From NCBI RefSeq assembly GCF_963676685.1, contig NC_092357.1:5766001-5830000 (forward strand): a stretch of DNA of 64,000 nucleotides, given 5' to 3'. Below the pieces are notes generated by a model. The model was given only the letters and a program-made list of their open reading frames with translations, ran no database searches and had not been told where the DNA came from. Source of the stretch: Mytilus edulis (taxonomy: Eukaryota). The position numbers were made by a program, and so were the translations under genes. Each line of letters starts with the position of its first letter. The first letter of the stretch is position 1. Below, in pieces: positions 1-64,000 of the stretch.

Positions 1-887
1 TTTGTCCCGTCTTGTAGCATGAGAAAATGCGCGGTGACCTATCATTTTTATTACATTTTTCAACATGTATCAATAGATACAACGTTTTGGCAAACTATGA
101 ACAAATTTTTATTTTAGACTCCCATACCACCTTAAATATGTCGGTTGAGTAGTTGACGTTATATGAATACCAGGAATACACTTAAATGGAATCAAAACAA
201 ATAAAAGGATACAAAGCCATAAGAGGTTTAAAACTTAAAGCAAAAATACACAGAACATTATTATAGTACATTGTGTCCATCAAAATAACACCAGTGTTAT
301 TCTGTTTGTTGGTTTTTCTAATTTATTGGTAACAAGATCATTTGCATTTTAATGTTCAAACATTCAATTCATCTCAAAATTTATTAATTAACACATTCCT
401 TATCTTTCTAGTCTTGTGTATCATGCTCATATTTTCTTGATTAAAAAGAATTGATATAAAACTAAAATCAATACTGCAATTGGTCAATCTATTATATGGA
501 GAATATCATGTGGTTTTTCAATATCACATCTGTATCAACTCGATACATCAATATAATTGCAAGAGATTTCTAAGGATCATATTGGTTAAGGGTTGATACG
601 ATGTGTGATTTTTAAAGACAAATCATATTCATTTTGTTATATATCTCAAGTAGATGTTTTTATGTGACATGACGTTATATAGATAAGGGTATTGATAAAG
701 CCTTTGCAACTGTTACTGATATCGATGACGTGACTTCATATAAATTAAAGGTGTGATTAAGCCTTTGCAACTGTTAGCTGGTACATGACGATTGCCGTTG
801 ACCGTATTGCACATACAATGTATCTGTATAGGCGCTTTTTATTTACAGAATCTGCATCATGATTATGTTGCAGATGCAAGTCATTAA

Positions 888-1153
888 GATGGTACATAAC
901 ACTACAGGGAGATAACTCTGTAAAATCAGCTTAACGTTTTAATTACGTTGTGTTGTAAAGGGAATATTACGCTTCTCAATGATCATGTTTGTCAAACTAC
1001 TATAAAACCAGTGGTTTTTTTCTGACAAAACGGTAAGTTCAAAATTTTTGAAATTTCTATATTTTTGTTTAAGGGTCAAAGTAAATACTTTGTCACAATT
1101 TTATCAAAAATAAACGAGCCAAGTTTATTATAGTAAAAGTGTTGGGTACCACC
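888..1153. mobile_element. Non-autonomous TIR element (MITE) with TTAA target duplication, Kolobok-like
   Basis: TTAA at 884-887 and 1154-1157; TIRs GATGGTACATAACACT / AGTGTTGGGTACCACC; non-coding. A similar right end (CCATACCACC-TTAA) lies at ~122-135. Confidence 0.7.
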
Positions 1154-1182
1154 TTAAGATGTCTGAGTTTTCGGGTTGTCAG

Positions 1183-1331
1183 AACACAATGGACTTGGTC
1201 TATTGAACAGATACAGTGAAAAAAACAAATTACAGCAGACACGTGTTTATACATCTTCCGTAGAAGAAATGAAAGGAAAGGAAATGGTCCTTGATTTTCA
1301 GAAACGCTTTGAGAATTTAAAGCTGAAATAA
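1183..1331 (+). CDS. Possible terminal coding exon of an unidentified gene
   Basis: Follows ...gttgtcAG; 49 open codons (EHNGLGLLNRYSEKNKLQQTRVYTSSVEEMKGKEMVLDFQKRFENLKLK*); AATAAA motifs downstream (~1355, ~1399). No homology recognised. Confidence 0.25.
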
Positions 1332-1700
1332 AGAATGCATGCTTGTTCACTTGAAATAAAACATAGAGAAATGTGATTCTATTTATTTGTATTTCCTCAA
1401 TAAAAGTTACCCTTTAAGTTGCACGTAGTTGGCTTAGAAATTTGTATTTTCTAATGTATAGTAGTTTGAGACTTATTATGTAACAGTTAAAGTGTACACA
1501 TTAGCATTTTTTTTCTTTAATTCATATTTTTTAAATTTAATTATATTCAAAAGTTTAACACGTTTCTGTTGAAAATGCAATTTCTTTGAGGTCAATTTAT
1601 GTCCTAGGAAATGGCGAGAATGCATATCTTTTTTTCCCTAGCTACACATCTGATGTATTTATTCTAAGTATACAATAACTGGCATTACAGTTCGGCGTGA

Positions 1701-1942
1701 TCAATATAGTTACAGCCAAGGTAATCATGTTCTGATAAGAATTCTACGATAAACTAGGCATAACAAGCATGTGAAGAATAATGCTTTCGTCCGATGACAT
1801 GATAAAATCATCCATAACTGTATCGCGTGCTCAATATTGTTACAGCCAAGATTATCATGTTCTGATCAGAATTCTACGATGAACTGAGGATAGCATGTGT
1901 AGAATAATGTTTTCGTCCGATGACATAATAAAAATCATCCAT
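1701..1942. repeat. Tandem duplication of ~125 bp (2 copies)
   Basis: tcaatat.gttacagccaag...atcatgttctgat.agaattctacgat...ttcgtccgatgacat...atcatccat occurs at ~1701 and ~1831. Confidence 0.8.
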
Positions 1943-2534
1943 TAAAAGGCAATTGAAGACATTAAAAAGGACTCGTCACGTTATCTCATAGACATGACAG
2001 AATTGTGTAATAGTCATTAATTTGATTGTAACGATCATCGCAGAAAGAAATAAACAATAAGAAATTACGAGACGTTTTATGAATACCAATGTGGTAAGAC
2101 TAAAACATATAAACGCTTACACCATACCGTATGGACTTCAACTATAATCAAAACGCATACCATTTCGATGAAATACATAAAAAGCTTTACTTTATAAGTA
2201 AAATTAAACACATTCTAATTTGTACAGAATCCATGGATGAACTGAAATATAATCGTTGTAATTAATTCGAAAAAGTGGCTACATGTAAGACTTCACTTAA
2301 ATATAAACCATATCCTTCCATTTATATAGCTTTCCAACAAAAATTAAGAAAAAAGAAGTCTGATATGATTGTCAATACGACATTTCTTCTTCATCAAAAA
2401 AGGACGATGATGTGAAGGTGTATAACCACCAGATCATAGTTTGTCACATCCGGTTGTATACGATATTAGGTCGATAAAAAATATTCCCTTGAATTTGACA
2501 GTTTTAGCTAATCAATTTTACATTTCATTGCAGT

Positions 2535-3299
2535 AAAAGAAGAGGGACGAAAGATACCAAAGGGACAGTCAAACTCATAAATCTAAAACAAACTGACAAC
2601 GCCATGGCTAAAAATAAAAAAGACAAACAGAAAAACAATAGTACACACGACACAACATAGAAAACTAAAGAATAAACAACACGAACCCCACCAAAAACTA
2701 GGGGTGATCTCAGGTGCTCCGGAAGGGTAAGCAGATCCTGCTCCACATGTGGCACCCGTCGTGTTGCTTAAGTGATTACAAATCCGGTAAATAGTCTAAT
2801 TCGGTAGGTCATATTCATGAAAGGGAAGGGGATTGTAGTTACGACGTAAGGAACATATCCGATATCATTTGTGAAACGGTTATTCCATAACGGTCAACCA
2901 ACTCGTGATGGCGTCCGTAAAATTTATGAAGGGATGATTTCAACTTCACCATTTCGAACTCTTGGTTTAATAGCTTCCTTGTGAGCAGCAAACCTCTATC
3001 AAGAAAATCATGATAGGAAATGCAAGCACGGGAATATCGTATCAATTGGGAGATATATACCCCGTATGCAGGTGCTGCTGGAATGTTGCTACTTAGAAAT
3101 GGAAAGTTCACAATTGGAAAGCTGAAATCATCTCTTTTGTCGTAAAGTTTTGTTTTCAACCGACCCTTATTGTCAATTTCTAGATGTAAGTCAAGATATG
3201 AAGCCGACTTAACTGTATCTGTAGTATCCTTTATCTCTAGTTCGATTGGATAGATGCGTTCCACATAGTCACCAAATTTTGAATTGTTTAGTGAAAGAA
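2535..3299 (-). mobile_element. 5'-truncated Penelope-like retroelement (RT C-terminus plus 3' UTR), Naiad/Chlamys-like layout
   Basis: ORF 2839..3339 encodes SASYLDL...KLYDKRDDFSFPIVNFPFLSSNIP..PAYGVYISQLIRYSRAC, a PLE RT thumb/C-terminal region. It ends without a GIY-YIG domain and is followed by a ~300-bp UTR repeated throughout the window. Confidence 0.8.
2839..3299 (-). pseudogene. Penelope-like reverse transcriptase C-terminal fragment
   Basis: Motifs YLDL, YDKRDDF, SQLIRY..AC. The N-terminal ~13 aa of the called ORF derive from flanking DNA. Confidence 0.75.
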
Positions 3300-4205
3300 A
3301 ACATTTCTGGGTTATAAACATATATTTTGTGTATGTCAAAGCACCATATTTTTTTTATTTGGGGTTTCTATAGAATATTTTGAAAACTTGAAGTTACATG
3401 ATTACTAAAGCCTGCGCACAGGTAAAAAAAGGTGAAAAATTAATTGGTTAACTTTCAGTGACGGTTATTTTCCTATATGCAATGAATTGTAATGTAAAAT
3501 TGTCTGTATAGTACTTGACAGGGTAAAAATTTAATAATGCCAAATATTTCGTCATTAAAAACAAAGATAAATTCTGCACAATAGTTTGAAAATGCAAATT
3601 TATCAAAGACTAATAGGGGAAATCAATAGTGGTATTACACGTAAAGACTGTACGACCTTAATCAATAAGCAAAATTATACTATGTTCTTAAATATTACAC
3701 TAAATAAAGGCAACAGTAGTATACCGCTGTTCAAAACTCATAAATCCATGGACAAAAAACAAAATCGGGGTAACAAACACTAAATGACTGCAATATATCT
3801 TTACACATAAACTGATTCAATAGGAAAACACTGCAATCGACATTGCAAAGGTCTTACGCCTTAATCCATGGTCATCATCTCGAATTGATTGGAAGGTTAT
3901 CTTAATTCACTAGCCCCATGATTTATCTTCTCGGGTTTTCACAAATGGCAAGTTAAGTATCTTCAATTTTATTATTAAGCACATGTTTCCTTGAATTAAT
4001 CCAGTATTTTTCATTATTCATAAGCAATAATACGACACAATTTTTATATGGTCGAGTTAACCTAAGAAGAATTTTGCTATTCAAATTAGGTATTTTGTAC
4101 ATATAGCTCTTCAACGGTTTCGGTACTTATACATCTTCTGATTTCTTTTTTTTTTTTTTTTTCAATTTTTTTTTTTTTTTTCAAATTTCAAATGTTTGGC
4201 TTTGA

Positions 4206-4247
4206 CCGTTCCTGATGAAGGTAAATCCAGAAAAGCGGTTCGGTCGC
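4206..4247 (+). ncRNA. Minimal type I hammerhead ribozyme-like motif (family B) inside a dispersed repeat ~4050..4280
   Basis: ccgttc-CTGATGA-aggtaaatcca-GAAA-agcggt-TC-ggtcgc. Related copies on the minus strand at 28390..28431 and ~25409..25560. Confidence 0.55.
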
Positions 4248-4943
4248 AAGAAATAATAAACGTGTTGTTTTCAATTTTTTAATCCTTATAGTTCATTATT
4301 CGTTAAATAAAAAAATATATAGTGATTTGGATATATTTGTTATTTAGTGCAGTTGTATTGCGGGTTTTCTTTCAGGCCTCCATGAGTATGTCTACAATAT
4401 GATTCTGATAACTTGATTATTAGATCGTTCATAAGAGAACAATCTGTTATTAATCTAATATCAGTCAAATGGGAATCAAATAACAGTGCAATTATGAGTT
4501 TTAGTTGCTTTATTCACACCTGCAAATCACAAATGAAATACTAAGTAAAGGGTTGTTGTTGTTTTGATTTTAATTAGACTCTATTTAAGGGCAAAGAGGA
4601 AAGACATTCAATTCTGAAAAGCGTTTTTAATCTGAAATCAGGTTGATATTATTGATTCTTGAATATATAGAAATATGCTTTATCTATTATAGGAAAAGAG
4701 GATTTTATACTTGCTTTTTTTCTAAAATGATTTTGTTAATGGAAAATTGAATAATGAACGATTAAAAATATTAAACAATAAGCCCCTTTATCAAACCTGA
4801 TCGGAAAATAGATTGACTCAATTCATTGTATGTGATATATTTTATCAAAATGTATGAGTTTAATGTTTGAATCCAAAACTCAAAATACCAAAGCCATTGC
4901 GTGACTTTCGGACAACTTTTCTTTTCATTATCACTATATATAG

Positions 4944-5242
4944 AACAAGAATGTGTCTATAGTACACGAATGCCCCACTCGAACTATCATTTTCTATGTT
5001 GAGTGGACCGTGAAATTGGGGTCAAAACTCTTATTAGGCATTAAAATTAGAAAGATCATATCATAGGTAACATGTATACTAAGTTTCAATTTGATTGGAC
5101 TTCAACTTCATCAAAAACTACCTTGACCAAAAACTTTAACTTCAAGCGAGACAGACGGGCAAACAGACAGACGAACGAACAAACGAAGGAATAGACACAC
5201 AGGCCAGAAAACAAAATGTTCCTCTACTATCGACATAAAAAT
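4944..5242 (+). mobile_element. Non-autonomous Helentron-like (HINE/DINE-type) element
   Basis: Starts aacaagaatgtgtc, has a core 'actaagtttcaa.ttgattggacttcaact', a (GACA/GAAC)n microsatellite at ~5150-5195 and an A-rich 3' end. Confidence 0.55.
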
Positions 5243-5669
5243 AACACACCTTTGTTAAACAGTTCGTAAAGTATGATTTTGAATAGGATAAAAAAAAATG
5301 TGATGCAAACAATGTTTTATGTTAGTAATATATATCCATCTATTTTTTTTTTATTTCATATACATTTCAAATATTCCGCTAGTGTGTAATGAAGATGAGG
5401 AAATCCTGTTTAAAATGTTTGCAATTAAACCTTAACAAAAGGGCACTTAGAATTGAATTTATAATTATTCATACTTCACTTTGACAATATCCGTATTGTA
5501 TTTTGTTTTGTCTTCATTTTTCTTTTCGTATTTAATACAGACAATAGTTTTAATGGCCTCAAAACGTTCAATATTGAAAGTCCATTATAAAACGACATCG
5601 TTTCCGATAACTAAATGAGGAATATCGAACTGACATGTTTTATTTATCTGTTTAAAGTATTTGACTGTT

Positions 5670-6119
5670 ATAGAATGAAATTCAAAACAGTGTGGCTGTG
5701 GCCATTGATTGACACATTAAATTCATCCATTGACTGGGACAATTTACGTGAACGTTTGTCTGTAACAACCACTGTTCACGACGAACCTACGATAGACATT
5801 TAAACTGTGGGGTCACCAAAGGTTTCTTAACGCCTTTAATTATAAAATAATTCGAAAAATTAATCAGGAATAACCTTTATGTTTTGATTTATATAATTGA
5901 TATAAATCAAAACATCGTGTTATTTCTGATTAATTTTTTCGAATTACTTTTTTAAGGTGTTGAGAACCTTTGGTGACCCAATAGTTTAAGTGTCTTTAAA
6001 TAGTATATAGTGAGCAGTGGTCGTTACATACAAACGTTCACCTAAATTGTCCCAGTCAATGGATGAATTTAATGTGTCAATCAATGGCCACAGCCACACT
6101 GTTTTGAATTTCATTCTAT
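5670..6119. mobile_element. Foldback element / long palindromic MITE (~450 bp)
   Basis: ATAGAATGAAATTCAAAACAGTGTGGCTGTGGCCATTG... is mirrored at 6119 and the arms pair almost to the centre (~5895). This explains the mirror ORFs 5615..5803 and 5986..6201. Confidence 0.9.
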
Positions 6120-6738
6120 TTGTATTATACAATTCCACATAGTTTATACATAATATGTATATTTGAATATGCTTTGTTTGACATCCACAATATTCATGCA
6201 TACTGTCGATTCTTTATTTTAACGCATGACTAGTCACGCACGTTTGTTAAGAAAAAATCGGGTTAGCTTTGTAGCTTTTCAGTATTGAAAGCATTTTGTG
6301 AATGCTTACTCCTAGAATTGCAGTTATATTGGCAGGTATATGCTGATAAATATCGCTTTAAAGTTGTGTTGAGTCACTTCTCCAAAATAAACACTGGTTT
6401 TGATTTTATAAAGCAAAGACTACATTTAATTTATTTTTTAAAGTAGAAAAAAAAACATTATAGTTAGTAAAACATTTCATATATGTTGCTTCGATGAGTG
6501 GAACACAACGAATTACGCAAAAGATTGATAATATTTTTTTTTTTTTTTTTTTTCAACATAATAATATTTATTCATCTAATCTTGCTTGTTACAAGTTTCA
6601 CCAAGAGTCCAAGCTTCTCTTGATTTACCCTGTTACACTCCACTGATTATCCAGGGAAATAAACAGCTGATCAAACTTATTAAGTTATAAAAAATAATAT
6701 AAAGTTGTATAGTTGTCTTATGCAGAGATTTATCAATG

Positions 6739-9700
6739 CTAAAAATTCTTTCTAATTGACAATAATATTGGACATCTTGATTTATATGCATCTATTCTTT
6801 TATTAAATTCATTTTCAAAAATGCTAAAGACATCAACAGTTTTTGTTCTCTGCTCGGATACATAGTATGACTTATATATAGAAAAACTTAATACTGTTAG
6901 TATATAATTCAGAAAATAATAATTACTATCTGTGATTTTATATCCAAATCCCAGATGTTGCAATTTAATATCAAAATCTATTTTACTTCTTCTAAAGAGT
7001 TCATAGATTTTTTGCCAAAATTTATTCAAATATCTACACTTCAAAAAATAGTGAGCATAATCTTCTTCTTGCTTACAAAAATTACATTTATCTGTCTTAG
7101 TTACTTTCCACTGCAATAACAGTTTTTTAGTTGGAACAATATAATGTAATAATTTCCATCTAAATATTTTTAATTTATTTTCAGTCATATATTCAAAAAT
7201 AAATTTGTACAATGAATTCATATTAAGAGTTTCTTGTATTGATAGGATTCTAAGCCATCTGTTTATCCCTATTGACGACTCTAGTTTTGTATTTACCAAA
7301 GAGTTGTATAACATTTTATTTGTTAATAATGTAGTCTCAATAAAATTATTTTTCCATACGATTTTATTTCTCTGAATATTAATTGTAGTTTTGACAGAAC
7401 TCTCTTTTTGAACAATTTGAATCCATTCTACTGGTATAGATTTTTTTAATTTTTGAAACTCGGCGATCCAGTTTATTTTTAACTTTAATTTGTTTAGAAT
7501 GTAGATTTCTGATAATGACATTTTATCATCTAAGATATCATTTATGTAAATTAAATCACTCTTAATCCAGTTCTCAAATATGATTGGTTTATTATCAAAT
7601 TTTATATATTTATTTCCCCATATTACTTGCTTTCTAATATCAAAAAATGTGTCTGGTTGTTTTGTTTGCCCCCCGCCAGTCAAATTCCAAGACTTTATTA
7701 CTTCTTTATAAAACACAGGAATATCTTTAAGATATCTTAAAGATTTGATATCACTAAAATTCATATTAAATATTGACAAAATATTGTTTGAGACATTTAA
7801 GTATTTAAATGGTATAAGCTTCCAAGTCTCAAGTTTACCATTTACCAATCTATTTACCCATGATGCTTTTAAAGCCACAAAATAACTTTTAAAGTCTACC
7901 ATTTTAAGACCCCCCTTCTCATATGGACCAATCATCATGTTTCTTTTAATCTTGTCTGGTTTCCCATCCCAAATATATTTATAGCTACTGTTTTCTATTT
8001 CTTTTATATAATTTTCTGGGGTTAGACATACGCTTCCCAAGAAAGTAAACAAAGGCAATATTAAAGTCTTTATAATTAGGATTTTTCCTAAAATAGAAAG
8101 ATTTCGTTTTTTCCATATCATAAATAATTTATTCATCTTTTCTATTTTACCATTCCAGTTTAACTTTTTGCATTCTTCTTTGTCATGTCCGAAAAACACC
8201 CCTAAAGCTTTAATAGGTTTATCTCCCCACTTAATCCCGACAATTTTATCTTTACAAGATTTCAATTTTCCAATCCATAATCCCTCCGTTTTATTTCTAT
8301 TTAGTAGTAAACCTGAAAAGGAACCAAAAATTTCTATTTCGTTCATTGCAGCTACCACATCGTTTTTATCCTTGCAAAATAGTGTTGTGTCGTCTGCTAA
8401 TTGTGAAATCTTGATACTATGACTTTTCCCATCTAATTTTATATTAATTCCTTTTACATTTTTATTATTTCTTAATCTCTGGGCCATAATTTCAACAGCC
8501 AAAACAAATAAAAGAGCCGATAAAGGACAGCCTTGTCTTATTCCACGTGAATTTTTGAAAGTTTCTGATACCCACCCATTGTTCATAACACATGTTTGTA
8601 TATCTGTGTACATTGCTTTAACCCAGTTAATAAATGAATCGTTAAAACCAAAATGTTTCAATGTTCCAAACATAAAATCCCATTCCAATGAATCGAACGC
8701 TTTTGTAAAATCTACAAAAACTAATGCCCCCTTAATATTATATGTGTCTGCGTAGTCTATTACATCTTGAATTTGTCTCAAATTAAACCCAATAAATCTG
8801 TTTTTAACATAACCGGTTTGGTCTTCATTTATAATTTTTGGCAGTACCTTTTTTAATCTTTGAGCTAGAACATATGACAAAAGTTTAAAATCTACATTTA
8901 GAAGTGAAATTGGACGGTAGTTTTCCAAAAGTAAAGGATCTCCTTTTTTAAATATTAAAGTTAATATACTGGTACGTTGTGAGTATGATAAACTTTGTTT
9001 ATCGTAGCCAGTATTTAGAACATCCACAACTAAAAATTTAAGTTTATCCCAAAATTGTCTATAAAATTCAACCGTTAGACCATCAAGCCCTGGTGATTTA
9101 TTTAGTTTCATTTTATAAATGCCTTGCGTGCATTCCTCTACTGTAACTTTTCCATCGCATATCAGTTTATCCTTTTCGTCTACTTGATTTTCTAATTTTG
9201 TGTCATTGATATATTTTTCAGTTAAATTTTTATTTGCAGATTTTACATTATACAAGTTTTCATAGAAATTTTTTATTTTATGGAGTAAATTTTCTTGATT
9301 AGTAATTAATTCCCCATCATCTCCTTTTAGTTTGCTTATTGATTTTTTCACTTGCCTCTTCTTTTCTAGACCGAGGAAGTAGGAATTGTTCTTTTCCCCA
9401 AACTCAACCCATTTTTCTCTAGATCTAATTTGTGCCCCTCTTGCCTTTTCGTCATAAATGTTACTTAATTCTTTTTCTATATCTTTAATTTCTTTTTCCA
9501 AATTTTGATTTTCATCATTATTTCTCTCATCTATAAGTTCCATCTTTTGTTCCAGATCTTGTTCTAAACTACGCCTTCGCTCTCTTGTTAACTTCGCTTT
9601 ATTTCTACAGTAAGTTGTAGTTACTTCCCTTACCTCGATTTTAAATCCATCCCATAAAAGCCTACAATCTATTGAGTCTTTTTTAAATGTATATTTATCA

Positions 9701-10521
9701 ATTAAACATTTTATACATTCTTGATAATCTTTATTTTGTTATACTGAGTTATTTATTTTCCAATACCCATTTCCCCTTTCTGATAACCCTGGCTTAAATT
9801 TTAAAAATACACTTTGGTGATCAGTAGACTGTTTAACAGCCGGTTTAATTTTACACCATTCTATAAGAGGTAAAAATTCTGACCCAATAAAAATCATGTC
9901 TAGTCTACTAGCTTGTGATTTATCCTTTCTTCTCCATGTAAATTGCTGTTTATTTGTGTTTAAATTTCTCCAAACATCCGTTAATTTGTTAGTTTTTATT
10001 AATTGCTTTAATCCGTTAACAGGTTGAATAAATTTACCAGTACATAAAGACTTTCTATCGATTGGTTTAAGTGCATCATTAAAATCTCCCCCTAGTATAT
10101 GTATACCAAGACTGTATTCTTTCAAATTATCGCTTACTTTTTAAAAAAAAGAATTTCTTGAAGTTTTACAGTTCGGTGCATATATGCTGGAAAATGTGAA
10201 AATAGTATTATTTAATTGCACATTAATAAGTATAAATCTCCCTTCACTATCACTAAATTTATTTATAAATTCAAAGCTCAGTGACTTTTTAATTAAAATA
10301 GCTACACCCCTACTAGCTGTTGTACCGTTACTGCAAAAAGTTTCATATTCTGTTTTATTTTTAATTTCTCTTTCAATATTTTCGTCAAAATGTGTTTCTT
10401 GTAAAAATGTAATTTGACTTTTCTGTGCTTTTATCCATTCTATTACTCTATTCCTTTTCCCTCTAGAACCGATGCCGTTAACATTGAGATTACATAAGTT
10501 AATTGTATGTGCTAAAGCCAT
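6739..10521 (-). pseudogene. LINE ORF2 (APE endonuclease - reverse transcriptase - CCHC zinc finger), ~1260 codons with two in-frame TAA stops
   Basis: Track ORFs 10141..10521, 9739..10125 and 6739..9543 are all in one frame, separated only by TAA at 10141-10143 and 9739-9741. APE motifs NVNGI, LQETH, IYAPN, GGDFN, SRLD, TDH; RT motifs KSPGLDG, YRPISLLN, DFTKAFD, GIRQGCPLS, QLADD; C-terminal CNFC..EEDYAHYFLKC. Confidence 0.95.
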
Positions 10522-11707
10522 TATTAAAGTTACAAATTAATGATCTTATTAGCTTTGATATATTAACTATAGCATGCATAGTACTGCTCATATTTACTAT
10601 AAGATTGACATAAATATACATCATTTTAATAAAGTCATATTTATAGCACAATTTTCTATAAAATAAAAACATATAATATTTACCAGTAGTTATACCCTGG
10701 TGTGACCTCCACATAATTATTGATACGCTACTAAACCACGGGTCTATCGTGTGCCCTTTAATACATGTTGATACATACCAATAAAGATAATTGGCTAAGT
10801 TCAGAAAAAAGACATACATAAATTTTATACATTCCCTGTGTGAACTATGTGCTTTCGATTTTGTATACAATCTATTCGATATTTTATTTATCAACGCATT
10901 ATGTATTCGATTAAGTTGTGTAATGGAATATCTTTGTGAAAGTTCGAAACAAAAAGATTCTTCCGCTTTGTGTGTGCATGATGATGTAATTGTATTTACA
11001 AGTCTGCCAATTTTATAAGACAAAATTTCAACCGGGATATAAGTGATTTGTGTATTATACACTTCTACACTGCTTTGCATCTTTAGCTCAACAAATTGAA
11101 TCTGAAGTTTATCAAGTGTTGGATTGTATAAATATGTGTGCGGTTTTTCAATCAATTGTTTTGGATTATATAACCATGAGTGGTTCATGTGACCATATCT
11201 ATATTTTGCAGGTAAGTAACTATTTTTTATAAACATTTTATTATCGTATGTTTTATTGAATTTCAGGTGTTGTTGAGAAAATGTTGTACTGAGACTAACG
11301 AATCTCGTGTATGGCTTATCGTTGATTGACACTGCGTGTTGTGTTACTAAAAATAGCATAGGTAAAAACCCAAATAGTCTACTTGTTTTGATAATATTGA
11401 ACAGCTGATTTCTAAAAGTTTGTTCTATACAAGATTGTTCTATACGAGAGTCATTACTATAACTTTCAATAGTTTTGTAGCAATTTGTACATATTGATTT
11501 TACTACTAAGTCGTTAATCTGTCTAAAGATTGTTATACCCGTACATAATATTGGTACATAGAAGACATATAGTATTTTAACAACTTTTAACACATTCAAT
11601 TTTATCACATTCAATTTGTTACATCTGTTATACACTTCTCTACAACATGATTGAACTCTTTCAAAGAGCTTAAAACTTTTATATACTTTTATTAAAATTT
11701 TTTTCAT
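10499..11707 (-). CDS. Extra 402-aa ORF of unknown function between LINE ORF1 and ORF2, predicted membrane-associated
   Basis: ATG-initiated and uninterrupted for 402 codons in very AT-rich DNA; inside the TSD-bounded element; overlaps the ORF2 start by 23 nt; several hydrophobic stretches; no recognised domain. Confidence 0.75.
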   Translation of the reverse strand: MKKILIKVYKSFKLFERVQSCCREVYNRCNKLNVIKLNVLKVVKILYVFYVPILCTGITIFRQINDLVVKSICTNCYKTIESYSNDSRIEQSCIEQTFRNQLFNIIKTSRLFGFLPMLFLVTQHAVSINDKPYTRFVSLSTTFSQQHLKFNKTYDNKMFIKNSYLPAKYRYGHMNHSWLYNPKQLIEKPHTYLYNPTLDKLQIQFVELKMQSSVEVYNTQITYIPVEILSYKIGRLVNTITSSCTHKAEESFCFELSQRYSITQLNRIHNALINKISNRLYTKSKAHSSHRECIKFMYVFFLNLANYLYWYVSTCIKGHTIDPWFSSVSIIMWRSHQGITTGKYYMFLFYRKLCYKYDFIKMMYIYVNLIVNMSSTMHAIVNISKLIRSLICNFNNGFSTYN

Positions 11708-11918
11708 GTATTTGATATAAAATAAAATTTCAGCAAAACAAAAAAGTAAGCTGAGACATATAAAACATTCACTTATGTTTTTTTATGTATGATTGGTTAA
11801 CTCTTAATCTGAGCTTGAATTTGTTGTACATATTTTAAATATTTTTGTAGTTTAATTTATATGATAAAACTATAATACAATCCTTTAATGTCATTAAGAT
11901 ATTAATTTGAACATTTGA

Positions 11919-13208
11919 TTATGCTTTAGCTTTTTTAGTTCCATGAACTCCAGTAGTTTTCTCATGTAGAGCTTCAGTTGGTGTTGGTGGTGTTCTGTCT
12001 CCTGCATTAACTGTTCTTCTATGTGGTGTTCTGACAAACCTCTCCATAGATGGTTGTGTTTTGTCTGTGTTACCACTATTGCTAAGATTGGTTTTTTGTT
12101 GTCCTGACTTGTTTGCATGTTTCTTGCTACCACCTTTTGTGTTTTCAGATGTTTTTGAAGAAGGAGATTTTGTTGGAGTTTTTGTAAGTTCTACACTCTC
12201 CTCCTGTACATTGTCATCACCAGACTCCATGCAATTCTGCTCTAATTGCTGATTATTCTCATCTTTGTCCTGGAAGTTTTTTTGACAGTCAATCATTTTG
12301 TGTCCACTCTCTTTGCAAATTTTACAAGCCCAATCATTAGGGCACTGGAACAGCATATGTCCTGGTTGAAGGCATTTGTGACAAATTCTTTCTTCTGAAT
12401 TGTTATTTCTGTTTTCGAATTCAGGTTGGCCTGAATGGAAAATTCTGCCCATGTATTTTCCAATTTGCAAATTTCTAGGTATAGGTTTATCTAGTGTCTT
12501 GCTAATCACTAGTCTATCACCAGTCTCACAGTTGGTTACTTTTCCGTCTATGCGCAAACGCTCCCTAAACAATCCCTGAATTTTACAGCCTTGAAGGGAT
12601 AGGGCTCGATGTATTTGCCCATCGTCCGCAGAAAGGGGGATGTTCTTCACCTTTATGCGGATTGTGTCACTTTGTAACGTAGATGGATTGTGAGGGTTTT
12701 GTGAGAGAAGGGGTACTTGCCTGCCACGTAAGTTTAACCCCTGTACTAACAAAGACAGTCTGTCGCCCTCATTGTCCATGTATATACGCCACATCTCTCT
12801 TATTCTTTGTATCCCCTTAATGCACTCTTCTGGGACTTTAGCACCAATTGACTTGTATATTTCGACATTTGTGAGCCATTGGGTGCGAGGAGGTTTGACC
12901 GAGCCATGAACATCTTGATCTTTCAAGAAAATAGGTTTTACAAAATCGCCCGGGTCACTTTGTTCTCTTGGTGCTTTATAGTGAGTATTATTCTCTGTAT
13001 ATGATTGATCAGATTGAATGTTACTTTGATTTTTGTGAATATCTGAAACTGCCTCGGCGTACGTCGCCATTTTGTCATTGTTTACATCTGAACTGACCGT
13101 CGCTTCATTTTGTAATGTAAATGTATCAGTACCCTGTAGACCTTCTATAAGCCTTTGAAGGCGATCCTGAGTCATTTTTCTGCATAATGCTTCTACTTCT
13201 GCATTCAT
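11919..13208 (-). CDS. LINE ORF1 nucleic-acid-binding protein (Tx1-type: RRM-like region plus two CCHC zinc knuckles)
   Basis: 429 aa; CHKCLQPGHMLFQC and CKICKESGHKMIDC knuckles; IRIKVKNIP...ETGDRLV segment typical of Tx1/L1 ORF1; low-complexity S/T/K tail. Confidence 0.9.
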   Translation of the reverse strand: MNAEVEALCRKMTQDRLQRLIEGLQGTDTFTLQNEATVSSDVNNDKMATYAEAVSDIHKNQSNIQSDQSYTENNTHYKAPREQSDPGDFVKPIFLKDQDVHGSVKPPRTQWLTNVEIYKSIGAKVPEECIKGIQRIREMWRIYMDNEGDRLSLLVQGLNLRGRQVPLLSQNPHNPSTLQSDTIRIKVKNIPLSADDGQIHRALSLQGCKIQGLFRERLRIDGKVTNCETGDRLVISKTLDKPIPRNLQIGKYMGRIFHSGQPEFENRNNNSEERICHKCLQPGHMLFQCPNDWACKICKESGHKMIDCQKNFQDKDENNQQLEQNCMESGDDNVQEESVELTKTPTKSPSSKTSENTKGGSKKHANKSGQQKTNLSNSGNTDKTQPSMERFVRTPHRRTVNAGDRTPPTPTEALHEKTTGVHGTKKAKA

Positions 13209-13493
13209 TTTCAGCTTTTTCCAACTAGTTAAATCACTTTTTTATGGAGTATTGTACGATACGTCTTAACATATCAAGGGACGTTACTCTAAAGATTGAT
13301 AATATTTATTTTATATTCATACCTGTAAATATATAAATATAAATAGGTTTTTTAATATTAAGATGTTAATACTTCAAATCACTCTCTTCAGTCAAACAGA
13401 AAACCAGCATGGTACCAGCATGGTACCGATTTATCATGGCATAGATCATATTTATGAGTGACTAGTTAATTTATTTCATAATTTAGGATATAC

Positions 13494-13728
13494 GAGGGCC
13501 CTCATGGGGTTTTTGATTATGTGATTACTTGGCCGTTTTTTTAATGATTATTTGATTATTAAGCCAAATATTTCATGATTATTTGATTACCTAGGACTGT
13601 ATTTTTAGTTTATGGTTATTTGATTACTAAAGATAAGCGAATATTTAATGATTATGTGATTATATTGGCAAAAAAATGGTGATTATGTGATTACTAGGAC
13701 CCCCCCCCCCCCCCCCATGAGGGGCCTC
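13494..13728. mobile_element. MITE with 6-bp TSD and internal tandem TGATTA(T/C) repeats
   Basis: TIR GAGGGCCCTCATGGGG / CCCCATGAGGGGCCTC; ATATAC at 13488..13493 and 13729..13734; about six copies of tgattat(g/t)tgatta at ~30-bp spacing. Confidence 0.85.
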
Positions 13729-13981
13729 ATATACGGCCGATATGACGTCTTACACTTTACTAATTACAATTAAAAGAAGAAGCAAAACAGAACAACGAAA
13801 TAACACTCAACAAAAACGACAACATACATAGAAACGGACTATGTAAAAATAAAATGCAATATTTTTATCAACTACACCGAATGTGTAAGATTGAGCAGCA
13901 GCCTGGAATTGATAAAATCATTTAGAGTATAGTAATAAGTCTTAATTTGTAAAAACAAAATACACTATCCATAGCATTTGC

Positions 13982-14203
13982 ACGGGTGCCGCATGTGGAG
14001 CAGGATCTGCTTACCATTCCGGAGCACCTAAAATCACCCGCAGTTTTTGGTGGGGTTTGTGTTGCTAATTATTTAGTTTTATATGTTGTGTCATGTGTAC
14101 TATTGTTTGTCTGTTTGTCTTTTTCATTTTTAGCCATGGCGTTGTCAGTTTATTTTCAATTTATGAGTTTGACTGTCCCTTTTGTATCTTTCGCCCCTCT
14201 TTT
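13982..14203 (+). mobile_element. 3' UTR fragment of the Penelope-like family
   Basis: Near-identical to the reverse complement of 2540..2760. Further copies at ~17580..17770, 19447..19625, 24542..24587, 34793..34950, 35693..35870, 38850..39005, 45775..45910, 47900..48160 (+) and 28080..28350, 39940..40060, 43330..43500, 59055..59230 (-). Confidence 0.85.
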
Positions 14204-16221
14204 TTAACATATACAATTTCAAAATTTGATGTGTCTCTTAATTGGAATCTATCTATTTTTACACGAATAGCAACCTAAAATTTAGAAAAGAACACCGAAC
14301 AAAATTAAAAGAGATCAACAAGTGTTATTCGACAATAGAATAAGGTGTGAAAACATTTGTATTATTTTGATATGAAAATAAAATATTTGACAGCTAGTTG
14401 ATTCTGGATATATGCCCAATGGTATCATGTTTTTAAACAGTTGACCAGTAAGGGTTTTATCAATTTTGAGATTTCTATGGATGAAGGGATAGATCATAGA
14501 TGAATCAGGGATGGTCCATGCAATAAGTCAGTCAAAATATCAAAATAAAGTAAATAAATATAACGAAAGGACCATAGAACACATGATGTTATAATAAACA
14601 ATAACACACGGAAGTGGTTCCTAATTCGCTTTTTTTGTAATATCAGTAATCAAACTGTTAAACAAGGCTTCGTGTTGGAGATATTGATATGTTTTAGAAA
14701 TCATAGAAATTCATCAATATAACTTAGTTAGAAACAACATTTGTGTTACATAATTGGTAAACTGTGATTGACATTGATTGAAACTGTGTGATTATCGTCA
14801 CGTATTGAAGGATGTAGAATCCAGCCTATCCCTCGCCTGTCCTCACATAAAATGAAACCTCTCCCTCGCCTGCCCTCGCATACAATCCAAACATTAAAAA
14901 AATCGTATATTGTAATTTTGATGAATACGTTTTCGTATTGTCTATAAAAAAAAAAGAAGGTGTGTTATGATTTCCAATGAGACAACTCTCCACAATAGAC
15001 CAAAATGATTCAGAAATTAACAAGTATATGTCATCGTACGGCCTTCAACAATGAGCAACGCTAATATCGCATAGTCAGCTTTAAAAGGCCCCGAACTGCC
15101 TTTGTAAGTACTTTCTACGTCATACTGTTGTTATTCACAGAAAATACGGTAGCTGTTCTGATATTTCTTCATCGATTAGTGCATCGGTTCAAATTTCTTT
15201 GTAACATTTTGAGGTGTCAAGTTTTTGTTTTATTTTGTACATCAAATAAAATATGACCACAGTTTTGATCATGATGAAAAATGTTCAGTAAAAAAATAGA
15301 GACAATTTTCTCTGTCTTTTTATAGATATGTCGAGAATAATGTAATAAAAAGTAATACTATAAGTAAATACCCAATGCAATGAGTTGTAGTCAATTTTTT
15401 AATCCTACATATTATAGCGTTAACGTTGCTACTTGATAACTTTGCAGTCGTTATACTCAAGCAGTACAATAAGTCATAATATTATTGAATGATTGGCGTT
15501 TTCTTTAGTTTAAAGTCATAATAAAAATAAAAAAAAGAATATCGAATCGAAGCATCCTGATATCATAGATCTATAATTCTATCAATGTGAGAAAGAGTTG
15601 AAAGCAACCATATAAATATTCAAATTCGCACATCGGAGACATACTAACATTGTCATTGAAAAGAAAAAAACGACACAAAAAACAAACAGTTTCATCATAC
15701 ACAACACAGTAAGCTTAATACCGGGCAACATAAACTCAACCAATGTTTTAGTTAAATAATATTTTGTATTTTGGTATATATTATAAAAAAAAAGACATGA
15801 AAAGATAAATTTTTAAATTCACATTCCATTATTCAGTTATTCATTCGAGCTCTATATTTTTGACGTTTTATTAGGGACTTTCCGTTTTTGAATTTTCCTC
15901 AGAGTTCCGAAATTTTGTTGTTGCACCTTTTTGTCTTCTTTAGATCACATATGTATTTCGAAATTTTTCTTGTGAAATCCTAACGCTATATAACATGTAT
16001 AACTTGGCATAACATGATTCTTGTTAACAATTTTAAACATTTTTCTTAAATTTTAAAAACGTCACGATATAAATTACATTTTATCAAAGTATAACAATAG
16101 CTGTCTTCTTAATTATACCCTATTCTATATGTTTGCTGTGGTAGTTTATATGTTGATCTCCCCTTATTTAAAATATCTAAATCTTAGTCTTAGCTAGCTT
16201 ATTTAACAAAATCCTTAGATA

Positions 16222-16510
16222 TAAAAAAAAAAGAAGAGATGGTTTGATTGCCAATGAGACAACTCTCCATAAGAGACCAAAATGACACAGAAATTAACAA
16301 CTGTAGGTCACCGTACGGCCTTCAACAATGAGCACAGCCCATACCACATAGTCAGCTATAAAGAGCCCAGAAATGACAATGTAAAACAATTCAAACGAGA
16401 AAACTAACGGCCTTATTCATGTACAAAAAATGAACGAAAAACAAATATGGAACACATAAACAAACGACAACCACTGAATTACAGGCTCCTGACTTTGGAC
16501 AGGCACATAG
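16222..16510. repeat. Dispersed SINE-like repeat family S1
   Basis: aagaaga...gattgccaatgagacaactctcca.aagagaccaaaatgacacag...ccgtacggccttcaacaatgagc. Other copies at ~14945..15095, 21013..21145, 21383..21580 (variant), 37750..38004, 38673..38812, 41042..41222, 44531..44760. Confidence 0.85.
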
Positions 16511-16778
16511 ACAGGAATCTTTCTTCGTTACATGTATCAATGTGAACATCATACGATCGTTTTTTAATGACAGCTGACCTCATTCACGAAGGTCGATTTA
16601 AAATGCTTAACAAAACGCACGTTTTTTCTGTTTAAGAAAAGTGCAAACTTTAAGGTAAAACAAGCTTATTAAAGATTTATCGTTTTAAGAGTCAAACTTT
16701 TCTTATACAAGTACCCATACCAGTACAAAGAGTTAACAAAGTGTTACCACTCAAATACGAGTCATAAAAAATTGTTCA

Positions 16779-16918
16779 GGGGCCGGCTGAAGGACGCCTT
16801 CGGATGCGGGAGCTTCTCGCTACATTGAAGACCCATTGGTGGCCTTCGGCTATTGTCTGCTCTATGGTCGGGTTGTTGTCGCTTTGACCCATTCCCCATT
16901 TCCTTTTTCAATTTTATT
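16779..16918 (+). repeat. Dispersed repeat family H (structured GC-rich core, tail ttgacacattccccatttccattctcaatttt)
   Basis: Also at ~33530..33690 (-) and 54478..54722 (+); its 3' tail forms the 73-bp satellite. Confidence 0.8.
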
Positions 16919-18826
16919 GTATATTGTATTTTTATCAGTTTGTTATTTCATAAGATAAAACATTTTCTACGTCATACTACATGTTAACATTTCCGCTATA
17001 TAATCACGGTGATAGTATACATGTACTTTCTTCATAACTTTAATTTTACATACATACCGTTATATAGGCCGTGAATTGGCATATAATCGATTATTTTTTA
17101 TAAATTGTTATTTGGATGGAGAGTTGTATCGTTGGCACGCATACCACATCTTCCTATATCTATATACGAGATGTGTTTAGAACTTGTTTTCGCCTCTTGC
17201 ATTCAAAGAATTAAAATAGTATTTCAAATATATCAGAAGTCTTAAAACGGGTAGTTTGTTCTTAACATCATCTGAAACGTCTTAACCTAAAAAAATAATT
17301 AAGTCTTGTAAAGGGACATTATCGTATTGTAAACTCACTGATGTTCCGACTATTGCTTGCAGTGCAGCATGTAGTTTATTTTTGACAACATGGTATTTAA
17401 TTGCACAGTAAATGCCATTGAAAACTACTGAAAGTTTGAAAATAGACTGAACAGCTCGTATTAAACAAACTGCACACAAATGAACTGAATTGTACTGAAT
17501 TCACCGTTATGAATTATGACTCGCAGACTGAACATGAGTTATGATATATTTTATTTTGTCATTTAAAAATTTTACTGCTGACCCTTCCGGAGCATCTGAG
17601 ATCATCCCCAGTTTTTGGTGGGGTTCATGTTGCTTATTTTTTAGTTTTATATGTTGTGCCATGTGTACTATTTTATGGCTGTTTGTCTTTTTCATTTTTT
17701 GCAATGAAGTTGTCAGTTTATTTTCGATTTATGAGTTTGACTGTTCCTCTGGTATCGTTTGTCCCTCTTTTAATACCGTATCAGAAGAAAATAACTGTTT
17801 GAGTGTTAATTACTAATGATATATTACCTTTTGTTCTTAAATTGTGTCTAAAAGAGGGGCGAAAGATCCCAACGGAAACTCAAAGTCATAGATGATCGAA
17901 AATAAACTGAATAACATGCGTCAGTAATGGTTTACTTTTATAAATTGTTATTTGGATGGAGAGTTGTCTCATTGGCACTCATACCAAATCTTCCTTTATC
18001 TATTGAATGAGAAATCAAACTTTTCTATTTATTAAAAACGGTGAAAAAAATGTAAATGCGTAGCTTAAATGTAATGTCAATGAGGAATTCCATTTCCGTT
18101 TCAATTTGAAATATCTTAATAGCCATGACGGATGTCGCTATTGTAAATCAGCAAATTGAATGTCTAAATACAAGTTTTCTTCTTTTAGACAACAAGTATT
18201 TCCTGTTTTTCAAAGCAAATGATGAGGTAAAAATATGATATGGAGAAGTTGGGCCACGAAACATGTACACCACAATTAACAGATTCTGTTTTTAAAGTCT
18301 ACAAATAAAACCCTAAAACGTAACATTAATGTAATTGTAATTAATGTATCTACTTCATATCATTTGTTAAAACAACTAACTTTTAATACCAGTATTCACC
18401 ATTAGAACTCTTGATTTGTTTTTACAAGAAGGATTATTTTTCAAAGAAAACAAAGCAATCATCTTTTGATAAACGCCTTTAAAAAGCAGATGACATCATT
18501 CTTAAGCCAGGTGATATAACAGAGACTCAAATGCTTTTGTTAAATACGATAAAATCAGTAGTTACACATTCCTCTTATATGAAAGTCGAATTATGTCGTT
18601 TCAACACTTAAACTTCCATGTTGAATACATGAATAGTATCATGTACGCAACAATGTGCTTACAAAAACATTTCCGATTACATGGTCACGTGTCACATACG
18701 TTGAGCCAGGATATCCCTATCTAATTCATATTCGATTATATACGATTTTTACGTCACGATGCATTTTAACCGACTTCCTGACATTCTGTTACTACGATTT
18801 ACAAACTCTATTTTAAGTTATCCTTT

Positions 18827-19140
18827 ATAAAAGAGGGACGAAAGATACCAGAGGGACAGTCACACGCATAAATCGAAAATAAACTGACAACGCCTGGCTA
18901 AAAATGAAAAAAGACAAACAGACAAACAATAGAACACATGACAAAACATAGAAAACAAAAGAATAAGCAACACGAACCCCACCAAAAACTAGGGGTGATC
19001 GCAGGTGCTCCGGAAGGGTAAGCAGATCCACATCCGTCGTGATGCTTATGGTATTACAAATCCGGTAAATAGTTTTATTCGGTAGCTCACATTCATTAAA
19101 AGGGAAGGGGATTGTAGTTACGACGTAAGGAACAAATCCG
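18827..19140 (-). mobile_element. 3' end fragment of the Penelope-like family
   Basis: Collinear with 2540..2860, including the ORF stop region (gttacgacgtaaggaac). Confidence 0.85.
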
Positions 19141-22100
19141 TTAACGATATGATTGGCTATTTAGACTAATGTTTGAAACATTTGAAAAAACCTCAACAAA
19201 CAATTTGACACTACATGAAGTAAAACACCAAGTTGGAAAAGTGGGAAAACACCAACAGACTATATTTATCTGGTATCATTGTTCTAATTTGGTTATTAAT
19301 TTCAACATTTACCTTCACAACCCATCAATTAAGGCTCTTTTCATTTATTGAAGAAATAAACAACATTAAGATTCATTTATAACATCCCGAAGATTGTTAA
19401 TCGTATAGCATTGGAAAACGGTAATATTGCTGTTTTTTATTGATAATCCGGAGCACTTGAGATCACCCCCAGTTGTTGGTGGGTTTCGTGTTGCTTAGTC
19501 TTTAATTTTCTTTGTTGTGTCTTCTGTACTATTATTTTTCTGGTTTTTTTTTAGCCCTGGCGTTGTCAGTTTAATTTTAATCTATGAGTTCAAATGTCCC
19601 TCTGGTATCTTTCGTCCCTTTTTTTGAAGTTGTTTTAACGGTGAGCTACTATATATTGCCCTTTTCCCGTAATTCTAAGTCGTTGGAGAGTGACGTCGTA
19701 TTATTTTGCATTATACACTTTGCAAGATATTAATTGATTCGGATCGACGATGAATGGAATCCAATCATAACAGCATCTACTTAAGTTAACAGAAATTATC
19801 TCTTTATCATTATTTTATTACGTGCTATAAAGAACCGTTGTGACCGTTTTATAACTGTAATGAATCTACGACATCATTTTCCGTTGTCTAGTATAAAAAC
19901 GTTTAATCAACAGAAAAAAGAATAAATACTTTCAAGGTCGTATTCACAGGGAAGAAAAGTAGGCAATGAGGTTAGAACATTCTTCTAACATATATCATTT
20001 CATTTGACTTAAAAACTGATATTAAATAGTCATTTTCTTTTTTCTAAATTCACGTATTCGAAAAACCTTTCTAGAAATATAAGTTGTTTGCACAGAAATC
20101 TTAATATATTTTCTTCCACGTAAATCGTCGTTGATGTGTACTGGGACATCATAATCTTGAAATGATACTCAAGATGTAAACATAGGTTCCCTGTGCGTTT
20201 AATTTTCTTTGTATAGCATAAATTGAAACATTTCCTGTAGATTCTTATATATATTGTAATATTCTAATTAATCTCCGCTTAAAGTCAAAATCAACTAATA
20301 CAATCATTTAATTTCAATCCACTTTAAAATTTACTGTATAAACTGTTTTGAAATAACATCAACACGAAAGTTGGACATACAATCATTTCATCTTACGGTA
20401 TACTCAAACTAACGCATGATCATATTATAAATCATGGATTTAAACATCAATTCAATGAACACCAATATATTCAAATTATAATAGATCGTATAGAAATTTT
20501 CTTTACTTGGAAATGACCAGACATTACTGTTAGTATGTTGTTGCGTTTTGATAAAGATAAATGTGAAATACATTTCTTATCTGATTTACGTCATTGAATT
20601 CCATAGGAGAAAGTTTTGTTTGCAAATCTAATTCATTTTTGTCCACAACAGAGAATCATGATGCCGATAAATGAAATCTTCGTCAATCTAATTGGAATCT
20701 AACGAGAAAACGTCACTTCCGGATAATAACAGGATTAAATGTAAAAGACTAGGCCGCTTTATAGATAAAATCAGCGTCGAATAATATGATTATTTGTATA
20801 TTTGTAGAATTGATCAAAACATCCCTCTCGATGCCAATTGATATCGGTTTATGAATATGAAAAATATTTTTTTCAATCAATTAAAGCCGGTAATGTTGAG
20901 ATATCAAAGTCGCAAATTTAGCTTTATACACAAGCAAAATTGTTAATGATTTGTGAACTCCGTGAAGTTCTTATTTTTGTTGTTCTTGAAAAGTAAAGAA
21001 TACTCTTTAAAATTGCTGACTATGCGGTATGTTTTTTGCTCATTGTTGAAGGCCGTACGTTGACCTATAGTTGTTAATTTCTGTGTTATTTTGGTCTCTT
21101 GTGGAGAGTTGTTATTGGCAAATCATACCACATCTTCTTTTTTTCTAACACTTATCTCCGAAGGAAAGAATAAATCAAGGTTTTAAATTCCTCTTGATAA
21201 CGTTCGAAATGCGACTTTAATTAGGAGCTAGGTTAATGAGGCAAAGTTTATTTTTATATTTCAATTATAGACAGTAATCCTTGAAATAGAGAAGATAAAG
21301 GGTTCCTTCTTAAAAAAAAAAGTAGTAACATATATACCGAACTTTAAGGTAAATTACAAAATGTGAACTCGTTTTTTTTTGTATAGATTATACCGTTGTT
21401 TTTTCCGTTTGAATGGTTTTGCACTAGTGATTTTGGGGCCCTGAATAGCTTGTTGTTCGGTGTGAGCCAAGGCTCCATGTTGAAGGCCGTACCTTGACCT
21501 ATAATGGTTTACTTTTATAAATTGTTATTTGGACGGAGAGTTGTCTCATTGGCACACATACCACATCTTCCTATATCTATTGACAACATCATATGCTCGA
21601 CTATGTAAAGGAAGTTAACTTGTAGAAATCAACTGCCATTTGCCTTACTTTGTAAAGGCATTTTCTGACAACAATATTAGGTAGAACCCTTGTTTAATAG
21701 CTAACCGAAACTCCCATTTACATGACAGTCGCTCTTAGCTACTTATATTTAAATACAAAATAAAGTTTAAAAGAGGAAAGTCCATAGAAACTGAAAATAA
21801 ACAAACGCACTGACTATTTCAACCACATAGTATTTAATTTAGCAACTACAATATACACATTAAGAACTTTAATCCGTTAAAATCATAAAATGATTTGTAC
21901 TTTGGTTGTGTACATCCGAATTAACTGTTTTATTGGTTTAACAATAGAATATATTAAAATGTAATTGCATGTTTATTTTTATTAAAACAAAAGATATGTA
22001 TAATTTTTTTTAAATGTATTATATATTTGTTTTTTATCATAACAATTTGTCAGTAGCAATTTTCAGTTGTATCGGATCTATACATGAGACGTGGATGCAG

Positions 22101-23799
22101 AAAAGATTGAATATACGCAAAGTTCAATTTAATTTACATCCAGCTGCTTACATATTTACTAGGCTTTCATCGTGGAATTTTTCATGTAAGCAGTGCTTCT
22201 TTTTTTACGATTGTTACCAGTGGATAATTGACCTTATGCTAATTATGCCTGTTGTTTCTTGATGCGATTGATAATTAACGATTACGATAACCCTTTAATT
22301 ATATTTCTTACTAAAGAATATAATTGGACCTTTGGTGGTGCAGCTATTAATCTATCTTATGAGTTTTATTGACCTTGATATGACGACACATTGATCTAAT
22401 GGAGACTTCAAGGTCACGAGTGATTTTTAGGTAATGTTTTAAATGAACAACTAAAATAAGCTATAAAATCAGGTTTAATCTACCATTTTCCTCATTAGAA
22501 AATGCCTGTATCAAGTCAGGAATATGACAATTGTTAGCAATTCGTTTGATGTGTTTGAGCGCTGGATTTTGCCATTTGACTACGGACTTCCCCGTTTTGA
22601 ATTTTACTCGGACTGCGGTATTTCGGTTACTTTGTTATTTGATGGTTGCATAATGCAATGGTGTATTAATAATAACTCATAAGCCTTTCATGTTTTTCTC
22701 ACAAGAACAAAACATGAAGTCAAACCTTCAATTTGCCTGATGTTTTCTACTCAGACAATCAGCTTTCAACTATTTGTCTTTTATTTTTTAATAAAACAAT
22801 AAAGATCGATGTCTTTGAACATTTAAGTTCAATTTTAAATTTATATTTAATTTCGTTTTTCAATTCAAAAACGCCACAAATTAAATATTGATTGTCTTAC
22901 CTTACCTTCAATTTTTAATTTCTGTTAAGAATTATTCTAACCTAACAGAGAAATGATTCTAGTTTTACTTTACAAAAGGCAATTAATTTTCTCAACTAGA
23001 ACCTTTGTTAGTATTCGATAAATTAATAAACTTTCACGGGTATTTATCAACTCAATAGCATTACTAGTAGTCTTTTACATTTCACTATGGAAAAACGGAG
23101 AAATACTGACAGTTTGGCTTTATCAAAGACAATTATTATCTGTACTAGAACAAAATGTATTCGATAAAATAGTGAACTTTTAAAGGTATCCATGAACATG
23201 ATCAACTCAATACAATTACAAGTAGTCTTTGAATTAAAATATTTAAAATCATTCTTACCTTGACATATAAACACTGATAGTTTTATTTTATCATAAAACA
23301 ATTAATTTCCAGTCCTAGCACAGTTTTGTCTGACAGTAGTGAAGCTAGCGTTACATACCAGTATTTTATTTCCGATATAATACATTTACTTTGCGTGACT
23401 TTATATACATCCCACAGTGGATAACACTTAAATAATAAAACAGTTTAGGTGCATTCATTATATCTGACTCTTGTTAATTAGATGCTTTGTGGTTTTTCAT
23501 ACAATAAGTCTATGGTTTTGTTTGTGTTTAAAGCTCACTGGTTTCAATATTGATAATAACGTGACGGAAATCAGTAAAATTGACGACAATTCAGCAGAGA
23601 ATATGAAATATGATAGGTTTTACATCTCTGAATAATTAGGAAAATGCCAATGTTAAATGTATGAAAAACCTAGAGAGGATCATTTCCCGCCAAATTAACA
23701 ATTCAGCAGAGAATAGGAAATATGATAGGTTTTACATTCCTGAATAATTAAGATATTAAATTGATTATGTCTTGGTATAGAGTTGCAATCAACATTAAA

Positions 23800-24620
23800 T
23801 GTTATGACTCTTTCAAATGCATAAAGTTATACTCTCATTCTTGGAAAAGTTTAACAAAGCATTATGAATAAAGGCAACAGTATTATACCACTATTCAAAA
23901 CTCGTAAATCCATGGACAAAAAACCAAATCGGGGTAACAAACTAAAACCGAGGGAAACGCATTAAATATAAGAGGAGAACAACGACACAACATTAAAATG
24001 TAACACACACACAAACGGACTAAGCATTAGACAAAATACGATGAGAATGACAAATATAACATCAAAACTAAATACATGAATTTGGGATAGAAAAGTACCG
24101 TGACACGTCTTATAGTAATGTGAATACACACTCAAATATAAGAGAAAACAAACGACACAACGGAAACACAACGTAAAAATGTTACACACACAGAACTTTT
24201 TCAGTTCTATGAACTTAGGTATGGTGAATTCTTCGTGAATTTATGTTACATCAAAATCATCTATAATTGTATTCGTCAATTTGATTTCAAATGCATACAA
24301 GTTATACTCTCATTCTAGGAAGAGGGACAATTGAAAAATTGTAACAAATCATTATAAACTTTGAAAGAGGTAGGGTGAATTGCTTGTGAATTTAAATTAC
24401 ACTAGAATCATTTAAAATGATTTTCTTAACTTTGATTTCAAATGCATACAAGTTATATACTAATTCTTGGAAGAGGGACAACTGAAAAAGTTTAACAGAG
24501 CATTATAAACTTTGAAAGAGGTAGGGTGAATTTCTCGTGAATTTTATGAGTTTGACTGTCCCTTTGGTATCTTTCGTCCCTCTTTTAGTTACACAAGATC
24601 ATCTAAAAAGGTTTTCTTAA
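23800..24620. repeat. Degenerate ~150-bp tandem repeat (3 units) interrupted by an S3 copy and a Penelope-like tail
   Basis: ttcaaatgcata.aagttatact...ttggaagagggacaa...gtttaaca...cattat at ~23812, ~24286 and ~24437. Confidence 0.65.
23867..24197. repeat. Dispersed SINE-like repeat family S3
   Basis: ataaaggcaacagta.tatacc.ct.ttcaaaactc.taaatccatggacaaaaaac... Also at 3702..3783, 44992..45410, 58149..58362, 42610..42780 and inverted at 36235..36404, 59460..59738. Confidence 0.85.
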
Positions 24621-24646
24621 ATCTTATTTCTTTTCCACTCGCCTTT

Positions 24647-25408
24647 TATATGGTCATTTTTTTTTTTAAATTTCCTGTCACAAAACTTTGATAACTATTT
24701 ACACCACTGGGTCGATGCTTTATATTTTACTAGACTGATAAATATATATGTTATTCAAAGTCTCATGCAAACAAGACAGGAAAAGGAAGTATATTTCTGC
24801 GCAAATTCGGGGATTTAAAAAAAAGTTTGAATCAAAAAGTTAACGATTTTAAGTTCATTAGTATACTGGAAAAATCGGGAAATTTTCCTGATTTTTTTTT
24901 CCTACCGTAATTAGGAACTTCTGGTAGACGTTTCGTCCGCGAGGTATCACCAGCCAAGTAGTCATCATTTCGGTGTTGAGATGAATATCAATTATATTGT
25001 AATTTTTTTTTTAATTTCCTGTTACAAAACTTTGAATTTCCAAAAAACGAAGGATTTTGTTATTCCAGGAGGAATAGATTACCTAAGCAGTATTTGGCAC
25101 AACTTTTTGGAATTTTGGGTCCTCAATGCTCTTCAACTTGTACGTGTTTGGCTGTATAACTTGTTTGATCTGATTACTGTTACAAAACTTTGAATTTTTC
25201 GAAAAACTAAGGATTTTCTTATCCCAGGAATAGATTCCCTAAGACGTATTTGGCACAACCTTAAGGAAATTTCGGTGCTCAATGCTCTCCAACTTTGTAC
25301 TTGTTTGGCTTTACAACTATTTTGATCTGAGCGTCACTGATGAGTCTTATGTAGTCGAAACGCGCGTCTGGCATATTAAATTATAATTCTGGTACCTTTG
25401 ATAACTGT
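24647..25408 (+). mobile_element. Retrozyme-like hammerhead repeat (family A), rearranged partial tandem copies
   Basis: Block cctgttacaaaactttgaa...ggcacaac...ctcaatgctcttcaact...tttgatctga is duplicated (~25018 and ~25177) and ends in a hammerhead plus ...ggtacctttgataact. Confidence 0.75.
25331..25374 (+). ncRNA. Minimal type I hammerhead ribozyme (family A), one stem II mismatch
   Basis: gcgtca-CTGATGA-gtct tatgt agtc-GAAA-cgcgcg-TC-tggcat. Confidence 0.7.
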
Positions 25409-25940
25409 TTCTGTATTTAGCTTTATCAGGAACGCCCAAAGCCAAACATTTTTTAAACCGAAGATAGATAAGTACCGAAAATCGTTGAAGAGCTATAGGT
25501 CAAAAATACCTAAAATAAATAACCAAATTCATCTAAGGCCAACTTTGCCTGAGGGAGTTGAAACCTTAGTTTCATAATGATAATGTATCTAAATTACCAA
25601 TTAGGTTTGGGACGTCTACATATTGTTTAATTCCCAAGCACAATTATAAATAAAACATCATATTAAGAAGATTAAAATTATGTTATTTATAATTATTACC
25701 ATACTAATTATAATTCATATCTACACAAAAGTGTTGAGGAATGAATTGGTGATATTCTCGTGAAGGTAGCTTACCCCAGAAGTGTAAACAGTTAATTAGT
25801 GAGACAAAAAGCATTTCCTTGAATAACCTGAGTTGCTAGAGGTTTATAAGGATTTATTTAACCAATTCAGTATATATAATGAAATGATGCATATTGTGTT
25901 TTTTTTATACTTATTTTCTCATTTCACTCTTTTTAACTAA

Positions 25941-26964
25941 ATTTGAATGATACTTATAAAGTGGGCTGGTTGTTGTCGCTTTGACACATTCCCCATTTTC
26001 ATTCTCAATTTTAATTTGAATGATACTTATAAAGTGGGTTGGTTGTAATCGCTTTGACACATTCCCCATTTCCATTCTCAATTTTAATTTGAATGAAACT
26101 TATAAAGTGGGCTAGTTGTTGTCGCTTTGACACATTCCCCATTTCCATTCTCAATTTTAATTTGAATGATACTTATTAATTGGGCTGGTTTTTGTCGCTT
26201 TGACACATTCCCGATTTCCATTCTCAATTTTAATTTGAATGATACTTATTAATTGGGCTGGTTGTTGTCGCTTTGTCACATTCCCCATTTACATTCTCAA
26301 TTTTAATTTGAATGATACTTATAAAGTGGGTTGGTTGTAATCGCTTTGACACATTCCCCATTTCCATTCTCAATTTTAATTTGAATGATACTTATAAAGT
26401 GGGCTAGTTGTTGTCGCTTTGACGCATTCCCCATTTCCATTCTCAATTTTAATTTGAATGATACTTATTAATTGGGCTGGTTTTTGTCGCTTTGACACAT
26501 TCCCCATTTCCATTCTCAATTTTAATTTGAATGATACTTATTAATTGGGCTGGTTGTTGTCGCTTTGTCACATTCCCCATTTCCATTCTCAATTTTAATT
26601 TGAATGATACTTATAAAGTGGGCTGGTTGTTGTCGCTTTGACACATTCCCCATTTCCATTCTCAATTTTAATTTGAATGATACTAATAAAGTGGGCTGGT
26701 TGTTGTCACTTTGTCACATTCACCATTTGCATTCTCAATTTTAATTTGAATGATACTTATAAAGTGGGCTGGTGGTTGTCGCTTTAACACATTCCCCATT
26801 TCCATTCTCAATTTAGATTTGAATGATACTTATAAAGTGGGTTGGTTGTTGTCGCTTTGAAACATTCCCATTTCCATTCTCAATTTTAATTTGAATGATA
26901 CTTATAAAGTGGGCTGGTTGTTGTCGCTTTGACACATTCCCCATTTCCATTCTCAATTTTAATT
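25941..26964. repeat. Tandem satellite, 14 x 73 bp
   Basis: Unit atttgaatgatacttataaagtgggctggttgttgtcgctttgacacattccccatttccattctcaatttta; unit starts at 25941, 26014, 26087 and so on. Confidence 0.95.
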
Positions 26965-27169
26965 ACTAGAGTTATCAGTTCATCGTCTAAAAATCTTGAA
27001 AAACAGAATTCCTGTGTTCATGCATTGCCTTTTAATAATTTTAAACGCTCTCTGTTTAAAGATATTTTCAATATTCCAAATAAGGCAACATTTCGTTGCA
27101 AAATAAATCATTTCTGAAACTCGGCCGTATGTCAAAGTATAAACACAATAGAGATAACCATTTAATCAG

Positions 27170-27261
27170 CTAAGACGCCTTCTTCTTATTGCGTATCCTC
27201 TCTTGGGTGACACTAGATTCCGAAAATCCATTATTCATTACCGTTACGTTCACTGGTGGTT
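27170..27261 (-). CDS. Possible terminal exon (unidentified gene or pseudogene)
   Basis: Acceptor tgattttcaaAG, then (E)PPVNVTVMNNGFSESSVTQERIRNKKKAS-TAG. Confidence 0.3.
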
Positions 27262-28389
27262 CTTTGAAAATCAGAAACAAGAGGGGGAAATGTGTACAGT
27301 AAAATCACCTATACATTTATTTAAAAGCACTATCTTTATCTACATTAAAATCAGAAGAGAAGTTGTGATTTTTAAAAGTTAGCGTGGTTGAATCGTCTGT
27401 ATATCATTCAGTCTTAACGACATTTGCTCATATCAAAATAGTAATTAAAAATATTTAAAAATCAGGGTTTTATTTATAACAGCTCTTGAGGTTTTCAATA
27501 CATATGAAGACATTTTTAGCCAGGCGTTGTCAGTTTATTTTCGATATATGAGTTTCACTGTCCCTCTTTAAAAGCGGAAAACACATATATATTGTACGAA
27601 TACCATTTTGATATCTTATAAAATAATGTGCTGTTTTATCCTATGAATTTAAAAATAAGGAAATATGATTGTCAATGAGAAAACTCTGAATTAGAAACCA
27701 GATCACATAGAAGGGTACAAAAACAAATCATGTCTTTTATTATTTTTCATTTTAACCTGTTTTATACATCATCATTTAGTGGTCTGATGTACAGTAGCCA
27801 TTGGATTTAGGTTTACACCTGTTTTTATGTGAGCGTAACAGACTTTTGTAGAAGAAACGCGCGTCTCCAATAAAATACAAAATGTCAATCTTAAGTTTAT
27901 TTACCGATAATGTATCGACCTATTAACTCAAAAAGAACTCTTAGTTATCATACTGACCATTCGGTGCTTCGCATTATTTTATTACGCCTTTTTGAATTAC
28001 AGTGTTATTTTTGACAAATTGCACTCCAAGAGATATTCAACCAGTAAAAAAGACAACCATTACAACTCCCACCAGTTATGATAACCCGGGTTCTTTTTTC
28101 GGGAACCAGATGCTGCTCTACATCTGGAACCGGTCGTGTTGATAATGTTAATAGAAACTCGGTGATAAATATAATATTTGGTAGGTCACATTCGGAGGCT
28201 ACGATTGTAGTACCAACAGTAGAAACATATTCATTGTGATGTCAAACAAATATTAAGTAATAGTCAGCCAACTCATGATGGCGTCTGTAATGTTTGCAAA
28301 GGAGTGATTTAATCTTCATCACTTGAAACTCTTAGTTGGTAGCTTCTTTGAATATCAAAAATTAAAAACAACACATTTAATAATTTTTT

Positions 28390-28431
28390 GCATCCGAAGC
28401 GCTTTTATGAATTTACCTTCACCAGGAACGC
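28390..28431 (-). ncRNA. Degenerate hammerhead motif (family B)
   Basis: Minus strand gcgttc-CTGGTGA-aggtaaattca-TAAA-agcgct-TC-ggatgc; the catalytic core is mutated. Confidence 0.45.
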
Positions 28432-29791
28432 TCAAAAGCAAACATTTAACTTGTAGAACAAATCTAAACCGCGTAATAACGATATAAAAGTTAATAAAGA
28501 ACAAATCAGAGGTACTGGCCAGACAAAACTATATTAGAAATATTTTTTTCATTCGTATGATGTGTTTGTTCTTTTGGTATTGCCATGTCATAAGGGACTC
28601 TTCGCCATGAATTTTCGTGTCAGTTCGGTATTTTTGGTATTTTACTTTTTTAAGCAATAGCATGAATATATCATTTTCTAAATGTTTTTATAATTTATAA
28701 CAGAAAATTTATATATTTCAATTAGTTGTGCGTGTTCTTGGATCTCGTTAACATGTATAATTGAGGGAAGTGAATTTTACTTACTATCAATGGAAAAAAT
28801 ATAAAGCACATAAATTTCAATATTGGACTTTTGATCTTAAAATGAAAGCAGTTAAAACATTTAGATGATTCAACTATTCGTAAATAACACGTCTTCTAAT
28901 TGGCTGTAAGTTTCTTGTATATCCTCTAATACACAAAATTTTGACATGTGACCGTGACGTCATCAACTATTTTCATCATCTAGTCATTAAGGATGGAATT
29001 AAGAATTTGATTATAAAGAATGACTGTAATGTTGTTTTCTATCTATCCTAAATAACCTCAAAATGTAGTGCACACTTTTAAATAATCAGCTAAGCAGGTT
29101 ATTCAGTGTATTATGGTATTTCTTCATAGACAGAAACAGTATTAAAAGCATTCCGTAAATTGAATTTTGCTGTTACCCTTATTCGCTGTTTGTATGTTTT
29201 CCTTTATAGAAACTTGAGATTGACATCTTCGTCATGTCAATTGTGTATTGACTAAATCTAATACTCGTCTAAAATGTATACATATGTGATAATTTATAGA
29301 TAAGGAAATTGCTTTTTATGATACCGTACAGTATTTCCGACTTTGAAAGGATTCATGACATTTTTTGAATGATGCGTAGACGTATGCGTAGACGGTATGT
29401 TTTACAATTATTGCTCCTAATCCCTTCCTCAGACATGGCACATAATTATTGTTATGAAAAGTCAATAAATCTACATAACTTTATTACAATGACAAAATAA
29501 GATATACTGTAAATTGGGGATCACATACAGAACATCAGATGTGATCCAAGTTTTTATTAACCAAGTTATAAGATCACGGCATTGTTCTTATTAACCATTT
29601 GATCAAATAAAAGAAAGGACTTTGATCAAAACCCAAATCAGAGATATACATACAATAATTAAAATCATTTATATATTATATATAACAGATAGTTAAAATT
29701 AAGTATGGACATGGCACAACATTTTTGTATTTTGGGTCCTCAGTGCTCTTCAACTTTGTACGTGTTTGGCTTTATAACTATTTACATCTGA

Positions 29792-29835
29792 GCGTCACTG
29801 ATGAGTCTTATGTAGACGAAACGCGCGTCTGGCGT
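29792..29835 (+). ncRNA. Minimal type I hammerhead ribozyme (family A), intact core, in repeat ~29712..29870
   Basis: Stem I gcgtca/tggcgt; CTGATGA 29798-29804; stem II gtct/agac; GAAA 29818-29821; palindromic stem III ACGCGCGT; GTC cleavage triplet ending at 29829. Confidence 0.85.
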
Positions 29836-30781
29836 ATTAAATTATAATCCTGGTACCCTTGATAACTATTGTACATGGTACTGTTGCATGCACTATTATT
29901 ATGCCAGCTTTAGCTGGCACTTATGGTAGAAGCATCGTTTTGGAATAAAGAACGATAACTCTCTCTACACGACCCATCTGAAAAGTTTCGTCACTCTCGT
30001 TAAATCTCGTACGATTATTTTTTTTAATGGCGGCCGAATTTAACGTTTCAACGCGACCTTGAAAAAACGGGACAGATCGGAATAATTTTGATATTAAATA
30101 CGACATGAATTTTTATTTGTTTGCAAAAACAAGAATTCAGAAATTTTGGTTAAATTTTATCGTACCACGGAAATTACCGAAGTTTGTACAACATCTGACG
30201 CCATGTTTCGTCTGCTTCAACATTCCATTATCAGTGAGGTCAAAACAAATTACCCAAATAATCACAGGTTCTTCATTTAAAAGTTACAAAATCATAGATA
30301 ACGATAACATATTTAGCGTAAAAGTTCCGTCCAGCCATGGGAACACAGAAAAAATCTCTGCAAGCAATACATTTCGGATTTTTTTTTTATAATGGCCATC
30401 CGGTCCGGCATGCGAGGGAAACTCCGGTTCACTGGTTGACCATGACTACTTATGTTCATCTGCCACATTATTCCCCACATCAAGGAACAGTGATAATTAT
30501 ACTGTTGAATGTGATCACGGTTATTCATGTGGTCAATGGCGAATCCAGCATTTTTCATAAGGGGGGCCCGCTGACGGGATGCTCCAGTCATGCTTCAGTG
30601 ATTCCCTATATAATCCACATTTTGTCCCAAGAAAAGGGGGACCGTCGCCCCTCTGGATCATATGGTAGCTCACAGACTAATTCAAAACTTAACAAAAGTT
30701 TAAAACATAAAAAATTATTAAAATAATTTACAATCTTCTAATTCTGTACTTCCTTCAAATGGCAAACTCTCAACAAATCTT

Positions 30782-31170
30782 TTCATTGATTATGTCACAC
30801 CTTATACAGTCCCAGGAGATGGAAACTGTTTAGTTTCCACTCTCTAAGTTTAATCATTAAAAGAGACTTGAGTCTGAGTAGTACATTTAGAACTGACTAC
30901 TGTATATATTGTATGTTCCCATATTGTCCACAATTGGATTCTTTTTGAGAAGATGGAGTTATTATGATAATCCATGAGAATACCATGACTTTGATAGGTA
31001 TATACAGGGCATGTTACTTGGAAGTATGTGGGCTACATCCTTTAAAATTCAAGCTGCAGCAGTCGCCTGTATATTTTATGCATCAGTTTAAACCTGATCA
31101 AAACATTTTCACTCTACCAAGTACTTTATCACTATATCACTATCAGGTTCACATTTCAACCTATTTAGCA
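30782..31170 (+). pseudogene. Frameshifted OTU-like cysteine protease (deubiquitinase) domain relic
   Basis: Across frameshifts: YTVPGDGNCL / FHSLSLII...R / IVCSHIVHNWILF / YIQGMLLGSMWATSFKIQAAA / ITISLSGSHFNL, giving the Cys-box, W-A-T helix and His-box in the correct order and spacing. Confidence 0.7.
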
Positions 31171-33718
31171 ATACACACTTATGGTTATATAACATCACAG
31201 TACAAAAATTGTACTCAGTAACCAACTTGCACCTATTAAGCAAAAATAAAACTGCAAAAATCTTGCAAGTTTTCTTTCACCTTGTGAAGTTATCTTATCA
31301 TCTTTTTAAAATGAGCAAATTAAATTTGTTACCAGCATCCTTTTCTTCAAAAAATAATAGTTAAAGCATGGAATAATGTCAAATTGTTCGGAATATTTGA
31401 AGAAATAAAACAAAATCTCTGTTTTAAGGATTTGAAATTAACCATACATGTAATGATGTATGGAATGTGAGTACTAACCTCAATACAGTATCATGGATTA
31501 TTTGGGTGTAATTTCAAACCCATTTTTCAATGACTCTACATGGACTCAAAATTAAATTGGTGTAACTATATTGTAGACAAGGATAGTCTACAAAACAAGC
31601 ACAGAATAAACTTTTGTCTGGTACATAAAAAAGTTGGTCAAAAAAATAACAATTTAGGTGCAATTTGGGTATTCTCATGTTAGCAACTTCACAACAGAAC
31701 TTCAAATTTATTTTCATGACCAAAAAAATATAAAAGTACTAACCTAAAGGCAATAAAATGCTTTGCCACGCCTGATACGACCACAGATGTATATTTAGCA
31801 TATAAAAAAAATTTGTTTTATGTCAGTTGAAATCAAACATATTCTAATTTTGGATGCTTTAAACTTCAATATGAACTAATTTGAACCCACATATTTCTAT
31901 TCAGCAGAAGTCTCTAACTACATATCTCCTTCATTTCATATGATAGCAAGTCCTACAAAAATATTGAAAATGTGTACATTTAATTTTTTTCTAGCTTCTC
32001 TCATGTGAAAGCAGTACCTTTTTGGTCACTATTTATGTGTTGCGTCTAAAAAAATAAAACACCCCCAATATGTTATACCATAACCCCAAAATCAATTCTA
32101 ATCTTCCTTTTGTGTATTGGACCTTCTAGTAAAATTTCATAGAGACCCATTTACTTATACTCAAGTTATTGTCTGGAAACCAAATGTGTCTTCTTGAAAA
32201 CAACTATGACATGATTAAGCATTACTCGAAAGCAAATTTTTGACATGCTTGTATTTCCCATTTCGATTTTCAATTTTATTTTGCTGTCATATAAAAACTT
32301 GAAAAGTAAGCTACATCATGTACATGTAACAAAAAAAATATATGCAAGAAATGACGTAAAACTGACTCTGAATTAGTACATGAAATTGATGTAGAACTTA
32401 CAAACTGAAGATGATCAGAAATAATGTTTTTTTATTCCAGTCAGATTTTTTCTACCGAAGCGCTATCAATTAAAATTATTTAGTCAAAATTTAACACTAG
32501 TATTAAGGTTCATCATAACAAATTGGCAAATACGGCCTTATTTTCACCTAAAAAAACTACTGTGTACAGACCTACATGTGCGGTTTGGGAAGTTTTTATG
32601 TTTTTAGATATATAAAAGTTAAATTTATTTTGCATATCTGAAAGATAAAATCATTTTTGGTGTAGATATCTGGATTCAAAATATTTTTTTTGTCTAATGC
32701 TTGAACAGATTTTTTATTCATCAATTTGGGAATCAGAATATTTTTTGTCAGGAAAAATACCATAACCCCTCATGCCTTTTCAAGTTCAATGTTAGTTCCC
32801 TAAACATTTTCCATCTGAACTTATTATTTTCTTTTAGACATAAACAATATGTTAATGTACCCTAGGACATTCGTTCTGAACATGCATGAAATATTTGCCA
32901 CTGGACGTTAAACAACCAACAACCAATCAATATATAGGACATTGTCTTAGTATAAAGCTGTCTTTAAGGTAGCGCTTTCCTCAAATTATCATTGTGGTTT
33001 GGTAGTACGCCGGTGTATACATCCGTATCATAAACGTAATTCATTCAAAAGATAAAATACTTTCACCTCAATATCAATAACTTTCAAAAGTGCATTTCTT
33101 AACTAACTATGAACATTGCATATGACATTGATTCGTGCACTGTTAATTATATATAAAATATCCTGTTTGGTACCTATTTAAAGTACATCGACAATTTTAC
33201 AATTTTATAACGGAGATTTGGTACTTTCAGTTTATTATTAGTACATGTATATGTCAAAACAATTTGATAGTACGTAGGTTGGTATTTATCAATTATGTTA
33301 TCTGTTTAACGAAATAATCGACTGGATCTTTTAGTGCTTTTTTTGTACCTTGGTGTTCTACTGGTCGAGATCATAGGAATGTTTGAGTGCAGATTACCTT
33401 ATTGTAGCTTATCACGGATTTGTTCGTCTCTCTTAAGTATGGTGTTTCGTCAATGGTCTTTGTTTATCTATAATGTGTGTTTGTCCTTTGGTGGATTTGT
33501 TTTTAATTTAATTACAGATATACATGGTAAAAATAAAATGGGGAATGTGTCAAAGAGGCAACAACCTGACAAGCAGAAGGTCACCAATAGGTCTTCAATG
33601 CAGAGAGAAATTCCCCACCCGGAGGCGTTCTTCTGCTTGCCCCCAAACAAAGACATACACTAGCTTAGTGATAATGAACGCCATATCAAATGGTAGTTTA
33701 TTTTATTTTCCTTCATAC

Positions 33719-33853
33719 CTTGTCTAGGTAAGAAGGCAAAGTGGTAAATCTTTGAATGACTAGACTATTCTTTAAAATTTGATCCATTGACATTAGTGTA
33801 CTGGATTGTTGTATGTAAAGGGAGCAAGCTTCATCAATGCTTTCTATTAATGT
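33719..33853 (-). CDS. Candidate internal exon (135 nt, phase 0-0) of an unidentified gene or pseudogene
   Basis: Acceptor cacttattcAG, donor caag|GTatga; open frame TLIESIDEACSLYIQQSSTLMSMDQILKNSLVIQRFTTLPSYLDK. Confidence 0.4.
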
Positions 33854-36469
33854 CTGAATAAGTGTAAATAAATCATTAATATATATATCACACGTGTACG
33901 TGTACATATTTAATAAGGTTGTTTAGTCACTTTTACATTTGAAAACACAAGACAGGCATTTTTTTCTCATTTGCCTGCAATGTTAGACTGTGGTTGATTT
34001 TTGTTCATTCAATCCAATCGGTCACGCACGATGATGTAATGCGTATCGTGTATTTTATTAATAAAACAAAAGTTATTAACTAAATTTTAAATCTCGTAGA
34101 TTTATAAAAATCATGGTAAAAGAAATAAAACTGAAAGAATCTATAAAAGAGAGAAATAAAAGTAAAATACCAAAAAATATCACAGGAAAATACGAGTCAG
34201 AAAATTCATTATCAAACGGCAACATCAAAAGCTCAAACACATCAAGCGATAGGAATGATTTTGTCATATTCCTGATTTGATACACAATTTCCTTATGACA
34301 AACAGACAAATAATAGTATAGAAGACACAACATAGAATACTAAAGACTAAGCAACACGAAACCCACAAAAACAATATGAACTTTGATCGGTCTACACATA
34401 ACATTATTAGTCACATGTCAAAATTTTATAAAGTGCAGCATTGTGCATATTCTGTGGTTGAAAGAGTCGACCATATGTCATAGTTATAGATGCAACAGAG
34501 GATAACATTTTTTCGTCTATGACGATCTCTTACAATTTATTATACTCTCTAGGATAAACACATGATGCCGGAAATGTATCAGACAATACCAATACGTTAG
34601 ATATCAAAGTTCGTTGTTAGACTAGGTTAATCGGAAGCAAGTGGGATCCAACGTTTTCCCCGAAGTGATAAACTTCATATGCACTTTAATTCAATTTCGT
34701 ATCGATGAATATGGGTTGTTTTTACGTTTTATTTAGCAGAACAGAAGTAGTGTTGAAAATTTAGCTCTTCTATTAATGGCCATTTATATATGTTTTTTGT
34801 GGGGTTCATGTTGATAAGTCTTTTAAGTGTTCTATGTTGTATAGTGTGAACTATGATTTGTATGTATCTTTTTTATTTAGCCATGTCGTTATCAGTTTAT
34901 TTTCTATCTATGAGTTTGAATATCTCTCTGGTATCTTTCGCCCCTCTTTTCTAAACCAGGGTTCAAAAACAATGTGCTTTTTTCATTCGTTATCTATAAT
35001 TAGTGGTCCTTTAGCTTTACATGAAATGGTTTGCGCATGTACTGATTTTTTGTAGTGGATGAATACCAACCCCCCCCCCCCCCCCCCCTCCATATCCTTT
35101 GTTTTTTCTTTTTATAGTCAAAGGGGATTGGTTGGTAACAGATAAAACTGGTTCAACACAATTAAATTGTCAATTCAGTTTATCTTGATCGATGTGTTCG
35201 TTGTTGTTCGTCTTTGCATTTTTTGTATGTACACATATTTTTTGAAAGGGTTTGGAGTCGATGATTGGTGTGGGTTTATTGTACTGTGGGATACTTCTGT
35301 TCATTTCTGTTATATTTTACATCTTAAGCCTACATGTATTTTATTTTATTGTCATGTGCTTTACACATTTTCGCAAATAGTCATTTTAACTATTTAAACG
35401 TACAATTGATCTCATAATTAATTAGAGACAACAGTACCGATGTTAAAGAGTCATAGATTAATACAAAAAATACAATAAAAATCATCAGAGTTTATCGCTT
35501 TACCTCTAAATACTAGTATGTTGGATTAAGTGTATCGACTGGATGAGAGTCTTTTGCTATGCCTGCATCATTGGCGGAGCCAATCCACAGTCAGTCTAGT
35601 TGTCCTAGTCGTTTAAATGACAAAAACTATTTGAGTAGGTTTCAATATCATATGCGTTTTTTATCAGTGCTATTGATAAGGCTCACTTACAGCAACCTGA
35701 GATCACCCCTAGTTTTTGGTTTGGTTCGTGTTGCTTATTCTTTAGTTTTCTATGTTATGTCATGTGTACTAGTGTGTCTGTTTGTCTTTTTCATTTTTAG
35801 CCATGGCGTTGTCAGTTTATTTTCTATTTATGAGTTTGACTGTCCCTTTGGTATCTTTCGTCCCTCTTTTACATCAAACTACTTTGTACAAACAATATCA
35901 AATTCCATATTTTAAACATGTTCTCCTATATCATTTCAACAAATATAGAAGTTGCTCAATGTTCCCGTAATGGACATAGTGTATCTAAGTACCTATGCAA
36001 CTATTGTGCATATTAATGACACTAATAATACAGACAAAAAGTAAAATATCGATGATATATCGGGTAAAGTTAGACGTAGATTGGGATAAAACGTGTTCAT
36101 AGATAGATATTTTAAAATATATAACATTTGAATTAAATAACTGAAAGATTAAAAATTAAAATTTAGAAAACTTATATTGCAAAGTATACTGTTTCAATCA
36201 GATCTTTTTTAAAATCATTGTTGATTCAGAAATATTATAGTTGGTTTCTGTGTGTGTTACATTTTAATGTCATGTTTCTGTTGTGTCGTTGTTCTCCTCT
36301 TATATTTGAAATGTTTCCCTCACTTTTAGTTTGTAACCCGGATTTATTTTTTTTCTCAAACGATTTATACGTTTCAAACAGCGGTATACTAATCTTGCTT
36401 TATTTGAAACAGCTTTCTTTAAAGCACTTCAAACCAAGAGTTTATAAAGTGTTATTTTCATTCATTTAA

Positions 36470-36678
36470 GGCGGTAGACCTATGTTAAGGGAAATCACTC
36501 TTAAAATCATAAGTACGTTTTTGTCAACCATTTTCATAAACATATTCTAAGCTTCTAGGTTACATAGATTATTTTCAATCTGTTTCAGGTAAATGCTTAA
36601 AATACATTGATGAAACTTGACTTGTACAAACGCATCACTGATTTAAGGAGTTATCTCCCTTCACCAAGGTCTACCCCC
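36470..36678. mobile_element. MITE with TTAA TSD, Kolobok-like
   Basis: TTAA at 36466-36469 and 36679-36682; ~40-bp imperfect TIR GGCGGTAGACCTATGTTAAGGGAAATCACTC / GAGTTATCTCCCTTCACCAAGGTCTACCCCC. Confidence 0.8.
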
Positions 36679-38046
36679 TTAAATGCTACTACATATCAGA
36701 ACTTACAAGTAAAATATATAAACAATGATAAACACGACAAAAAGGTGCAGAATATGATTCCTTTTTTTTTAATGTTATGTGCTAGCCACAGTGTAAGTAT
36801 CAGATGTAAAATATCTTTTCAAATGAACTCCAGTAAATTTCTTAATATTATGGAAGTTTCTTATAAAATACTGTTCATACATTCCTTATAGGAACATTTT
36901 CTATTTACGGGTTTATGAATTCTTGATTTGTTTTTTGATTTTTTTCATTTCTATTGTTGCTGTTGCTGTCATTTGTTCATTGTGAACTCATTTCCTGAAA
37001 TTGACAAGATAGCAAACAACAATTCAGGAACTGTAATTTCCAAAACAATAAGTGTTAAACACATAAAAAAAACATTGTTTTATTTCCAAAATAGAAAAAT
37101 TGGATTCAAAAATGGTGATGCTTATATGGTTTTTACTGTATTTTGAACGTTCTTATTTGATCAGCACTAATTTCCAAGCACGAAACTGAATGTCAGATAA
37201 ACAAAATAGTTTTGCACCTTGATTCTCAGTATACTAATCCCAAACGCAAATGCAATACGAACTGAAATACAATAAACAATGGACTAAGATTATACCGATT
37301 CTAAGAAAAGTCTTCCATCGACTTTTCTAATCTATTTGTTACTATATTGGCTTATTTAATGGTTGATGTATCAATTTAAATAATGCCTGATCAGCTAAAA
37401 AACCCATTTGTGTTGCAATATATTGTAAAACTTTTAATTCCATATTACAAATTGCTAAGGAGTGTTTATTTTAACTTAACAAAACATTATTGTTTAATTT
37501 GGCCTTGTGTTGTTTTAACGGATACACAAATGTAGTTCATATTTGTTTTCTGCATTTACATGAATTAACTATTCTTGATAATATCCGTATTTTCCATCAC
37601 TTCGTGATATAAATATTAATTTTACAAATGAAATCATCTAGACAACAGCATAATGAAGTATAAAATTAGTTACCATTGGGGTTGTTGCATAAATATCAAT
37701 TTAAATATTAGATGACTATCAAAAATTATAACTCGAAGAATGTCAAATAAATTCAGTGGTTGTCGTTTGTGTATGTGTTACATATTTGTTTTCGTTAATT
37801 TGTTTACATAAATAAGGCCGTTAGTTTTCTCGTTTGAATTGTTTTACATTGTCTCATCGGGGCCTATTATAGCTGACTATGCGGTATGGGCTTTGCTCAT
37901 TGTTGAAGGCCGTACGGTGACCTAAAGTTGTTAATGTCTGTGTCATTTTGGTCTTTTGTGGATAGTTGTCTCATTGGCAATCATACCACATCTTCTTTTT
38001 TATATCATCATAGATAACAGGATTTAAATTTTATATTTACATTTAC

Positions 38047-38246
38047 NNNNNNNNNNNNNNNNNNNNNNNNNNNNNNNNNNNNNNNNNNNNNNNNNNNNNN
38101 NNNNNNNNNNNNNNNNNNNNNNNNNNNNNNNNNNNNNNNNNNNNNNNNNNNNNNNNNNNNNNNNNNNNNNNNNNNNNNNNNNNNNNNNNNNNNNNNNNNN
38201 NNNNNNNNNNNNNNNNNNNNNNNNNNNNNNNNNNNNNNNNNNNNNN
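38047..38246. other. Assembly gap (200 N)
   Basis: Run of n characters. Confidence 1.
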
Positions 38247-39167
38247 TATCCCACGAAAAACTTTGCGCAGTGTGACTATCGGACAACACATAATTACTTC
38301 TCTTGGCTATTTACAATTAAAATATTCTCTTTATATATACAGTTAAAACTCTGACCAAAAGGGAAAGAAAAAAAATGTAAGATCATACCCTGGAAATTAA
38401 AGATTTTGAATATGAGTTCTATGTTGCTCAAGCAAACAAAATATGTTAAACATTCATAATTAATAAATGGTCATAACAAAAGGAGTACGATAGGATGAGA
38501 GTTAATATGAAAAGCAAAATGAATATTTTGCAAAAAATAGCGTTCCAACTACATCAATTAAAAATCAAATATTTTTTAATATACATATTGGCGAAAGCTG
38601 TTTTAAAAATCCAGTGTTCCAAGAGGTGAAATTGATTCCTTCGTAAATCTTCCGATTTAGTTATAATTAGAGCAATGAGACAACTCTCCACAATAGACCA
38701 AAATGACAAAGAAATTAACAACTATAGGTCACCGTACGGTCTTCAACAATGAGCAAAGCTCATACTGCATAGTCACCTATTAAAGAACCCGAAATGACAA
38801 TGTAAAACAATTGTTATTGCTATCCAATTTATCCTGACTAAATACTTATCATCAGGTTTGTACAAAAATAAGCAACACAACCGGTGTCACGTGTGATGTA
38901 GCGTCTTGTTCCCTTCCAAAGCACCTGAGATCACCCCGGTTTTTTGGCGGGTTCAGTATTGCTGAGTATTTGTTTTTCTATATGTGGCGCTAAGTGTACT
39001 GTTGTTTGTATATCATTTTTTCTGTTTTTAGTAAGAGATTTCAAAAGATGTGTAAGTAGCTTATTTATTGCATAAAGATTCTTAATAATTAATAGCACCA
39101 TGTCTATTTCAATGTGAATAAAACAATTACTAATTTGTTATCAAAGGTACCAGGATTATAATTTAGT

Positions 39168-39211
39168 ACGCCAGACGCGCTTTTCGTCTACATAAGACTC
39201 ATCAGTAACGC
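39168..39211 (-). ncRNA. Hammerhead ribozyme (family A), stem III mismatch, in repeat ~39137..39345
   Basis: Minus strand gcgtta-CTGATGA-gtct tatgt agac-GAAA-agcgcg-TC-tggcgt. Confidence 0.65.
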
Positions 39212-42200
39212 ATAGATCAAAATAGTTAAAATGAAAAACAAGTTCAAAGTTGAAGAGCATTGAGGACCCAAAATTCCGAAAACGTTGTGCCAAATACGGC
39301 TAAGGTAATCTATGCCTGGGATAAGAAACATTCTTAGTTTTTTACTTTTCCTCATACAATGTATGTATCAAAATAAATGAGAAAAAGTAGTATAAATAAA
39401 ATGTTAACCATGCACCATATTTGCGATGATGTCAGTAACTTGTTTGTACCGTAGAGCCTTCAACCATAATCAAACTCCATACAATATATAAACATATAAA
39501 ACAATTTAAACACAGAAAAAAGTAAAATCACAAAAAATACTGAACTCTGAGTAACTCAAAATTAGAAGTTCCCAAGAAACAAGGTTTAGTTTTTGAACAA
39601 AACATTCACCGAAAATAAATATAAATATGTCGATAAAACAATTAAATTAACAACTGAAAATGAAATGAAATACACGTTTACCTTCTTATCAAAAGTAAAC
39701 CTCAAAAAAGTAAAAATTCAAAACGGAAAGTCACTAATCAAATGGCAAAATCAAATGATAAAACCCATCAAACGAATGGACAACAACTGTCATATTCCTG
39801 ACTTGGTACAGGCATTTTCAAATGTAGAAAAAGGTGGATTGAATCTGGTTTTACAGCGGTTAACCTCTCACTTGTACGGCAGTCATATCAAATTAAATTA
39901 TATTTACAACGATGCGTGAACAAAATGTGAAAAATAGGAGAACAACAACAACACGAACCCCACCAGATGGGGGGTAGATTTCAGATGCTGCTCCACATTT
40001 GGCACCCATTGTGTAGCTTATGTTATTACCAAGCCGGTAAAAAAATTCTAATTCGGTAGGTATTGACAAGTTTGTTTGCAATTTAGACATTCCAAGTCAG
40101 GAATATGACAGTATTCTCATTTTATATTTTTCTTTTTGGCAAAAACTAATAAAACTAAAATAAAAAAAAAGAACTGAAGGGAAATTCAAGCAGAAGGTCC
40201 CTTAACAAATGGCAATATCAAATGCTCTTGTCCATTCGTTTGATGTGTTTTATCCTTTGATTTTGCCATTTGATTAGGGTTTTCCCGTTTTGAATTTTCC
40301 TCGGAGTTCATTTTTTTTGTGATTTTACTTTTTTCAAACACATCAAACTAATGGATAGAGTCAGAGTGTCATGTTGTGAGATTTTCTCCACAATACATAG
40401 TTTCCACTCAGAATAATATCGTGTCTTATTTTCAGGCCAATCTATCGAGATTTATGAATACCATTGCAGTCACAATAAACCCCTTATAAAATAAATTATT
40501 TTCCATTTACTACATATTGATTACGCTTTTATTGTTCATTAATGCATGCAATCTGAGACTGTAAAACAATTTATAATGCAATGAATTTGGATTTGTGCAA
40601 CATTCAAATATCATATTGACTGATAAAACCATAAGTCATAATGACCTTAGATATTGTATGACATTAATATTTATTAGTATAAGAGCACTTCACTAATTAT
40701 GTTTTCAATATTAACACTATAGGCAATGGGAAAATTATAAAAAGCAATCAGTTAGATAAGAAACATCTCTTGACAGACAAAATGTGGCTTCCGAGCATAT
40801 ATTGAGAATCTGTCCAAGACTAAATATTTTATGCAATAATTAAAAACAAGTTTTACGTTCGTTGCAAGGAATCAATCTCAAATTGATCAATATTCTGCTA
40901 AGACATATTTGAGGGTCTGACTATTTTCTTCGATTGTTTGTGATTTTTTTTTTCTTTATTCTTTAAATGTTTTGCGTTTCGAACAGTGGTATACTACTGT
41001 TGCCTTTATTTGCCTTTTATTCTCTTTTCGTTATATCTTTTAAAAAAAGAAGATACGATATGTTGCCAATGAGACAACTGTCCACAAGAGACCAAAATGA
41101 CACAGAAATTAACAATTATAGGTCACCGTACGGCCTTCATCAATGAGCAAAGCACACACCGCATAGTCAGCTATAAAATGCCCCAAAATGACAATGTAAA
41201 ACAATTCAAACGAGAAAACTAATAGCATCTCATCATTCTCTACTATTAAATTTTTGCTCAATTTTACTCTATATTATATTTTATTTACCCATAATTCTCT
41301 ATTCTGTAAACCACCATCCACAACCTGATATATAAAATTTTGGTCAGATGAAGTCTTTTGTTTCCTATAAGTGTAACAAGTTGCACTTTCAAGACGTGAG
41401 TTTATCCTGTTGATTTCGGTTAAGACTACACTCAATATGGAGAATACTTAATTGTGTTCAAAACACCAAATCAGCATTTTCATTTATTGATTAATTTTGA
41501 GTTTGAATACGAAATCGTTCTCCAAATATTTTACGACTGTAAGGCTTGGACTATCGATTTTGGTTTAAATATTCAGATATCTTAAGATCTGAAGATGGGA
41601 AAAAAATAGAGATCTACGAAACTATTGTTTATCTTTATCATGATGATTGACACATAATAGATAGTCTTGGATGAAGGTTTCAAATAAAAGGGCAAATAAA
41701 TTATACTTTCATGTAGGGAATAATATGTCTCTATTTGTACATACTGAATAAATAACATAGCTTGCCTCTCTTGAATCAGTTGTTAATGAAGAAGACACCT
41801 TAAATGTTTTGTACAGTTTTCCATATGTTGTTCGCAGAATAGAAAATTGTGAGTCAAATGATACTAAATAGATAAAAAGAAAAGAAAAGATATTCATGAT
41901 TGGGGGAGGGGGAGAAAATGATAAACCATAAAATTAAAAATTGAGAAAATGGCTTCAAATGTTTAAATTACAGAAATGAAGACCTCATCAACATATCTCT
42001 TACAATCCAGACCCTCTTGTTTAACAACATTTGTAATACTACAGATTAGTTTTGATATGTCGATGATCACGTTCTGGAAAATTGGTGGGATTGTACCAAA
42101 CGTTTGTTCTCTGGAAATGTCTACTCGATGTGCGATGTTATAAATGGGAAATATAACTTGCTAATCAGGAAATGCTTACCCTTCCGGAGCACCTGATTTC

Positions 42201-43866
42201 ACTCCCGGTTTTTAATGGTGTTCGTGTTTCTTATTTATTACTAGTATTTATAACTGTTGATGTAAATGTCCTTTGATTTTTTTAGTCTGTCTTTGTTTAC
42301 TCTTTGGTTTTGATTGTTATTGTCTCTATGTACGGCATATATGTAAATAAGTATGTAAAACCTTCTACTTGGATTAACATTTGATTTAAACTTGGATTGC
42401 TTATCTGAACAAGTTAATCACCCAAAAGATTCACTGTACGTTGACCTTCAAGGGTCAGACATTAATAGTGAAATGCGTCGATATCATATTTATAGTTCAA
42501 CGTGTTCAAGGTATGTGCTGTCAATTTTATTGATAGAATGATAAATGATATATTAAGACATTTTATCATCAATCCACGAAAAGTAGTTGTAATGTAAACA
42601 TATTCAACAATACTATATTTCTGTTCAAAAGTCATAAATCGATTAAGACAAAACAAATCCGGGTTACAAACTAGATTCGAGGGGAAAACATTATATATAA
42701 AAGGAAAATAAAGAAACAACAGACACACTGAAGTACAACAAAATCAAACGACAATGCAACACACACAGACAGGAACTATTAGATGACTAATTGACAAATG
42801 TCTTTATTCATTTGCATAATGTACTGTATTTTCAACTTTCGATTATGTATCTTTGTTTGGTTACACAAAACAACTATACACGATGTTTACGCGTGGAACG
42901 AAAATGGTAGGTATTGTCAAGTTTGTTTGATATTTCTATATTCCAAATGTTTTCCATTCGTTTGATGTGTTTTATCATTTGATTTTTGCCATTTGATTAG
43001 GGACTTTCCGTTTTGAATTTTCCTCGGAGTTTAGTAATTTTGTGATTTTACCTTTTTCATTTAAATCTTATATTGGTACTGTGTGTCTTCTGTCTTTATG
43101 TTGGGAATGTTTTAAGCTTCGTATATATCTAAAGATTTATGATAATGTTCACAGTTTCTTTTTCGTGTTGTGCTTTTACACCACTATTCCAGTTTTTTTA
43201 GGGACCTTTACTCGCAAAAATAATAACTGTTCCCGCCCCCTTTCTATATGAACTTATGCCAGGAGCCTGTAATTCTGTAATTGTCATTAGTAGTTGTCTG
43301 TCATATTTGATGTTTGTAAATTGTTAAAAAAAAAAGGGGGGAGGAAAGATGCCAGAGGGACAGTCAAACTCATAAATCGAAAATAAACTGACAACGCCAT
43401 GGCTATAATTGAAAAAGACAAACAATAGTACACATGACACAACATAGAAAACTAAAGAATAAGCAAAACGAATTCAACCAAAAACTAGGGGTGATCTCAG
43501 TACCTTATCGTTGATTTTTTTTACATTCTGTCATGTCGGCGCTGTTTATAGCCAACAGACATGGTGTCCCCTATTTGATTAAGACCGGACTGTGGCATAT
43601 GTCTGCTTAAATCCGATGTATTCTGACTCTTGCGGATAGTTTTCTTCTGAGCAATCATACAAAATCTGCTTATGTTGTATACTTTACATATTGTCATGTT
43701 GGGGCCTTTTACAGCTGACTGTACGGTATTGGTTTCGCTTAGTATTAAAGGATGTATTTTTATCTACAATTGCTTCGATCCTCGTCATTTGAAATTATAT
43801 AAATATTGCTCTTATTTTCATTTATACTACATCTATAAATTTCTAAATCTTATTATATAAGTATTA

Positions 43867-43953
43867 CAATTCACCTTTCCGGAATCTTGATGACTATGGG
43901 TAATCACGTTTTAAACCAATCACAACGTTATAAGATTCTGAAACGGTGAATTG
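43867..43953. mobile_element. Very small TIR element (~87 bp)
   Basis: CAATTCACCTTTCCGGAATCTT / AAGATTCTGAAACGGTGAATTG; present only in duplication copy A. Confidence 0.6.
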
Positions 43954-46611
43954 TGCAGTGACCTTCTGATTAGTATAATTCTCTTATGGTATTTAAGATT
44001 TATAATCTGATTGATATATGTTGTATTCATTGGCAACCTAAATAATTTCCTACAACAAGGGAAAACATTGAATAGTCAAGACGGCTATAAAGCCATCAAT
44101 GAGTCTAGTCATCTAACGGAATAATTCTCCCTCTCGGATTGTCTAATTATTTAGAAATGTGTATGCAAACAAATTAGAAGTTGTACAAGAAATTAGTTCA
44201 CCAATATCGGTTCAAGCTTCGACGCACATCTTTAACTTGAAATACCTTTAGTACCTGCATTTGTATTGGACGTTTTCCAGGATTTAGAGCGTTGCCATTA
44301 TATTCAGTACTTATGAGTTCCGCATTCGTGTGTGGTTTAACAAACAAAAAGTAAAATTAATTGTCCGATGAACATTTTGTAGGTAGTATAGGCCGGGCGG
44401 CAAGACACCAAGAGTGCCATAAGATAAGAGATGAAAGTATTAACATTATTTGGCAAATGACAACAAGATAGGAGTACTACCACCCTATCAAAAACCTGTT
44501 GTAAATCGGGTGATCCAAAAGGAATATATATAAAAAAAAAAGAAGATGTAGTATGATTGTCAATGAGACAACTCTCCACAAGAGACCAAAATGACACATA
44601 AATTAACAACTATAGGTCACCGTACTGCCTTCAACAATGAACAAATCATATACCGCAAAGTCTGCTATAAAAGGCCCTGAAATGACAATGTAAAACAATT
44701 CAAAGGAGAAAACTGACGGCCTTATTTATATGACAAAAATGAACGAAAAACAAATATATATAAAACAAATATGACTGTTCTAAGTAGATTGAGAACAAAA
44801 CTTTTTGACAAAAGAGATGAAAGCAGCTTTGCAATCATGAACTTTTCATTTTACATTCTGGCATCACCTCCATATGGATAATATAGTTTCTTATCATAAG
44901 TCTTTGATTCAGGGCTGCTGCTCACAAGAAGGATTTTGAACCAAGAGTTTCAGTGGTGAATTTGGAATCTTCCTTTCGAAAATTCTACAGAAATAAAGGC
45001 AACAGTAGTATACCGCTGTTCAAAACTCGTAAATCCATGGACAAAAAACAAAATCGGGGTAACAAACTAAAACTGAGGGAAACGAATTAAATATAAGAGG
45101 AGAACAACGACACAACATAAAAATGTAACGCACACAGAAACGGACTAAGCATTAGACAAAATCCGATGACAATAACAAATATAACATCAAAACCAAATAC
45201 ACGAATTTGGGATAGAAAAGTACCATGACACGTCTTATAGTAATGTGAATTCACACTCAAACACAAGAGAAAACAAACGACACAACGGAAACACAACGTT
45301 AAAATGTAACACACACAGAAACGAACTATAATATAACAATGGCCATTTGCCGGATTTGGTACAGGACATTTGTAAAGAAAAAAAATGGCGGGTTAAACCT
45401 GGTTTTGTGACATAAGCCATCACGATTTGGTTTTTGTAGCCGAACAGAAGTATTGTTGAAAGTTTAGCTCTCCTATTTATGGACATATATAAAAAAAAAA
45501 ATGAAAACGAATGGGGTATGAATAGCATTCAATATTTTATCGACCAAAAACGAATTAAAAAGTTATCAAAGGTACCAGGATTATAAAAGCAATAGCTTTA
45601 GAGTATTGTATTGAGGGTGAAGGTCAATTTTAAAAAATGTCAGTGGCTCCCAAACTTTATCTTAGTGTGTTAATACTAGCCCACTGATATTCTTGGTGGT
45701 AGTATTCACCTAACAGTTGTCGCTACTCTAAGAAGCTGATTGTAGTAGAGCGCACATTTGAAACGATATAATTTTGTGTTGGGTTCGTATTGCTTAGTCT
45801 ATAGTGTTCTATGTTGTGTTGTGTGTAATATTATTTTTAGACATGGCGTTGTCAGTTTATTTTCGATGTATAATTTTAGATGTCCCTCTGGTATCTTTCG
45901 GTCCTCTTTTCTAAACCAGGGTTAAAAAACAATGTGCTTTTTTTAATTTTTTACTATAGTCGTCTTGATTTACGTGACATTTTTTGCTCATGTACTGATT
46001 TCTTTGTAAAGGATGGATAAACCCAGAATATGGGGTTTTTTTCATAGTCAGAGGGGACTACTTGTTAACAGGTAAAACTGGTTCAACCCTACCACATTAT
46101 GAATTCAGTTTATCTTGATCGATGTTGTTCGTCTTTTTGCATATACATATTTTTCTAAAGTGTCGGGAGTCGATGGTTGATGTGGTTTGTTGTACTATGT
46201 GGTACTTTGGTGATCCATGTTCCTTTTTTCTATACTATTAAACGAGAAGACCTCATTTTGTGTGTCACCTCTCTTCCTTCCACAATAACTAAATCATTAT
46301 GCCTCTGTGTCCTATGGGTACCATGCATAGTATCGTCCATTCTTATGATTATTCAGATTGAGTTATTTTTGGAGAAAAAAGAAAAAAAGGCGTCCGGATA
46401 TTGTTTCTGTAATCATACAATTGATGCCATATATAACAGATTGAGACAACGGTATAAAGATACAATTAAGATTAAAAACCAAACAGAGGTAATCACATTA
46501 TCTCTTAATATACCGAGATCGGTTGTGTCGAGTTGGTAAGCGTCTATTGCTATGCATTCGTCGCCTGCGAAGACATAATAGTTATCAAAGGTACCAGGAT
46601 TATAATTTAGT

Positions 46612-46655
46612 ACGCCAGACGCGCGTTTCGTCTTCATAAGACTCATCAGTGACGC
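46612..46655 (-). ncRNA. Minimal type I hammerhead ribozyme (family A), intact core, in repeat ~46577..46705
   Basis: Minus strand gcgtca-CTGATGA-gtct tatga agac-GAAA-cgcgcg-TC-tggcgt. Confidence 0.85.
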
Positions 46656-48502
46656 TCATATCAAAATATTTATAAAGCCAAACAATTACAAAGTTGACGA
46701 GCATATGATATTCAATGTTTGAAGTATACAAGGATGAAACGTGTCCAACATATTTGAAAATATGTATCACAGTTTAACTGAAATAACAAAATTACAACTG
46801 CGATGTTGTTTTGGCAAAGTATACTGTTTCAACAAGTGTACTGTTAAATTGATGAGATGAAAAATACATCTTATATGGATGTCACTGTGTTTTGAACGGG
46901 CAATAATATACTATGTCTGTATCAAGTCAAGAATATGACAGCTGCTATCCATTTGTATGATGTGTCTGATCTTAAAATTTTGCCATTTGCTTACAGACTT
47001 TCCGTTTTGAATTTTCCTCGGAGTTCGGTATTTCTGTTATTTTACTTTTTATGCAGAAGAAACTAACTATATGATTGGCAAATTTGAATCTGTTTTGCTT
47101 TAAGACCACATTGTTTTTACCTTAATTCAGGATATACTTATCTAAACCGCAATTGGAGTACAATCTGAAATGCAATAGAGAAAGTATATAGAATACACCA
47201 ATTCCATGAAATGTCTTTCAACGAATTTTCTAGTGTAATAGTTACTATATTTGGCTATCAAGAGACAAAAATAGATCATTATACGTATTCAACAAATATC
47301 TTGTTTCCCTACACCTTACAAATCCATCAGTTAAAGTATAAATTCAAATTGTGCCGGATCATCAAGTAATGAAAGCATTTATGTTGAAGCGTAATGCACA
47401 AATTATTATATTAGGTAACAAATCGCTAAGGAGTGTTGATGTTTAGTTAATAAAACTTCACTGTTGAAATGGCCTTGTGTTGTTATTAACGGATACACAG
47501 ATTTATATTTTTTTTAAGATTTATTTATTTTAAATTGTACTGTTGTGTATCATAACCGGTTTTTAGTGTCATTACTTTATTAACGCATATTTGTTCATTT
47601 TACTATTTCAATAATCTACACAACAACATAATGAAGTTTTAAATAGTAAAGAGAGGGGGTGTTCCACAAATAAAACAATCGGTTATACATTCTTAATTGA
47701 TAAAAAGTCAAAACAGAAGAAGGGCGATAGGATGAGTAATTATAATGAGAAAAAAAATATATTTTGCAAAAAATACAGTTCTCATTCATTTATATGAATC
47801 AGAATCGAATATATTTGGGTATATATTCAAGAAAGCTATTAAACCAAGAGTTCTAATAGGTGAAGTTAAATCATCCCTTCGTATATATTACAAGTTGGTT
47901 GACTGTTATTGATGGAGTATCCAATTGTCATGACTACGACTTTGTATCTTTTCCCCCCGAATACGACCTTTCGAATCAGACTTATTACCGGGTTTGTACA
48001 ACAATGAACAACACGACGTATGCCACATATGGAGTAGGTTCTGGTTCCTTTCAAGAGCATCTGCGATCACCACTGGTTTTGGTGGGTTTCGAATTGCTAA
48101 GTTTTTGATTTTTCTATGTGGCTCTTTGTGTACTGTTGTTTTGTCTGTTTATCGTTTTCTTCTTTTAGACAAAACAGCTGAAAATAACAAAAGTAAACCT
48201 CTTAAGTTATACTAGTATGGATTATCTTGAATAATTGGAAAAGATGTATGTCCGGTGTTCATTTCTTTTCTGTATCGCTGCATTTCATCTAAAAGTCAAC
48301 GTAGAAGCCTTTAACACATAAACTGTTTATCCCCCTTGCAGCATACGGGCATTTGAGTCGGTAGAAAAACAGATAAATAATAGGTCTCCAGTCTTTCAGA
48401 AACCAACATGGAGAACAGATTCACCCCTGATCCGTCCGTTGTTTTATCAGTATCCCTATCCACCACGCATGTCGGCTTTTTTCTACTTTAACAGAATCTT
48501 AC

Positions 48503-48957
48503 TATAGGTTGCACTTTGTAAATAAAGCTGTTTCTCAAAACACGCCTCTTTTGGTGAGATCTTGAATATTCATAGAAAATTAATTTTGTTTACATACTGG
48601 TTCCCAGTTATGCTCTCTGTGTTCCATTTCACAGAGACATAACTTGGGAATGTTAACAGTAAATATACGTGTGCATATTATTTACATTGAAATGTGTGGT
48701 AACCTTTCATTCGAGGTAGGGGTAGTTAAGCATATTAGTGTTAGTTAAAACTCTGAGAAGTTCAGGGCATATAAACGTTGAAAATATGCCGCACAGCCCT
48801 ATATTTTAACCCTTGAAAAAAATTATGGTGCATATGAACTTTCAATTCTAGGATAAGATTTTTTTCAAAACTTCATAGAAAAGTGGTACAGTTTTAGCCG
48901 TAAAAGAAGTTCTTATGGGAAATTCCATTGTTAGTATTTACAGAAATGCAACCTATA
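48503..48957. mobile_element. ~455-bp TIR unit, copy 1 of a direct repeat pair
   Basis: TATAGGTTGCACTTTGTAAATA ... TATTTACAGAAATGCAACCTATA; near-identical to 50174..50625. Confidence 0.85.
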
Positions 48958-50173
48958 TAAGGTGACAAAGGGGAACATTCAGAATTAAACCAAATTTGCT
49001 TTATTTCACAGATTTTAAAGAAATTAACTCAAATATGAAGTTTTATAAATATTTAATGAAGATTGATAGAATCCTGGGCCTTAAATATGATGACTCAGCA
49101 TAAATTCACAGTTAACACTATGCATAGTTTACTAAAGTCCTGGATAAAAAAATAATTCATTATATTTGCATATTTGTAAGTTAAATTGTTAAGAAGTGCT
49201 TATATTTACTCTTTGCAGTCATTGAAACTCATAGATTCTTCCTTAATATTATTTATGGGGTGTGTGTGTCCTTTCGATAACCCAAAAGTAAGCCGCGACA
49301 CCCAAATCTGCTTTTTTATCACCACGGCATAACAAATACAAGCTAGGAAAACAAAAATATCTCAACAGAACTTACAATAGTGTGTTCTATCCTGAATATG
49401 TACTAAATATTCCAAATTGCTAGAAACAGCAGTATGATTAAGGAAATTTGAGGCCCCAGGGGCAACAAAACGGAGAAATTGCCTACCGCCTGGGTCATAA
49501 AACAAATAATTTAAGTTGTAAATGCTATGATTTTATGATTTTTAAGTTCTTGATATAGAAAACAATAACTCTGCTTGGAAGTTATGCAAAATTCAAATGT
49601 TAGCAGTCATCTCTTAAACATTTTAAGTGAATTTATAGCTCAGACTGGTATCTGCATACATACAACTATTGCAAATATGGCTTTGTTTGAACACTTCTAG
49701 TAAATATATTAGATAATTATGTCATATATATGGTTACAGATAATACTGTTGTGACAAGAATTCTAAATTGACCATTTGATACAGAAAATGTGTACTTTTA
49801 TAGACAAATAGGCATACAGTAAGATGTGGACTGGAGTCAGAGGCTGGATTAGATACTTTATATAATCTTGATTGACTGCTAAATATTACATTTATAGTAT
49901 TCTGATATGCTTTTAATATGTTATCAAAACAGTTTTTTACAGGTTCTAGGCATTTTTTATCAGAAAATATGCAAATAGGGTAAGCTGGCAATAATTTAAG
50001 TCTTGTTTTCAAATTCTTTAAAAATAATTGAAACAGGGGAGAGGATATAATATGTACAGTAAAGAAAAATTTAGAGTATAGGCAATGATTTCTTTAAGGC
50101 TATAATTCTGATAAATGAGTATTAATGTGAGAAAAACTTATTTTAGAGAGTTTTCTATTTGAATAAATGTTTG

Positions 50174-50625
50174 TATAGGTTGCACTTTGTAAATAAAGGT
50201 GTTTCTCAAAACACGCCTCTTTTGGGAAGATCTTGAATATTCATAGAAAATTAATTTTGTTTACATACTGGTTCCCAGCTATGCTCTCTGTGTTCCATTT
50301 CACAGAGACATAACTTGGGAATGTTACCAGTAAATATACATGTGCATATTGTTTACATTGTCATCTTTGGTAATCTTTCATTTGAGGTAGGGATAGTTAA
50401 GAAAATTAGTGTTAGTTTAAATTCTGAGAAGTTCAGGGCATATAAACGTTGAAAATATGCTGCACAGCCCTATATTTTGACCCTTGAAAACAATTGTGGT
50501 GCATATGAACTTTCAATTCTAGGATGAGATTTCAAAACTTCATAGTGAAAGTGGTACAGTTTTAGTCGTAAAAGGAGTTCCTATGGGAAATTGCATTGTC
50601 AGTATTTACAGAAATGCAACCTATA
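50174..50625. mobile_element. ~452-bp TIR unit, copy 2 of a direct repeat pair
   Basis: Same TIRs and interior as 48503..48957, same orientation. Confidence 0.85.
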
Positions 50626-53600
50626 ACGATGTTTTCTAATTTTTTACCTTATTTTTTTCCTCATTTGGTTGTGTTTTGGGGTGACATGGACTTTGGTATA
50701 TAAACACACTATAGTGCATCTCCTGTGTGGTTTCATTACCGAACTCCATTGAAAATCCAAAACGGAATGTCCCTTAACTAACAGCAAAATCAAAAGCTTA
50801 AACACTCTAAAAGAATAAACATTAAACAAATGGAAAGAGACAGAGCGTCATGTTCTTAGCTTTCCTCCACAGTACAAAATGTCCACTCAATTAAATACCA
50901 TGTCCTATTTTCAGGTCAATCTATCTAGAATTTATGAAAACTGTTGCAGTCACGATAAACCACAAAAAAAGATATTTTTCATTAACTACGCTTTTATTGT
51001 GCATTGACGTATGTAATCTGATACTGTAAAACAATTCATAATGCAATGCATTTTTATTTGTGCTACATTCAAATTGCATAACGACAGATACAACCATAAG
51101 TCATAATGACATGATAAGGTGTATAACATTGATATTTTATTTTATTATAAGAGCACTTCACTAATTCTATTTTCAATATTTACACTATAGGCAATGTGGA
51201 AAAAATATAAAAAGCAATTATTTAGATAAGAAACATATCTTGGCAGACTAAAAGTGGCTTCCGATCATATATCGAGAATCTGTTCGAGGTTAAATCTTTT
51301 GTGCAATCATTGAAAACAAGTGTAACGTTCTTTTCTTGGAATCAATACACATATTCGTCTGTATTCTTCTTTGAAATTGATGAGGGTCTGGTTGGGGGGG
51401 GGGGGGTCTTTGTTTCTGTATTCTCAATTGTGTATTATTGTCTTTCTTTATACGTTTTGCCTTTATCATATACTCGTAATATATAAGCACCTCATCATTT
51501 TCTATTCTTTAAGTGTTTGTTCAATTCAACTCTTTCTTTTATATTGTTTACCCATGATTCTCTTCTCTGTAAACCCCCATCCTCAACCCATGTTCAGTAT
51601 ACAGTGGTATATGTCAGATGTAAACTTCGTGAGAAGTTGCACTTTGTCGACATTTAACAGTGATAATAAACAGTCTATTTCGGTCATAAGATTTACCACA
51701 GTATTTGGTACACTCAATTATATTCAAAACACCAAAGCAAGCCTTTTGATTGGATAATTTTTGAGTTGAAATTCATTATCGTTCTCCACATTTTTGTATG
51801 ATGGTATGGCTTGAGTTTCGACTAGTTTATTGATTTTAACATGTGTTATATCCTACTTTTTAAAAATAAAAACATTCGAAAGAACTGTCAAAAGATATAT
51901 ATCTACTAAAACAAGAAACAAGATAATGGATTTTACAACAAAGCGAAAACTTAAAATTATCCAGATCATTGGAAAAAAAATAGAGAAATTATTTACCTGA
52001 TCCATGCAAAGAGCTTGTAATTAATTGGTTGTAGTTGGTTGTTGCCTGTTCCATTTGATTTATGTTATTTGTTTGGTCATAAATAAGGGTGTTGACCTTT
52101 TGGTTTGATTTTTTACATGTGCCTTGTCGGTATCCTGAACACTATCTATGCGACATTGTGTTTCCTCTTTGATTAAGACCGGGCAGTGAGATAGCTGCTT
52201 TAGATAGATCATAGGTATATATTTCTTGGGTAGAATTTTCTTATACTTTGCCAAAATGAAAAATACAATAAAAAGTATGGGATACCGTACTATTTTTCAA
52301 GCTATGAATCGTTGAAAATTGCCTTAATTTGATTGTTCACGAAAATACACATTTCTGTGCATAAAAAAATCTGTTAAATAAAATCTGGAAATAAAATGTG
52401 GGAAGATAGGTTTTATAATATGTTTTAAGAAAATAAAAAGACTAAATGGTGACACCGAACTTGTTTTTTTTTTTGCTTCAATTAAAAGTACTTTTTTCCA
52501 ATCAGTCCATTCTTTTCTTTTTTTTATTAGACGAATTATCTCCCATTTGATCATGTTGATGGTTTATTTGAAAAAGTTGATCCTAAAACACAATATTTAA
52601 TATTTGTTTAAATATTTTGAGTTACAATAAAACACCAAGTTTTCTTTATAAAAATTAACAGACTAACTAATAAATTGCAAATCTGTTTCCAAATTTGCAG
52701 ATTTGGGCAAATAACTAGACCGATTTTTTACTGGGATTATACAATCCAAGATGGCGGTATACCATGAATCTTCCTTAGAAACGATCAATTTTGGAAGGTT
52801 GTCTCATGAGCAATCATATAACATCTCCATACGTTATATTACATTTAGTCATTATGTTGCCCTGTATAGCTGACTACACTGCATAGGTTATGCTAACTAT
52901 TGAAGGATGTATTGCGACTTATAACTTCTTCGATCCACGTTATTTGAACTTTGATAGATAGTGCTCTTGTTATACCGGATCTATTACGTAATGTAATGTA
53001 TGTTTTACAACTATGCTGTGACCGTCTAATTAGTTTGATACGCTTTTAATTTTTCAGATTTCGATACCAATTGATATATGCGGTATTGTTTGGTATCCCA
53101 TATAATTTTCCGCAGCAACGGAAAACTTTGAATAGTCAAGACGGCTATGAAGCCATCAATCAGTCTAGTCACCAGACAGAACAAATTCCCCTCTCGAAGT
53201 GTCTGCTTATATATATACAATTATAGAAACAAATTTGATAACAGCTTTAACTAGATCTTTAATGCAAGCGAATTTGTTGTTATACATTCAATTAGTTCAC
53301 CTAGATTTGCTCAATCTTTGAAACATTTCATTGAACTTGACACACTTGCATTTGTTAGGTATTGTCGTTCAGGATTTAGAGCGTTATCATTATTTTCAGT
53401 ACTATTGGCATTCCACATTTGGAAGGGACAAATTGTGTGTCAAAAAAAATATCTAGAATCTTGCATCGCATCATATTTATATCGATTGTATACGAATGAA
53501 ATCCAAAAGTATTAAAAATACAGTTCTCACATATTAAACTGGCATACTGTGCAAGGAATGTGTACACAATGATTTCAATGACTTAAAATGTATCTAACGA

Positions 53601-54289
53601 GCAGTGTTGAAATAAACTAGTAATTGTGATACATGTAACACATCTCAATTATTGACACACCTACATTTGAACAATTTCAAGGTAAACCGCATAAATACGC
53701 GCTCGTGCCCAAATCACACTGTTTGGTGGTATAGGGCGAACGTCACCAATACAACAAACCATACAATTACCTGCGATTCAGTAAGATCAATATATAATTG
53801 AGATAGTTGTATAGTTTGATGAATCTGAAACTGAAATTTTTATTTACCGATTAATTAAAATCTTTAATTTTACAGCAACGTATCAAACTACCTAATAACC
53901 TGGAATTTTGTTAGATCTTCATTTAATTTAGTTAGATGGGCTGATTCAGACTAGTCAAGACTTACATTGAAGCTCAAGACTACAAGACAGATCGAAACAG
54001 GTCGAGACTGGTAGTGCCTTGGTCGAGACCATTTCAGACTACAGCAAGATCATCAAGTACTGAATCTGACTTATTTAGTAATGTCAAGACCAAAGTCGAT
54101 ATTTTACTAATCCAGCAAAAAATGTGATCTCTGCTTTAAATATGAGCAGGTTGTAGTGTAAGATATACAATATTCAGCAAATGACAAATAGATATAGAGT
54201 AACACACCCTATGATAAAACATGTTGTAAAAACTTGTCCATAAAAGAGTATGTGACTGTTGTAAATGGGCTGAGAACAAAATTTTATCA

Positions 54290-54810
54290 CAAAAGAGATG
54301 AATTCAACTTTCAAATGATGATATTTGTATGTTTCCATATAAAGCAACTCCTGCATACGGATTATATAGATCGCAGTTAATACGATATTCAAGTGCTTGA
54401 GTTACCTGTCATGTCTACCATAATACAGGGCTACATGGAAGATATTTAACCAAGCGTTTCAAGTACTGAAGTTTAAAGAGTCTCTGGCCTTTGTTAGTCT
54501 TGTATGATTTTTAATTTTAGTTTCTTGTGTATGATTCGGAGTTTAGTATGGCTTCCATTATCACTCGTATACATGTTTTTAATGGGCCAGCTGAAGGACG
54601 CCTACGGGTGCGAGTGTTTCTCACTACATTGAAGACCCATTGGTAGCCTTCGGCTGTTGTCTGCTCTATGGACAGGTTGTTGTCGCTTTGACATATTTCC
54701 CATTTCCTTTCTCAATTTTATTAAGTTTAAATCTTACTTTTGAAAATTCTACAAACGCCATCATGATTTGGTTAATCGTTATTAAATATCTGTTTCACAG
54801 ATGACGAATG
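54290..54810 (+). mobile_element. Old degenerate Penelope-like RT C-terminal fragment split by a family H insertion
   Basis: Remnants of KRDEFNF, PAYGLYRSQLIRYS and KFYKRHHDLVNRY lie on either side of the insertion. Confidence 0.6.
54478..54722 (+). mobile_element. Family H retroposon-like insertion with 9-bp TSD
   Basis: AAGTTTAAA at 54469..54477 and 54723..54731 flanks the repeat. Confidence 0.8.
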
Positions 54811-55055
54811 ATATTCCAAGATTCTTTGAGATTGAATTTGCTTCCGGTGTCTGTCGCATCTCTGTTTTTTGTTACTCTTGTAGAAAATTGGTGTATATTA
54901 GTGTTTTTGACCGAGATATGAACCTTGTAGAATTGATTTATAAATACAGTATGTATTTGATTGACCACGATTCATACGGACAGATTATGATTCATTTGTT
55001 GTAGTTTAAATTCCAGCAACACGGAGTGTTCTCTTTTGTATAATGCAAGATATAA

Positions 55056-55634
55056 AGGAGAAGGTCCGGTAAGACCCCTTTTTGGCCCCAAAATATAGCA
55101 GTTTTACCAAACTGTTAAAGTGTAAACTTTTAGTTATTTATTGGACAGTAGAATGCTTCTACTACATAAATATGGCCTGTTTTTGACAATACAATGCACA
55201 TATATCGAGTACTAGCACCACTAAGTCATTCTAAATTACTGAAATCTTCACAATTCTATCATTTTAGTTACATTTTAGACGGTTTTCGCTTAAAACGAAA
55301 GTGGCCGCATTCGTGTTCATCCTTAATATTGGAATGAGAGTTGTATTTTATGATAATACATAACATATATAAAGGTTTAGGATGAACACGGATGAGGCCA
55401 CTTACATTTTTGACAAAAACCATCTGAAAAGTGACATTTTTTAACAAATTTGGTAGATTTGTCATTTTGAGCTTGAATCGGATCGTTTTTCATGACTAAA
55501 TCAGTTAAAATCTGTCACAAAAATTAACTGAATCAAATGAAATAGACACTTAAGTGTTAAAAAAGAGGTCAAAATCTTTCGTCAGATGAACCTGAAAGTT
55601 GAGGCCAAAATCGGTCCTTACCGGATCTACTCCT
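55056..55634. mobile_element. Non-autonomous TIR DNA transposon (~580 bp)
   Basis: AGGAGAAGGTCCGGTAAGACCC / GGTCCTTACCGGATCTACTCCT; internal inverted motif gtggcc.cat.cgtgttcatcct. Confidence 0.75.
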
Positions 55635-56234
55635 TTGTTTCAAAACTCTGTTATTTTCTTCTTGTAAACAAAAGAACATTTTTATATATCATTTTTATAT
55701 CAAGTTTGTACTTCAGAATACATGTTATTATTACTTCAACTTAACCGGAAAGTTTAACACTCATCAAGAGACTGAGCTTGTGCATTGACACTTCAAATTC
55801 AGTCTATCCGATTGTTACCAAAACAAAACTGCCTTTAACTGGTCACATGTAGATGTTATGATACCATTGGACACCAGACAAAACAAGAAACGTTCATTGA
55901 TGTTCACTGATGTTATCTTCTTTTTTCGTTTCATAATTAATCATGACAGCTAATATTGATTTAACAATTAAAGGATAGTTCGCATGAAATAAATATTACC
56001 AAACATTGTATGTATAATGTCCAATGAATCTCGAATAGGAATGAATATGAAAGTGTTTGGCCATTAGGAAAACATTTTAACAACTTATAAAGGTAGCATC
56101 CCTTTTCAAATACGATAGTTTCATACTCAATTACATAACAGTTTGATATTATGATACATCAAAGTATGTATAAATAAGAATGATTTGAATCTTGTTAAAT
56201 CTCGCATATTATGAGACGTCAGATACTCACAATT

Positions 56235-56484
56235 ATTGATTTATTGTTGGTGTTTTAATGCCACTTCTAAGCACCTCTTTCAGGCTATTTCGTGGTGGTC
56301 AGTTTTATTGGAGGAGGTGCCAGGAGAAATCACCGACCTTCGATAAGAAAACTGACTATCCTAGTCAATTAAAAATGAAGAGTCGAGCGCACACGCACGA
56401 CTGGGGTTCGAACTAACAACGTCAGTGTTGACTGACTAGTGATTACAGTGGTACAACTACTTAAACAAATTGGCCACCGTGGCT
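56235..56484 (-). mobile_element. tRNA-derived SINE with a V-domain-like core
   Basis: Minus strand: A-box-like GGTGGCCAATTTG, B-box GTTCGAACCCC, core ggtcggtgatttctcctggcacctcctcc, tail agtggcattaaaacaccaacaataaatcaa. Confidence 0.7.
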
Positions 56485-57614
56485 TTGCAATTATATATAA
56501 CTTTATTAACGTCATGGAGTAAATATCCAGTTGAACGATGTGTTTGGTAGCATAACTTATCACTGTAAAAATCATTGGATACATATTTGACATATATCAA
56601 TGACAGGTGATTTTGGTATCATTTTAATATCAACCAAATCATTTTATTCATGCTCTTATTACAAGGACTCAACAACGTTTCCTTCTATATTTAATGTATT
56701 CAGCTTAATCCTACTTAATATTTTGAAAAACATGAGACGTTGTGTTATTATCAACATGAGTCCAGATTACATGGATACAAAATAAATATATGCATATGTG
56801 AATGCAGAAGTTATAAAATTGGTCATAACACAATTACACAACGCTAAAACGGACAATAAACAGAAAAAAAGCAATTTAACGTACATATTGAAGAATATAT
56901 ATATATTGAAGAATCTACCCATGTATGTGAATTGACCATGTGTTAAAGTCAAGTCACAACAGTAGTGCGTCAGTGAAATTTTAATTTTGCTGTTTTAAGG
57001 TATATCAGATACCAACAAAACATAAACATTCAATTATATTTGGTAATTGATATTTTATAGAAAATCATTGAATCTTTAACAACATTTACATCAATTTATG
57101 CCATGACCTTATGATATTTTTTCCGACTAATGAGTTTGAATGTCCCATTGGTATTTTTGCCTCTCTTTTACAAAATTGATATTATAATGTTTGTCAATTT
57201 TATCCGAGATGGGACTTAGCAAAGTGAATTAATGCTTTCAGTTACAATATATGCGAACTGTATTGCTAGTTTTAATGTTCAGTTAATTCTCGTTTTACTT
57301 TTTCAATCACCTTTATCGATCATGTGATTAGGGTTGGGTTTTTTCGTGTTACTATTTTTTAATTACTGAAACTGATCATATGAATAAATCAGTTATCTTG
57401 TGTGTTACTTTTTCTAATCACTGAAACAAAGCAAGCGAATTTGAAGGTAATTATGTTTGTTTATCTTCTTTTCAATCTATAAAAACTATCATATAATATG
57501 GGTGAATAGGGGCTTCAGCTTTTGATTTTGCCATTAATGACGGACTTTCAGTTTTGAATTTTCCCCGAAATTCAGTGTTTTTCTTGTTTTACTTTTTTCT
57601 TTCTATTTGATTTC

Positions 57615-58700
57615 CTTCAGTATAAACTATATACAAGTACTGGAATAAAGTACAATGCTTCATCATTCGTAAATAGTTAGTACTTTAGTCTGTTTGTCTG
57701 ATGTTTAACTTGATCTAATCCATATCCATCAATTTAAACTATATAAAAGTACAGATAAAGAGTATACTACATCATGTCCATGGTACAAAAGCACCTTGGC
57801 CTGTTTGTCTGACCTATTATACAAGTGAGAGGTTTTGTTAGCTATAAACCCAGTTTTAATCCAACATTTTCTACCAAGTCAGGAATATGACAGTGGTTAT
57901 CAATTCGTTTGATGTGTTTGAGCTTTTGGTGTTGCAATTTGATAACGGACTTTCCGTTTTGAATTTTTCTCTCAACAAGTGTTTTAATGATTTACTTATT
58001 TTTATTTAGTTCGGTTCCCTCAGTATAAACTTTACACACGTACTGTAATATAGTACAATGCTTCATCATGTATGAATGATTAATACTTTGGTCTGTTTGT
58101 CTTACGTATAACTTGATCTAATCCATATCGATAAATTTAAACTATATAAATAAAGGCAACAGTAGTATACCGCTGTTCAAACTCATAAATCCATGGACAA
58201 AAAACAAAATCGGGGTAACAAACTAAAACTGAGGGAAACGCATAAATATAAGAGGAGAACATCAACACAACACTACAATGTAACTAACACACACAGAAAC
58301 GGACCAAGCATCAGACAAAATCCTACGAGAATAACAAATATAACATCAAAACCAAATACATAAAGTACGGATATAGAGTATAATACATCATGTCCATGAA
58401 TAGTTAGTACGTATACTTTGGTCAGTTTTATAATTTCATCGCATTCGTATACATCAGCATAAACTGTATATAAGTACTAGTATAGAGTATAATGCATCCC
58501 TGTCCATGAATCATTAGTACGTTGGTCGCTTTGTCTGACATATAATGTGATCAAAGTCGTATCCATTAATACAAATTATACAAAAGTACTGGTATGTAGT
58601 ATAATACACCATCATCTATGAATAGTGAGTGCGTTGGTCGGTTTTGTCTGATTTATAATTTGACTTAATTCGTATCCATCAGTGTAAAACTTTCATAAAT
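57615..58700. repeat. Degenerate ~115-120 bp tandem repeat interrupted by S2 and S3 insertions
   Basis: Recurring aaactatat..aagtact...agta.aat.c..catc.tgtccatgaatagttagtac.ttggtc.gtttgtctga. Confidence 0.65.
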
Positions 58701-61700
58701 CTTCCTTGTTCTTGTTATAATGTGGCATAAAACATTAATATTGTAGAACATTGGATGGCAACACAATCTGACATAATGTACAAAATTCCAGACTTAGAAG
58801 TGCGCAATTATAACGCTTTTCCAGAGATATATAATAATGTGTCTCTGATTTTACACTTATACATAGAAATATATGTCACATTACGGAAAACATTATTCAT
58901 TTTATTAATAGAAACATTGTCATTTTAGAGCACTGTATCCATTATATTGTGTTTTAACGTTAGATTTAACTTAATTTGCAACAAAATATGTCTTATTGTA
59001 AGCTAAGCTAAATACATAATTTAGATATGATCGAGTATGCGTATTAAAAGTAATGCGAAAGATAACAAAGGGACATCAAACCTCTTAAGGATAAATTAAA
59101 CTGAAAAATCTAAAGAATGAAAAGCGATCTAAAAAAACTAAAGATTGAGCAACGCTAACCTCGCTAAAATTGAGGAGGATTCTATGTGCTCCAGAAGGGT
59201 AGGCAAATACAACTCCATATGTGACAACCGTAGAATACAATCTTTATTTTTTACGAAAGAACATGTTTTGATTATATGGTGTGCTAAGTAATCAAATTCG
59301 TTCGATAATTATGTTTTAAAATCATTTCAAATAGTTATGACCTACACATCAACGTGACAATGGCCAAACTGCATAGGTAAATAGAAGACATGGACGAATA
59401 AAGTATTATAATATTTGTATTGTAGTCCTAACATTGTAAGGTTGTGATGTTATGTTATATTTAACATTACCATAAAAGCGGAAGGTTTGGCATGCCACAA
59501 AACCAGGTTCAACCCACCATTTTTTTTATTAACATTTTCTGTTCCAAGTCAGGAAAATGACCATTGTTATATTATAGTTCGTTTCTGTGTGTGTTACATT
59601 TTGATGTTGTGTTTCTGTTGTTTTGTAGTTCTCCTCTCATATTTGATATGTTTCCCTCAGTTTTAGTTTGTAATCCGGATTTGTTTTTTTTCAATCGATT
59701 AATGAATTTCGAACAGCGGTATGCTGCTGTTGCCTTATATATTAATTTCTTATTTATTCGAAATACTGAGGATTTCACAATATGAATCAGTCAATATTCA
59801 TTTAATTTTATGAGTGTGGCATACATGTGAGAGGTTTAGTTAGCTATTAAACCAGGTTTTGAAAACTAAAAGAAATAATAATAAACCAGTTTAAAGCACT
59901 TTTTTCTTCATACGAAAATGCCGGTTCCAAGTCAGGAATATGGCAGTTTTTATCCATTGTGTGATGTGTTTTGCGCTTTTAATTTTTCAATTTGGTTATG
60001 GACTTTTCGTTTTTGAGTTTTTCTCGAAGTTCGTTATTTTTGTTTGCTTGTTTACTTCTTGTAGGTCAGTCTGAAGCTTTAGATGTTGAGTAAATATTCA
60101 GTTTCACAAAAAAAAATCAATGATCCTCTTACAGAAATTTTCATAAATTGCAAATTAGGTTGGATATCATTTTTCATTTATCAAACATTGCTGTATTAGA
60201 TGGTATCATATCTAACGATGTCAATCATTGATAGGAAATGTATTCATGGTAAACACTTAGCTTGGAAAAAACTTATCAATGGTACATGACTGAAAGCGAC
60301 TTAATATGATTTAGATTCTGTATTGAATATAAACAATATTACATCAGTGTTCTCCATTACAAATCATATGACAATTTACAAAACAAAATTGTAAAGTTAT
60401 ACGATTTTCTCTGCACAATAGCGATAGAACGAACACGTTAAGTTTATCAGTTACGATGTTTTCTTTATATGATATATATAACATCAGAATTTAAAAAGGA
60501 CCAGGTGTTCTGTTTCAGCATTTTTTAAATAATCAGTGAATGTAGAATGATACATTTTGGCTATTCTCCTTTATTCTTTTTTTTTTTTTTTTTTAACCAT
60601 AAGTCCTTATTTTTTTTAAGCCTCCCATGTTTCGCTATTCTTTAATGTATAGTCAAAGTACTGTATTCTGTTAATTTAAACCTTAACCATATGATGAGAT
60701 TTATTTAGCAAAAGAAAGGCACAAAAGAAAGGCACAAAAGGACCAATAATATTACATATATATTTTTAAGTTTATAATAGAAAAATCCTTACAAATCGTT
60801 TGTAGTAAAATGTACTTTTTTCTATAAAAATGTGTTAGAAATTAGCTGATTGTTTTTAAAATAAAAAGTTTTCTCGATAATTCAACATCGAAAATTTGCA
60901 TTTATAGGTAGATCACTGTAGTCAATAACTAGGACATAGTTGCACAAACATCAAGCAATTAAAATAATGTTTTGCAAAATCATAGCGTATTGTTTTGTAT
61001 TTTAATGGCTCGCTACAAGGATCTTGAATTGATAAAGTAAACTCTATTTTATTTCTAATTGATTCTAAAATTTTAATGAAAAATAACTTTATTTATTCAA
61101 AAATGCAAACCTGAAGTAGATTTCATAATTTGTTAAACTGTTGGCATTTAAGTCTCGATTAGTTTTTTAACTCAGAAATTCGAACTAGTAAAACACCAAC
61201 AGAAAATCGTACCTACATCAAGGGGTGTTCACTGCCCCCTTCACCCAATCCAACTCTGATTAGCATTAAACGTGTTAACCTTAGAGTACTTAGAATACGA
61301 TAAGTGTGGGCTAAGATTTTTTATTATGTTTGTTCCTCATTTCCAGGATATTGGTGATTGATGGAATCTAACATGTTTACTGTCTATTGAATTTATTCGT
61401 CCTGAACATGCATGAAATAGTTGCCACTGGACGTTAAGCAACCAACAACTAATCAATATATATAGAACATTGTCTTGGTATAAAGCTGGCATTCAAGGTA
61501 GCGCCTTCCTCATATTAGAGTAAAGGTGATTAGCGTGGTTTAACTAGAGTTTCTGCGAAATAAATTGTTATCATGATGGTATGAAGTTGGTTTGTATTCA
61601 AGTAGAAAATGCTATTGATTAACGTTTATTAATTAAAAAAAAAAGACCAACAAACAAACAAACACACACAAATAACTGTTGAAATTGTTATCCTTTTACC

Positions 61701-61730
61701 TATGATGATTTAAATAAAAAATTATAGTGT

Positions 61731-61910
61731 AAAAAGTAAAATCATAAAAAAACTAAACTCCGAGGAAAATTCAAAACGGAACGTCCCTAATCAAATGGCA
61801 AAATCAAAAGCTCAAACACATCAAACGAATGGATAACAACTGTCATAATCCTGACTTGATACAGGCATTTTCTTATGTAGAAAATGGTGGATTAAACCTG
61901 GTTTTATGCT
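61731..61910. repeat. Dispersed SINE-like repeat family S2
   Basis: aaaagtaaaatca...aactccgaggaaaattcaaaacggaa.gtccctaatcaaatggcaaaatc...tcctgacttg.tacaggcatttt...aaacctggtttta. Other copies at ~22460..22640, 39705..39915, 40229..40333, 42953..43058, 46915..47050, 57820..58003, 59825..60050. Confidence 0.85.
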
Positions 61911-62184
61911 TATCTAATACTCTTATCTTTACGTTTTGTTTGTATTTTTTACATTTATAAATGGAGGTAAAGGTTAAGAAATGAATAAGCATGAATGAAA
62001 AGTCACAGTTAACTTATCATTAACAGTTAAACACTTGTATGATATCCTTGCAAATAATGTGTTACTGTGATTTGCAAAATGTAATCCAAGTTAATGTACC
62101 CTACAATTTAAACTTTCGTCAAAATTTAAACAAGCTGAATAATTGAAAATATTAGATTAATGCATCATATAGTGGGGAGTTTTG

Positions 62185-62763
62185 AATGACAAATTATGAA
62201 GTTGAACGTGTTAAAATCCCTGAATTTGTTTGACATGCAATGACAAATGATGACATTGTACATGATGATATCACTGAAGTTGTTTGAAATTTAATGAGAA
62301 ATGATGACACTGTATATTCTAATATAGCCGAAGTTATTTGATATTCAATAACAAACGATGACGTTCTGAATGCTGATATCACTGAGGTTATATGATATTC
62401 AATGACAAATGATGACGTTCTACATGCTGACATCACTGAGATCATTTGATATTCAATGACAAACGATGACGTTCTACATGCTGATATCAATGAGGTTATT
62501 TGATATTCAATGACAAATGATGACGCTCTTCATACCGATATCGCGGAGGTTATTTGATATTCAATGACAAATGATGACGCTGTACATGCCGATATCACTG
62601 AAGTTGTTTAAAACTCATTGACAAATGATGACGTTCTACATGCTTATATCGCTGAAAGTATTTGATATTCAATGATAAATGATGACGCTTTACATGTCGA
62701 CATCGATGAAGATGTTTGATATTCAATGGACAATCGCCGATATAGCTGAAGTTATTTTATATC
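62185..62763. repeat. Tandem repeat, 10 x 54 bp plus a partial unit, no indels
   Basis: Consensus aatgacaaatgatgacgttctacatgctgatatcactgaggttatttgatattc; unit starts 62185 to 62725 are exactly 54 bp apart. Confidence 0.95.
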
Positions 62764-63179
62764 ATTTGGCATTATAGTTCAATAAACTTTCATTTATAAT
62801 CTATCATATCAATAAACTATAATGATCTTACGATATTTATAACTACATCAATTCCTTTGGTATTTCATTGTGATTATTTGATGAATATTTCATGTACAAT
62901 TCATATTATTTGATTTGTGAATACAGGTTCATCATTGTTCATAGATTGATTACGTCATTAACACCCGCATTGCGTCTTCTGGGGATGTTTTGATAAATAC
63001 ATTCTATAAGTATGCAAGTACTTATATTATATAGATTTTAAAATAACTCCTTATATTACATGTGTCATGTTATATGCGATTATAGATATTGCTTCTGGTA
63101 TGCAGAAGCTCCCATAATGCATGTTTTCTACAACTGTATATCAGATTTATGAAAGGTTAACTTAGAATTTTGTATCTAG

Positions 63180-63720
63180 TCCGGCGGCTACAACCATATT
63201 TCAGACGAATTGTGCACATCCTGCTACAAGCATGAAATTTGGCATAGACCTTCCTCAACTATTACTCTTTCATTTCAGATAGGGAGGCATTTGAAAAAAA
63301 TATCTCACTTCCGGTAAAATTCAAAATGGCGGACATCATACTTGAATCAGCCTAATATCGAAGGCTAGTATGTGAACAGGTGTTATTATCATGCCACTAG
63401 CATGATATTTGGTACAAACCTTTGTTATGCACTACTTTTGGATATATTATATAGTTTATATGTCTTCAAAAAAAAACCCTACTACCAGTAAAACTTCAAC
63501 ATGGCGGACATGGTACTTAAATAAGCTTTTTTTTAGTGAGGGTAATTGAAATGTGTTTTAACGTATTGCTACAATCATTACATTGTGCAGCAACCTCTCT
63601 TTGGTGCTTCTGATGGATACAATGTATAAGAGATATGTCTTAAAAACCCTTATAACTACCGGTAATATCCAAAATGGCTGACATAGAAATATCAATTTAT
63701 TGGTGTAACACCACTAATTC
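63180..63720. repeat. Three degenerate ~174-bp tandem units, Helitron/Helentron-associated satellite-like
   Basis: catgaaatttgg... and ct.ccggtaaaattcaaaatggcggacat recur at ~63308, ~63482 and ~63656. Confidence 0.6.
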
Positions 63721-64000
63721 AGGCCCGGCCAGAAAGCACATACCAGAAAGTAGTACATATTTAACACAAAATAGCTCCTACGCATGGACATAACTTTCAA
63801 TATATTTAGAATATTTTATTAATTTTGGTATGAAATGAAAGCTGCATGACTGGTGATCATTGCAGAACAATTTTTGACTGATAAATTTGAATAATAAAAA
63901 AATGGCATGAAATTTAAAAAGGAGGGTACATTTTGCCTTTTTGTCAGACCGGAAGTACCTGTTTTGGTACATCCGAAGTTCCGGGAACCAGTTCTTTCTT

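Follow-up and report, generated by a model that had tools for sequence, protein, structure and literature searches.

The canonical L1/Tx1 elements contain two ORFs with a non-coding or short spacer, whereas in the lineage described here a third sense ORF was found to fill the spacer clade-wide. Long intergenic regions have been reported in vertebrate L1 elements, including those of fish, frog and lizard (257-1032 bp) as well as megabat and afrotheria (PMC5381506, PMC4072516; these and the other papers are cited from the sections available). In the megabat L1, removal of the spacer AUGs was reported to cut retrotransposition ~3.3-fold, and the persistence of the spacer was considered hard to explain by the authors (PMC4072516). 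The translation of ORF2 from the LINE RNA and the retention of long spacers that would be expected to block reinitiation are an open question in these sources (PMC5381506, PMC4072516). In a reviewed model, termination-reinitiation accounts for the translation of L1 ORF2, and an overlap of the form UAAUG is employed by SART1 (PMC5972666). A 19-bp poly(A) was described between the ORFs of Zorro3 (PMC3956500). Transmembrane (TM) ORF3s, which are env-like extra genes, are carried by bdelloid LTR elements (PMC5408684), and the RNA of Ty1 is localised to the ER by SRP via the nascent chain (PMC3945221).

The DNA analysed here (the window) is a stretch of 64,000 nucleotides of Mytilus edulis (contig NC_092357.1, positions 5,766,001 to 5,830,000). 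It was found to contain a TSD-bounded and poly(A)-tailed LINE without LTRs, with three sense ORFs on the minus strand (Table 1). The element shares with L1/Tx1 the ORF2 with APE followed by RT and a C-terminal zf-RVT, the CCHC ORF1, the TSD and the poly(A) tail. The best PDB match of ORF2 was the human L1 ORF2p (E 4e-65, vs 5e-17 for R2). The ORF1 core matched a protein with a Mytilus edulis name at 100% identity, and other ORF1 relatives carried names from further Mytilus species and Pinctada. Public contigs from two sequencing runs were found to diverge from the window stretch behind position 13289.

Table 1. Features of the three-ORF LINE in the window (positions of the window)
Feature	Position	Strand	Basis or remark
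5′ target-site duplication, 17 nt	13291..13307	-	repeat match to 6520..6536
Short 5′ UTR	13209..13290	-	between TSD and ORF1 ATG
ORF1, 429 aa, two CCHC knuckles (PF00098)	11919..13208	-	Pfam match
AT-rich leader, 87 nt, from ORF1 stop to middle-ORF ATG	11832..11918	-	
Middle ORF, family form (443-449 codons in three sister copies)	10499..11831	-	
A-run with one extra base in the window copy (frameshift)	11778..11784	-	alignment to sister copies
Hydrophobic segment at the N-terminus, then a lysine cluster (putative signal anchor)	11714..11767	-	upstream of ATG 11707
402-codon ORF, truncated and freely drifting body of the middle ORF	10499..11707	-	
Overlap of ORF2 start and middle-ORF stop, 23 nt (putative termination-reinitiation site)	10499..10521	-	
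ORF2 with APE endonuclease, RT and zf-RVT	6739..10521	-	ATG 10521
3′ UTR	6534..6738	-	AATAAA 6572-6567; poly(A) tail 6553-6534
3′ target-site duplication, 17 nt	6520..6536	-	first A's overlap poly(A) tail

The initial annotation had reported a 402-codon ATG-initiated ORF between ORF1 and ORF2, and this ORF was confirmed inside the element. A chance origin was rightly judged not credible, as ~37 stops were expected from shuffles of the middle-ORF DNA of a sister copy. The other five frames of that DNA contained 20-51 stops, and the longest open stretch in 6800 shuffled spacers was 54 codons at the median and 167 at most. The ORF had also been called intact, and this needs correction, as an extra A near 11778-11784 shifts the frame at the 5′ end. 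In three 99%-identical (98-99%) sister copies, the middle ORF was found to contain 443-449 codons from an ATG at window position 11831, and the 402-aa ORF of the window lacks the N-terminal hydrophobic segment because the extra A breaks the frame. The ORF2 of the window contained two in-frame stops (10143-10141 and 9741-9739), both copy-specific, and that of the sister copies was open over 1259-1260 codons.

The leader of the window copy was found to contain a 6-codon mini-ORF (ATG 11914) with its stop overlapping (UAAUG) a 19-codon mini-ORF (ATG 11894), which stops 3 nt ahead of the middle-ORF ATG; this chain links the ORF1 stop to the middle AUG and is possibly due to chance. Outside the LINE, short ORFs on opposite strands (5615-5803, plus strand, and 5986-6201, minus strand) were found to share a stretch of ~25 residues, and this inverted duplication just 3′ of the LINE is probably a MITE-like repeat. 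Upstream of the LINE (~13490-13735), a MITE-like segment of ~240 nt with terminal inverted repeats and internal short repeats was found. A 171-codon open frame at 2839-3354 (minus strand) resembles a fragment of another retroelement, possibly a Penelope-like one.

The genome search with ORF1 listed 150 matches, of which 79 were fetched; with one further copy and the window copy, these make 81 elements. The 79 copies were hand-picked to span the identity range, and rows without stops were favoured. Both the ORF1 stop and the endonuclease were located in 70/81 elements, with spacers of 614-1777 nt and four longer ones that were not scored as intact. A single frame over at least 80% of the 0.6-1.8 kb spacer was found in 33/34 elements with ORF2 open over at least 900 codons, a count that takes in L143, whose middle frame runs into a broken ORF2, L168, whose frame is split, and three copies with a near-end lesion. 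Among the elements with a broken ORF2, a frame of this coverage was found in 21/36. The spacer frame was present down to 38% ORF1 and ~60% RT identity. Among 14 further copies, one long middle ORF was present in 6 and the split form in 3, whereas 4 were broken and 1 had no ORF2. In the RT tree, the 27 core rows were found to form one clade (support 99/99), set apart from the other LINEs of the genome (outgroups: 20 fetched of the 151 endonuclease matches listed); the CCHC ORF1 is as expected of the Tx1 subclade, of which the group may be a member (the tree contains no named Tx1 reference).

The distant L1/Tx1 families (RT 38-42%) were found to contain spacers of 360-640 nt with 95-144 open codons (p<=0.001 in three tested), and their frames ended 3 to 81 nt ahead of the ORF2 AUG. 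Short hydrophobic spacer ORFs of 93-143 aa ending near the ORF2 AUG were seen in L189/L192, L202, L206 and L207 of these distant families. L204 and L205 contained little or no spacer, and L200 and L201 contained no ORF1 to anchor one. The same layout was found in a metagenome contig (L174, ORF1 69%) with a 313-codon middle ORF and an intact ORF2, and five metagenome loci (L175, L178, L179, L182, L185) were broken or too short for scoring. It is likely that the spacer-frame layout occurs outside mussels too.

In L143 (1752-4511, element orientation), the middle frame was found to be joined in frame to ORF2, with 919 codons followed by a stop; ORF2 stays separate in its sister copies L212 and L146. 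In six elements (L188, L190, L194, L195, L199, L205), ORF2 starts at or shortly after the ORF1 stop, followed by the presence of a short hydrophobic leader before the endonuclease; five belong to another LINE clade and one to an L1-like family without a spacer ORF. These leaders are possibly the same device fused to ORF2. A database protein (P0081) contained middle-ORF sequence in its first ~90 residues and an unrelated C-terminus, and reflects either exonisation or a chimeric gene prediction.

An open frame between ORF1 and ORF2 is maintained by selection. In the DNA alignments of five pairs, the indels in multiples of three numbered 19/19 (L153/L155), 4/4, 3/3, 12/14 and 11/17, and the non-triplet indels of four close pairs lie near the ORF ends. 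The two most diverged pairs (6/12 and 4/18 triplet indels at 56-59% nucleotide identity) align unreliably. Two additional in-frame indels were found in the public contigs. When the observed substitutions were placed randomly in a neutral simulation, the frame was open in 0/300 runs for three of six pairs, and it stayed open in 0.3-8% for the three closer pairs.

The middle ORF begins past an A-rich stretch of 30 nt (A 0.53-0.57), and the distance from the ORF1 stop to its start has a median of 83 nt. Its stop was found within -50..+45 nt of the ORF2 AUG in 29/30 elements with open ORF2; stop/start overlaps of 4 nt (AUGA) and 8 nt were common, the overlap in the window is 23 nt, and several families have the stop 34-47 nt upstream of the ORF2 AUG. 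The ATG of ORF2 itself is retained, with A at -3 in 17/21, and the spacers contained 17-49 AUGs. Unlike in TURBS-type reinitiation, the UGGGA core was absent in the 100 nt ahead of the stop (0/24 families), and no conserved RNA structure was found by folding at either start site (mean z -0.09 to +0.26). The search of Rfam gave no match. Contigs were taken from four runs presumed to be RNA, and in those of two runs the middle ORF and ORF2 were bridged and no joint removes the spacer; one joint in one run, with sides of 21 nt, was not counted as splicing. In one family (L117), an unusually stable RNA hairpin (z -6.5) was predicted at nucleotides 300-440 of the middle ORF. A programmed frameshift into ORF2 is less likely because ORF2 keeps its own ATG, mostly in A(-3) context. 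An apparent relay in L174, in which an AUGA overlap leads into a 41-codon ORF, was not counted as support, since an A-run precedes it and a frameshift at the level of this copy may be the cause.

The body of the middle ORF was found to be without detectable amino-acid constraint. In a codon-blind alignment of seven pairs, the differences at codon positions 1/2/3 numbered 395/402/413 (p=0.82), compared with 199/169/520 in ORF1. Over 14 between-subfamily pairs, which are not independent, the middle ORF had a pairwise MG94 dN/dS of 0.43-1.27; the range was 0.12-0.27 in ORF1 and 0.04-0.28 in ORF2. The ratio of the middle ORF was indistinguishable from 1 in 11/14 of these pairs, and the three pairs below 1 were those with the greatest divergence, at which an alignment guided by protein pulls the ratio downwards. 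Two of the 8 close pairs were significantly below 1, namely L092/L091 (0.26 on 11 differences; the family of the window LINE) and L157/L162 (0.24), and two others had a dN/dS of 3-5 on few changes. A ratio near 1, or random stops and frameshifts in other copies, had been named by the initial annotation as evidence against its reading; the ratio was near 1 over the ORF body, yet random stops and frameshifts were absent, a combination that the annotation had not anticipated.

The middle ORF's amino-acid composition was correlated with its off-frames (r 0.98) and with ORF2 (r 0.83). Families with more than 70% RT identity can have unalignable middle proteins, the length of which was 202-549 aa, and the last 40 codons were the fastest changing. 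No usable match was obtained from the ESM Atlas, an uninformative result, and AlphaFold on a 5-sequence alignment gave a mean pLDDT of 29.9 and no confident fold, which is likewise uninformative. No relatives were found in the viral or prokaryote-genome collections.

The four hydrophobic stretches, N-x-S/T sequons and cysteines of the 402-codon ORF had been described as features of a membrane-like ORF. Just 1/4 of the stretches exceeded the Kyte-Doolittle value of 1.8 (19-residue window), and the sequons, cysteines and internal hydrophobic stretches match what AT-rich DNA yields. Cysteine was present at 4.3% in frame vs 4.3% off frame. U-rich DNA readily gives TM-like peptides, and this yield is illustrated here by the internal TM-like stretches of 24 families, which numbered 33 in frame, 35 in the +1 frame and 13 in the +2 frame. 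An env-like or multi-pass glycoprotein was not borne out, as no conserved TM segments, cysteines or fusion-protein homology were found under purifying selection. Of the proposed tricistronic lineage encoding a membrane protein, the three-ORF lineage stands, whereas a conserved multi-pass or env-like product does not. A membrane role is possible solely for the N-terminal ~50 residues, which lie outside the 402-codon ORF.

The first 40-60 codons encode a hydrophobic segment followed by lysines and are under weak protein-level constraint. The N-terminal hydropathy was found to be at or above z 0 against stop-free shuffles in 21/21 families, with scoring windows picked blind to the frame, and its mean z was 0.95 vs 0.14 in 104 control windows. 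The third-position changes exceeded those at the second position (168 vs 129, p=0.013; 14 overlapping pairs). This signal is modest, and the families scored are related. On these sequence features, the start of the middle ORF may encode a signal anchor. A split family (L167, L168, L208-L211), in which copies with intact ORF2 occur, contained a shared stop after ~50 codons in 5/6 members, and the sixth stops nearby. An A-rich tract comes next, and then a second ORF of ~300 codons that again begins with a hydrophobic segment, giving four ORFs. The fixed split implies that a chain of ORFs is tolerated and, barring readthrough of the stop, that this family can do without a single protein.

About even credence is given to the reading that the spacer is translated and hands ribosomes on to ORF2 through termination-reinitiation, and that it probably begins with a signal anchor. 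Ribosomes leaving ORF1 would reinitiate at the middle AUG, and translation of the middle frame would move them over 0.6-1.8 kb in one step, past the spacer AUGs that would otherwise capture a scanning subunit. Since 17-49 AUGs rule out efficient scanning, one long frame would bring the ribosome up to where ORF2 begins. With termination next to the ORF2 AUG, reinitiation would become possible there, giving ORF2p in cis and at low dose. In the least certain step, the nascent N-terminus would act as signal anchor and dock the LINE RNA, while under translation, at the ER or the nuclear envelope before ORF2p is synthesised, and the remainder of the frame would serve as tether and timer. The spacer may be retained because the anchor would emerge and engage SRP only when translation goes on downstream of it. 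A second possible reason is that two reinitiations would lower the ORF2p dose, and a lower dose has been argued for other LINEs (PMC3894237). The fullest form is a sacrificial, sequence-free ORF in which the anchor docks the RNA at the membrane of the ER or nuclear envelope, the length times the delivery of ribosomes and ORF2p is made there in cis; it is put forward tentatively and judged more doubtful than its core. If true, the short spacer ORFs and the hydrophobic ORF2 leaders would represent a single general step by which LINE translation is targeted to membranes.

The frame and stop-position evidence would also suit a spacer that serves purely as a ribosome conduit or dose timer, in which only translation and the position of the stop count and the hydrophobic start arises incidentally from a U-rich RNA signal behind the AUG. 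Such a conduit model explains the frame, the stop position and the indifference to sequence, and it agrees with the peak of U content (0.51) at 15-30 nt downstream of the middle AUG and with the first 40 codons, which in close pairs were conserved at all three positions (syn/nonsyn 9/31); the latter is compatible with RNA-level constraint too. It leaves unexplained why the spacer has not just been lost by deletion. The U at the N-terminus favours codon position 2 (0.64 vs 0.53 and 0.54), the in-frame hydropathy was above both stop-free shuffles and both off-frames, and the pattern hydrophobic-lysine-CD-x-I-x-D-x-I-H was found to align across nine sequences; against these, the pure conduit or dose timer is regarded as unlikely. 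A distinctly unlikely reading is an accessory protein of full length, membrane-bound or secreted, that either evolves rapidly in an arms race or is loosely constrained in its physicochemical properties. The length of at least 180 aa throughout the core clade, the signal-like N-terminus, the dN/dS significantly below 1 in 5/22 pairs overall and the excess of TM-like segments over shuffles in 4/24 families (p<0.05) would suit such a protein. The dN of the middle ORF was at or below the flanking dS, which argues against an arms race, and the change was equal at the three codon positions. No Pfam family was found for the window ORF or for any of 24/24 middle ORFs, and protein searches, including 1.84 billion representatives, gave alleles and fragments of the own family only. 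Among 18 family groups (153 HHalign pairs), no body-length homology was found but short matches, the best ones N-terminal. The fixed split in one family and the arbitrary C-termini also count against a full-length product.

An open frame without protein constraint would also be accounted for if the spacer is translated to avoid nonsense-mediated decay and ORF2 is started independently from an IRES or a separate RNA; IRES-like elements were computationally predicted in the long vertebrate L1 spacers (PMC5381506). ORF2 itself would be a longer untranslated stretch for most ribosomes, the region upstream of the ORF2 AUG contained no structure (mean z +0.26) and no Rfam match, and the presumed-RNA contigs bridge the two ORFs with the spacer retained, so this protective role is considered very unlikely. 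The frame joined to ORF2 in L143 is the one point in favour of an N-terminal extension of ORF2, which the initial annotation had listed, along with a captured host exon and a nested element of one copy, among the alternatives to be ruled out. The ORF was found to be open in relatives clade-wide, the ORF2 frame was closed 0-15 codons upstream of its own conserved ATG in 24/24, and ORF2 is separate in L212 and L146; chance, a host exon, a nested element and an extension can practically be dismissed.

The lineage with the proposed translated spacers comprises dozens of independently diverged and recently active families, and forms a natural experiment in which the frame and the stop position were kept and the protein body was free. 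It would be a clean case of selection acting on translation and not on the protein, and the production of reverse transcriptase by such elements can be tested directly on it. It also gives a caution for the annotation of long hydrophobic orphan ORFs in AT-rich genomes, and the spacer frames are possible raw material for new genes.

No description of a sense ORF between ORF1 and ORF2 in L1/Tx1 was found in the literature searched, a scope outside which Repbase, Dfam and subscription journals lie. The available sections of PMC5203782, PMC5381506, PMC7140322, PMC10294476, PMC11203168, PMC5408684 and PMC3956500 do not mention such an ORF, and the bivalve library or supplements of PMC10294476 could hold one. 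The three-ORF L1/Tx1 lineage is apparently undescribed. The ORF0 of primate L1 is likewise a third ORF in an L1, but it is antisense, contains 71 aa and lies in the 5′ UTR (PMC5203782). The ORF3 or env of LTR elements shares the presence of an additional hydrophobic ORF in a retroelement, whereas these third ORFs are, in the sections available, typically expressed from spliced RNA and contain alignable motifs, and the ORF described here lies between ORF1 and ORF2 of a LINE with a body that is not conserved. Ty1 offers an analogy for the docking step of the putative signal anchor, although Ty1 uses Gag itself. The vertebrate long-spacer L1s share a long spacer of unexplained persistence; it is treated as non-coding or as containing small ORFs or a predicted IRES, and the sections available report no selected frame spanning it, in contrast to the frame found here. 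In SART1, human L1, caliciviruses and influenza B (PMC5972666), a stop adjoins or overlaps the downstream AUG as in the present elements, whereas the upstream ORF encodes a functional protein in those systems and a dedicated, mostly sequence-free ORF is interposed here.
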